Origin: a virus
Lineage: Duplodnaviria > Heunggongvirae > Uroviricota > Caudoviricetes
Strand: one strand, 5' to 3'
Virus record (IMG/VR): IMGVR_UViG_2541047813_000005
Location: 1 to 40,559 of that record
Length of the DNA: 40,559 bases
Part shown: positions 1 through 40,559 of the stretch, piece after piece
Position numbering within the stretch: position 1 is the stretch's first letter
Layout of the letters: each line of letters begins with the position of its first letter
Program-made: the position numbers and the translations under genes
Notes under the pieces: generated by a model
What the model saw: only the letters and a program-made list of their open reading frames with translations
Databases searched by the model: none
What the model was told of the DNA's origin: nothing

Positions 1-223
1 TCAGCTATCAATGAGAAAATAAAATATAAATAAATCAATGCATTGAAACAAACCACTTAGCAGATACCACGAAAAATACCATGTCTCAATAATAGAGCTG
101 TCTACAGGCTGTTCAGACGAACAATATGGCCGCTCTACTCCTAATAGAGTCCTTAGCTCGGTCACATCACTAATTTCAACATAGATGTGAACAAAATGAG
201 GCATCAACGCACCTATTCAGTTA

Positions 224-1738
224 GTGTATTTGATATCGTATGTGGCAACAAAAAATGGAGTTACAATCTTGAAAGTAAGCGAGTTATCTAGCCAAATTGG
301 CCGACTTTACGGCTTAAACAACATCAACATAATTATGGGCCGAAACGGTGCGGGAAAAAGTCGTTTCCTTCGTGATATCGAACAAACAATCAGCCAGAAC
401 AAGCAGCAATTTTATGTCCGGTATGTAAGTCCAGAGCGAGCAGGATCGTTCAAGCGTGATGGCACCGTCCTCACAAATATGAGCGACAACCCCGAATGGC
501 TGAGGCACACTCGGGCAGTTAATCAGGCAAGCAACTTCAAAGCTGCATCGGCTATGCTATTTCGCGAGGCCGAGACGCTTTACTTACGTCGACTTGCCAA
601 TACTCCGGAAATTCGAACTGATCTAACGCGAAACTTTCAGACAGACCGATTAAGTAAAATTAATCAGCTTCTCACTAACATTTCGCTCGAGATGGGTAAT
701 GTCGATTATGAGTTTCGATCACTTGTAGATGGTCAGATTATTGATCCGGCCCAAATCAGTAGCGGTGAATCGGAAGCGGTTGCATTAGCCGCGGAAATCA
801 TCTATTTCTTCGACACAATAGATCCGGAGAAATTCAACGTACTCCTCCTCGATGAGCCTGATGTACATCTGCACCCCGACCTCCAAGCTAGACTGGGCAA
901 GCTGATAATCAGTATGCTCGACGAATTTAGAACACACGCGAACAGTATTGCCATATGCTTATCCACCCATAGTTCCCCGCTCGTCTGTTCTCTTGCCGCC
1001 TCCCCATATGTATCAATCGGCACGAAGAGCTTTGCAGTGAATGAAATCTCATTGATACCGGCCAGCGATGAACTTCGAAAGATTGCACCATTCTTCGGGC
1101 ACCCCCTATCGCTTTCTCTTAGCGAAGACGCTGCATTAATTTTGGAAGGAGAGGACGACGAACGAGTCTGGCAACAAGCGGCCAGAACATCACAGGGTCG
1201 AATAAAAATCTTTCCCGTACTAGCAGGTAGCGTAGATCAACAGAGTCAACTTGAGGATTTTTGCGTAGACCTCCTTAGTACACTCTATGACAATCCAATC
1301 GCCTTTTCCCTTCGTGATGGCGATGGTGTAATCAACGAGTCGCTTGAACATCGCCTACCTCTTAAACGCTATCGCTTACGATGCTACGCTATCGAAAATG
1401 TTCTTTTGACTGATTCATGCCTTGCAGTAATGAATGTTACATGGGTGGAATTTGTAGACGCAGCCAAAAAATGGGTTGAGGATAATCAAACACACTCCGA
1501 CATAGCGTTGATTGCAAAACTAATGGAATCGAACGACCGATTGCGTCACAAGAAGATCAAGAAAATCCGCCAACTCGTCTGTGCTATTGTTGAGTGTAAA
1601 AAACCTTGGGAGGTAGTAGTTGGACAAGCAATCGGGGCATTGACCAGAGAAGACCTTGAAAACTCGAATATGTTGATCGATTTTCTTGGAGGAGAGATGG
1701 TCAGCGACGTCATCTTCAGGGACGCAATAAACCCATGA
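224..1738 (+). CDS. ABC-type ATPase fused to Toprim/OLD-like nuclease domain (candidate anti-phage defence protein)
   Basis: 504-aa ORF; Walker A 'GRNGAGKS', Walker B/D-loop 'LLLDEPDVHLHP', H-loop-like 'STHSSP'; C-terminal acidic motifs 'ILEGEDDE' and 'LRDGDG' resembling the Toprim Glu and DxD; likely true start TTG at 269 (GGAG 8 nt upstream). Confidence 0.65.
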   Translation: MYLISYVATKNGVTILKVSELSSQIGRLYGLNNINIIMGRNGAGKSRFLRDIEQTISQNKQQFYVRYVSPERAGSFKRDGTVLTNMSDNPEWLRHTRAVNQASNFKAASAMLFREAETLYLRRLANTPEIRTDLTRNFQTDRLSKINQLLTNISLEMGNVDYEFRSLVDGQIIDPAQISSGESEAVALAAEIIYFFDTIDPEKFNVLLLDEPDVHLHPDLQARLGKLIISMLDEFRTHANSIAICLSTHSSPLVCSLAASPYVSIGTKSFAVNEISLIPASDELRKIAPFFGHPLSLSLSEDAALILEGEDDERVWQQAARTSQGRIKIFPVLAGSVDQQSQLEDFCVDLLSTLYDNPIAFSLRDGDGVINESLEHRLPLKRYRLRCYAIENVLLTDSCLAVMNVTWVEFVDAAKKWVEDNQTHSDIALIAKLMESNDRLRHKKIKKIRQLVCAIVECKKPWEVVVGQAIGALTREDLENSNMLIDFLGGEMVSDVIFRDAINP

Positions 1739-1753
1739 GAATGACCTGATACT

Positions 1754-2149
1754 ATGACCACGATTGATCCGCCCTCATGGTATCAGTATTTATTTTATAA
1801 CCCGCCTCTCAATACACCAAGAGATTGCGGTAAAGTGGAGCAGCATGATTACCAGCTTTATCTGGCGATAAATGATATTGAGCATACGAAAACGAAAGCA
1901 ATGTCATCTAAGACCAATAGTATCTGCGAGCAGTTCCATAAAACGATACTGAACGAGTTTTATCAGGTGACGTTCCGCAAAAAGTTATATGATGATCTTG
2001 AAGCATTACAATCGGTTCTTGATGAATGGCGGGTTCACTATAATAATGAGCGAACCCATCAGGGAAAAATGTGCAGTGGCCGAACGCCGATGGAAACGTT
2101 ACTTGATGGAAAGCACATCTGGGATGAGAAAAACTTAAGCCAGATGTAA
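1754..2149 (+). pseudogene. IS transposase C-terminal remnant (DDE/rve integrase-core fragment)
   Basis: 131-aa ORF abutting the ATPase stop; C-terminal 'EWRVHYNNERTHQGKMCSGRTPMETL' matches the conserved tail of rve-type transposases; no N-terminal or DD part present. Confidence 0.55.
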
Positions 2150-2242
2150 TCTGACAGATACCTTTATAAATAGCCGGTAATTGTCAGATCAGGTCTGATC
2201 TAATACAACTTAACTGTGTTATGAGCAATACTGAGGATGGAT

Positions 2243-3013
2243 ATGGAACCAGAGAAATTTGCTGAAACTGCAATAGGATTTACCAAAAGCCCTCTTGGTA
2301 TCATTGCACTCTTTATTGTTCTCGTTTATGGATTTGCCTCTTTCGTCGTTGGCTTTGGTAATGGCTTATCAGAGCATATAGCTCCCCTTATTTATTTCAT
2401 GGTTTTCTTTCCTGTCATTGTGTTTCTTGGCTTTCTCTGGCTTGTTGCGAAACATCATAATAAGCTTTACGGGCCGTCAGATTTCAAAGATGAAAATAAT
2501 TTTTTAAGAGCGCAAATAGCTACAGCAGCATCATTGACCGCCGCCACAGCAAAACAGCCTGAAAATAGTGCAGGGGTCACTGAAAGCCAACTGCGAAAAA
2601 TCGTCAACGTTGTATCCAATGCAAAACGGCAGAGTAAGCATGAAAAATGGCGAAATCGTATTTTATGGGTGGATGATCGACCAGAAAATAATGTTTACGA
2701 AAGACAGGCATTTGAGGCACAGGGAATAGAGTTCGCTTTAGCTCTTTCAACTGACGAAGCCTTAGAATTGTTAAAAACAAATAAGTTTGCAGCTATTATT
2801 TCGGATATGGATCGCAAAGAAGGGGCGCAAGAAGGTTATGTCTTACTAGAAAGATTACGCGCAATGGGAGACAAAACTCCTTTTATGATCTATGCGTCCT
2901 CAGATCTACCAGAGCACAAGAGAATGGCGAGAGAAAGAGGTGCAATTGGCTCCACTAATCGAGCAGAAGAACTCTTTCAAATTGTCATGGGTGCGATTAC
3001 CAATGGCTCATAA
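2243..3013 (+). CDS. Membrane protein with two N-terminal TM helices and C-terminal CheY-like receiver (REC)-like domain
   Basis: ORF 2237..3013; ATG at 2243 preceded by GAGGA; hydrophobic segments 'LGIIALFIVLVYGFASFVVGFG' and 'LIYFMVFFPVIVFLGFLWLV'; REC-like pattern 'ILWVDD', 'AAIISDMDR', 'FMIYASSD'; AT-rich codon usage. Confidence 0.55.
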   Translation: MEPEKFAETAIGFTKSPLGIIALFIVLVYGFASFVVGFGNGLSEHIAPLIYFMVFFPVIVFLGFLWLVAKHHNKLYGPSDFKDENNFLRAQIATAASLTAATAKQPENSAGVTESQLRKIVNVVSNAKRQSKHEKWRNRILWVDDRPENNVYERQAFEAQGIEFALALSTDEALELLKTNKFAAIISDMDRKEGAQEGYVLLERLRAMGDKTPFMIYASSDLPEHKRMARERGAIGSTNRAEELFQIVMGAITNGS

Positions 3014-3230
3014 CAAAGCCATTAAATTCGCCCCCTACGGCTACGGTTGCCGGGCGCTCACAACGGCCAGTATCTCATTTGTCGATTTGATCGATCTCAT
3101 TGTAAGCACTTCCGGCTAGACTGTTTTGGAATACCGCCATTTTGTTGGTAATGGCTTTTATCTTTAGGCCATAGCCGATGTTATAGAGTTACGGCCTTAA
3201 AAATAGAAGTCATACACTCAATGAAAAACC

Positions 3231-3263
3231 AATAAAAAATGCCAGTCAGCAAACTGACTGGCA
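3231..3263 (-). terminator. Rho-independent terminator ending the leftward lysis operon
   Basis: Hairpin gccagtcag/ctgactggc (3241..3263) followed on the minus strand by a U-run (plus-strand A-run 3231..3240). Confidence 0.55.
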
Positions 3264-3409
3264 TTAAAGTTAGTTGGAAAGGCTTAATTTACTATTTATA
3301 GCCAGTCCTACTCCCACTCAATTATTTACGACAACCATAACCAATTGAGTGATAACACTTTTCCAAGCCTCAACTTTTCCCGTACCGTTTTATATACCGT
3401 CACCGGAAA

Positions 3410-3907
3410 TCAGTGCCACGATTTTTGCTTCTTCAGTGAATCGTATTGCTGCTCGCAGAATTCCCCTGCGATACGATACTTTTCAGCCTCAGCTGCTGTT
3501 GCGTTGTAAACTCGGTTGCTTTCTTCAAGCATGTCGGCGAGCACACCGATGACCTTGCTGGCTGGCGTGCCAGGTGGGAAAGATCCGGTATAGTGTTCGG
3601 CGAGCCGCCTGGTTTTGTCAAGCTCGGCGCGCATGCTGTCAGCAGCGGAATTAGCATACTCAGCATCAGCACGCGCCGCATCGATACGGGATTGTGCTTC
3701 ACGTTCAATTTGTGTTTTCTCCTGCTCACGCTGTGACCTTAACTTATCATCAGCCTGTTTCTGATCTTCCTTCGCCTGCGCATACCCGGCATCGTACTGA
3801 CGGATGCCGTGCACATTCCAGGCAACAACTCCTGATATGACCAGAACAGCAAGCATCGCCACGATAAGTAACTGTTTACGGTATGCTTTTACAAATGCCC
3901 AGATCAT
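3410..3907 (-). CDS. Rz-like i-spanin (inner-membrane spanin)
   Basis: 165 aa; N-terminal TM helix then charged coiled-coil-like periplasmic region; last gene of lysis cassette; overlaps endolysin stop. Confidence 0.65.
3433..3681 (-). CDS. Rz1-like o-spanin lipoprotein embedded in the +1 frame of the i-spanin gene
   Basis: Embedded ORF with signal peptide and lipobox '[12 protein letters not shown]', proline-rich mature part; start codon choice (3681 or 3666) uncertain. Confidence 0.45.
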   Translation of the reverse strand: MRRVLMLSMLIPLLTACAPSLTKPGGSPNTIPDLSHLARQPARSSVCSPTCLKKATEFTTQQQLRLKSIVSQGNSASSNTIH

Positions 3908-4533
3908 ACCGCCAGTACCTTACTTGCTGTGATGTACCGCGCACGCCGGTCGTCGATACCGTTTCTGCCACCATTGATAATCAGAGTTACACGTGCAATA
4001 TCGCCGGTATACTTCATGCATCCTTTGCTGGCGAAGAACCACGCCGCGCTACGAGCCGCATATTCGTCCTGCGCCAGCAGTTCAGGGCTCTCCAGCAGGT
4101 CAACCTTCAGACCGTTTCCGCAATCACGATAGTTATTCAAACCGGTAATCTGGATAAGTCCGCGCCCTCGGTAATTCCAGCCATCACCAGGGGCATTGTT
4201 CCCCATGCGTTTGCTGTATACCAGATTTGCGATCGCGCGCTGGCGCTCAAGTGGCAATGGTGGTTCACCAGCACGGCGCCCCAGTGCATTAGCCTGCCCC
4301 TGAGTGAGACGCCCAGCCCGAACGAAGTTAGCCAGTCCGCTGACACTGTAGTTGAAATTCTCCTCCAATCTGGTGAAGCCCCCAGACTCATGCCCGACCT
4401 GAGCAATAAACATTGCCTGATCTTCTGGTTTGCTGATACCAAACTCTTTCATAGCAGAAGTTATATGCGAGAACCAGCGTGCGGCCAGCGCCTCGCTAAT
4501 ACCAGCAGCTCGCTGGAATTGTTTAATCTCCAT
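3904..4533 (-). CDS. Endolysin, glycoside hydrolase family 19 (chitinase-like) type
   Basis: 209 aa; '[12 protein letters not shown]' and '[12 protein letters not shown]' motifs typical of GH19 phage endolysins; between holin and spanins. Confidence 0.8.
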
Positions 4534-4831
4534 GTTTAGACCTCGTTATTTTGAAAATCTGAACGACGTTACCGCGAGTTTTAAGAACCGCAGCAAGCAT
4601 GACAGCGTTGATAATGACCTCAGATAAATCCACAGCCATTGGCGTGCGTAACCAGATTGCATAGACGACACGAACAGGAATACTGGCCGCAGCAACAATA
4701 AGGAAATAAGCAAGCCACCCTCCCCATCTTCGGTGTTGTGAACCGTTACGCCGGAATGTGACAACACGAATTGCTATACCAGTACAAATAACTGCATTGG
4801 TGATAAGCAAAAAAAACTCATGCGTTACCAT
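4523..4831 (-). CDS. Putative holin/antiholin (small membrane protein)
   Basis: 102 aa with several hydrophobic helices, immediately upstream of and overlapping the endolysin gene. Confidence 0.5.
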
Positions 4832-5222
4832 CGTCTTTTCTCCCCGGAATTAACTCGCGTGGATTATCTGAACGGTGATAGAGCCAGATGCCAATTCGAA
4901 CTGCGACGATTGCTGACACGAATGCACCAGCAGAGAAAACAATCCCTTTCTCAAAAGAGTCCTGTGTGATGGTAGGGATCAGGGTGGCTATGCCGATAAG
5001 AATTGATGCTGCTGGTTTGTAAAAGAGAAGACCGCAAAGAAAGCTGAGCATCGACAGGAGCACCCGGCGGCGGATTGGATATTCTACAGCAGAGGTAACA
5101 AAAATTACTGCACCAGCCAAAGAACCCAACGCCACTTCTGGAGGTACTCCAGCTATTACTGCCGCAAGAGAACTCATACTAAGCCACTGATTTAAAGACT
5201 CACTAGTTAGTTGAACTGACAT
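4818..5222 (-). CDS. Putative holin / lysis-cassette membrane protein
   Basis: 134 aa, multiple predicted TM segments, first gene of the lysis cassette, overlaps next gene by 14 nt. Confidence 0.45.
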   Translation of the reverse strand: MSVQLTSESLNQWLSMSSLAAVIAGVPPEVALGSLAGAVIFVTSAVEYPIRRRVLLSMLSFLCGLLFYKPAASILIGIATLIPTITQDSFEKGIVFSAGAFVSAIVAVRIGIWLYHRSDNPRELIPGRKDDGNA

Positions 5223-5378
5223 AAAGACCGCCGATTACTGTGTATAATCCACCCCATTGGTTATTGGGTTTATAATACACATAAACCATATATGAATTAA
5301 ATTTTATGAGTCCACCTATCTCTAAATTACCCGTGAGGTGATATTGTTTCGTATCGCTATTTCCTACAGTATGGATAT

Positions 5379-5740
5379 ATGAATAACAGACATAATTGCT
5401 TTGACGTGATCAGGCTTATCGCATCACTTGTAGTCCTTGTAAGCCATCAATACCCAATTAGCGGCAGACCTGAGCCTTGCTTTTTCGGACTTACGTCGAT
5501 AGGTGGCATTGCTGTAATTGCTTTTTTCGCCCAACTAAACGTAACATCTTCGAAAAATATGCAAAGATTAGGATCAATCAGCGGATGATTTTTATCCATT
5601 CATTTTGCGCGGGTAAGTTATGTGGTGGGTTATCGGCATCCTTTCCGTGGTTCTCATCGTGGCGACGCTTGTCGTTAGGTCACATCTGCAGGATATTGAT
5701 AATGACTATTAGCCATAAGTGGTTTCAACGCTTTGGGTAA
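5379..5740 (+). pseudogene. Truncated/frameshifted acyltransferase-3 family (O-antigen acetyltransferase-like) lysogenic-conversion gene remnant
   Basis: N-terminus 'MNNRHNCFDVIRLIASLVVLVSHQ' matches the acyltransferase_3 start motif; reading frame breaks after about 70 aa; only about 120 codons remain before the convergent tailspike gene. Confidence 0.5.
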
Positions 5741-8078
5741 TGTAGTAGGCCACCCAGTTACCTGACTCATTAAATCTGTAAGCACAATTCAAACGAATCG
5801 GACCGATATTATTGAATGTGCTGAGCATTGTCCCACCAATACCATTTTTAACCAAAACTGTTGGGTTAGCAGATGATGACCCGGCTATCTTTATGTAAAC
5901 AATATCACCAACTACGGCAGACACTTTATCCAGCTCAATTGAATAGGTGAAGGCACCTGTACCAGCACTCATGATGATGTAGTACCTGGAGGGGTCAAGC
6001 CTTGGTTCTATTGTTAAAGTCCCAGCTGCTGCCACAGTGTGGTCGAGAAAGGTTCTCACCTGGAGGCTTGTATTTTGTGGAAACCTCGCCCTTGCCCTGT
6101 TGAAAGCGGGATCCATCACTGCGTAAAGTGGGCGAACGTTGTTTCTGTAGGATCTAACCAGAACATCACTACCGTGGAAGTCGTTGCTTTGTGATCCAGA
6201 AAGTGAGTGAACTGCCTCGACCTGGTTAATTGTCCCCTCTCCGACATAGCAGTCAGGGCTATTAACCACAAAATCGACGAACCTGATGTTTTGCGCAAAG
6301 TATGAGTTCAGGCGGAATGTGCTGTTTGTCGAGTTAACTACTGACTGAGCATTTGTGATTGAGTTGCCGACGATTGCGTGAATAGAGTTGATAGTCACTT
6401 CCTGGCAGTCAACCAGAAGCACCGCATCGTAAACAAGGTCAGTGGCAAATCCATCACTTTTATAGACTTCAATGTTTCCGATTTGCAGGGATGGCCTGTT
6501 TCTGGCTCGTACTCCGTTTTGCTTAACGTTGACGTGTACGTTATCGATAAATCCACCTGGCTCGCTGGCTGGGTTGGTTAGGTCGATTCCAACAAATGCC
6601 CCAAGCCCTTCGCTGTCCTTGACAACAAACCCTTCAACGCCGTCACTCAGTTCGACAAACTTCCACCAGTTGTTTGTGTTGAATCTGATGTCTACACCTA
6701 CGTTACCTCGAACGGACTTCATCTTAACGGCCACGCACTGGAATTGCGTACCTTCAACCTGCTGCACGTTATAGCTGCCGTATCCAGTGACATGCACTGA
6801 GCCGCTAAAAGCGTCGCCAATCAGCATGCCATTTACCCACGAATACTGTAGCACCGTCAGGTCATCACGCCCCTGTTGAGGACCGAAATGCGCTCCTAAT
6901 TTGAACTTCGCCCGGTGCGCAGTGAACATTTCCTCCCTGAGTGGAGTAAGAATACCGTACCGACCATTTCCGTTTTCCAGGCGAATCATGAATTTTCCGA
7001 TGTCGGCTTCTCCCTGGGAATAACTGGACTCCGGGTAGCTAACGGCCAGACCTACGGTCGATGCTGAGTCAGCATCCTTCACGCATAACTGGGTTTCTGT
7101 CCCAGCCGTATAAATTTTCACGCCATAGGGAACGGTTACGCACGCCGTCAGTGCGGAATCCCCTGTATGGTAGTTATCCATATCCAGAGAAACACCATTT
7201 GTAGGGCTCACCAGATATTTTCCTGCTGGCCAATAGAGTACCTTAGCTCCGCAATTGGACCAGCGGTTTAGGGCAAGAGTGTCATCTGCAATACCATCTC
7301 CCTTTGCTCCGAAGTGGTAAGGGGTAAGAAGATAGGTGTTGTGCTGATGTTGAGTAATAGTTACAGAATTAGCATAAGGTTGTTTAACTGCAACTAAAGC
7401 ATCCCCCTTTCCATCGGAAGAACTTGCTAACTGAATAAGCACATCAGATGCTGAACCAGATGGAGGAATAACAACAATCGCATTACCATCATTATCAAAT
7501 GCTGGCATCATATTCCGCCGAACTGCTGCTGGAGGTAACTGATTTATTGGCTCAGGAACTCGGAGAGTTCGGCTAAGGTTAGAGAATACAATGGTATCTA
7601 CATAGTTTTTTGTAGCTGCATCCTGAGGGTCGCGTGGGTCTTTCAGATTACGAATATAGTTATTAAGTGCGTCATACCAATTCGCTATACTGGATGGCTT
7701 ACACAACGCCAGCCGGAACCAGCTTCGAACCTGCTGAATCAGCATCGTTAGCTTATCAAAAGCATCCTCATGCACTTCTGCAAAGAACTTACCCTGATTA
7801 CGCAAATCAGTTTCCTGCGTAACCGGGAGGTCTCGTGATATAGAAATCTGATAACCGTTAGCCAACGCCTTCGACAGAATTACATTACCGCCGTTGTACC
7901 CTCCCGCACCAGTTACTGTGTAATCAGTATCAAGAGCCAGCACAGCAATATTTTCATCAAGGTCAACCACCTGAACAACCAGGTCTGATTTTTTGAAAAT
8001 ACGGAAGGTATACGGAAATGATGTCGTAACGCCGTTACCTGTGTATTCGTTGTGGTCAACTTCGGTTGAGACCGTCAT
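5709..8078 (-). CDS. Tailspike / tail fibre protein (receptor-binding)
   Basis: 789 aa; N-terminus 'MTVSTEVDHNEYTGNGVTTSFPYTFRIF' resembles the conserved particle-binding domain of podovirus tailspikes; Gly/Asn/Val-rich body consistent with beta-helix. Confidence 0.75.
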   Translation of the reverse strand: MTVSTEVDHNEYTGNGVTTSFPYTFRIFKKSDLVVQVVDLDENIAVLALDTDYTVTGAGGYNGGNVILSKALANGYQISISRDLPVTQETDLRNQGKFFAEVHEDAFDKLTMLIQQVRSWFRLALCKPSSIANWYDALNNYIRNLKDPRDPQDAATKNYVDTIVFSNLSRTLRVPEPINQLPPAAVRRNMMPAFDNDGNAIVVIPPSGSASDVLIQLASSSDGKGDALVAVKQPYANSVTITQHQHNTYLLTPYHFGAKGDGIADDTLALNRWSNCGAKVLYWPAGKYLVSPTNGVSLDMDNYHTGDSALTACVTVPYGVKIYTAGTETQLCVKDADSASTVGLAVSYPESSYSQGEADIGKFMIRLENGNGRYGILTPLREEMFTAHRAKFKLGAHFGPQQGRDDLTVLQYSWVNGMLIGDAFSGSVHVTGYGSYNVQQVEGTQFQCVAVKMKSVRGNVGVDIRFNTNNWWKFVELSDGVEGFVVKDSEGLGAFVGIDLTNPASEPGGFIDNVHVNVKQNGVRARNRPSLQIGNIEVYKSDGFATDLVYDAVLLVDCQEVTINSIHAIVGNSITNAQSVVNSTNSTFRLNSYFAQNIRFVDFVVNSPDCYVGEGTINQVEAVHSLSGSQSNDFHGSDVLVRSYRNNVRPLYAVMDPAFNRARARFPQNTSLQVRTFLDHTVAAAGTLTIEPRLDPSRYYIIMSAGTGAFTYSIELDKVSAVVGDIVYIKIAGSSSANPTVLVKNGIGGTMLSTFNNIGPIRLNCAYRFNESGNWVAYYITQSVETTYG

Positions 8079-8182
8079 GTTAAATCTCCAGATAGTCGCA
8101 GCACCCGTTGCGCCGCATATCTGGTTATTCTATTACCTGAAAAACCAGATATGGATAGCAAGACTGCAAATACGAATAGATA

Positions 8183-8197
8183 TTACCTTTCGGGTAA
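8183..8197. promoter_or_regulatory. Palindromic operator-like site ATTACC-TTTCG-GGTAAT
   Basis: Perfect TTACC-N5-GGTAA dyad in the intergenic region between the tailspike start and the small plus-strand ORF. Confidence 0.45.
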
Positions 8198-8272
8198 TTT
8201 GCAAAACGTGCTGGATAGCCAATAAATTATTTGGTACTGTTTATTAATACAGTTATTACATGGAGAGATAAG

Positions 8273-8530
8273 ATGCAGCGGTATCACTATCCACTGGAAG
8301 AAGGATTTACCGAAAGGATTCACACGCCGGGAGGCGTCAGGTCACTGGTGGAGGGATCGCACTTGATGAAATTACTCCGGGATCTCGATAAGGATGGATT
8401 TAATGTCGATGGCCCACTTGCCGAACTGACTGCACTGATTAACTACGTCACCAGCTCACAGATGTCTATGCAGGATCTGCAAACACATCTCGACTATTGT
8501 GCCGAACAACTACGAAAACAAACCACATAA
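8273..8530 (+). CDS. Hypothetical small protein (85 aa), opposite strand to late genes
   Basis: ORF 8231..8530; ATG 8273 with GGAG 7 nt upstream; operator-like site upstream; no recognisable motif. Confidence 0.4.
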   Translation: MQRYHYPLEEGFTERIHTPGGVRSLVEGSHLMKLLRDLDKDGFNVDGPLAELTALINYVTSSQMSMQDLQTHLDYCAEQLRKQTT

Positions 8531-8552
8531 AGAAAAGGCCGCGAAAGCGGCC
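8528..8552 (-). terminator. Hairpin terminator after small membrane-protein gene
   Basis: ggccgcgaaagcggcc hairpin (8537..8552) followed on the minus strand by UUUUCU. Confidence 0.5.
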
Positions 8553-8561
8553 TGTGACATG

Positions 8562-8858
8562 TCACGTCCCTTTTCTGAATGATAGCCATTCGAAAAATGA
8601 TGACATTCCACCGCAGACAATAGCAAAGATGATCCCACCAAAGAAGAGAAGGCCAGCCTGCCACCACTCCCACCGCCATACATCCACAGCGCCAACCATA
8701 CCAACAATCGCTCCAACAAATGGAATATAGCTCACGATGAAAGCAATGGGGGCTGCAATTATCCAGTGCAATCCCCACCATGATTCAAGCCCAGCCATAA
8801 TTGCTGCCAACTGAAAAAGACCAACGACGATATAAACAATGAATCCTATAGCTTGCAT
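8562..8858 (-). CDS. Small integral membrane protein (hypothetical)
   Basis: 98 aa, almost entirely hydrophobic with Trp-rich segments; stop codon embedded in GTGACATGTCAC palindrome. Confidence 0.5.
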   Translation of the reverse strand: MQAIGFIVYIVVGLFQLAAIMAGLESWWGLHWIIAAPIAFIVSYIPFVGAIVGMVGAVDVWRWEWWQAGLLFFGGIIFAIVCGGMSSFFEWLSFRKGT

Positions 8859-9053
8859 GTAGTCACCTATTTACCCAGTAAAAATCAGAGGCCTCCCCTC
8901 AATAAGGCTTGCAACAAGAACTATTCCCTGCACAACAAAGATGAACCAGCAAATAGCTTGAGTCTGAGGGTTAAGAAAATATTTGTAGCGGTCAATAAAC
9001 AACAATCCACCAGAAATTATCACACTCAAAATAATTAAAAACACAACACTTCC

Positions 9054-11528
9054 TTATTGCGGAGTGACATCCTGAGGTCGCCACCAGTATGTCTGGTTAA
9101 ACTCTTTCTTCGAACGTTGCTCCATTTTACGCAAATAGCCTGGTGAAAAATACTCCTGCATCTGGTTAAAGATCATGTGATCGAGAGCCGCCTTCAAGTA
9201 CCAGAGATTCGCACCAGGCATCAAACCTTTCCCCAGCTTCACCAGATCACCACCAGTCTGCTCACTCTTCCCTTCCACAGCATTTAACGGTATGCCCTGA
9301 GCAATCTTCACTACGTCATCAACCAGACCAGCTACCGGGCCAAGCATCGACGCCAGCGCGCCGCTTCCGTACCTAGTGTGATCTGACAATAAAAAGTCAC
9401 CGTAAAGGCCAAGACCACCACCTTTCAGTAGAGCACCAAGCCAAAATTTAGCAGCATCTTCTCCTGTCATCTCGCGAGGATTACGACCAGACGCAAGGTC
9501 GTTAAGTTGCTGCGACAAAGCGCCAAGAATGGTCGTACTGGCAATAAACGTCGCAATATATGCCGCACGCCCACCAGCAGACGGCATACCCATAGCGCGT
9601 GACCAGTGACGCATAACCACCGAGATAGGGAACGATTTAAACAGGAAAACACTTCTCGTTAATTCACCTTTCCATGTTCCACGCTGAATACCAGAACCGG
9701 TTATCAGTTGCTCACGTGCTCCCGGTGTAATAACAGCCATATCAACTTCTTCAGTTACGGCACCGAGCAGTTTACGCATTGCCTCAAATTTCACGCGTTC
9801 AGGCTCACCAAGATGTTTAACTGCTGAATCAGGGATACGCATAATGCTTTCCGGTGTCAGCATCGTATTATTGCCGTTCCCCCAGTCCTCCTGTTGCGCC
9901 AGCTTCCATACGCTCCAGTCTGTGTCAGTAATCCCTTTGCTTTTCAGGATACGAAAATCAGAATCATCGAGGCTACGAAGGTCTGGTGTCCGTGACACTA
10001 CTTCTCCCAGGCTTCCCATCATGGTTACGCCATAGGCGCGCTTGTGCGCATCTGACCATGCTGTAAGCCCACTGGCACGCATTACCGCCGTTGCAGCCCA
10101 ACGAGACACAGACGGCCCCATATTATCCATCGCCCAGCGGTTAACGCTGCCAAGTAGAGATTCCATCGCCAGGCCAGCGCGGCGCGCCCGCGCAAGCTCA
10201 GTACGGTTCGTTGGGTCCATAGCTTCAAGCTGGTTGCGAAATAACTGGTTCATTGGAAGGTTGGTAACCTTCGCAGACAGATACATGGTTCCAAGATCAG
10301 AGAACGATGACAGCAACGCGGATCCGAGTCTGCTGGCAACCAGCCAGTTGCGGATATTGTCAGACCATCGCGCGATGTGCGGATTCGCTACAGGCTGTGT
10401 TTTTCCGGAAATAAAGTTGTACAAGTTCTCTGTTTTGTTCGCCAGACGCTCGACGCTACCGGTTTTACTCGGGTTAGCTGTTGCCGTTTCTGCCTTAACC
10501 TGATCAAGAAGGGAGCGGAAAACATGATCGGGGTTTGGACCATATGTTTCCACCAGAGCAATATCTTTACTGATACCTTCCAGGTGACCGACCATGATTT
10601 CCCATAGAGAGCGATCGCCATAAAGTTGCTGATATTGCAGATAGGAATCTGCATCTTTGAAATGTATCTGTCGTGATGCATTACCACGGTTAGCACGTGC
10701 GCCGGAAATTCGCATTCCGGTATCAGTAAGCTTATTCAGCCCACCAGTAGCGATCGTGTTATAAGCCTCTCCAAGAAATGCAGACAACTCGGCATCGTTC
10801 ATCAGTTGTCCATCGGCTCGGATATAATATTTGCGATCCAGCTTACCTATAACATCGCTAACCCACTTATCCTTTGATACCGCCCCAACCTTTTCCATAG
10901 AATGATGTTGAGGGATCCCCCAGTTTTCGAGATAGCCAATGTCCCCACCAGCATCATTAAACCGGCGGCGCAGTAGATCTGTCACTTCTCTCCACGCCTT
11001 AGCACCTTTTCTTGCTTTAACATTGCCAGTATTTTGCCCTCGCATTTCATATACCAGGTCACGTACGCCAGCTTCATCTTCAAACAGGCCAAAAAAGCGA
11101 GGATCAACTGCTTCAAATGCCTCTTGCAATTGACTCAATGCATAATCACGAGTGGCTTTTGTTCTGGACTCAACAGAGAGGAAATTCGATTTACCGTCTG
11201 CATTAAAAGCAATAGTACGGTTAAGAGCGCCAAGTTTCCCATCAGCCCCTTGATAGCTATTGATAAATTTATCCAATCTCTGACGTGCGGCTATAGTGAG
11301 GGCCACACGACGTTTCTTTAATGCCGCTTCTCGCTGTAATTCTTCAGATGCCAATTGTGCTGCTCGATATAGCCGCTCTGATTCGGAAAGTTGTCTCCAC
11401 GACATCGGGTCATCACGAGCAATGGAGCGCATATTTCGATAAATGCGGTCTTCAATGTTCTGTATTTCTCGCTCCGTTAACGTGCGCTGCGCCGCCTGCT
11501 GGACCGCTTGTATACATTCCTGTCTCAT
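9054..11528 (-). CDS. Large virion protein (putative internal core/ejection protein)
   Basis: 824 aa; position between tail tubular genes and tailspike in a podovirus-type late operon; no catalytic motif recognised. Confidence 0.6.
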   Translation of the reverse strand: MRQECIQAVQQAAQRTLTEREIQNIEDRIYRNMRSIARDDPMSWRQLSESERLYRAAQLASEELQREAALKKRRVALTIAARQRLDKFINSYQGADGKLGALNRTIAFNADGKSNFLSVESRTKATRDYALSQLQEAFEAVDPRFFGLFEDEAGVRDLVYEMRGQNTGNVKARKGAKAWREVTDLLRRRFNDAGGDIGYLENWGIPQHHSMEKVGAVSKDKWVSDVIGKLDRKYYIRADGQLMNDAELSAFLGEAYNTIATGGLNKLTDTGMRISGARANRGNASRQIHFKDADSYLQYQQLYGDRSLWEIMVGHLEGISKDIALVETYGPNPDHVFRSLLDQVKAETATANPSKTGSVERLANKTENLYNFISGKTQPVANPHIARWSDNIRNWLVASRLGSALLSSFSDLGTMYLSAKVTNLPMNQLFRNQLEAMDPTNRTELARARRAGLAMESLLGSVNRWAMDNMGPSVSRWAATAVMRASGLTAWSDAHKRAYGVTMMGSLGEVVSRTPDLRSLDDSDFRILKSKGITDTDWSVWKLAQQEDWGNGNNTMLTPESIMRIPDSAVKHLGEPERVKFEAMRKLLGAVTEEVDMAVITPGAREQLITGSGIQRGTWKGELTRSVFLFKSFPISVVMRHWSRAMGMPSAGGRAAYIATFIASTTILGALSQQLNDLASGRNPREMTGEDAAKFWLGALLKGGGLGLYGDFLLSDHTRYGSGALASMLGPVAGLVDDVVKIAQGIPLNAVEGKSEQTGGDLVKLGKGLMPGANLWYLKAALDHMIFNQMQEYFSPGYLRKMEQRSKKEFNQTYWWRPQDVTPQ

Positions 11529-11533
11529 TTAAT

Positions 11534-13336
11534 TTAACCTCTCAAGAAACACGCCACAGCAACATCAAACAGGCTGGAATCCTGTATTGCCTGCTCACTT
11601 TCCCTGTTCGCTTCATCCAGTACTTCACGCGCACTGCGCGATTGTGGATTACCATCATCATCCAGCACGGTGATTATCATATCAGGTGATTCAAGCAGCG
11701 AGTCTTCAGCTATGCGCAGATCAATATCTCCTGCCGGATCTGACATCATTTTTTGTTCTGCCTGTTGCAATATTTTATCAGGCTCAAAAGGAGCTACTTC
11801 GTCTGGCGTCCTGACCTCTGCTGTTTTATAGAATGAAACAGCCTGAGCATTAAGTTCACTTTCTGCCTGCTGTCTCCGAGCCAGTTCTGCTCGAGCTTCA
11901 AAAAACTGACCGCCAGGCTCGTGCGGTGCCAACGCGTTACGGGAAAATTCCAGGCGTTCTTGTGCCTGCCGGATTCGTTGATCAATATCGCGAAGTCTGG
12001 CCTGTTTATCTGATCGAGCACGAGACAAAGCTTTACCGCTACCGGTTGGCTCTTCTGCAAGAATTTGTGCACGCTGTTCAGTGAGATTTTCAATAATTCG
12101 TTGGCTATTAGCGATTTCAGACTGGTAAACCTGTCTATCTCCACGCGGCAAAAGCTGCGCGGCCTGTTCTTCAAGCAACCGATTTTCTATAGCGCGCGCC
12201 GTTACTCCATCATCTACAGATGACAGAGCCTCATTAACTGCCTGAGACAGCAGACTCTTGCGCCCAGGAATTTCACTGAAAGATGCAGACTCAACAATGC
12301 TGGCAACGTCTACAGGTCTCCCCTGGCTAACATCAGACATAGCTTTTCGCAGAGCCTGAATGTGAGAATTGCGCGAAAGCACGTTGATCGGCACGCCGGG
12401 CGCAATATCAATTTCAGCATGATGAGCGGCATTCGCCGCCAGTGCAGCATCGATATCAACTGGTGAAAAATTTGGTGCGTTTGTAGACTCGCCGCGAGAG
12501 TTAATAAATCTGCCGACACCACCAAACGCCACCCCAAGAACAGCATCAATAGCAATTGCCTGTCGATCCAACACATCATACTGGTTAGCCATTTCGCTAT
12601 AGCCACCATCACGAAGTGTTTTTGCAGTAAGCCCACGCTGTGCCATACCGAACGCAATATTTGTACCTGCGGCATAGGCAATATCTGGCGTTGCACGTAC
12701 TGCTGTTGCTGCGGCGCGTCGCACTGAACTCTCACCCGTCCGCGCAAGCTGAGCCGCCACACCTTCCGCCAGCGCACCACCAGCACGTAACCCGAGGCTC
12801 ATAGGGATCAGTGTTCCGGCACCAGCAGTAATGCCCTGCACTAATCCCGCTTCCTGCGCCGTCCTGAAATCAACACCCTGTGCTGTCAGCCGTTCAAACT
12901 CAGAAAAACCCTGTAGCGAAGTTACCGCCGCTGCACCTCCGACAGGACCACCGAGCGTTGTACCGACAACAGCCTGCCCGCCCATATCGAACAACCCATA
13001 AAGAACCTGCCCGGCGGTTCCGGTTGTCGCGGCATCAGGCGTCAGCCGCTTAACCTGCTGCTCTGCTAGTTTTCTCTGCTCGGCAATGTATGAAACTGAA
13101 GTATCATTGAGCGAGGTGTTTTCGTTAATAAACTGAGCAATCGGGGATACGATTTTATCCATCCCTGCCCATAGCAACTGATCTGGCTTTGCCACCAGCC
13201 CGGAGTACAAACCAGACAATGCCGCTCCTACAGCATTGTCGAAAAAACCAACATCGCTGTTAAAGCCAGCTGGATTTGATGCTGCTTCGTCAAGCTGCTG
13301 ATTCTGGTTTACTGGATTAAGGCCAAAGTAACTCAT
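11534..13336 (-). CDS. Virion internal/ejection protein (Ala/Gly-rich)
   Basis: 600 aa, low-complexity Ala/Gly-rich middle, in structural operon. Confidence 0.6.
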   Translation of the reverse strand: MSYFGLNPVNQNQQLDEAASNPAGFNSDVGFFDNAVGAALSGLYSGLVAKPDQLLWAGMDKIVSPIAQFINENTSLNDTSVSYIAEQRKLAEQQVKRLTPDAATTGTAGQVLYGLFDMGGQAVVGTTLGGPVGGAAAVTSLQGFSEFERLTAQGVDFRTAQEAGLVQGITAGAGTLIPMSLGLRAGGALAEGVAAQLARTGESSVRRAAATAVRATPDIAYAAGTNIAFGMAQRGLTAKTLRDGGYSEMANQYDVLDRQAIAIDAVLGVAFGGVGRFINSRGESTNAPNFSPVDIDAALAANAAHHAEIDIAPGVPINVLSRNSHIQALRKAMSDVSQGRPVDVASIVESASFSEIPGRKSLLSQAVNEALSSVDDGVTARAIENRLLEEQAAQLLPRGDRQVYQSEIANSQRIIENLTEQRAQILAEEPTGSGKALSRARSDKQARLRDIDQRIRQAQERLEFSRNALAPHEPGGQFFEARAELARRQQAESELNAQAVSFYKTAEVRTPDEVAPFEPDKILQQAEQKMMSDPAGDIDLRIAEDSLLESPDMIITVLDDDGNPQSRSAREVLDEANRESEQAIQDSSLFDVAVACFLRG

Positions 13337-15846
13337 TGCGGAATATCTCCGGAGAATCTCTGACGCTTCTGTGTCAGATCAAGAACAACGGGAGAACCAT
13401 CATCTTTTAGCAGATAACCAGTACCAAGTTTCACCAGGTACTGACTATCGCCGTAACTTTGCAAACCATACTGACCAGGAGGTGTTTTTATCCCGGTGCC
13501 GACCACTTGTTCATTCCAAGCCTGATTAACCTGCTTATCGAATTGCTCTGCAGACATTCCCCACGGCAAAAGAACATTCCCCATTCCGTTATAGTCATGC
13601 ACGCCACCTGTAGCTACGTTAACAGCCTGTTTCCAGATATCATTGTCAATTTCGCCTGATACCACGCCTTTTTTCGCCATCACACCAGCGTAATAGTCCT
13701 TTGCGATCTCGTATGCCATTGATGCCCCCTGAGCATCACCAGCAAATGCATCCTTCACCATGTCAGAAAACTCAAGGCGAAGATCAGCATCTTTAGGCAT
13801 CGGAATACCTTTCGCGTGATCAGTACCTTTACGAGCCGCCGCGCCAGCAAGAATTGTCTGCGCAGCGGTTTCAGGAGACACGGAAACATCCGGATTAAAC
13901 CAATTTTTTTCTGCCAAAATACCACCTGGCTTATCCATCAGTATCCCGGCAACGGCAGCAGATGGAGCGTTGGCACTGATCTGCTGTAGTGCTGACATAT
14001 ACACCTGCCCACCACCAGTGCTCTGCCTGATGGTATCGAGATATGCTGCCTGTTGGGAAACGGGCGCATCACGAAAGAAAACACCGATCTGATTGGCCTC
14101 GTCTTTGGAAAAGAACGTCAGTGGAGTGCCATATGACTTAGCAAGGTCACTGACCTGAGCAGCACGCAAGGCAACGCTCTGTCCAAAGTTATCCTTATTG
14201 CTCATGTCGATAGGCTTTGCCTGTCCGGCGGCAAGAGAGAACTGTACAGGATCAGCCTGTCGCTGCTTTATCACCTGACTTGCAGCCGACACAACGTTGT
14301 CATAAAGAGCGGCTCGTGCCGCATAACCCTCCCCTGTCTCACCAGTATCCGGGCGTAATTGCTCAACATATGCTGTAATGCTGCTTGTCGGCATGTTGCG
14401 GAAAGAGCCTATATACTGTCCGGCGATCTGCGTATTCTTAAACTCGGTATATCGCAGGTTTCCTTCTCTGACTCCATAAGCTGCAATAAAATCATCCTCA
14501 CCAGGTGGGTTAGGAAATTCAACGCCACGCATATACGCAGCTGCCGCATCGCGAACCTGGCTGTCAATCATCGTTTTATATTCAGCCTGCTGCTGCCGAC
14601 GCAGTTGATCTGCCTGTCGCATAAAACTTGCCTGCGCCTCAGGAGATGCCGCATCGAATGCTGCATTACCGGTATAGCGTTTGGTGTTGGTTGGAATTGT
14701 TGATAAACCAAGTGCTGCACTGACACCAGCAGTTAACTGCTGATCACTGTATGGCTGGCTACCGTTCTCATGATGGATAATGGCTGCACAAAGCGCCTTC
14801 AGGGTATCAGGATTAGATGCATCGAGAGGCTCATCAGCAGAAACGCCAAGTTGTTCGCACACTGCTTTGATATACGACATAGTGTCATTTTTATCAGTAG
14901 GCGGTGCCCAGCGATTAATTATCTCGCTGACGGTATCAATACCCTGCCTCTGATACGACATCAGGTTCCGCCCTAATGCACGAATCCCGTGTTCAGGTGT
15001 TTCGAATTTAGCAAATCGACCATCATCACCGGTCTGGCCTACCCACGGATTAGTTTTGCTGTATTCGAGATTTCCTGGGTTATTGTTGCGTATGCCACGG
15101 GCACGCTCGGAAGAGTCACTATCTGCTACAGCACGGCGAGCTCCAGCAGCAGTATCACTTAACTCGCCATTACTTTGGATGAATGCGGTCGCATTGTTTG
15201 CCGACCACTGGGACAATGCGGCATCAGCAACCTTCTCTTTAAACTCGATTTTCTTGGCCTGGATTTGCTCGTCACTCCAGCCATGTGCAATGCCGTAATC
15301 CTCAATTTGCTGGAAAGTTTGCTTATTAGCCAATACGTATGCGGCGTTGTCGCCATACAATGCTGCGGCATTTTTACCATTGTTCAGCAGCGTAGCCTGA
15401 AACTGGACTTCTTCGTAGGCATTTATTTGCCCTATCTCGTGCCGCCCTGCCTGCGTAGTGAACTGAATGCGCTGCTGCTGCGCCTGCTGCATGAAAGCAT
15501 TACGAGCCTGTTCATCCGGCAGCGACATAGCCAGTTGCTCGACCTGGGCATCAAACTTCTGCGTATACTCCTGACCTTTTCCAATAGCATTTTTCCCTTT
15601 CAGGTTAAGCAAACCTGTTTCAGGGTTATTCAGCAGATCGCTGCTTATCTGGCTTAAGCTAAGAGAAGCATCCTGAGCCATAGCAACATTCGCACGCTGT
15701 TTTGCCTGCGCAATAATACCTGCATATTGCTCTGCAACATCGCCAAGTACATCACCGACATTTGGTGTCTGAAACGATGAGAATCCCTGCGTCGAAATCC
15801 CTCTGCTCTGAACCTGACGGCCCGATGTTGTTGGTACAACTGGCAT
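13333..15846 (-). CDS. Large internal virion protein, possibly with peptidoglycan-hydrolase-like segment
   Basis: 837 aa; segment 'GIRNNNPGNLEYSKTNPWVGQ...FETPEHGIRA' recalled as conserved in phage virion-associated proteins; overlaps neighbour by 4 nt. Confidence 0.6.
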   Translation of the reverse strand: MPVVPTTSGRQVQSRGISTQGFSSFQTPNVGDVLGDVAEQYAGIIAQAKQRANVAMAQDASLSLSQISSDLLNNPETGLLNLKGKNAIGKGQEYTQKFDAQVEQLAMSLPDEQARNAFMQQAQQQRIQFTTQAGRHEIGQINAYEEVQFQATLLNNGKNAAALYGDNAAYVLANKQTFQQIEDYGIAHGWSDEQIQAKKIEFKEKVADAALSQWSANNATAFIQSNGELSDTAAGARRAVADSDSSERARGIRNNNPGNLEYSKTNPWVGQTGDDGRFAKFETPEHGIRALGRNLMSYQRQGIDTVSEIINRWAPPTDKNDTMSYIKAVCEQLGVSADEPLDASNPDTLKALCAAIIHHENGSQPYSDQQLTAGVSAALGLSTIPTNTKRYTGNAAFDAASPEAQASFMRQADQLRRQQQAEYKTMIDSQVRDAAAAYMRGVEFPNPPGEDDFIAAYGVREGNLRYTEFKNTQIAGQYIGSFRNMPTSSITAYVEQLRPDTGETGEGYAARAALYDNVVSAASQVIKQRQADPVQFSLAAGQAKPIDMSNKDNFGQSVALRAAQVSDLAKSYGTPLTFFSKDEANQIGVFFRDAPVSQQAAYLDTIRQSTGGGQVYMSALQQISANAPSAAVAGILMDKPGGILAEKNWFNPDVSVSPETAAQTILAGAAARKGTDHAKGIPMPKDADLRLEFSDMVKDAFAGDAQGASMAYEIAKDYYAGVMAKKGVVSGEIDNDIWKQAVNVATGGVHDYNGMGNVLLPWGMSAEQFDKQVNQAWNEQVVGTGIKTPPGQYGLQSYGDSQYLVKLGTGYLLKDDGSPVVLDLTQKRQRFSGDIPQ

Positions 15847-15858
15847 CTTATTATCCCC

Positions 15859-16398
15859 TTATCGACCGGTTGGAGTGCCAACAGCAGCAGAAATCGGCGC
15901 AGCCTTCTGAGAGAATGGGCTCCACGTTCCTCCGCCCATCTGGTATGCACCGTATGCTTTTAGTGGTGCCGTTAACAAAGTGCTGGTCATCGATGATTTA
16001 GCAGCCGACTGAGCAGCAGCCCCCTGTGCCTGAGCATTCATTCCCTGAACCTGATACCCATATGCCTCACGCTGAGCATTATTCACTGTCGTTAACGCAT
16101 CAAGAGTGCCGAACTGAGCATTATCCGCAAAAACGTCAAGAGCTGTTCCGCTACTTAATTCCGCACCGGTAGCCCCCATAGTAGCCGCCGCAGTGCCTGA
16201 GCGTTGACGCATTTCACGACGACGCTGATCTGCTTCAATATTCCCACGATTGATTGAATCCTGTGCCTGAGCTTCAGCAATTTCAGCATTCCGATCAGCT
16301 ATGGCTGACTGGTATTTTGCCTGCTTGCTCTGGCTGTACATTGACGCGGCTGTGGATGCCACTGTGACGGCAACCAAAGCAATGGCTGGGTTACACAT
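15859..16398 (-). CDS. Internal virion protein (hypothetical)
   Basis: 179 aa, N-terminal hydrophobic helix, Ala/Gln-rich; structural operon. Confidence 0.5.
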   Translation of the reverse strand: MCNPAIALVAVTVASTAASMYSQSKQAKYQSAIADRNAEIAEAQAQDSINRGNIEADQRRREMRQRSGTAAATMGATGAELSSGTALDVFADNAQFGTLDALTTVNNAQREAYGYQVQGMNAQAQGAAAQSAAKSSMTSTLLTAPLKAYGAYQMGGGTWSPFSQKAAPISAAVGTPTGR

Positions 16399-16862
16399 TA
16401 TTTTCTCTCCATGTGAAATCTGTGGAAATTAATACCAAGAGCACCATAAGGCGCTGCTTCTTCAAGCCTGAATCCAAGCCAGTGCAGCCATGCTTTGGCA
16501 ACATGGTTTCGCTCGTCGACGTAGTTTTCCAGGCGCGGATAAATTGCCAGCATCTGCTGCAATACAGGTCGGCAGTGGCGAAGAAATGTCTTCTGATATT
16601 TTTCAATACGGCTGGTTCCGACCAGCCAGGGCGTACCATTGCCACCGATCATTGACGCCGGAGATACGCCAAACATGGTTACCAGTTCTCCGTTCGCAAA
16701 TCCTGACCAGGCCATAGTCGCAGTGCGAAGACCAACACGCAGCGCATCTTCGGTAGTCATCAGCGATACCGCATACAGTTCGTCAATATCAGCCTGACGA
16801 ACATCCGGCAAAATCATCTGAAGATGCTCTTCGGTAGCGGAAACAATTCGAACATCGATCAT
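16398..16862 (-). CDS. Virion-associated hypothetical protein
   Basis: 154 aa; translationally coupled between tail tubular B and the internal virion protein genes. Confidence 0.5.
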   Translation of the reverse strand: MIDVRIVSATEEHLQMILPDVRQADIDELYAVSLMTTEDALRVGLRTATMAWSGFANGELVTMFGVSPASMIGGNGTPWLVGTSRIEKYQKTFLRHCRPVLQQMLAIYPRLENYVDERNHVAKAWLHWLGFRLEEAAPYGALGINFHRFHMERK

Positions 16863-25765: not shown

Positions 25766-26584
25766 ATGAAAAACTTCAAGGTAATTAGCATGTTTGAATC
25801 GTTTAAAGAGCTGTTTTTATCTACTGCCAATACTGCCGTGAATCGAGCCAAAAACCCTGTGCTTGGTGCTTTTGTTATGTCCTGGTGCGCCTTCAACTGG
25901 AAATCAATTCTTTATCTATTTTTTAGCAAATCAAACATAATAGATAAAATTTCATATATCTCAGATAACAGCACATGGAAAACTGTTATGTTTTATCCAT
26001 GCTTATCTGTAATTGCTATCTGCTGCCTATTACCATGGGTAAACAATATCATTAACGTATGGCAAGCAAAGCCTCTTGATAATAATGACTCAATCGAAAA
26101 TCACCTGAAGGCAAGAAAAATCCAGCGTGAAACCAGACTGCAGAGGTTATTGGCTAAAAAAGATGTTACATACGACAAAGTTAAGACTGGCGCGGAAAAA
26201 GACATCCAAGAGATGAAAGAAGAGATTATTCGATCAAAGAATAGTATGGGGGAATTGACTGCCGAGTTGAAAGCTAAAGATGACGAATTGAGATCCGCCA
26301 GTGCTCAGTTAGCAGCTCTAAATCATTCATTAAAAGAGATATCGGAAACTCTGGGAAGAATGAATGAGGCATATAAGACCCTCCAAAATGATTTCGACGA
26401 ATACAAACTCAAATACCCTGAAAAATCTCAAATAAAAAGCCTTGCACTTGGCAACGGCCAAACAATTAGCAACTTTTTGGAGCAACACAACTTATCCGGA
26501 TTAAAATCTGGTAAGCCAAACGTTTTTAATAACTTTGGTGTTCTATCTGGATTATCAGGTTTCGATGATAAAAATAAAGACTAA
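25766..26584 (+). CDS. Cargo (moron) protein: N-terminal hydrophobic/membrane region plus long coiled coil; function unknown, candidate exclusion/abortive-infection factor
   Basis: ORF 25694..26584, probable start ATG 25766; AT-rich codon usage unlike flanking late genes; opposite strand; stop overlaps terL stop convergently. Confidence 0.5.
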   Translation: MKNFKVISMFESFKELFLSTANTAVNRAKNPVLGAFVMSWCAFNWKSILYLFFSKSNIIDKISYISDNSTWKTVMFYPCLSVIAICCLLPWVNNIINVWQAKPLDNNDSIENHLKARKIQRETRLQRLLAKKDVTYDKVKTGAEKDIQEMKEEIIRSKNSMGELTAELKAKDDELRSASAQLAALNHSLKEISETLGRMNEAYKTLQNDFDEYKLKYPEKSQIKSLALGNGQTISNFLEQHNLSGLKSGKPNVFNNFGVLSGLSGFDDKNKD

Positions 26585-28056
26585 GCATATGGATCGTACT
26601 CGGTAAGCGACTTGCCTTGCTGGTTCTGCTGCCCGGGAATTCGCAGACGCTTCGACACAGGGAACGCAAACGTCAGCAGTAGCGCATCGCCTTTACCAGG
26701 AGAACGCCCAAGCCGCTCTTTGATATCTTCCTTCGGTTCGATAACGATTTTACCGTCCACGCGAACTTTGTACTCTGCCGCCGACAGGTCGTCCGCTGTT
26801 TCCTGGTCATCCAGCATGCCGCCCAGCCTCAGCCATGTCTTGCATGAGTTGAACATCTCCCCACGCTTGTTGAGCATCTGCGGGTCAGTAGACGCGCCAC
26901 CGAACGGAACAAGTTGCCATGTGCGCCCCCAACCGTCACCGATTGACTTCAGCCCGGTACCGTAACCGAAGTCGATGAACACCGCGTCAGCCTGATACTT
27001 GTCTTCAAAGTCAGCGATACGCTTTGCCATAATCAGATCGTCAGTGGTCTTGTTGCCGGTCCACAGCACCTTACTGTGCAGCCCCTGCCGCAGGTATATC
27101 ACAGCGTCATCAACGCCGGAGTATGCCGGGTCAACGCCGATTATCACCGGAGCATGTGCAACCTGCGCAGCGGTTACCACCCGTTTCATTGCCTCGTCAG
27201 TAAGGCCGGTAGGGATAAACTGCAATTCAGATGCATCCGGGAATATACCGCGCACACGGATTTTAACGAAGTCGCTGTCTTCCCCGTAGTCATCAACCCA
27301 TTTCTGCAACTGCTGTTTGTTAGTGCCTTCCACCGTCCGGCTGTCAATCTGCGCAGTTTTCCAGCGGTGTTTATATTTGCGGAAACATTCGCGAAAACGC
27401 CCGGTGTTACGTGTAGGGTTTCCGAACGCCACCCAAATAATCTCAGTGTCTTCGTCCGTAAGCGCACCCTCGGCAACTTCCCACACCAGATCCGCAATGT
27501 TCGACGCTTCATCAAACACCACGATGATGCGTTTGCGCTCGTTGTGTAGTCCGGCGAATGCCTCGGTGTTGTGCTCAGACCAGGGTATTGCGTCAGCCCG
27601 CCACCGCTTGTCGTGCCCTAGGTCATTGCTGTACATCGCGGTAGCGGTACAGGTAAACCAGTCTTTCGTGATAGCAAGGTTCGACCACTTGATAATTTCC
27701 GGCCAGGTCTTCGTTCGTAGCTGGTTGTCGGTGTTGGCGGTCACCACGACCTTACAATCCTCGCAAGTGGACATGCCCCAGTTGATCAGCATTGAGATGA
27801 ATGCGGATTTACCAATACCGTGACCAGAAGCGCGTGCCAGCATAAGCGGCTGATAGCGCGTCTCTGGATTCTGCAGGTGATCACGTATCTCTCGGAACGC
27901 ATCGGCCTGCCACTGACGTGGACCGGTGGCATGTGCCAGTTCAGTCCCCTCTTCCCCCCACGGGAACGCATAGAGGGCATAACCAAGCGGATCGTGAGTG
28001 AACCCTGCAATATCCTCGATCAACTGCTCTTCAGGAGATAACGCTGTATCTTTCAC
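26581..28056 (-). CDS. Terminase large subunit
   Basis: 491 aa; ATPase-like N-terminal region and nuclease-like C-terminal region; overlaps terS stop by 4 nt. Confidence 0.8.
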   Translation of the reverse strand: MKDTALSPEEQLIEDIAGFTHDPLGYALYAFPWGEEGTELAHATGPRQWQADAFREIRDHLQNPETRYQPLMLARASGHGIGKSAFISMLINWGMSTCEDCKVVVTANTDNQLRTKTWPEIIKWSNLAITKDWFTCTATAMYSNDLGHDKRWRADAIPWSEHNTEAFAGLHNERKRIIVVFDEASNIADLVWEVAEGALTDEDTEIIWVAFGNPTRNTGRFRECFRKYKHRWKTAQIDSRTVEGTNKQQLQKWVDDYGEDSDFVKIRVRGIFPDASELQFIPTGLTDEAMKRVVTAAQVAHAPVIIGVDPAYSGVDDAVIYLRQGLHSKVLWTGNKTTDDLIMAKRIADFEDKYQADAVFIDFGYGTGLKSIGDGWGRTWQLVPFGGASTDPQMLNKRGEMFNSCKTWLRLGGMLDDQETADDLSAAEYKVRVDGKIVIEPKEDIKERLGRSPGKGDALLLTFAFPVSKRLRIPGQQNQQGKSLTEYDPYA

Positions 28057-28649
28057 TGATTACCATCCTGACGTTCTTTGAGTCGCTTCCTGGCTGCTGC
28101 TATGCGATCAGCAATTGTCACATTCACATTAACATCCAGACGTTCTTTGAACGCGTTGACATCAACATGCTTACCAATCAGTTCGAGGTTCTTCACCTTG
28201 TCAGGCCATTTAATTTTTTTGAGGATTGTCTCTATCGAATCCTCGTTCATGTTCATGATGGTCGATGACAGATCAAAGCCACTAAGCGTAGTGCGCCAGA
28301 TTTTCGGCCACTCGCGGATTGGCTTAAGGCTCCCATCGTCGTTGAGGATGTCGATCACGTCCATCTGGTCGATCTCCACCAGGCGCATGAGAACGTAATC
28401 AGCACTGACGCGCATTCGTTTGTTGCGCTCCTCCATCAACTCGGCAATCCGTTTTTGAATGCGTTCATCGCGCATCATGACACTGGCTTTAACTGCCGCT
28501 GTATTTGGGGAGAATCCTGCGTTAATCGCTGCCTGAGTCTGGTTTTCAGGCGTTTTGATGTATGACTGGCAATAAGCCTCCTGCATTGCTGTTAGTGGCT
28601 TAAATTGCGTTGATTTGCGTTTATAGGTTTTAGGTTCAGCAGGCATCAT
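28053..28649 (-). CDS. Terminase small subunit
   Basis: ORF 28053..28745; likely start at internal Met (28649); 'AINAGFSPNTAAVKASVMMRD' resembles terminase small-subunit DNA-binding region. Confidence 0.65.
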   Translation of the reverse strand: MMPAEPKTYKRKSTQFKPLTAMQEAYCQSYIKTPENQTQAAINAGFSPNTAAVKASVMMRDERIQKRIAELMEERNKRMRVSADYVLMRLVEIDQMDVIDILNDDGSLKPIREWPKIWRTTLSGFDLSSTIMNMNEDSIETILKKIKWPDKVKNLELIGKHVDVNAFKERLDVNVNVTIADRIAAARKRLKERQDGNQ

Positions 28650-28758
28650 AACCACCGTGGTAATAGTTACCGTTGTGGTAATAGTACCATGCAAAATAAA
28701 GCCGCCATAGTTGGCGGCAGTATTCAAAACCATCAAATTCATCATGCATAATCTACTC

Positions 28759-28770
28759 GTGACATGTCAC
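28759..28770. repeat. 12-bp perfect palindrome GTGACATGTCAC (copy 2)
   Basis: Identical to 8554..8565; overlaps the stop codon of the upstream minus-strand gene in the same register. Confidence 0.6.
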
Positions 28771-29114
28771 ACTATTAATTTCGTTTCATGCCAGCCTTTA
28801 GTCACCCAGCATTGCGAGTCACCATTACACGGGCATGAATTAACTGGAACTCTCTCGCCGCACTTACCGCAACGTTTTCTGCTGATCGATTTTATACGCC
28901 CGCGCACGCGTGCATCATCCTGGCGGATCAGTAACGCTATATACTCACCAAATTCGTAAGGCGCACGCCCGGGGCGACGCGTGGCACAGTTACGCTCCAG
29001 CATTTCAATTTCCTGAGCATCAAGCACAATTTCCAGCTTACGCACACCAGATGCAGCTTGTCTGGCTCTCTGAGCGGCTTTGCGCTCTGCGGGGGATTTA
29101 GCCACGAATCGCAC
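28767..29114 (-). CDS. Small Cys-rich (zinc-ribbon-like) protein, possible late-gene regulator
   Basis: 115 aa; C-terminal 'CGKCGERVPVNSCPCNGDSQC'; immediately upstream of terS. Confidence 0.45.
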   Translation of the reverse strand: MRFVAKSPAERKAAQRARQAASGVRKLEIVLDAQEIEMLERNCATRRPGRAPYEFGEYIALLIRQDDARVRGRIKSISRKRCGKCGERVPVNSCPCNGDSQCWVTKGWHETKLIV

Positions 29115-29219
29115 TCCACGCCAGATTGATTAATGACTCCCAGGTAATATAAACCCGGATACCAGCAGCCAGGCCGAAACCAATCACCATGGCATAAAGC
29201 AGAGCGTTGCACTTGTCCA

Positions 29220-30035
29220 TCACTTCACCTCCTGCGGCGGTTCTGGTAACGGCATCCAGTACAAGGCGTTCCCTAACCACGATAAAGTGCCGTCGCTCAA
29301 CTCCACGTATTCCCCTTGTACCTGTCCTGCCATATACTCGCCGTGCTTTGAATAAATTAAAATCCAATCATCTTGAGCGGGCATTCGCTCACTACAGCTT
29401 ATCCAACCATCCGGAGTTACCGGAGAGTTGCCATTCACAAGGTCAGCTCGAACATATAGTGTGTCATCATGGTGCTGATTGTGGCTGCACCACGTTAATT
29501 CGCTTAACTCGCCATCTTCTGGCCATACTCCAGCTGTTTGCAGCCAGATATGGGCTGGCGCATCTTGGCAAGGTGTATTAACTGGCAACTTGTAAGTTTG
29601 GCTTACAGGTTGGCTACCCTGAAGCATGGCAGCGTGGCAGGCATCCTCAACGTTCTTCACTGCATCTGCGCAGTAGTTATAGCGATTGCATTCCACTAAT
29701 TTCTGCTTGAGGTTTTCAATTGCTAACTCGATTTCATCCGGCACTACCGGCTCTGGTTGGATAGTGACGTTGGCAAAGGCAGCACGCAAACCGGCCTTAA
29801 TTTCCTCTACTTCATCAGCGCCTAGCGATGAATCTGACAATGCGTGATGGAATGCGTAAGCCATGTCGTCGTTGATTTCTACAGGCACACTATCAGCCTT
29901 GCGGCGCTCCTGTAGCTCGCGCAGAGCCGCTGCAACATAATGACTATTGTGCTGGTCAGCCCACAGAATGAGCCGAATCAACGTTGCATTTGAAACGTAT
30001 TCGTCTGTTAGTTTGCTATTGGTAAAAGTGGTCAT
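29220..30035 (-). CDS. DUF551-like phage protein (hypothetical)
   Basis: 271 aa; C-terminal 'WMPLPEPP' motif recalled as typical of DUF551 proteins of enterobacterial prophages. Confidence 0.5.
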   Translation of the reverse strand: MTTFTNSKLTDEYVSNATLIRLILWADQHNSHYVAAALRELQERRKADSVPVEINDDMAYAFHHALSDSSLGADEVEEIKAGLRAAFANVTIQPEPVVPDEIELAIENLKQKLVECNRYNYCADAVKNVEDACHAAMLQGSQPVSQTYKLPVNTPCQDAPAHIWLQTAGVWPEDGELSELTWCSHNQHHDDTLYVRADLVNGNSPVTPDGWISCSERMPAQDDWILIYSKHGEYMAGQVQGEYVELSDGTLSWLGNALYWMPLPEPPQEVK

Positions 30036-30397
30036 GCTGTAGCCCCTTCTTGATATTTTTCAAACCAGAACACAACCGGGTCAGATTTCATTTCAACCAA
30101 TCCCATACGAACCAGCGCCTTGCCTTTCCCGGACGCAAGGAATTCACGACGACCATCACTGATAATTCGCCGATAATCTTCCAGGCTACTGCAATGCTTG
30201 TGCAGATTGCATGGGTGGCATGCCGGAACCATGTTGGATATATCGTCACGATCCTGGTGAAGCATATTTCCAGCAAAACGAATGACCGGTTTTACGTGGT
30301 CTGCGTGCCACTTTTCGCCAAGTTCGCAGCCGCAATAAGCACAGCGACCGCCGAACTTCATGCGTAATTCTGCACGTTGTTTTTTCGTCAGTGCCAT
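30032..30397 (-). CDS. HNH endonuclease
   Basis: ORF 30032..30487; likely start at Met 30397 (AAGGAAAA RBS); 'CAYCGC...HADHVKP...N...CHPCN' HNH motif. Confidence 0.7.
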   Translation of the reverse strand: MALTKKQRAELRMKFGGRCAYCGCELGEKWHADHVKPVIRFAGNMLHQDRDDISNMVPACHPCNLHKHCSSLEDYRRIISDGRREFLASGKGKALVRMGLVEMKSDPVVFWFEKYQEGATA

Positions 30398-30398
30398 T

Positions 30399-30659
30399 TC
30401 AGTTTTCCTTATATGGATTAATTTTATTGTGCAGTGTATTGAACGACGCCCATACCACGTCGTTATACAATTCAATAACTGGCTCAATTATTTTCCCGAT
30501 TCCCCATACCAGAATTAACGGGGATATCGGTATCATCAATACGATAAACAGAATGAGAAACAGGAATTCTGTCGTTCTACTCTTTCGCGGATATTCTTTT
30601 CTGAATAATGTCGGCACATCACTCTCCTTTGATGCGAATGCCAGCGGCACGGGAATCAT
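30399..30659 (-). CDS. Small membrane protein (hypothetical)
   Basis: 86-aa ORF with TM segment 'FLFLILFIVLMIPISPLILVWGIG'; its stop lies 1 nt from the HNH start; weak RBS. Confidence 0.3.
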   Translation of the reverse strand: MIPVPLAFASKESDVPTLFRKEYPRKSRTTEFLFLILFIVLMIPISPLILVWGIGKIIEPVIELYNDVVWASFNTLHNKINPYKEN

Positions 30660-31311
30660 TCCATCGCTTTACTTCTTCACGAATTACGTCAATGCATTCT
30701 TTCGAATCCATTAGGTAATCTTCATCAAAAAGCCTTTCCTGTTCGTTTTCTATCGCAACAATGATTGCTTCAACTAACTTTTGTGCCTGAGAACCACTTT
30801 CTAACTCTGCAATGCGCTTCTCTGCGGCTTCCAGCTTCTCGCGCATATCGTCAACGTACTCGACCAGAGATCCGCCAGCAGGAATTTCGCACTCCTCGAC
30901 CAGTTGGAAGTAGATATCAGCTGCGGCCCGTGTGTTGCTATGCCTAGCGTCGCCCATCTCACCTTCACGAAGAGCATCGCGTTCGGCGGTAAGATTGGCT
31001 ATTTTGCTGTCTTTGCCTTCCAGCTCAACGCGAAGCCTCCCTACCGTTAGCGCAATATCCTCGTTCTCCTGGTCGCGGCGTTTTATGTATTGCTGGTTTC
31101 TTTCCCGTTCATCCAGCAGTGCCAAAGCAATCTTTGGATTAAAGGCAGCAATAAATTCAGCGTTGTTTTTCAGAACGTGTTGCGCAATGGCCTGACTACT
31201 TAGTCGGACCTCATAACCACGTGCGCCACGGTGTGGTTTATATGAGTCCCAGTCTCCCCACGTTGCCTTCTCTGCCGCCTCACGCAGTGCCTGGTAATTA
31301 ATTTCGCTCAC
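30619..31311 (-). CDS. Ea22-like family protein
   Basis: 230 aa; N-terminus 'MSEINYQALREAAEKATWGDW' resembles ead/Ea22-like prophage proteins; coiled-coil middle. Confidence 0.55.
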   Translation of the reverse strand: MSEINYQALREAAEKATWGDWDSYKPHRGARGYEVRLSSQAIAQHVLKNNAEFIAAFNPKIALALLDERERNQQYIKRRDQENEDIALTVGRLRVELEGKDSKIANLTAERDALREGEMGDARHSNTRAAADIYFQLVEECEIPAGGSLVEYVDDMREKLEAAEKRIAELESGSQAQKLVEAIIVAIENEQERLFDEDYLMDSKECIDVIREEVKRWNDSRAAGIRIKGE

Positions 31312-31757
31312 TGGTTGCCTCCTTTGCGTAGCTCGGCGGCAAAAGCTACTGCGTGATCATGATGTTCAAGTGTGTATGCACACTCCGCAAACATCTCCAC
31401 GCCTTGCGCTCGTACTTCAGCCAGAAAAGCATCGGTGGCTGGGGTGTCTGATTGCATAGACTTTGCGCGATAGTCATTCCACCCTCTTGCATACATGGGA
31501 TTAACTTGCACTCCATCTTTTACACAATATGCCTGCCCTCCACGGTTGATAACCTTGATTTCGTCCATAGCGCCAGACTTCATCCCCGCATTCTCCGCTG
31601 CCAGCGCATTAGCACGCACCAGTTGCACTTCCAGTTGCGTTGCCAAATCGCTGATCAGTTTTGCCACACTACGCATATCAACGGCACCACATTCTGCTTT
31701 CAGTTCCGAAGCCATCTCATGCCCGGCGGCAACTAACCCTTTGATATTACTTTCCAT
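31308..31757 (-). CDS. Hypothetical phage protein
   Basis: 149 aa, overlaps the Ea22-like start by 4 nt. Confidence 0.5.
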   Translation of the reverse strand: MESNIKGLVAAGHEMASELKAECGAVDMRSVAKLISDLATQLEVQLVRANALAAENAGMKSGAMDEIKVINRGGQAYCVKDGVQVNPMYARGWNDYRAKSMQSDTPATDAFLAEVRAQGVEMFAECAYTLEHHDHAVAFAAELRKGGNQ

Positions 31758-31818
31758 CTTTACCCTCGCTTATCCACATAACTTATTGATTACATTGATA
31801 ACTAAAAAGATCGTCGAT

Positions 31819-32163
31819 TCAGAACTCTTCGATGTTCCAGCCACCACCTGCTTTCTTTGGCTTAACCGTTACCCCGATGATTCGGAACGGATACTGATCT
31901 GCGGCGACTTTGGTTTTCACCCTGGCGTCGTCGGTCCAGAAACCTTTCACTTCGTGCAGTTCCATCTCGCCGGTGGCGAGCATCACAGCAAAATCGGGCG
32001 TATAGAACGTGTTGTCAGCTAACCGCAGCTTGATACCCTCGAATCGATACCAGGCGATTTCCCCTGCACGTTTACGCAGCTCAAGGTGCTGGCAATACGC
32101 AGATTCTGTTTTGTTCATCTGGCCTGTTTTGAGTCGACCAAGAGCCTGTATCTGTTTTCTCAT
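31819..32163 (-). CDS. DUF1064-like phage protein (hypothetical)
   Basis: 114 aa; recalled similarity to DUF1064 proteins found next to lambdoid replication genes; operator-like dyad abuts its start codon. Confidence 0.5.
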   Translation of the reverse strand: MRKQIQALGRLKTGQMNKTESAYCQHLELRKRAGEIAWYRFEGIKLRLADNTFYTPDFAVMLATGEMELHEVKGFWTDDARVKTKVAADQYPFRIIGVTVKPKKAGGGWNIEEF

Positions 32164-32166
32164 GAT

Positions 32167-32181
32167 TTACCTCTAAGGTAA
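32167..32181. promoter_or_regulatory. Operator-like dyad TTACC-TCTAA-GGTAA abutting start codon of the DUF1064-like gene
   Basis: On the minus strand reads TTACCTTAGAGGTAA-ATC-ATG. Confidence 0.45.
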
Positions 32182-32228
32182 TTAAAAACCACATAAGACA
32201 CGAAATCAATAGAGTTTAGAATATTTTA

Positions 32229-32243
32229 TTACCTGATAGGTAA
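32229..32243. promoter_or_regulatory. Operator-like dyad ATTACC-TGATA-GGTAAT
   Basis: Perfect dyad in the 117-bp gap between the P-like and DUF1064-like genes. Confidence 0.45.
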
Positions 32244-32280
32244 TTGTTGAGACGTAAAAAAATGCGCTATCGCGCTGGTA

Positions 32281-33081
32281 TTACTTGATAAATCCTGCCG
32301 CCTTTCCCCGCTTGTATTCCTCCATCAGCCACTGCGCTGGTGTTATTCCCCCAAGGGTGGCGGCGTTAGGCATGCACCCGAAACTTCGCCCTGGTGGATG
32401 GTAAACGTCTCTCCCTGTGTCCGGAGGTGTACTCATGGGTTCTGGCTTTGCCTGTATGCTGATCACCGGATCGGGTATCTGCTGTCCGGAAGCCACCTTT
32501 TTCGCCCAATCATCGAGCAGCCTGCGCGCGTGTTTCTCAACCTCAATCTCGCTAAGCTGGCGCTGATACATTGCACGGCGGGTATCACATACGACCCAGT
32601 ACATAACCGGATGTCGCCACGGGAATCTTTCGGGACCACCAGGATATAAACTTTTTTCCTTGCTGTACCGGTGAAACTCCGCCATCACATCGTCAATGGT
32701 GACGCCAAGAACCATCTTGCTGTCTTTACACCACTTGATGAATTGCCCTGGCGACGGCCAGAACGGAGATTCACTGGCGCGGGCGTGGCGCATACCAGCA
32801 GAAACCTGTTCACGGGTACGTATTCCCCCTTCGGCAAACGCAGCAATCCACTGCTGTTTTGCAGCAACTTCCTGCTCTGGCGTCTTCAGGTTGGTTACCA
32901 CTGCCGCCGGAAACAGTTGTTTCAGCTGTTTGAAAAGGGCATCAACAAGCCTCTCTGCTGACATGTTCACCACATTGTCATTGTTGACGTACTGATGCTC
33001 ATAACCTGACATGCGAGAAAGGGCTTCTCCGTCACGGTTTTGTATCGCGGTAAAAACGTTGTTCACAAGAAATCCTCCCAC
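32281..33081 (-). CDS. Replication protein P-like (helicase loader)
   Basis: 266 aa; 'GMRHARASESPFWPSPGQFIKWC' closely parallels lambda P 'GMRVARRQNRPFLPSPGQFVAWC' (from memory). Confidence 0.75.
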   Translation of the reverse strand: MGGFLVNNVFTAIQNRDGEALSRMSGYEHQYVNNDNVVNMSAERLVDALFKQLKQLFPAAVVTNLKTPEQEVAAKQQWIAAFAEGGIRTREQVSAGMRHARASESPFWPSPGQFIKWCKDSKMVLGVTIDDVMAEFHRYSKEKSLYPGGPERFPWRHPVMYWVVCDTRRAMYQRQLSEIEVEKHARRLLDDWAKKVASGQQIPDPVISIQAKPEPMSTPPDTGRDVYHPPGRSFGCMPNAATLGGITPAQWLMEEYKRGKAAGFIK

Positions 33082-33860
33082 GCTTCAGGGCTGTTCCAGT
33101 GCGGAACGTTGTTATCAGGTAATGTTGATTGCTTCTGTCTGCTAATCTGCAGCCGCCTTGCCAGCTTCTGCTCCCACTGTGCCTGATGGTATGCCTTACC
33201 CTCAGCCATCCAGTAAATTCTGAACTCTGCAAGTTCCTGTGCCGTTGGCAGACTGTCCAGGTAGATCCCCTGCAATGAGCTTTTCCGAAGAAAGTCATCT
33301 GATGGGTGCCATTGTTCATGCATGACAAATTTGCCTAATTGCCCTGGCCCACCAGGAGGAACAAAGTTATTCATCACGGCGTTGTTTGCGCCGGGGTCAT
33401 GAGGCACAGAATCCCCGGTTTTTGTCCTGCTCTCCCTCTCTTGGTTAAATGACTGGTTATATGACTGGTTCTGGATCCCGTTTTTGGGATCATTCAACAT
33501 CCCGTTTTTGGGATCATTCAACATCCCGTTTTTGGGTATATTCCCGTTTTCGGGTTCATTATCCCCTTCCCGGTTGCCTTTAATGTTCCCGTTTTTGGTT
33601 ATATTAAGAGAGAAAACCCGCACTCTTTTCGTCGCTCCCTTTCTCTCTCCGGTATCTGAAATAAGCCCCATTTTCATGAGCGATATAAGTCCGGCCTGCA
33701 CGGTTTTTTTATTCAGGCAAGTGTCTTTAACGAGGCGTTCTATGCTGGGGTAGCAGAGGTTATATTCATCGGCTCTGTCAGCCATCGAGAGCAGTATGAG
33801 CTTTAATGACGAGCTACCTGGATCTGTCTCCCAGGCCCAATCTGTTGCATGTCTGCTCAT
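33063..33860 (-). CDS. Replication initiator (lambda O-like) with internal origin iterons
   Basis: 265 aa; N-terminal HTH-like region; direct DNA repeats inside the gene encode 'NDPKNGML' repeats; precedes the P-like gene with overlap. Confidence 0.65.
   Translation of the reverse strand: MSRHATDWAWETDPGSSSLKLILLSMADRADEYNLCYPSIERLVKDTCLNKKTVQAGLISLMKMGLISDTGERKGATKRVRVFSLNITKNGNIKGNREGDNEPENGNIPKNGMLNDPKNGMLNDPKNGIQNQSYNQSFNQERESRTKTGDSVPHDPGANNAVMNNFVPPGGPGQLGKFVMHEQWHPSDDFLRKSSLQGIYLDSLPTAQELAEFRIYWMAEGKAYHQAQWEQKLARRLQISRQKQSTLPDNNVPHWNSPEAWEDFL
33449..33607. repeat. Iteron array (putative replication origin)
   Basis: Two perfect 24-bp copies 'atcccgtttttgggatcattcaac' (33475..33498, 33499..33522) plus degenerate copies with core CCCGTTTT(T/C)GG; preceded by 2x 'atgactggtt'. 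Confidence 0.65.
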
Positions 33861-33875
33861 GATTAATCTCCGCTA

Positions 33876-34076
33876 TCAGCTTGAATGTTGTGGGGAGGAA
33901 TTAATCATGATCTGCTTAATCTCTGCCCTGATACGACGGTTTGATTCCATGGTGCACTCAACACAGTGTCCGTTGTAAACCCAGCGTTCACTGTCATGTC
34001 CGTGCTTACATGTTTTTCCGGTGTAGTAGCGTTTAAGTCCGCGCTTTGCGGCATCAATACGTGTAATGATTTCCAT
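33876..34076 (-). CDS. Small zinc-ribbon-like protein (hypothetical early regulator)
   Basis: ORF 33876..34139; likely start at Met 34076; 'CKHGH...NGHCVEC' Cys/His cluster. Confidence 0.4.
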   Translation of the reverse strand: MEIITRIDAAKRGLKRYYTGKTCKHGHDSERWVYNGHCVECTMESNRRIRAEIKQIMINSSPQHSS

Positions 34077-34156
34077 GGTAAGACCTGTTATTAGTATTGG
34101 GATTACGGTTATTTTGTGCTGACACAAAAAAAAGATCAACCAGATTTGGTTATTTA

Positions 34157-34171
34157 TTACCTTTGAGGTAC
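34157..34171. promoter_or_regulatory. Operator-like dyad TTACC-TTTGA-GGTAC
   Basis: Between cro-like gene and replication genes. Confidence 0.4.
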
Positions 34172-34180
34172 GAATAGATA

Positions 34181-34205
34181 TGAAAAGACCGCCGGGTGGC
34201 GGTCT
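34181..34205 (-). terminator. Hairpin after cro-like gene (weak terminator, tR1-like position)
   Basis: agaccgcc-gggt-ggcggtct hairpin followed on minus strand by UUUCA. Confidence 0.35.
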
Positions 34206-34226
34206 ACAGAGGGTTGTAGCTGGATA

Positions 34227-34457
34227 TCATGAGTAGAAGAAGTATGCCAGTTCTGCTTTTGAGCGCAGCCATTGTCTTGTTTTACAGGCTTTAAAAAGCC
34301 CATTCATCAATACTTTACCTGGCATTTTGCGCTTACCTGTTAAGTGAGTCTGGATATAGTGACTCGTCGTTCCGGCTTCCTGTGCGAAGGCTTCACGCTC
34401 ATCCGGAGTAAGTGCAAGCCAGTGCTTTTTGAAATCGAAATGTCCGTTATCGCTCAT
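34227..34457 (-). CDS. Cro-like HTH regulator
   Basis: 76 aa; HTH-like 'EAFAQEAGTTSHYIQTHLTGKR'; divergent from repressor-like gene across an operator-rich region. Confidence 0.55.
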   Translation of the reverse strand: MSDNGHFDFKKHWLALTPDEREAFAQEAGTTSHYIQTHLTGKRKMPGKVLMNGLFKACKTRQWLRSKAELAYFFYS

Positions 34458-34493
34458 AGCTATTGCCTGATATTTATTTCAGATAATAAATAT

Positions 34494-34556
34494 TCACCCA
34501 TAAGGTAACAAAAATCAAGGATAGTTACCCATGAGGTGCATTTACCTGTTGGGTAA
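34494..34556. promoter_or_regulatory. Immunity-region operator cluster (three TTACC-N5-GGTAA-type dyads) with divergent promoters
   Basis: Sites 34494..34508 (TCACC-cataa-GGTAA), 34525..34539 (TTACC-catga-GGTGC), 34542..34556 (TTACC-tgttg-GGTAA) between the cro-like and repressor-like starts. Confidence 0.5.
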
Positions 34557-34611
34557 TATTGCTTTAAATTGAATCATCTACTGATTCATATATGAGGCGA
34601 TTTTCCAGAAA

Positions 34612-35196
34612 ATGAAAAGTATCCAGGACGTCCGCAGGCAAAATCTCAACGACTTGATCGACCGTGAATTCAATGGTGTTCAGACGCGGATGGCAGAAAA
34701 ACTTGGAACTCAGGCAAATCTGGTAAACCGCTGGGCTCTTGGCAAGAAGGTTATCGGCGACCAGGTTGCACGAAAAATTGAAGCTGCCGCCAATAAACCC
34801 CGTAACTGGCTTGATATCGATCGCTCGCTTTCTCAGGAAGGTTTTCAGCCTGTCGGCCCAAGCGACATTGGTCAGCTGGCGGCTCACAACCTGGAACGCT
34901 GGATGAGCGAAAGCCGCGACCTTTCAACGCAGGGAAAACTTCACCGCGCATCCGGCGTCGCCCAGGTGACAATCAGCCGCCTGTTAAACAATGAGGTCAG
35001 CGTTTCCATTTCCACCCTGGAGAATGTTGCATCCGCATTCGGGCGTCATGGCTATGAATTACTGATTCACCCGCACGACCCTGCGACTATCAACTATGAC
35101 CGCTCGCGCTACGCATTGTTACCCGAAACCGAGAAAGCAAAGATCGAAAGTTACATTGAATTTGTCATCAACCAGAACGAAAAAAACAAACAATAA
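34612..35196 (+). CDS. Repressor-like DNA-binding protein with two HTH-like regions (candidate phage repressor)
   Basis: 194 aa; 'QTRMAEKLGTQANLVNRW' and 'ASGVAQVTISRLLNNE' HTH-like segments; no obvious S24 peptidase motif. Confidence 0.55.
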   Translation: MKSIQDVRRQNLNDLIDREFNGVQTRMAEKLGTQANLVNRWALGKKVIGDQVARKIEAAANKPRNWLDIDRSLSQEGFQPVGPSDIGQLAAHNLERWMSESRDLSTQGKLHRASGVAQVTISRLLNNEVSVSISTLENVASAFGRHGYELLIHPHDPATINYDRSRYALLPETEKAKIESYIEFVINQNEKNKQ

Positions 35197-35216
35197 AACT
35201 ATAGTTTTCAGCAAGT

Positions 35217-35240
35217 AAGCCGCCTCATGGCGGCTTTTTT
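35217..35240 (+). terminator. Rho-independent terminator after repressor-like gene
   Basis: aagccgcc-tcat-ggcggctt hairpin followed by TTTTTT. Confidence 0.65.
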
Positions 35241-35253
35241 ATTGCCTGTTAGA

Positions 35254-35331
35254 TTACCTTTTGGGTAATTTTTTTTAACTCATATCTATTGACATCAAAC
35301 CAGATACGCATAATTATTACCTCAACGGTAA
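35254..35331 (+). promoter_or_regulatory. Early-left promoter with two flanking operator dyads
   Basis: Dyads at 35254..35268 (ATTACC-ttttg-GGTAAT) and 35317..35331 (TTACC-tcaac-GGTAA); TTGACA 35289..35294, 16-nt spacer, TAATTA 35311..35316. Confidence 0.5.
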
Positions 35332-35350
35332 CAGACCGAGGTAACAAGTT

Positions 35351-35503
35351 ATGCAGTGGAAAATCATCAACGGTTGGTACTGCGTTACTGCATGCGGATT
35401 CATGAGCTGGAAGTTCCGCACCTTACAGGAAGGCATTAAGTGGGCTTTCGTCAGCAAAGAAGCTCGCGATGTGGCCAACGATAACGAGATATGGGAGGGC
35501 TGA
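35351..35503 (+). CDS. Small hypothetical protein (50 aa)
   Basis: ATG 35351 with GAGGT about 10 nt upstream; stop TGA 35501..35503 just before the next start; not in supplied ORF track (under 60 aa). Confidence 0.3.
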   Translation: MQWKIINGWYCVTACGFMSWKFRTLQEGIKWAFVSKEARDVANDNEIWEG

Positions 35504-35505
35504 TA

Positions 35506-35805
35506 ATGAACGTTAATCAGCAGAAAAATCTTCAAAAAATCATGCTGGCATTCGACAAGGACTACCGCCTGTCAGAACAGCTATATGACCGACAAGTTGA
35601 ACTGATTGAGAGCATCCGACTTCATCAACTGTCCTCAACTTTCGACGTTGTAACAGGCAAAGGCGTTCGCCAGGAAGTACTGGAGGCTGCTAAAGACAGC
35701 CCTGAGTTCGAAGAACTGATGGATGCCTATCGGCGAGAGGCAATGGCAATTATCGCCCGCTGGGATCTGGCGGATCAGCTTGATGGACAGAGGGACGCGG
35801 CATGA
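35506..35805 (+). CDS. Hypothetical early protein
   Basis: ORF 35491..35805; ATG 35506 preceded by GGGAGG; overlaps next gene by 4 nt. Confidence 0.5.
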   Translation: MNVNQQKNLQKIMLAFDKDYRLSEQLYDRQVELIESIRLHQLSSTFDVVTGKGVRQEVLEAAKDSPEFEELMDAYRREAMAIIARWDLADQLDGQRDAA

Positions 35806-36008
35806 AACCAACACTCATCTCATTGCTGCGAGGTGGAAAACACAGCATCCGAGATATGGCAAAGATTCTTGGTATCTCAAGATCGAAGGTTTCTTGGTTC
35901 ATCGCTGAGCTTGAACGTCGCAAATGGGTAGAGGTAACCAGGAGCGCAATATATTTCCACGATGGAACCCGTTCCAACAAGCAGAACGAATACAAGGTTA
36001 AGTTATGA
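35802..36008 (+). CDS. Small HTH/winged-helix DNA-binding protein
   Basis: 68 aa; 'IRDMAKILGISRSKVSWFIAELE' HTH-like. Confidence 0.5.
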   Translation: MKPTLISLLRGGKHSIRDMAKILGISRSKVSWFIAELERRKWVEVTRSAIYFHDGTRSNKQNEYKVKL

Positions 36009-36826
36009 ATACTGGCATCTATTTCGACATCAGCAATGAGGACTACCACGCCGGTGACGGCGTGAGTAAGTCGCAACTGGACATGGTTGCCAAGAATCCG
36101 GCGCTTCTTAAATGGGTTCAGGCAGCACCAGAAGACGAAGAGAAAAAGTCTGCACTAGATATGGGAACTGCATTGCACTGTCTGCTTCTTGAACCTGGAG
36201 AATTCGACAAACGCTTCATTGTTTCACCAAAGTTCGATCGTCGGACGAAACAAGGTAAAGCTGACGAAGAAGCATTTCTTCGTGATGTAGCGGATATGGG
36301 GATTGCGGTACTTGATGCCGAGCAGTGGCGGAAACTGGAGCTGATGCGTGATAGCGCAATGGCTCACCCGGCGGCACGCTGGATGCTGGAAGCACCTGGT
36401 TACTGCGAAGCATCAATGTACTGGAACGATGAAGAGACTGGTGAGTTGTGCCGCATTCGTCCAGACAAATGGCTGAACGAGCACAACGTGATCGTCGACG
36501 TGAAAAAGGTTGCAGATATGGACCGTTTTGCACGCCACATCGAGGAATTCCGCTACCACGTGCAGGACGCAATGTACCGCGAAGGCGCAATGAGGGTTAC
36601 TGGTCAGCCGCATGGTTTTTTCTTTCTTGCCGTGAGCGAAAGCATTGATTGTGGTCGGTATCCGGTACGCGTGTTCGAGCTGGATGCGCAGGATGTCGAT
36701 GCCGGGCACGCTCTGTTCCGCCGGGATCTGAATACCTATCACGAATGCCGCATCAATGATGAATGGGGCGGTGTGGAAATCATTAAACGCCCTGAGTGGG
36801 CACGCAAACAGGATATGTACATATGA
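36005..36826 (+). CDS. PD-(D/E)XK-type recombination exonuclease (RecE/YqaJ-like)
   Basis: 273 aa; N-terminus 'MNTGIYFDISNEDYHAGDGVSKSQL' recalled as typical of phage PD-(D/E)XK exonucleases; directly upstream of and overlapping the annealase gene. Confidence 0.6.
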   Translation: MNTGIYFDISNEDYHAGDGVSKSQLDMVAKNPALLKWVQAAPEDEEKKSALDMGTALHCLLLEPGEFDKRFIVSPKFDRRTKQGKADEEAFLRDVADMGIAVLDAEQWRKLELMRDSAMAHPAARWMLEAPGYCEASMYWNDEETGELCRIRPDKWLNEHNVIVDVKKVADMDRFARHIEEFRYHVQDAMYREGAMRVTGQPHGFFFLAVSESIDCGRYPVRVFELDAQDVDAGHALFRRDLNTYHECRINDEWGGVEIIKRPEWARKQDMYI

Positions 36827-37764
36827 GCAACGACATCGCAAACATCAACGCACCAGTAGACACAGCAATCGCTGGAACTGCTGCAACTATTTTCAGCCCA
36901 GACGGCTTGAACCAACTGATGAAATTCGCCGAGGTAATGGCGCAAAGCCGCGTAACGGTACCGGCGCACCTCGCCGGGAAACCAGCTGATTGCATGGCCG
37001 TGGCAATGCAGGCTGCGCAGTGGGGAATGAACCCGTTTGCCGTTGCTCAGAAAACCCATGTTGTGAACGGCACGCTAGGTTATGAAGCCCAATTAGTAAA
37101 CGCAGTTATCTCAACGATGTCGCCAACAAAAGATCGCATCAACTACGAGTGGTTCGGGCCGTGGGAACGCGTGATCGGTAAGTTTGTTGAGAAAACATCC
37201 AAAAACGGCAATCCATATATCGCACCAGGCTGGACTCTAAAAGACGAAGAAGGCTGCGGTGTTCGCGTATGGGCAACCATGAAGGGCGAGGATCAACCTC
37301 GAGTGCTTGAGTTAATGCTGTCTCAAGCACAGGTAAGAAACTCCACACTTTGGGCCAGTGATCCGAAACAACAACTCGCATACCTTGCGACAAAACGCTG
37401 GTCTCGCTTGCACTGTCCTGACGTAATCATGGGCGTCTACACACCAGACGAATTACAGGAAACGGCACCGCGCGTTGAGCGAGACATTACTCCGCAAACA
37501 ACTACTGCTGCGGGAATGAACAGTCTGATCAACGCTAAACCAGTGAAAAAGCCTGATGAGCAAACTCGTAAAGCGGATAGCCGTGATCCAGAAGAAATGC
37601 TGATGGCCTTTACCAGCGCAGCGATGAATTACAGCACTGTCTCCGAACTGGATAAGGCTTACAAATACATTGCACAAAAACTTTCAGATGATGACGAACT
37701 GCTGGCAAAAGCCACCGACGTTTACAGCGTTCGTCGGGAAGAATTAAACGAAACATCTATGTAA
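36823..37764 (+). CDS. Single-strand annealing protein, Bet/RecT family
   Basis: ORF 36796..37764; start ATG 36823 (ATGA overlap); 'GMNPFAVAQKTHVV' and 'ERDITPQ' resemble lambda Bet (from memory). Confidence 0.7.
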   Translation: MSNDIANINAPVDTAIAGTAATIFSPDGLNQLMKFAEVMAQSRVTVPAHLAGKPADCMAVAMQAAQWGMNPFAVAQKTHVVNGTLGYEAQLVNAVISTMSPTKDRINYEWFGPWERVIGKFVEKTSKNGNPYIAPGWTLKDEEGCGVRVWATMKGEDQPRVLELMLSQAQVRNSTLWASDPKQQLAYLATKRWSRLHCPDVIMGVYTPDELQETAPRVERDITPQTTTAAGMNSLINAKPVKKPDEQTRKADSRDPEEMLMAFTSAAMNYSTVSELDKAYKYIAQKLSDDDELLAKATDVYSVRREELNETSM

Positions 37765-37813
37765 CCACCACCGCGCCGCCACACGCGCCGCACTGCAACC
37801 AAGAGAGGTATTT

Positions 37814-38062
37814 ATGAAAGGTGCATTAGGTAAGAAGGAACTCCTGGCGGTGGTGCCACTGTCATGGAGCACTATCGACCGTATGGAGCGCGCAGGGGAA
37901 TTTCCTAAACGCTGGTATATCACTGACAAACGCTGCGCATGGAACCGTGACGAAGTTGAGCGTTGGCTTGATGAACGTCAGGCAGCAAGCCCGGCAGAGT
38001 TCCAGGGTAAAAAACCTCCTGTTCAGCAACGTGTATATCGTCCCGTGAGCAACGCTGCATGA
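37814..38062 (+). CDS. AlpA-family excisionase/transcriptional regulator-like protein
   Basis: 82 aa; 'LLAVVPLSWSTIDRMERAGEFPKRWYI' resembles AlpA/Xis HTH. Confidence 0.55.
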   Translation: MKGALGKKELLAVVPLSWSTIDRMERAGEFPKRWYITDKRCAWNRDEVERWLDERQAASPAEFQGKKPPVQQRVYRPVSNAA

Positions 38063-38171
38063 GTGCGCTGCTAAGGCACTGGAGCAAATGGTCAGGATGG
38101 TACTTATTCCTGGCCTCTGTTTCAGCATGGCTTTATCTGCTGGCATTAATTTTCAGAGAGGGTTGGATTAA

Positions 38172-38471
38172 GTGAGAAAGTTAAGCCGACTTGAAAAATA
38201 TCACATGAATAAGGTTTCAATGCGCAGTCAGTCAAAGATTGTCGCCGTTACTCCTGCGGCGATAGAGATCGAAAAACGCGCGATTGAAAGAGAGAAAAAA
38301 GGGCAGTTCCGCATTGCCGCTCACCTTTGGCTTCAGTGTATGGATGTTGCTTCTGGTGATGTTGAACGTGCAAGGATCGCGGTTCGCAGGGACCAATGTA
38401 TCACAAAAGGTAACGGCCTTCGCCGTGGCGACTATAGCGGCATAGGATGTTGTGGGGTGGTTTATGACTAA
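38172..38471 (+). CDS. Hypothetical protein
   Basis: 99-aa ORF; start codon uncertain; overlaps methylase start. Confidence 0.35.
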   Translation: MRKLSRLEKYHMNKVSMRSQSKIVAVTPAAIEIEKRAIEREKKGQFRIAAHLWLQCMDVASGDVERARIAVRRDQCITKGNGLRRGDYSGIGCCGVVYD

Positions 38472-39114
38472 GAAATACACACTAATCTATGCAGATCCAC
38501 CCTGGGTATACCGGGACAAAGCCGCAGATGGTAATCGCGGTGCCGGTTTTAAATATCCGGTTATGAGTGTGCTGGATATCTGCCGCCTTCCTGTGTGGGA
38601 TTTGGCCGATGAAAACTGTCTGTTGGCCATGTGGTGGGTGCCAACACAACCACTCGAAGCACTAAAAGTTGTTGAAGCCTGGGGATTCCGTCTGATGACC
38701 ATGAAGGGATTCACGTGGATAAAATGTGGTAGTCGACAACCAGATAAACTGGTTATGGGTATGGGTCACATGACTCGCGCCAATAGTGAAGATTGCCTGT
38801 TTGCAGTAAAGGGAAAACTACCTCCGCGCATTAATGCAGGGATCGTTCAGTCATTTACCGCACCGCGGCTTGAGCATTCAAGAAAACCAGATGTCGTTCG
38901 TGAAAAACTTGTGCAATTGTTAGGCGATGTTTCTCGCATTGAACTGTTCGCCCGCCAGTCGTCTCATGGCTTCGATGTTTGGGGTAATCAGTGCGAAGAC
39001 CCGGCAGTGCAACTACACCCTGGATACGCGTTGGATATTGCCAGATTAACAAATGCATTCAGCAATGCTCCGCTGTCACCAACAGACAACCAGGGGCGGG
39101 AGCGTGCAGCATGA
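38464..39114 (+). CDS. MT-A70 family DNA N6-adenine methyltransferase
   Basis: ORF 38452..39114; 'LIYADPPW' (DPPW catalytic motif) near N-terminus. Confidence 0.75.
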   Translation: MTKKYTLIYADPPWVYRDKAADGNRGAGFKYPVMSVLDICRLPVWDLADENCLLAMWWVPTQPLEALKVVEAWGFRLMTMKGFTWIKCGSRQPDKLVMGMGHMTRANSEDCLFAVKGKLPPRINAGIVQSFTAPRLEHSRKPDVVREKLVQLLGDVSRIELFARQSSHGFDVWGNQCEDPAVQLHPGYALDIARLTNAFSNAPLSPTDNQGRERAA

Positions 39115-39305
39115 ACAGGGCATCACCAGCAGATTTAAGGAAATGCCTTGAAACTGCAAACATGCTTGCACACAGCGGGATCAGGTTTGTTCCAATTCCC
39201 GCTGTCACTGATGCTGAATTTGCAACACTGTCAGCAATATTCGAAAACAAAATTGAATCACTGGCAGCAGAAGCAGAGATGGAAGAAAATCAGCAGAACT
39301 ATTAA
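39111..39305 (+). CDS. Small hypothetical protein
   Basis: 64 aa; ATGA overlap with methylase stop; ends 4 nt before the convergent integrase stop. Confidence 0.4.
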   Translation: MNRASPADLRKCLETANMLAHSGIRFVPIPAVTDAEFATLSAIFENKIESLAAEAEMEENQQNY

Positions 39306-39308
39306 ACG

Positions 39309-40559
39309 CTATTCCCCCGCCATCCACTTCTCAAACTTCGACGGGGAGAACGGAATCAGATCCGTATGCTCCCCGTTAATCCAGGAATCAATCATATCGG
39401 ACCACTGCTGCAACATGTAGGCGCGCTGCCTGGCGTATTCCGCTTTGTTATATACGGCGCGCACACCTTTCTGCTCATGTGCCAGAGCCTTTTCAATCCA
39501 GTCTGAAGGATAACCAGCCTCATGCAACAACGTACTGGCTGTACGGCGCATATCGTGTACGGTGAAGTCCTGAATATGCTCACCATCTTCATTTATTATT
39601 TTCACCGTTCTGTCGATCAGAGAGTTCAGCGCGGCATTAGATAATGGCTTCCTGAAATTGTAACGACCAGGAACCAGATATTCACTTCCACCAGCGCACA
39701 TCTGCAACCCGACCAATATATCCTGAGCCTGTTTAGGCAGGTAAATAACATGCGCCCGGCTTCCCTTCATGCGGTCTGAAGGAATTGTCCATGTCCATTT
39801 TTTAAAATCTATTTCATCCCACGTTGCATTGGTGAATTCGCCCTTACGAACCATAGTGATAAGCACCAGTTTTAAAGCCATTTTCATAGTGCCCATAGCA
39901 CCAATGGCATCCAACGTGCGGAAGAACAGGCCAATTTCTTCTGGTGTCAGTGTTCGCTCTCGTGGTTTAAATATGGCGATAGACGAAGGTTTAATGTCAG
40001 CCGCAGGATTAAACAAACCATGACCACGGTCATTGGCGTGACGGTATACGCTGCTGATGATCTCCCTGGCCTGTACTGCTGTTGCCCGACCACCGCGTTC
40101 GACAATCCGGTCACACAAATCACGAACCATCGATGTGGTAATTTCAGCCATCATTTTGTTGCCAAGAACCGGAAGTATGTCACGGTCGATCACCGCCTGC
40201 TTCATTGCGCGGGTACTGTCAGCCAGGATGACGTGTTTCATATAACTGTCGGTATGTACCGCAAACGTCTCGGCACCACGAATCTTTTTGATACCGTCAC
40301 GTTTAGCCGCAGCCGGCGACTGGCCTGCTTTAAGCAGCTTCTTTGCAGCAATCAGTTCTTCTCGAGCTTCTGCTAGACTGATACCGTCACGCCCATACTG
40401 CCCGATTACCAGTGTTTCGCGGCGACCGTTGATACGGTAGTCATAGCGAAACGAGACCGTGCCTGACGTAAGCACAGCTACATACAGCCCGTCACGATCG
40501 GAGACCTTGTACAGTTTGTCCTGCGGCTTGAGGTTTTTTAATTTTGTATCGGTAAGCAC
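39309..40559 (-). CDS. int: Tyrosine-type phage integrase (start at or just beyond window edge)
   Basis: 416 aa; N-terminus 'LTDTKLKNLKPQDKLYKVSDRDGLYVAV' typical of phage integrase arm-binding domain; C-terminal 'HDMRRT...AGY' region; first codon GTG at 40557..40559. Confidence 0.85.
   Translation of the reverse strand: MLTDTKLKNLKPQDKLYKVSDRDGLYVAVLTSGTVSFRYDYRINGRRETLVIGQYGRDGISLAEAREELIAAKKLLKAGQSPAAAKRDGIKKIRGAETFAVHTDSYMKHVILADSTRAMKQAVIDRDILPVLGNKMMAEITTSMVRDLCDRIVERGGRATAVQAREIISSVYRHANDRGHGLFNPAADIKPSSIAIFKPRERTLTPEEIGLFFRTLDAIGAMGTMKMALKLVLITMVRKGEFTNATWDEIDFKKWTWTIPSDRMKGSRAHVIYLPKQAQDILVGLQMCAGGSEYLVPGRYNFRKPLSNAALNSLIDRTVKIINEDGEHIQDFTVHDMRRTASTLLHEAGYPSDWIEKALAHEQKGVRAVYNKAEYARQRAYMLQQWSDMIDSWINGEHTDLIPFSPSKFEKWMAGE

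Follow-up and report, generated by a model that had tools for sequence, protein, structure and literature searches.

A predicted ribbon–helix–helix and zinc-knuckle protein and its putative palindromic site at the early/late boundary of a Uetakevirus prophage

What is the role of a small gene that ends the early operon of a prophage and stands directly before its late genes? The window analysed here, a whole stretch of viral DNA of 40,559 nucleotides, is a prophage of the phiV10/epsilon15 type (Uetakevirus), in which the early-right and the late genes lie on the minus strand. The final gene of its early operon, here called X, adjoins the late genes, with terS and then terL directly downstream. 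Uetakevirus phages are common prophages of E. coli, Salmonella, and Klebsiella, and our literature search found no description of late-gene control in phages of the epsilon15/phiV10 type (Uetakevirus). A sequence-only reading of the locus had proposed X as a candidate late-gene activator, with the Ogr/Delta proteins as its analogue. The gene and its immediate neighbours are the following.

28767–29114, minus strand: ORF X, 115 aa from its first GTG, a conserved and real ORF and a member of phrog_536
29098–29220, minus strand: 40-aa hydrophobic ORF (phrog_5525), whose stop overlaps the X start (GTG 29105)
28053–28649, minus strand: small-terminase gene terS, taken from its probable start, matching PF03592 (E=1.6e-29) and phrog_51 (E=1.7e-58)

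The ORF list and the conservation of the cysteines agree with the sequence-only reading, which had described a 115-aa ORF at 28767–29114 with a C-terminal CxxC...CxC...C cluster, and the two profile matches of terS bear out its placement of X directly upstream of that gene in the window. Translation from the second GTG (29105) would yield a protein of 112 aa, and a GGAG is located 8 nt upstream of this codon. As most homologues in the databases are 112 aa long, GTG 29105 is probably the actual start. The overlap of this start with the stop codon of the 40-aa ORF suggests that the two genes are translationally coupled.

A profile search, which had been proposed as a check on the activator idea, assigned X to phrog_536, labelled “transcriptional regulator” (E=2.5e-54), but gave no match to PF04606 or to the Q families. 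This family, which is that of epsilon15 gp49, phiV10 p55, and N15 gp46, is named by PHROGs alone: none of the Pfam, NCBIfam, and PADLOC profiles scored above threshold on X, and no Pfam model did so on any of 58 homologues. The PHROGs label is a propagated one, and nearly all other sources call these proteins hypothetical; one depositor labelled a homologue “RepB-like”. At 90% identity the family forms 774 clusters, and 150 representatives remain at 50%. Its members come from Escherichia, Salmonella, Klebsiella, Enterobacter, Yersinia, Pantoea, and Aeromonas, as well as from many Vibrio phages, and the family is spread over podo-, myo-, and telomere-phages. In other lineages, the genes downstream of X are xis-int, tum, a umuD-like gene, or small ORFs. 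The 58 homologues, which reach down to ~26% identity, form the alignment used throughout this work. A literature search that included the exact motif described below, epsilon15 gp49, and N15 gp46 found no functional study of the family.

Structure prediction and the alignment divide the protein as follows.

29049–29093, minus strand: N-terminal basic helix, residues 8–22, with conserved R11-K12-x2-Q15-R16-x-R18
28884–29045, minus strand: ribbon–helix–helix (RHH) core, with strand 24–31, helix 33–45, and long helix 55–77
28809–28871, minus strand: Cys4(5) zinc-knuckle-like cluster (C82, C85, C94, C96, C102)

The AlphaFold2 model of X, computed with the alignment, has a pLDDT of 94.3 and consists of a helix (residues 8–22), an extended segment (24–31), two further helices (33–45 and 55–77), the cysteine loops, and a last helix (103–110). 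It has the strand–helix–helix fold of the RHH superfamily. By sequence, X does not belong to the curated RHH families RHH_1, RHH_5, RepB-RCR_reg, or YbfE; matches to the latter three stayed below threshold (E 0.013–0.07, in one or two of the 58 members), with E=0.059 for X against YbfE, whose cutoff is 62 bits. X resembles RHH factors (MetJ/Arc/CopG), above all those that have a basic N-terminal extension (plasmid CopB/RepB, PF10723, and E. coli YbfE), in its strand–helix–helix arrangement with a preceding basic helix and in its short palindromic target, which in the case of X is putative. It differs from them in that none of the Pfam or NCBIfam models reaches threshold and in the place of its putative operator, which is found where the gene ends instead of at its promoter. 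In the alignment, R11, K12, Q15, R16, and R18 are conserved, and the strand residues expected to face DNA vary. A test for a type II antitoxin of the RHH class found no conserved toxin adjacent to X; the neighbours on both sides differ between lineages, and PADLOC gave no match.

The cysteines of X are spaced C82-x2-C85-x8-C94-x-C96-x5-C102. C82 and C85 are invariant among the 58 aligned sequences, C102 is present in at least 90% of them, and P90, G98, R11, and R16 are, like C102, nearly invariant. All 58 homologues have at least four cysteines inside 26 residues of the CxxC, most commonly with the spacing C-x2-C-x7-C-x9-C. The cluster is thus not a matter of chance: it is a real, conserved knuckle that probably binds metal, and the metal bound by X would be zinc. 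In the predicted structure, a short hairpin is present at C-x2-C. The zinc part modelled alone (pLDDT 87) matched no solved fold. The best PDB profile matches of the family were to TraR (E=0.029) and YbiI (E=0.048), both of which are zinc fingers of the DksA/TraR type; the matches to this type, with E in the range of 0.03–0.3, all stay below significance. Direct comparison of the family with TraR by hhalign gave E=9.4e-5 and a probability of 59%. The two share the consensus C-x2-C-G-x2-[ILV]-P-E...F-x-G-x3-C, spaced identically throughout a stretch of 22 residues, but the fourth cysteine of X is displaced with respect to DksA/TraR proteins (PF01258 pattern, C-x2-C-x17-C-x2-C). PF01258 (zf-dskA_traR) matched none of the 58 full-length members and none of four C-terminal fragments (TraR control, 1.7e-13), the DksA/TraR signal drops when the C-terminal half alone is the query, and X does not show the globular zinc-domain fold with flanking helices of these proteins. 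We treat a possible DksA/TraR kinship of the zinc part as a weak lead rather than a finding.

The stop codon of X coincides with a short palindrome, for which the same position was found across much of the family.

28759–28770, no strand: 12-bp perfect palindrome GTGACATGTCAC, the putative X operator, overlapping the X stop codon TGA

The palindrome scan covered 189 IMG/VR loci, which were fetched with three different members of the X family and in which 184 X genes were scored. In 174 of these 184 loci, or 67 of 75 distinct contexts, an exact GTGACnnGTCAC is positioned at −1 to +9 relative to the stop codon of X. The centre dinucleotide is specific to the lineage, being AT in Uetakevirus, TG in N15-like phages, and GC in P2/186-like phages, and the variants over the X stop include GTGACGCGTCAC in a Yersinia P2/186-like myovirus, GTGACTGGTCAC in the N15-like PhiR46_1, and GTGACCTGTCAC in Pantoea AH07. 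Six relatives in which X is 73–86% identical and is followed by different DNA have kept the palindrome, five of them exactly and BUCT554 with one mismatch. In Chlobot, it is found 9 nt past an earlier X stop codon; there and in L190 it lies outside the coding sequence, which indicates that it is conserved as DNA rather than as coding sequence. Vibrio phages, with an X of ~30% identity, carry the motif 226–235 nt downstream of X, and in one of them, K303, a further copy lies 20 nt ahead of the terS ATG. The palindrome is often extended to TGTGAC..GTCACA. Its left half, GTGACA, resembles a −35 hexamer, and weak promoter-like spacing follows in several relatives. We considered a promoter that uses GTGACA as its −35 element, which is plausible in some relatives, yet the arrangement GTGACA-18-CATGAT is weak and within chance expectation.

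The phages with the motif differ in their repressors, replication modules, and virion types, and X is the sole component common to these lineages, which is our main reason for assigning the motif to X. From these comparisons we regard it as rather probable that the GTGAC-NN-GTCAC palindrome, a putative operator, is the site of X. The basic helix would then read the GTGAC half-sites: the constant half-sites go together with a constant RK..QR.R helix and the variable centre dinucleotide with a variable strand, which would fit a pairing of motif and protein. With its RHH fold, its conserved basic helix, and a co-inherited palindromic site, X is very probably a nucleic-acid-binding regulator, and we predict with good confidence that it binds DNA. 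The DNA-binding fold as such is known; what is unusual in X is the conserved zinc-type module and a precisely defined, matS-like site where the gene itself ends. The pairing of X with this site, its placement at boundaries, and a possible link to termination are undescribed in the literature that we searched. X and its precise, conserved 12-bp site thus form a putative protein–operator pair that is directly testable and that offers a handle on the control of transcription-unit boundaries in these phages.

Further copies of the palindrome also tend to lie at the ends of genes. The window contains two exact palindromes, with ~0.002 further ones expected by chance (estimated as 40559 / 4^12).

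8554–8565, no strand: second exact GTGACATGTCAC, overlapping the stop of a 98-aa membrane-protein ORF (8562–8858)
8527–8553, minus strand: intrinsic terminator, AGGCCGCTTTCGCGGCCT + TTTCTTTAT, directly after the second palindrome (z = −2.5)

The 98-aa ORF is the last of the long structural operon, and sites orthologous to the one at its end are present in epsilon15 (19517) and Tyrion (20377). Epsilon15 has three exact copies: one at the stop of gp49, one at that of gp18, where a terminator comes 2 nt further on, and one between terL and the reverse-oriented p50. Kp4865-1 has three copies and Tyrion two, plus one at the record junction, at places orthologous to those of epsilon15; the window is devoid of a palindrome after terL. 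One copy lies inside repA of an N15-like phage. The usual order is gene end, site, and then a terminator whose U-tract faces the respective direction of transcription, so that the putative sites of X mark the 3′ ends, not the 5′ ends, of transcription units. Exceptions are the copy at 24674 of Kp4865-1, where neither an ORF nor a terminator is established, and the terL/p50 sites of Tyrion and epsilon15, for which a terminator was not confirmed.

A terminator is found downstream of X in the phiV10/epsilon15 group, in Omnitron (a non-homologous hairpin), in part of the P2-like group, and in K303-like phages. The order of X, site, terminator, and next unit thus recurs with non-homologous terminators (Omnitron, P2-like phage, K303), at site-to-terminator distances from 0 to ~470 nt. 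In K303, a terminator with a 12-bp stem ends 12 nt before the holin ATG; because this gap is too short for a promoter, late expression there needs read-through. A Q protein was looked for in K303 and not found. L024-type relatives have a 70-aa gene between the site and T1, the terminator described below, which argues that the site travels with X rather than with the terminator. In N15-like phages, AH07, and Chlobot, the ribosome-binding site (RBS) of the next gene follows immediately after the site, without a terminator, and in Klebsiella and Enterobacter relatives the site is followed by a LexA-box promoter and a umuD-like gene. A scan for terminator enrichment was too permissive to discriminate, with a background of ~1 per kb, and it carries no statistical weight.

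The boundary between X and terS in the window contains two further elements.

28692–28718, minus strand: intrinsic terminator T1, GCCGCCAACTATGGCGGC + TTTATTTTG, between X and terS, with a hairpin at 28701–28718 and a T-tract
28648–28682, no strand: two operators of the type ATTACC-N5-GGTAAT, directly before the probable terS start; not an X site

Annotations of epsilon15 and phiV10 include a counterpart of T1. In the window, terS in its longest ORF (start 28745) spans T1 as well as both operator copies, and in the curated annotation of epsilon15 terS begins at a later Met. On these two grounds, the true start of terS is probably 28649 or 28646. With terS beginning there, the gap between X and terS is ~117 nt and holds the terminator and both operators. 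ATTACC-N5-GGTAAT occurs at 10 sites in the window, where 0.05 are expected. It precedes the terS, portal, and tailspike units, stands ~100 nt ahead of the lysis genes, and is also found in the early control region; the curators of epsilon15 assign it to the prophage repressor. An apparent tandem repeat, GGTAACTATTACCAC (28657–28689), was rejected as an X site, as it is this same operator, which the epsilon15 annotation marks as repressor sites. The late units presumably have their own promoters. Every one of them has its own ATTACC-N5-GGTAAT operator, and read-through by X may for this reason be unneeded.

These observations bear on the proposal that X activates late genes. That X would be a DNA-binding regulator at the early/late junction fits what we found, but an Ogr-like activation of late promoters does not, given palindromes at the 3′ ends of units. 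X shares with Ogr/Delta of P2/P4 its small size, its origin in phages, and four conserved cysteines, but the cysteines are spaced C-x2-C-x7-9-C-x5-9-C in X and C-x2-C-x22-C-x4-C in Ogr/Delta, and X has an RHH domain, unlike these proteins. PF04606 was absent from X and its 58 homologues at E<=1 (control, Yersinia phage gp44, 1.8e-21). Moreover, a Yersinia P2-like phage contains a genuine Ogr in the canonical position (E=1.8e-21) and X after gene A, and the N15-like PhiR46_1 has both X and a genuine Q (PF06323, E=2.3e-84) within one operon. This coexistence with Ogr and with Q argues that X is not a general late switch; given also the missing PF04606 match and the different cysteine spacing, the Ogr/Delta analogy lacks support. 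The view that X is not a lambda Q homologue was right: the Q families PF06323, PF03589, and PF06530 matched neither X nor any of the 58 homologues, and no Q-like protein was recognised in the early operon of the window with Pfam and PHROGs. X is similar to Q proteins of the lambda type (Q-lambda, Q21, Q82) in being the last gene of the early operon, in having a DNA site by its own 3′ end, and in the terminator between the gene and the first late gene. It is about half the size of Q and lacks homology to it, and its sites lie at several operon ends, whereas that of Q lies inside one late promoter. RinA-type activators of Gram-positive phages are encoded immediately upstream of terS (PMC3152322). 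X shares this adjacency with RinA/ArpU/LtrC, but homology to them was undetected, and the X family as a whole does not keep its place next to terS.

We nevertheless weighed X as a classical late-promoter activator (Ogr/Delta- or RinA-like), which would recruit RNA polymerase to the promoters of terS and the late genes, and consider it very unlikely. Its position directly upstream of terS, like that of the RinA type (PMC3152322), its predicted DNA-binding and zinc modules, the K303 site just upstream of terS, and the fact that we identified no other late regulator in the right operon of the window would all suit such a role. Besides the profile, spacing, and coexistence results given above, it is contradicted by the absence of the palindrome from the regions that precede the portal, tailspike, and lysis units in the window, which carry ATTACC-N5-GGTAAT instead. 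In addition, a terminator separates the site from terS in the window, and the K303 site, at 20 nt from the terS ATG, is too near for a promoter downstream of it.

Our main reading, to which we assign a probability of about 0.4, is that X would be a regulator that acts at the terminator of the early/late boundary through its GTGAC-NN-GTCAC operator. X would be a small dimer built, from its N-terminus onward, of a basic helix, an RHH domain, a long helix, and a Cys4 zinc knuckle. Its presumed target, (T)GTGAC-NN-GTCAC(A), would have one copy at the end of the early operon, before T1 and terS, and a second before the terminator that closes the main structural operon. Made last in the early operon, X may bind these boundary sites and alter the behaviour of RNA polymerase at the adjacent terminators. 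In the likelier direction, early transcription would read on into terS and the late genes, and X would serve as a local, Q-like gate rather than in promoter activation of the Ogr type. A positive effect of X on downstream transcription is a tentative possibility, somewhat likelier than a negative one, which is doubtful; the positive effect is favoured because the terminator already blocks, because K303 requires read-through, and because a roadblock inside the late operon of K303 would be harmful. A modulation of termination from a DNA site by X would, if true, be a new mechanism. A more far-reaching version, which we consider unlikely, would make X a new class of gate-keeper, an RHH–zinc protein that sits on matS-like palindromes before terminators and makes polymerase read through them. 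The polymerase might be touched by the zinc knuckle, as a diverged DksA/TraR-like module, and X would be the counterpart of lambda Q in the Uetakeviruses and the K303-like Vibrio phages, in which no Q is recognisable. Unlike Q, it would act locally and need a site at each terminator.

The opposite sign is the first alternative to this boundary reading: as a negative factor, X on its palindrome would be a roadblock or repressor that halts polymerases arriving from the early operon where the X gene ends and insulates the units downstream (late genes, xis-int, tum, morons). It may in addition limit its own level through truncated mRNA without a stop codon, as has reportedly been seen with LacI at operator O3. 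Characterised RHH proteins are repressors for the most part, and several properties of the site would suit a block. It overlaps the stop codon of X itself in most lineages, it directly adjoins the RBS of the following cistron in N15-like phages, Chlobot, and the L024-type relatives, and a bound dimer would occlude the promoter-like GTGACA (−35-like) in several relatives. The late units, with operators and presumably promoters of their own, would suit it too. We nonetheless hold this alternative, although a strong rival, to be doubtful. A block would be redundant in Uetakevirus, Omnitron, the P2-like phage, and K303, where a terminator already follows the site, and it would be harmful in K303, where, within the late operon, 20 nt separate the site from terS; a single small dimer, moreover, is weak as a roadblock. 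If X were a boundary repressor, the placement of its operator would be unusual for a common fold.

A role as a DNA organiser and one at the RNA level were judged less probable. MatP of E. coli, which is also an RHH protein, recognises the 13-bp matS, GTGACRNYGTCAC (PMC6907758), and the half-sites GTGAC/GTCAC of the X palindrome are identical to those of matS. Like MatP with matS, or like ParG, X could be a DNA organiser that bridges a few dispersed sites via its zinc domain, with a role in compaction, packaging, replication, or segregation. Genomes with just two or three sites, the two sites that flank the terS–terL cassette in epsilon15, Kp4865-1, and Tyrion, the homologue named “RepB-like”, and the site within repA of an N15-like phage would be compatible with this. 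It is nevertheless improbable in our view: hhalign gave a probability of 1% for X against MatP, which is missing from the PDB profile matches, the spacer is 2 bp in all lineages and 3 bp in matS, and X is without the four-helix bundle and coiled coil of MatP. X also differs from MatP in its zinc knuckle, in being encoded by phages, and in having two or three sites per genome. The window lacks a site after terL, and a transcriptional role accounts more readily for the steady placement where the early operon ends. The shared half-sites do raise the question of cross-talk with the MatP of the host. Action on RNA, finally, is hardly likely. In this case, the Arg-rich N-terminal helix would bind a hairpin of the transcript, formed by the palindrome as a stem of 4–6 bp with a C-NN-G loop, either in the manner of lambda N at boxB or to control translation of the cistron that follows. 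The RKxxQRxR of X, which we take to resemble arginine-rich RNA-binding peptides, the frequent extension of the palindrome to TGTGAC..GTCACA, and its contact with the downstream RBS in several lineages would be in keeping with it. Against this, the model of X is a confident RHH, a fold that binds double-stranded DNA, the hairpin is predicted to be weak and does not recur stably in the folds, and the stem sequence is invariant across lineages rather than covarying.

A few further leads had other explanations. The “gp46” of PMC12042878 was rejected as an X homologue, as it is the cB repressor of another phage. Fusion proteins of X were likewise rejected as a clue to function, since P0246 resembles read-through from degraded terL fragments. 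The record of phiV10 ends inside the palindrome, but a physical genome end at this point is unsupported; the record just begins after the last stop codon.

The palindrome ATTACC-N5-GGTAAT, which is distinct from the putative operator of X (the X site, GTGAC-NN-GTCAC), is present in 10 copies in the window versus 0.05 expected, allowing up to one mismatch:

Window 5326, 8182, 25129, 28648, 28666, 32166, 32228, 34541, 35253 and 35316: 17-bp ATTACC-N5-GGTAAT sites

The terS, portal, and tailspike units are each preceded by this palindrome. It recurs in the early control region and ~100 nt before the lysis genes, and the epsilon15 annotation labels it a "repressor site". Together, this distribution and label suggest that a single factor directly controls all units of the window, in a manner similar to phage P1. 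The late block is broken up by two moron-like genes in reverse orientation, one following terL (25694..26584, + strand), which has weak SMC/DndD-like coiled-coil matches (PADLOC, E = 2e-5), and one following the structural operon (8231..8530, + strand). The leftward early operon contains a homologue of PerC-family activators (38172..38471, + strand; PF06069, E = 5.5e-7), which appears, from its size and position, to be the counterpart of epsilon15 gp31, a protein annotated as "transcriptional activator". This homologue is a further candidate for a factor that regulates late genes or host genes. In addition, five direct repeats of ~24 nt each (ATCCCGTTTTTGGGATCATTCAAC) are found at 33475..33609, within the O-like replication initiator gene (33063..33860), and are probably origin iterons.

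At the boundary between X and terS, the first ~32 codons of the longest terS ORF cross the predicted intrinsic terminator T1 and the operator pair (window 28650..28745). This ORF is over-extended, as is the phiV10 terS annotation, and the true start is probably the ATG at 28649 or 28646, matching epsilon15. The 40-aa hydrophobic ORF at 29098..29220 (− strand), a match to phrog_5525 (E = 1.7e-29), is probably coupled to X in translation. Other lineages contain a different gene in its place, and it is therefore not a conserved partner of X. Three genes upstream of terS, the window encodes an HNH endonuclease (30032..30487, − strand; PF01844/phrog_2118), which recalls the HNH–terminase pairing of cos phages but is absent from the corresponding position in phiV10 and epsilon15.

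Among relatives that carry X homologues, three Klebsiella and Enterobacter loci (L010, L012, and L013) contain an insertion between the X site and terS. This insert consists of a umuD-like gene encoding 109 aa and a promoter (TTGACT) that carries a perfect LexA box (TACTGT-N8-ACAGTA), with the cassette features located ~10–60 nt past the X stop codon. In the Yersinia P2-like phage, X is followed by tum, a gene under LexA control; X thus often adjoins SOS-controlled cassettes. In Vibrio phage K303 (L002, 4511..4798), the X site is followed by two elements, in a layout that resembles lambda PR'-tR':

L002 4620..4648: promoter-like TTGAAA-17-TATGTT
L002 4753..4786: strong terminator, ending 12 nt short of the holin ATG

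Further copies of the X palindrome were also observed. One with a single mismatch (GTGCCATGTCAC) lies at window 23079..23090, within a 98-aa ORF adjoining the portal gene; about one such match is expected by chance. The Klebsiella N15-like phage 020009 (L207) contains an exact GTGACTGGTCAC at 9621..9632, within the 1339-aa repA gene, and a second copy at 3562, inside a terminator-like hairpin past a gene end.

Follow-up and report, generated by a model that had tools for sequence, protein, structure and literature searches.

An iteron array embedded in the initiator gene as a candidate replication origin of a phiV10-like phage

The window analysed here, a 40,559-bp stretch of viral DNA, is a phiV10-like temperate podovirus of the genus Uetakevirus. 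On its minus strand, a promoter-like site is followed in order by a gene in the cro position, a terminator-like hairpin, a small open reading frame (ORF), a replication initiator gene, a helicase-loader gene and a DUF1064 gene, and a repressor-like gene is divergent from this series (Table 1). The counts of promoter and terminator matches do not exceed the shuffled expectation, and we therefore use both sites as context only; transcription from this early-right region would traverse the repeat array described below. The 798-bp initiator gene (33063–33860, minus strand) is 95–97% identical to genes of the Escherichia phages phiV10, phiv142-3, PAS61 and EC.W1-9, of which the first three belong to Uetakevirus (the epsilon15 group) and the last has a record without a genus. 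The gene is found in 424 of 5,426 complete E. coli genomes, and its product is labelled 'DnaT-like ssDNA-binding domain-containing protein' in the eight E. coli match rows inspected. The loader gene, which matches Pfam PF06992 (Phage_lambda_P; E = 1.5e-56) and PHROG 109 (E = 3.7e-92), lies downstream of the initiator gene and is translationally coupled to it, with a start that overlaps the initiator stop codon (GTGA), matching the phiV10 annotation. In the RefSeq record of phiV10, the array region bears no rep_origin feature, and an origin annotation is absent from all the database records examined. The literature searched contains no paper that ties phiV10- or epsilon15-type phages to iterons or to an origin, and no experiment on the array or origin of this phage or its family; the papers that first described the phiV10 and epsilon15 genomes lay outside that search, and a prior mention there is possible.

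Table 1. Coordinates of the initiator gene, the repeat array within it and the neighbouring features of the window
Feature	Position	Strand	Basis
Repressor-like gene, divergent	34612–35196	+	Gene order
Early-right context upstream of the initiator	34186–34511	-	ORFs, PHROG, promoter/terminator scan
Promoter-like site	34511–34483	-	Promoter scan
Cro-position gene	34457–34227	-	ORF and PHROG
Terminator-like hairpin	34205–34186	-	Terminator scan
Replication initiator gene, 265 residues: winged-helix HTH_36, repeat-encoded linker, DnaT-type C-domain	33063–33860	-	ORF, Pfam, PHROG, PDB
Coding region of the N-terminal DNA-binding domain, residues 1 to 87, ending exactly at the first iteron	33600–33860	-	Pfam, hhalign
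Iteron 1, promoter-proximal, degenerate; coding strand TAACCAAAAACGGGAA	33586–33601	-	Repeat and core matches
Iteron 2, AACCCGAAAACGGGAA; near-identical to phi80 TTCCCGAAAACGGGAA	33541–33556	-	Repeat and core matches
Iteron 3, TACCCAAAAACGGGAT	33523–33538	-	Tandem Repeats Finder, repeat and core matches
Iteron 4, ATCCCAAAAACGGGAT, within a perfect 24-bp unit	33499–33514	-	Tandem Repeats Finder, repeat and core matches
Iteron 5, last, best palindrome, GATCCCAAAAACGGGATC with flanking bases	33475–33490	-	Tandem Repeats Finder, core, dyad
Three 12-nt units, CAGAACCAGTCATAT / AACCAGTCATTT / AACCAAGAGAG; candidate DNA-unwinding element	33440–33474	-	Tandem Repeats Finder, period 12
Possible degenerate iteron or half-site past the 12-mers; coding strand GGACAAAAACCGGGGATT	33410–33427	-	Repeat comparison; relatives
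Coding region of the DnaT-type C-terminal domain, residues 174 to 259	33084–33341	-	Pfam, PDB
Lambda-P family helicase-loader gene	32281–33066	-	Pfam and PHROG

The N-terminal part of the initiator matches the Pfam family HTH_36 (PF13730) over residues 18 to 67 (E = 1.7e-10; score 41 bits, gathering cutoff 25). Its C-terminal part matches Pfam DnaT (PF17948) over residues 178 to 246 (E = 4.6e-15; score 55.5 bits, gathering cutoff 25), and a phmmer search aligned residues 174 to 259 with the DnaT chains 9zbt, 6aep and 4ou6 of the Protein Data Bank (E = 3e-20 to 3e-18). Over its full length, the protein matches PHROG 1032, 'replication initiation protein' (E = 3.9e-106). In the PriA restart primosome, a domain of the DnaT fold binds single-stranded DNA, and the C-domain of the phage protein is presumed to contact the loader and/or single-stranded DNA. 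No Rep_3-type Pfam family was reported for the initiator, and its single-sequence AlphaFold2 model was uninformative (mean pLDDT 37).

The original prediction described this protein as an O-like initiator, a description justified only by its position, its architecture and a remote similarity of profiles, and not by its domain family, as the protein combines HTH_36 with DnaT and has no Phage_rep_O match. PF04492 (Phage_rep_O) gave no match to the initiator at E ≤ 0.01, nor to the N-terminal halves of the initiator and three relatives at E ≤ 10; the positive references lambda O and P22 gp18 scored 5.7e-36 and 6.9e-38, respectively. BLASTP of the initiator against lambda O returned nothing, and hhalign runs against single sequences reached probabilities of no more than 4% and 11%. 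A profile–profile alignment of the HTH_36 N-domains (41 sequences) with the PF04492 N-domains (9 sequences, from nine phage records) gave a probability of 87.5% (E = 3.6e-6, 48 columns), a value to be read in the light of the ease with which winged-helix families and folds cross-match. A set of 80 IMG/VR loci matching the N-terminal half of lambda O, 78 at 100% identity and two at 99%, was unsuitable for a profile. The alignment pairs residues 39 to 86 of the initiator with residues 71 to 118 of lambda O, covering the helix-turn-helix and wing, and ends exactly at lambda iteron 1. Furthermore, PHROGs 678 and 345 are matched by the N-terminal halves of both the initiator and lambda O. PHROGs 2357 and 277, which represent the lambda-O C-domain, match the phage GF-2 protein but not the window initiator. 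These sequence comparisons suggest that the DNA-binding core and the origin design are probably distantly homologous to those of lambda O.

A repeat array begins in the initiator gene at residue 88, directly past the winged-helix domain. Tandem Repeats Finder recovered positions 33475–33536 (period 24, 2.6 copies, 100% matches, score 124) as the top tandem repeat of the window, made a second call at 33442–33470 (period 12, 2.4 copies) and found no other cluster of comparable strength within the window. Five 24-nt copies start at 33475, 33499, 33523, 33541 and 33586, with identities to the reference copy of 100, 100, 75, 75 and 67%, bearing out the original prediction of two perfect 24-bp direct repeats accompanied by degenerate ones. 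The predicted core, CCCGTTTT(T/C)GG, occurs five times inside 122 bp (33477–33598) and nowhere else in the 40.5-kb window. In the form CCCGTTTTYGG, searched over all 40,559 bp, it has five exact matches, all within 33477–33598, and a sole further match, with one mismatch, at 37199; six core matches were reached by none of 100 dinucleotide shuffles. As also predicted, the repeats fall in coding sequence: the 265-residue minus-strand ORF at 33063–33860 reads ...NIPKNGMLNDPKNGMLNDPKNGIQNQSYNQSFNQ... and ...TKNGNIKGNREGDNEPENGNIPKNGMLNDPKNGMLNDPKNGIQNQSYNQSFNQ... across them, a linker of (N)DPKNGML repeats. The predicted span ended at 33607; the array extends to 33601–33609. Likewise, the two predicted copies of atgactggtt are present, at 33449–33458 and 33461–33470, but they do not precede the repeats; because the gene lies on the minus strand, these 12-mers follow the iterons in gene orientation. 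Three DnaA boxes were found in the window, none of them near the array and without enrichment. GC skew was rejected as origin evidence, its minimum at about 34–35 kb coinciding with a switch in gene strand.

On the coding strand, the units are 16-bp palindromes, in which ATCCC and GGGAT half-sites surround AAAAAC. Iterons 4 and 5 both read ATCCCAAAAACGGGAT on this strand. The palindromes become better toward the promoter-distal end of the array, and the last iteron is the best palindrome throughout the family. Adjoining the 24-bp units are two to three 12-bp AACCAGTCAT units. An additional degenerate half-site at 33410–33427, missing from the earlier description, is kept in close relatives as GACAAAAAACGGGGAT.

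As a rule, every lambdoid initiator has iterons of its own, located inside the coding sequence (PMC8022706, PMC7466680). We compared nine PF04492-type initiators, lambda O and P22 gp18 among them. The iterons consist of inverted half-sites around (C/G)AAAAC(G) in eight of the nine, and those of P22, of the ATCGGTAAAAC type, have no evident dyad. Most of these arrays are followed by ACAAAAGACA-type repeats of about 12 nt, and several by a GC-rich palindrome after that.

The window resembles the lambda origin, with its annotated iterons ATCCCTCAAAACGAGGGA, ATCCCCTAAAACGAGGGA, ATCCCTCAAATTGGGGGA and ATCCCTCAAAACAGGGGG, in several respects. The iterons of both lie within the initiator ORF directly past the N-terminal DNA-binding domain, are built of half-sites around an AAAAC centre (ATCCC-TCAAAACGA-GGGAT in lambda and ATCCC-AAAAAC-GGGAT in the window) and are spaced by about 18–24 bp in the same reading frame (IPQNEG in lambda and DPKNG in the window); a P-family loader gene comes next, and the module stands downstream of a cro-position gene. 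By contrast, the window N-domain belongs to HTH_36 rather than Phage_rep_O and its C-domain is of the DnaT type rather than that of lambda O, although the partner gene is still P-type. Moreover, the half-site spacer of the window is 2–3 bp shorter, and three 12-nt AACCAGTCAT units take the place of the 27%-GC AT-rich block and GC palindrome of lambda.

Phi80 gene 15 holds at least four iteron copies within the initiator gene, and the gp15 sites (TTCCCGAAAACGGGAA) are near-identical to AACCCGAAAACGGGAA and ATCCCAAAAACGGGAT of the window. However, by alignment gp15 resembles the lambda-O-type N-domains of PF04492 (31% identity to lambda O), and a different flank follows its sites. The near-identity of the phi80 sites to iteron 2, together with the shared AAAAC design, indicates that the sequence design of the array is that of a classical lambdoid iteron. 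P22 gene 18 and phage L gene 18 also have iterons in the initiator coding region (PMC8022706; P22 rep_origin annotation), followed in P22 by tandem repeats of about 12 nt (ACAAAAGACAAT, two copies); P22 gp18 differs in that it belongs to PF04492, its iteron sequences are different and a DnaB-type helicase gene, not P, comes next. Iteron plasmids with RepA, pi or TrfA Rep proteins share direct repeats bound by a winged-helix initiator, with a repeat-containing unwinding element adjacent. Their iterons are non-palindromic and lie outside the rep gene, whereas those of the window are in-gene, and helicase delivery in the window would proceed via a lambda-P-type loader.

The array is kept in all close relatives, with in-frame gains and losses of units. 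The window is without an 18-bp unit that is present in most close relatives, BP9 is without one 24-bp unit, and phiV10 has a 12-bp unit in addition. In a set of 80 IMG/VR loci whose N-domains are 99–100% identical, the 24-bp PKNGMLND unit occurs one to five times and the 18-bp (P/T)ENGN(V/I) unit one to four times, and the exact unit architecture of the window is absent from these 80. Iteron number similarly differs between lambda, with four iterons, and the Stx phages, with six and an O protein that is 13 residues longer (PMC7466680), as unit number does among the near-identical phiV10-like phages.

To cover distant relatives, we surveyed GTDB with one genome per species, and obtained 74 evaluable homologues with 23–81% full-length identity to the window protein. 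An array, defined as at least four copies of a 10-mer (up to one mismatch) in the 330 bp past the N-domain, was present in 60 of the 74 homologues and in only 4 of the 501 windows drawn as controls from these loci. The original prediction had tied its claim to the presence of the repeats in the initiator genes of related phages, and all close relatives and these 60 distant ones carry the array. HTH_36 was detected in all 73 proteins scanned (the window protein and 72 relatives), and their C-domains were assigned to DnaT in 7, Phg_2220_C in 5 and DnaA_N in 2, the rest having no assignment. An array of the same type in the same place also occurs in relatives that share the N-domain only (36–54% identity), namely the PPompW prophages, Edwardsiella phage GF-2, Acinetobacter phage AP22 and Vibrio anguillarum phages. 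In the GF-2 'O' protein, an HTH_36-type N-domain and iterons are joined to a lambda-O C-domain, with P following; unlike in the window, the partner gene in AP22 encodes a DnaB-type helicase, and the C-domains of the Vibrio anguillarum phages have no family assignment. No characterised origin for GF-2, PPompW, AP22 or the Vibrio phages was found in the literature searched. Conversely, SPN1S and Tyrion, of the same genus as the window phage, share only the DnaT-type C-domain, and have a different N-terminus and no array. Thus, the array tracks the winged helix and not the C-domain, as expected of its binding sites. Array-bearing HTH_36 initiators span Enterobacterales, Vibrio, Acinetobacter, Pseudoalteromonas and others, with many C-domains and gene neighbourhoods.

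The 12-mer block sits where lambda and P22 have AT-rich ACAAAAGACA repeats. Of the 35 relatives listed with an in-frame CAGAAY anchor, 34 have the last iteron followed by CAGAAYC... and three 12–13-nt (G)AAYC units, and in some relatives a 13-then-12 spacing places AGAACCA in two reading frames. Repeats of 12–13 nt also follow the array in GF-2 and the Vibrio phages, and as a weaker remnant in AP22; none were detected after the array in PPompW. The GC content of the segment 33440–33474 is 0.40, as compared with 0.487 for the genome and 0.27 for the lambda block, and neither a lambda-like AT-rich block nor a GC-rich palindrome was found past the last iteron in the window. That this segment is the unwinding element is our guess, and, because the block is only mildly AT-rich, unwinding is the weakest part of the model. 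We considered and rejected a specific recognition of the 12-mers by the DnaT domain, because relatives whose C-domains are unrelated carry these units too.

Together, these features suggest that the array provides the iterons of the phage origin, to which the initiator would bind, and that it is embedded in the gene of that same initiator; we put the probability of this reading at roughly three in four. The lambda-type arrangement of an origin within the O gene, as originally predicted, draws support from the dyad symmetry of the iterons, their site past the DNA-binding domain, the lambda-P gene next to the initiator and the arrays of the relatives. The origin function is one that we infer from the sequence; what would be new is an unannotated origin, as its kind, lambdoid in-gene iterons, is already known. 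In the model that we propose, early rightward transcription would yield the 265-residue initiator, the N-terminal winged helix of which is predicted to bind, probably as dimers, to five or six ATCCC-AAAAAC-GGGAT dyad sites. The bound sites would assemble into an O-some-like nucleoprotein complex, which would stress the adjacent 12-nt-repeat segment at 33440–33474 so that it opens, and the DnaT-type C-domain may then recruit the lambda-P-type loader and the host DnaB onto the opened DNA.

Plasmid records that hint at autonomous replication also bear on this model, with the qualification that they are database records and that the smallest of them concerns a distant relative. NZ_CP148379.1 is a circular E. 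coli plasmid record of 8,461 bp, with regulators, YdaT, an initiator, a short P gene and apparent defence genes. Its initiator is 36% identical to the window protein and has three in-gene copies of CCCAAAAACGG. Among ORFs of 90 residues or more, no further replication candidate was found in the record, for which the PLSDB gene table is incomplete. By its sequence, the plasmid looks like a natural analogue of lambda-dv. In addition, a copy of the initiator gene with 96% identity is present on each of two E. coli plasmid records of 41,027 bp; the one inspected, pHL15EC-2, is circular, the size of a phage genome and has the same local gene order.

An alternative that we regard as unlikely is that the sites bind the initiator mainly for control, through autoregulation, copy-number control or handcuffing, or exclusion of related phages, and that opening and helicase loading take place elsewhere. 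The lack of a convincing AT-rich unwinding element adjoining the array would fit such a role, and the highly variable number of units would be easily tolerated by a titration or control element. In lambda, moreover, cloned ori iterons are reported to inhibit related phages (PMC3349717, PMC4488673). However, the array matches point for point the origins of lambda, P22 and phi80, in which in-gene iterons are the origin, and its conserved block of 12–13-nt repeats is placed where those origins unwind. The window has no other repeat cluster of similar strength, and the mini-plasmid record carries this module only.

The repeats might also have arisen by slippage and encode only a repeated peptide within a flexible linker, rich in Asn, Gly, Pro and Lys and probably disordered, with no DNA function and with the origin elsewhere. 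The units of the phiV10 lineage, which are 12, 18 or 24 nt long, in frame and free in copy number, are typical of tolerated linker repeats, and within the window alone the peptide repeat is inseparable from the DNA repeat because all units are multiples of 3 nt in a single reading frame. In the distant relatives, by contrast, the two come apart. The copies occupy more than one reading frame, two or three, in 53 of the 60 array-bearing relatives, with spacings of, for example, 17 and 22 nt, and the same DNA motif is translated as PKNG, QKR(N/D/E) or PKTE. It is thus the DNA that is conserved and not the peptide, and a purely peptide-level repeat is ruled out for the family. Furthermore, the sites are palindromic, and their cores use throughout the rarest Pro and Gly codons of the phage: CCC and GGG make up only 9% and 17% of its Pro and Gly codons, yet account for four of four Pro and five of five Gly codons in the cores. 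Finally, the presence of an array follows the DNA-binding domain, not the linker or the C-domain, and for the window itself we consider the peptide explanation quite improbable. Use of the array as a platform for another host or phage protein, or as a recombination or packaging signal, is highly improbable: A-tract palindromes could suit other dimeric binders, but the sequence and presence of the array co-vary with the N-terminal winged helix across taxa, C-domains and neighbourhoods, and no DnaA boxes lie near it.

Beyond the iteron reading of the array, we offer as a speculation, which we hold to be rather doubtful as a whole, the joint idea of a dual-activity initiator and a broader mobile origin cassette. 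The winged helix might build the iteron complex while the DnaT-type domain captures the opened 12-mer strand and hands it to P–DnaB; such a 'primosome-like' route of origin opening might differ from that of lambda O. In the same vein, the winged helix, iterons and 12-mer block might constitute a mobile cassette of PF04492-like design, fitted to many helicase-recruiting domains, in which case the hypervariable unit number would tune replication or incompatibility.

The importance of the finding is modest, and the advance is incremental, because the design is expected from the literature on modular lambdoid replication. It nevertheless provides a concrete candidate origin for the phiV10-type (Uetakevirus) phages and prophages of E. 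coli. PhiV10 serves as a reporter phage for the detection of O157:H7, and a defined origin would be useful for phage engineering, for phagemids and dv-type plasmids, and for mending the misleading DnaT-like annotation. More broadly, our survey suggests that the lambda design, in which AAAAC-centred palindromic iterons lie in the initiator gene, reaches well beyond the Pfam lambda-O family.

The number of units in the array of palindromic iterons within the initiator gene is hypervariable despite 99–100% identity of the N-terminal domain, both among the 80 IMG/VR loci (L015–L094) and among the seven loci of phage relatives (L002–L008). Across these loci, the 24-bp unit is present in 1–5 copies, the 18-bp unit in 1–4 copies and the 12-bp unit in 2–3 copies, and the initiator ranges from 263 to 295 aa in length (up to 311 aa in the homologue search). 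The exact unit arrangement of the window had no match among the 80 and 7 relatives.

Neighbouring iterons can pair with each other: the GGGAT of one is complementary to the ATCCC of the next, and a T5 tract then follows. In a terminator scan, the resulting inter-iteron hairpins scored as intrinsic-terminator-like on the strand antisense to the initiator gene. This score is probably a side effect of the palindromic half-sites, but the hairpins could also block antisense transcription, or form hairpins or cruciforms upon unwinding. The minimum of the cumulative GC skew of the whole window lies at ~34–35 kb, which is some 1 kb away from the array. Gene orientation switches at the same point, and we therefore rejected the skew minimum as evidence for the origin.

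Features and database records associated with the initiator module.
Feature	Position or size	Strand	Description
Inter-iteron hairpins	window 33485–33504 and 33509–33528	+	terminator-scan matches
Small ORF	window 33876–34139	-	between terminator-like hairpin and initiator; lambda cII position
NZ_CP148379.1 (L264)	whole 8,461-bp record		circular plasmid
NZ_CP130688.1 (L263)	8.6 kb		linear plasmid record
NZ_CP079771.1 (L265, pHL15EC-2)	41,027 bp		'plasmid' record; second record, NZ_CP079768.1

The small ORF upstream of the initiator, annotated as 66 aa in phiV10, encodes a product with a Cys/His-rich motif (CKHGH...CVEC); this product matches PHROG 1081 and, weakly, a PHROG of endonuclease VII.

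Two phages of the same genus, Salmonella phage SPN1S (L013) and Enterobacter phage Tyrion (L014), retain the DnaT-type C-terminal domain of the initiator joined to unrelated N-termini. No repeat array was detectable in the DnaT-type gene of either phage, and a P-like helicase-loader gene is absent downstream of that of SPN1S. The origins of both phages must have another organization.

The phiV10-type replication module lies close to the record end in the 138-kb Vequintavirus phage BP9 (L003, PP488543.1) and also occurs in PH444 (L008, PP350014.1; 115 kb, an unverified record), which suggests chimeric assembly or prophage contamination in these two records rather than true gene content. In YDC107_2 (L007, CP025713.1), frameshifts break the initiator ORF; several of those in the iteron region are one-base changes in the length of the A5 tract (AAAAAA versus AAAAA) and are likely to be homopolymer sequencing errors, and they have fragmented the gene calls.

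NZ_CP079771.1 and NZ_CP079768.1, deposited as 'plasmid' records of E. coli isolated from ducks and each 41,027 bp long, contain a copy of the initiator gene with 96% identity. Inspection of pHL15EC-2 showed a circular record of phage-genome size. Rather than a plasmid, this may be a phage genome in an episomal or replicating state. The annotated gp15 binding sites of phi80 (L260, 765–841; TTCCCGAAAACGGGAA) are nearly identical to the window iterons (compared with 33541–33556), whereas gp15 and the window initiator probably belong to different Pfam families; each initiator might recognize the sites of the other, or the likeness might be convergent. In NZ_CP148379.1 and NZ_CP130688.1, a Qin/Rac-like immunity–replication segment makes up the small plasmid record, comprising DicA/DicC-like regulators, YdaT, an HTH_36–iteron–DnaT initiator, a short P gene and defence-like genes. 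As database records that may be true replicons or else products of excision or assembly, these two resemble natural lambda-dv plasmids.

Follow-up and report, generated by a model that had tools for sequence, protein, structure and literature searches.

How is this prophage kept silent, and what releases it? In the window, by which we mean the whole 40,559-nt stretch of DNA analyzed, divergent genes for a 76-aa cro-like protein and a 194-aa repressor (Rep) are separated by a 155-bp gap (34458-34611) that contains three palindromic dyads, a layout that recalls phage lambda. From approximately position 3312 onward the window is a prophage of the phiV10/epsilon15 type (Uetakevirus), and this part is 96-98% identical in nucleotide sequence to phiV10, phiv142-3, PAS61 and the O157 typing phages; the Uetakevirus relatives are epsilon15-like temperate podoviruses. 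An Rfam scan of the window returned tRNA only, and the published attP core ATTGAGTGGGAATGATT is absent from the window at up to two mismatches. The region is very probably the switch that governs immunity in a temperate podovirus prophage of the phiV10/epsilon15 type, operating by antirepression of the SPC32H Rep-Ant type. By every criterion that can be put to a sequence, the window's system is a member of the SPC32H Rep-Ant family. This type of switch is already known: it has been structurally solved in Salmonella phage SPC32H, and its sites are already annotated in epsilon15.

Layout of the immunity region

The following features make up the region from the cro-like gene to the early-left promoter.

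34186..34205, minus strand: intrinsic terminator after the cro-like gene (terminator scan; annotated in phiV10)
34227..34457, minus strand: cro-like gene, 76 aa, the first gene of a lytic operon running into the replication genes
34483..34519, minus strand: candidate lytic (PR-like) promoter; TTGTTA-17-TATTAT (34511..34483) in the promoter scan, a weak consensus match
34494-34508: OR dyad nearest the cro-like gene, TCACCcataaGGTAA = TCACCCATAAGGTAA; one mismatch to TTACC-N5-GGTAA; overlaps the candidate lytic promoter; conserved in five phages
34525-34539: middle OR dyad, TTACCcatgaGGTGC = TTACCCATGAGGTGC; two mismatches; perfect in SPC32H and epsilon15
34542-34556: OR dyad nearest rep, TTACCtgttgGGTAA = TTACCTGTTGGGTAA; perfect
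34612..35196, plus strand: rep, 194-aa prophage repressor
35217-35236, plus strand: intrinsic terminator after rep (terminator scan; annotated in phiV10)
35254-35268: OL distal dyad, TTACCTTTTGGGTAA; perfect; half-sites invariant in seven taxa; 21 bp upstream of the -35
35289-35317, plus strand: early-left (PL-like) promoter, TTGACA-17-AATTAT; 10/12 matches
35317-35331: OL proximal dyad, TTACCTCAACGGTAA; perfect; begins at the last -10 base and extends over the start-site region; spaced 63 bp from its distal partner

The preliminary description had placed three dyads between the 76-aa and 194-aa genes and two more at the early-left promoter, and all five are present. The lambda-like layout that it proposed is borne out as well (divergent repressor and cro-like genes, a tripartite operator, a terminator, and then an early-left promoter with operators), as is its statement that the operator sequence, TTACC-N5-GGTAA, is unlike that of lambda. 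Its inventory was incomplete, since nine further intergenic dyads occur in the window.

In phiV10, Tyrion, SPC32H and epsilon15 the three OR dyads are likewise set 31 and 17 bp apart, and in an alignment of five phages the OR half-sites are invariant and the spacers and flanks vary. We accepted the weakest site, at 34525, because its position and half-sites are conserved in relatives. A further dyad-like sequence at 34333, with two mismatches, was discarded; it lies inside the cro-like gene and has no match at the equivalent place in SPC32H. The candidate lytic promoter has an alternative -35 element, TTGATT (34519..34514), that is invariant in the five phages and accompanied by an invariant block, AAAAATCAA; together with the scan, this block points to a lytic promoter at OR. 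The rep promoter probably lies in a weak, conserved TTTAAA-type region just downstream of the two rep-proximal dyads. At OL, the PL-like promoter is the strongest sigma-70-like promoter of the region in the promoter scan, and its -35 TTGAC and its ATTAT are invariant in seven taxa. The alignment of these taxa shows the same pattern across OL, with half-sites and promoter hexamers invariant and spacers and flanks drifting.

The cro-like protein is 76% identical to SPC32H_042 and matches PHROG_35, 'transcriptional repressor' (E 5.6e-13); Pfam, NCBIfam and PDB sequence searches with it gave no match. An AF2 single-sequence model is a five-helix, HTH-like bundle (pLDDT 81.6), for which the best PDB folds are weak matches (Foldseek E ~1, TM 0.56-0.62) to YdaS, the DNA-binding domain of 434 repressor and C-proteins.

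Operator dyads across the window and in related phages

Perfect TTACC-N5-GGTAA dyads number eight in the window, with 0.02 expected, and those with at most one mismatch number 13, with 0.63 expected. The expectations derive from 100 dinucleotide-preserving shuffles of the window, none of which (0/100) reaches either count; chance is excluded for the dyads because the observed counts exceed those of every shuffle. The extended consensus is A-TTACC-T-N-T-N-A-GGTAA-T. The nine extra dyads (at 5327, 8183, 25130, 25747, 28649, 28667, 32167, 32229 and 34157) are intergenic without exception (9/9) and precede most of the other transcription units. They are as follows.

34157-34171: dyad after the cro-like gene, TTACCTTTGAGGTAC; one mismatch; between the cro terminator and a 67-aa gene; SPC32H has a weaker equivalent at the same place
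32229-32243: nin-like dyad 1; perfect; in the spacer of a minus-strand TCAACA-16-TAAAAT (32250..32223), upstream of a DUF1064 gene
32167-32181: nin-like dyad 2; perfect; 4 nt before the start of the DUF1064 gene (32163); 62 bp from the 32229 dyad
28649-28681: terS dyads, a pair spaced 18 bp apart (28667 perfect, 28649 with one mismatch); immediately before the ATG (28646) of the terminase small-subunit gene
25747-25761: accessory-gene dyad-like site, TTACCTTAAAGGTAT; overlaps the -10 of ATGACC-17-TATAAT (25736-25764); an accessory gene (25790-26584) follows
25101-25144, plus strand: head/tRNA site, a promoter-like TAGACA-18-AATTAT directly abutted by a perfect dyad at 25130-25144; between the head-gene operon and tRNA-Arg
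8183-8197: ant/tail-fibre dyad; perfect; between the antirepressor gene ant and the minus-strand tail-fibre gene, which starts at 8078; abuts a conserved TTGCA(A/T)
5327-5341: lysis dyad-like site, TTACCCGTGAGGTGA; one mismatch; 105 bp ahead of the minus-strand holin/lysis cassette, which starts at 5222

Many of these sites have counterparts in relatives. Nin-like dyad pairs 62 bp apart are also found in SPC32H, epsilon15 and Tyrion. The terS pair, upstream of which lies a terminator (28718..28701), is matched in epsilon15 (12/30, with the 12-27 site annotated 'repressor') and in Tyrion (67/85); in SPC32H a perfect site at 12 precedes terS, and its sole candidate partner, at 38521 with one mismatch, is at the other end of the linear record. 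We found no recognizable sigma-70 promoter between the terminator and the terS ATG. Equivalents of the 25130 dyad occur at 3175 in SPC32H, 3969 in Tyrion and 2932 in epsilon15, the last of these annotated 'repressor'; the promoter-like sequence at 25101 points toward tRNA-Arg. A 15-mer identical to the 25747 site sits upstream of int in SPC32H (26960). The counterpart of the 8183 dyad in epsilon15, at the same place, is annotated 'protein_bind repressor', and the 5327 site has equivalents at 24782 in SPC32H, 24704 in epsilon15 (perfect) and 26408 in Tyrion.

Genome-wide, TTACC-N5-GGTAA sites number 18 in SPC32H (0.65 expected), 15 in epsilon15 (0.5 expected) and 15 in Tyrion (0.51 expected). 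Nine kinds of position are common to these three phages: OR, OL, the stretch past the cro terminator, the nin-like pair, the ant/tail-fibre interval, and the regions ahead of terS, the head genes, the lysis genes and int. Six enterobacterial species-representative genomes that encode a full-length Rep homologue (Superficieibacter, Erwinia dacicola, Klebsiella pneumoniae, two Citrobacter and Scandinavium) have the same dyads at OR and OL. Further matches of a genome scan with a Rep alignment, from Paraburkholderia, Hydrogenovibrio and Thiomicrospira, were rejected as unrelated HTH proteins; they cover the N-terminal domain only and have no upstream dyads. The RefSeq record of epsilon15 (NC_004775) annotates seven such sites as 'protein_bind, repressor, lysogeny': one each ahead of terS, gp3 and the nin-like region, one at gp19/tail fibre and three at OL. 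The three OR dyads are present in epsilon15 but carry no annotation in NC_004775.

Motif statistics, conservation, RefSeq annotation and secondary descriptions converge, if indirectly, on the dyads being operators of Rep. A doubtful alternative is that, beyond OR and OL, the dyads do not serve Rep as operators and are instead sites for the cro-like protein only, sites of another regulator, or promoter-associated sequence retained by descent. Several of them do occur singly, no obvious promoter accompanies the terS pair for Rep to act on, and the ant site lies approximately 45 bp upstream of the inferred start, a distance equally compatible with activation or repression. However, they share the sequence of the OR and OL dyads and are all intergenic, their positions are conserved across phages of three host genera in which the flanks diverge, epsilon15 carries them as annotated repressor sites, and the pair spacings of 17-18 bp and 62-63 bp recur.

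The repressor, the antirepressor gene and its LexA box

Rep matches PDB 5D50_A, 'Repressor', over residues 1-190 (E 4e-42) and 5D4Z_A over residues 89-190 in a PDB sequence search, and is 42% identical to SPC32H Rep (BLASTP, E 2e-53), with 54% identity in the N-terminal domain (NTD) and 38.5% in the C-terminal domain (CTD). The preliminary description had seen two HTH-like regions in the protein, and both were recovered: Pfam places HTH_3 at residues 106-147, with a weak HTH (YdaS) signal at 21-61, and residues 1-76 match PHROG repressor families (the protein's PHROG matches are PHROG_8, PHROG 5736 and PHROG 12107) and, weakly, YdaS and HigA HTH models. No NCBIfam family was above threshold for Rep, the cro-like protein or Ant. 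The N-terminal HTH domain spans approximately residues 1-70 and holds the invariant NLVNRW helix (36-41); the C-terminal HTH_3-like domain with its tail, approximately residues 89-194, is the counterpart of the crystallized Rep(92-198). NLVNRW is invariant in four Reps that are otherwise 43% identical, and the matching stretch of the C-terminal HTH varies among them. This invariance fits the operator half-site common to the same four phages, and we regard NLVNRW as a candidate recognition helix. We also considered Rep as a single-chain pseudo-dimer that reads both half-sites; this reading was dropped, the internal duplication of the HTH halves being insignificant (best E 0.15). The NTD of SPC32H Rep is reportedly its DNA-binding domain, and the same Rep is said to remain uncleaved during the SOS response; both points are attributed to Kim and Ryu, in 2013, and to Kim and colleagues, in 2016. 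The invariance of NLVNRW supports the former.

Rep corresponds to phiV10 p40, whose annotation reads 'putative transcriptional repressor, two helix-turn-helix motifs'. A Rep of 100% identical sequence is encoded in at least 80 IMG/VR contigs, among which one has the length of phiV10 (39,104 bp); the IMG/VR scan with Rep as query gave identical copies only and is uninformative on covariation. The repressors of ZX5 and phiV10 are reported to be identical, and overexpression of the repressor in ZX5 abolishes free phage and the transcription of lysis and lytic genes (PMC9782041).

The candidate for releasing Rep lies far from the immunity region, beside the tail-fibre gene.

8235-8254: LexA (SOS) box, TACTGTTTATTAATACAGTT; exact CTGT-N8-ACAG, matching 16/20 positions of the E. 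coli consensus; 18 nt before the start codon of ant
8273..8530, plus strand: ant, an 85-aa ORF, antirepressor homologue

At 90% identity to SPC32H Ant, the window's Ant has matches in PDB 5D50_E, 'Anti-repressor protein' (E 1.2e-47), in PHROG_450 and in the C-terminal part of PHROG_1760, 'anti-repressor'. In Pfam, Ant has no family at the curated cut-off; the sole match is DUF724, at 17.6 bits against a 38.4-bit cut-off. The LexA box is kept in six phages, being aligned in phiV10, ZX5, SPC32H and epsilon15 and found in Tyrion. The order of elements is likewise kept: Rep dyad, TTGCA(A/T), an invariant block (GCTGGATAG), LexA box, GGAG and ATG. From dyad to ATG the arrangement is conserved base for base in phiV10, ZX5, SPC32H and epsilon15, and it is present in Tyrion. 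We predict from this that the window's ant is under LexA control. The assignment of the Pant promoter is weak, resting as it does on a weak consensus match. The center of the 8183 dyad is approximately 45 bp upstream of the inferred ant start and approximately 70 bp upstream of the inferred tail-fibre start, the latter being placed by an invariant minus-strand TAGAAT -10 (8132-8127). Two other CTGT-N8-ACAG sequences, at 21117 and 25659, have GC-rich centers and score 9/20 and 12/20; we do not take them to be LexA boxes.

Pairing of Ant with Rep in this phage is inferred from these homologies. Ant is 90% identical between phages whose Rep CTDs are 38.5% identical, a contrast that hints at cross-reactivity. 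An SPC32N mutant in the LexA box is reportedly constitutively lytic, a phenotype that argues that Rep alone does not keep ant off. In Salmonella prophages of this kind, self-cleavage of LexA allows Ant synthesis and the repressor is inactivated, according to a review that cites Kim and Ryu, 2013 (PMC7380047). Prophages of the phiV10 species are induced 21-47-fold by a DNA-damaging microcin (bioRxiv 10.64898/2026.05.26.727859).

An antirepressor other than the 85-aa ORF could be the inducer, either one of the Bro-N type, as in ZX5, or a factor from the host or another prophage. phiV10 (p23) and ZX5 (ORF4) have a Bro-N 'anti-repressor' just downstream of the small ORF, and overexpression of the Bro-N protein lowered lysogeny in ZX5 (PMC9782041); trans-acting antirepressors are known among Salmonella prophages (PMC7380047). 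In the window, however, there is no Bro-N gene at this locus: past ant, at 8531-9053, the only ORFs are two that encode small membrane proteins on the minus strand, and the one scanned against Pfam, the 98-aa ORF at 8562-8858, has no match. The 85-aa ORF, for its part, is nearly identical to the crystallized Ant and retains its LexA box, and we judge the alternative unlikely. The study of ZX5, which is the sole functional work on the phage type found in E. coli, dealt with the neighboring Bro-N protein and not with the small ant (PMC9782041). The small ant is annotated as hypothetical in the phiV10 and ZX5 records, and so is its homologue gp19 in epsilon15.

It is most improbable that the 194-aa repressor is lost by RecA-stimulated self-cleavage in a lambda-type switch, as its OR/OL layout and the SOS inducibility of the prophage family might suggest, given that Rep has no Peptidase_S24 match at E<=0.1 in Pfam, no Ala-Gly or Cys-Gly dipeptide anywhere and no Cys, that its C-terminal half aligns with the solved HTH-like oligomerization domain of SPC32H Rep (5D4Z), and that a LexA-boxed ant homologue is present in the prophage.

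The preliminary description had noted the missing LexA-type autocleavage motif and called for the S24 search, the outcome of which agrees with it. Its proposal that an antirepressor, and not RecA-mediated cleavage, brings about induction is supported, a homologue of a known antirepressor having been found; the LexA box makes induction SOS/RecA-dependent all the same, though indirectly. For the same reason mitomycin C inducibility, which had been suggested as a check, would not separate the models: with a LexA box preceding ant, induction is still SOS-dependent. The antirepressor gene was to be sought elsewhere in the host; instead it is phage-encoded, in the same prophage (8273-8530).

A proposed circuit and its relation to known switches

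In the circuit that we propose, the N-terminal HTH of Rep would bind the 15-17-bp palindromes (A)TTACC-N5-GGTAA(T), as homology and geometry suggest, and its HTH-like CTD would form dimers and tetramers. For binding, oligomeric state and the order of events, the proposal draws on the SPC32H literature and on the geometry of the sites. SPC32H Rep is reported to bind palindromic sites as a tetramer, with the partners of each DNA-binding pair belonging to different dimers, and to be taken apart by tetrameric Ant (PMC9638917, PMC9986798, bioRxiv 2025.11.27.690993). In the lysogen, Rep tetramers would occupy the dyads, those at OR overlapping the cro-operon promoter and adjoining the rep promoter. 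At OL, one dyad lies on the start site of the strong promoter and its partner is 63 bp, or six helical turns, upstream, a geometry that would suit bridging by a tetramer. With further dyads at the replication-distal early genes, terS, head/tRNA, accessory, lysis and tail-fibre/ant positions, nearly all transcription units may be directly silenced.

Rep, having no protease domain, would not cleave itself upon DNA damage; instead RecA would become active, LexA would cleave itself, and the LexA box over the ant promoter would be vacated, so that the 85-aa Ant could be made. Ant would then bind Rep and strip it off the DNA, derepressing all units for lytic transcription, after which the 76-aa cro-like protein probably takes the same operators and shuts off rep.

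We extend this circuit only tentatively to a broader reading, in which Rep would be a genome-wide silencer that occupies 14 or more dyads, spread over nine places close to promoters, with its tetramer bridging pairs 17-18 bp (OR, terS) or 62-63 bp (OL, nin-like) apart. In this reading the conserved dyad beside the ant promoter would place ant under dual control by LexA and Rep, release of Rep by Ant would feed back on Ant synthesis as a commitment latch, and the 90% identity of Ant across Reps that are 42% identical would permit cross-induction between E. coli and Salmonella phages. Parts of the genome-wide silencer reading are already implied by the annotation of epsilon15.

Among known systems, the closest is SPC32H Rep-Ant (PDB 5D4Z, 5D50). 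The two have in common a full-length Rep homologue, a 90%-identical Ant, the gene order (ant and the tail-spike/fibre gene diverge, as do rep and the cro-like gene), a LexA box ahead of ant and TTACC-N5-GGTAA dyads at the same positions. They differ in Rep, at 42% identity (NTD 54%, CTD 38.5%), in the host, here E. coli, and in the number of OL dyads, three in SPC32H and two in the window. The biochemistry of the switch comes from SPC32H, whereas the window's Rep is known here from its sequence. The gp38 repressor system of epsilon15 has an identical dyad sequence, with repressor sites annotated in NC_004775. phiV10 (p40) and vB_EcoP_ZX5 (ORF21) have the same phiV10-type repressor as the window, but they also carry the Bro-N 'anti-repressor' gene that the window lacks.

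Lambda cI and P22 C2 are likewise encoded divergently from a cro gene, with three operators between the two and early-left operators downstream of the repressor gene, and their palindromic sites are read by an HTH. Unlike them, the window's Rep has no S24 autocleavage domain, its operator sequence differs, many operators lie beyond OR and OL, and induction is predicted to proceed by an antirepressor. By our searches, Rep lacks both features that define S24 repressors, the S24 domain and the scissile bond, and the likeness to lambda is one of layout only. Coliphage 186 Tum and the antirepressors of Gifsy and Fels-2 are similar in that a non-cleavable repressor is inactivated by a small LexA-repressed protein (PMC7380047). 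An SPC32H-type Ant differs in disassembling the Rep tetramer and not occluding its DNA-binding surface (PMC9638917, bioRxiv 2025.11.27.690993).

The analysis adds little that is new to the field beyond its value for annotation, which is its main use: the immunity region is present in 540/5426 complete E. coli genomes (~10%), and those annotated records of E. coli phages that we inspected call ant 'hypothetical'. The operator consensus ATTACC-N5-GGTAAT is a ready tool for predicting the regulons of these prophages, and the Rep/Ant/LexA circuit would account for their response to DNA damage without a cleavable repressor.

Left boundary and recombination and replication genes

The left flank of the prophage (1-3322) is not guaA, the reported attB of the related phages ZX5, phiV10 and epsilon15, and encodes:

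224-1738, AAA_15/AbiEii-like ATPase
1754-2149, rve_3 integrase-core fragment
2237-3013, response-regulator-like protein

The published att core was not found in the window at up to 2 mismatches, and its sole match at the prophage boundary is the 11-nt tcccactcaat (3312-3322). This boundary may represent an alternative integration site adjoining a defence or mobile island.

The replication and recombination genes include:

33063-33860, minus strand, DnaT/HTH_36 replication-initiator gene
36005-36826, RecE-like exonuclease
36796-37764, RecT

The initiator gene contains perfect 24-bp iterons (ATCCCGTTTTTGGGATCATTCAAC, 2.6 copies) alongside a 12-bp repeat; the iteron region (33442-33536) is probably the phage origin. 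The exonuclease and RecT are encoded by overlapping but separate ORFs, while the phiV10 record has one 'recET' fusion CDS.

Promoter-like sites outside the immunity region

In the region 25101-25543, a promoter-like TAGACA-18-AATTAT sequence, putatively controlled by a Rep dyad (TTACC-N5-GGTAA type) at 25130, is directed toward a roughly 320-nt untranslated stretch. Nearby features are:

25467-25543, tRNA-Arg(TCT), following the roughly 320-nt untranslated leader
25790 (ATG) to 26584, accessory gene of 264 aa, PHROG_4780 (function unknown), coiled-coil-like

An Rfam search with the leader gave no match, and the leader folds with a z-score of only -1.9; in epsilon15, an RNase III site is annotated in the equivalent region. 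The accessory gene, flanked by those for terminase and portal, is served by a TATAAT promoter of its own, which TTACCTTAAAGGTAT overlaps; promoter and gene together span 25736-26584. The upstream region of int in SPC32H, the Salmonella phage with a solved Rep-Ant system, contains the same 15-mer.

An apparent tail-fibre promoter lies on the minus strand, where TCCATA is found 17 bp upstream of an invariant TAGAAT (8132-8127). Its spacer includes a single TTACC half-site (8133-8137), and in this region (8127-8155) the block ATTCTATTACC is kept in all five aligned phages.

The antirepressor and the divergence of its predicted target

In phiV10 and ZX5, the small ant gene is followed downstream by a Bro-N 'anti-repressor/anti-immunity' gene (records L005, 3269-3964, and L006, 3266-3850), whereas the window has two ORFs there (8531-9053):

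8562-8858, minus strand, small membrane protein
8871-9044, minus strand, small membrane protein

The ZX5 study (PMC9782041) examined the product of the Bro-N gene rather than the SPC32H-type Ant, whose annotation is hypothetical.

Compared with their SPC32H counterparts, Ant (8273-8530) is 90% identical and the cro-like protein 76%, but Rep (34612-35196) is only 42% identical (38.5% in its C-terminal domain). Conservation extends to the operator half-sites. Rep has diverged much faster than all of its predicted interacting elements, which suggests that cross-induction between phage types is possible.
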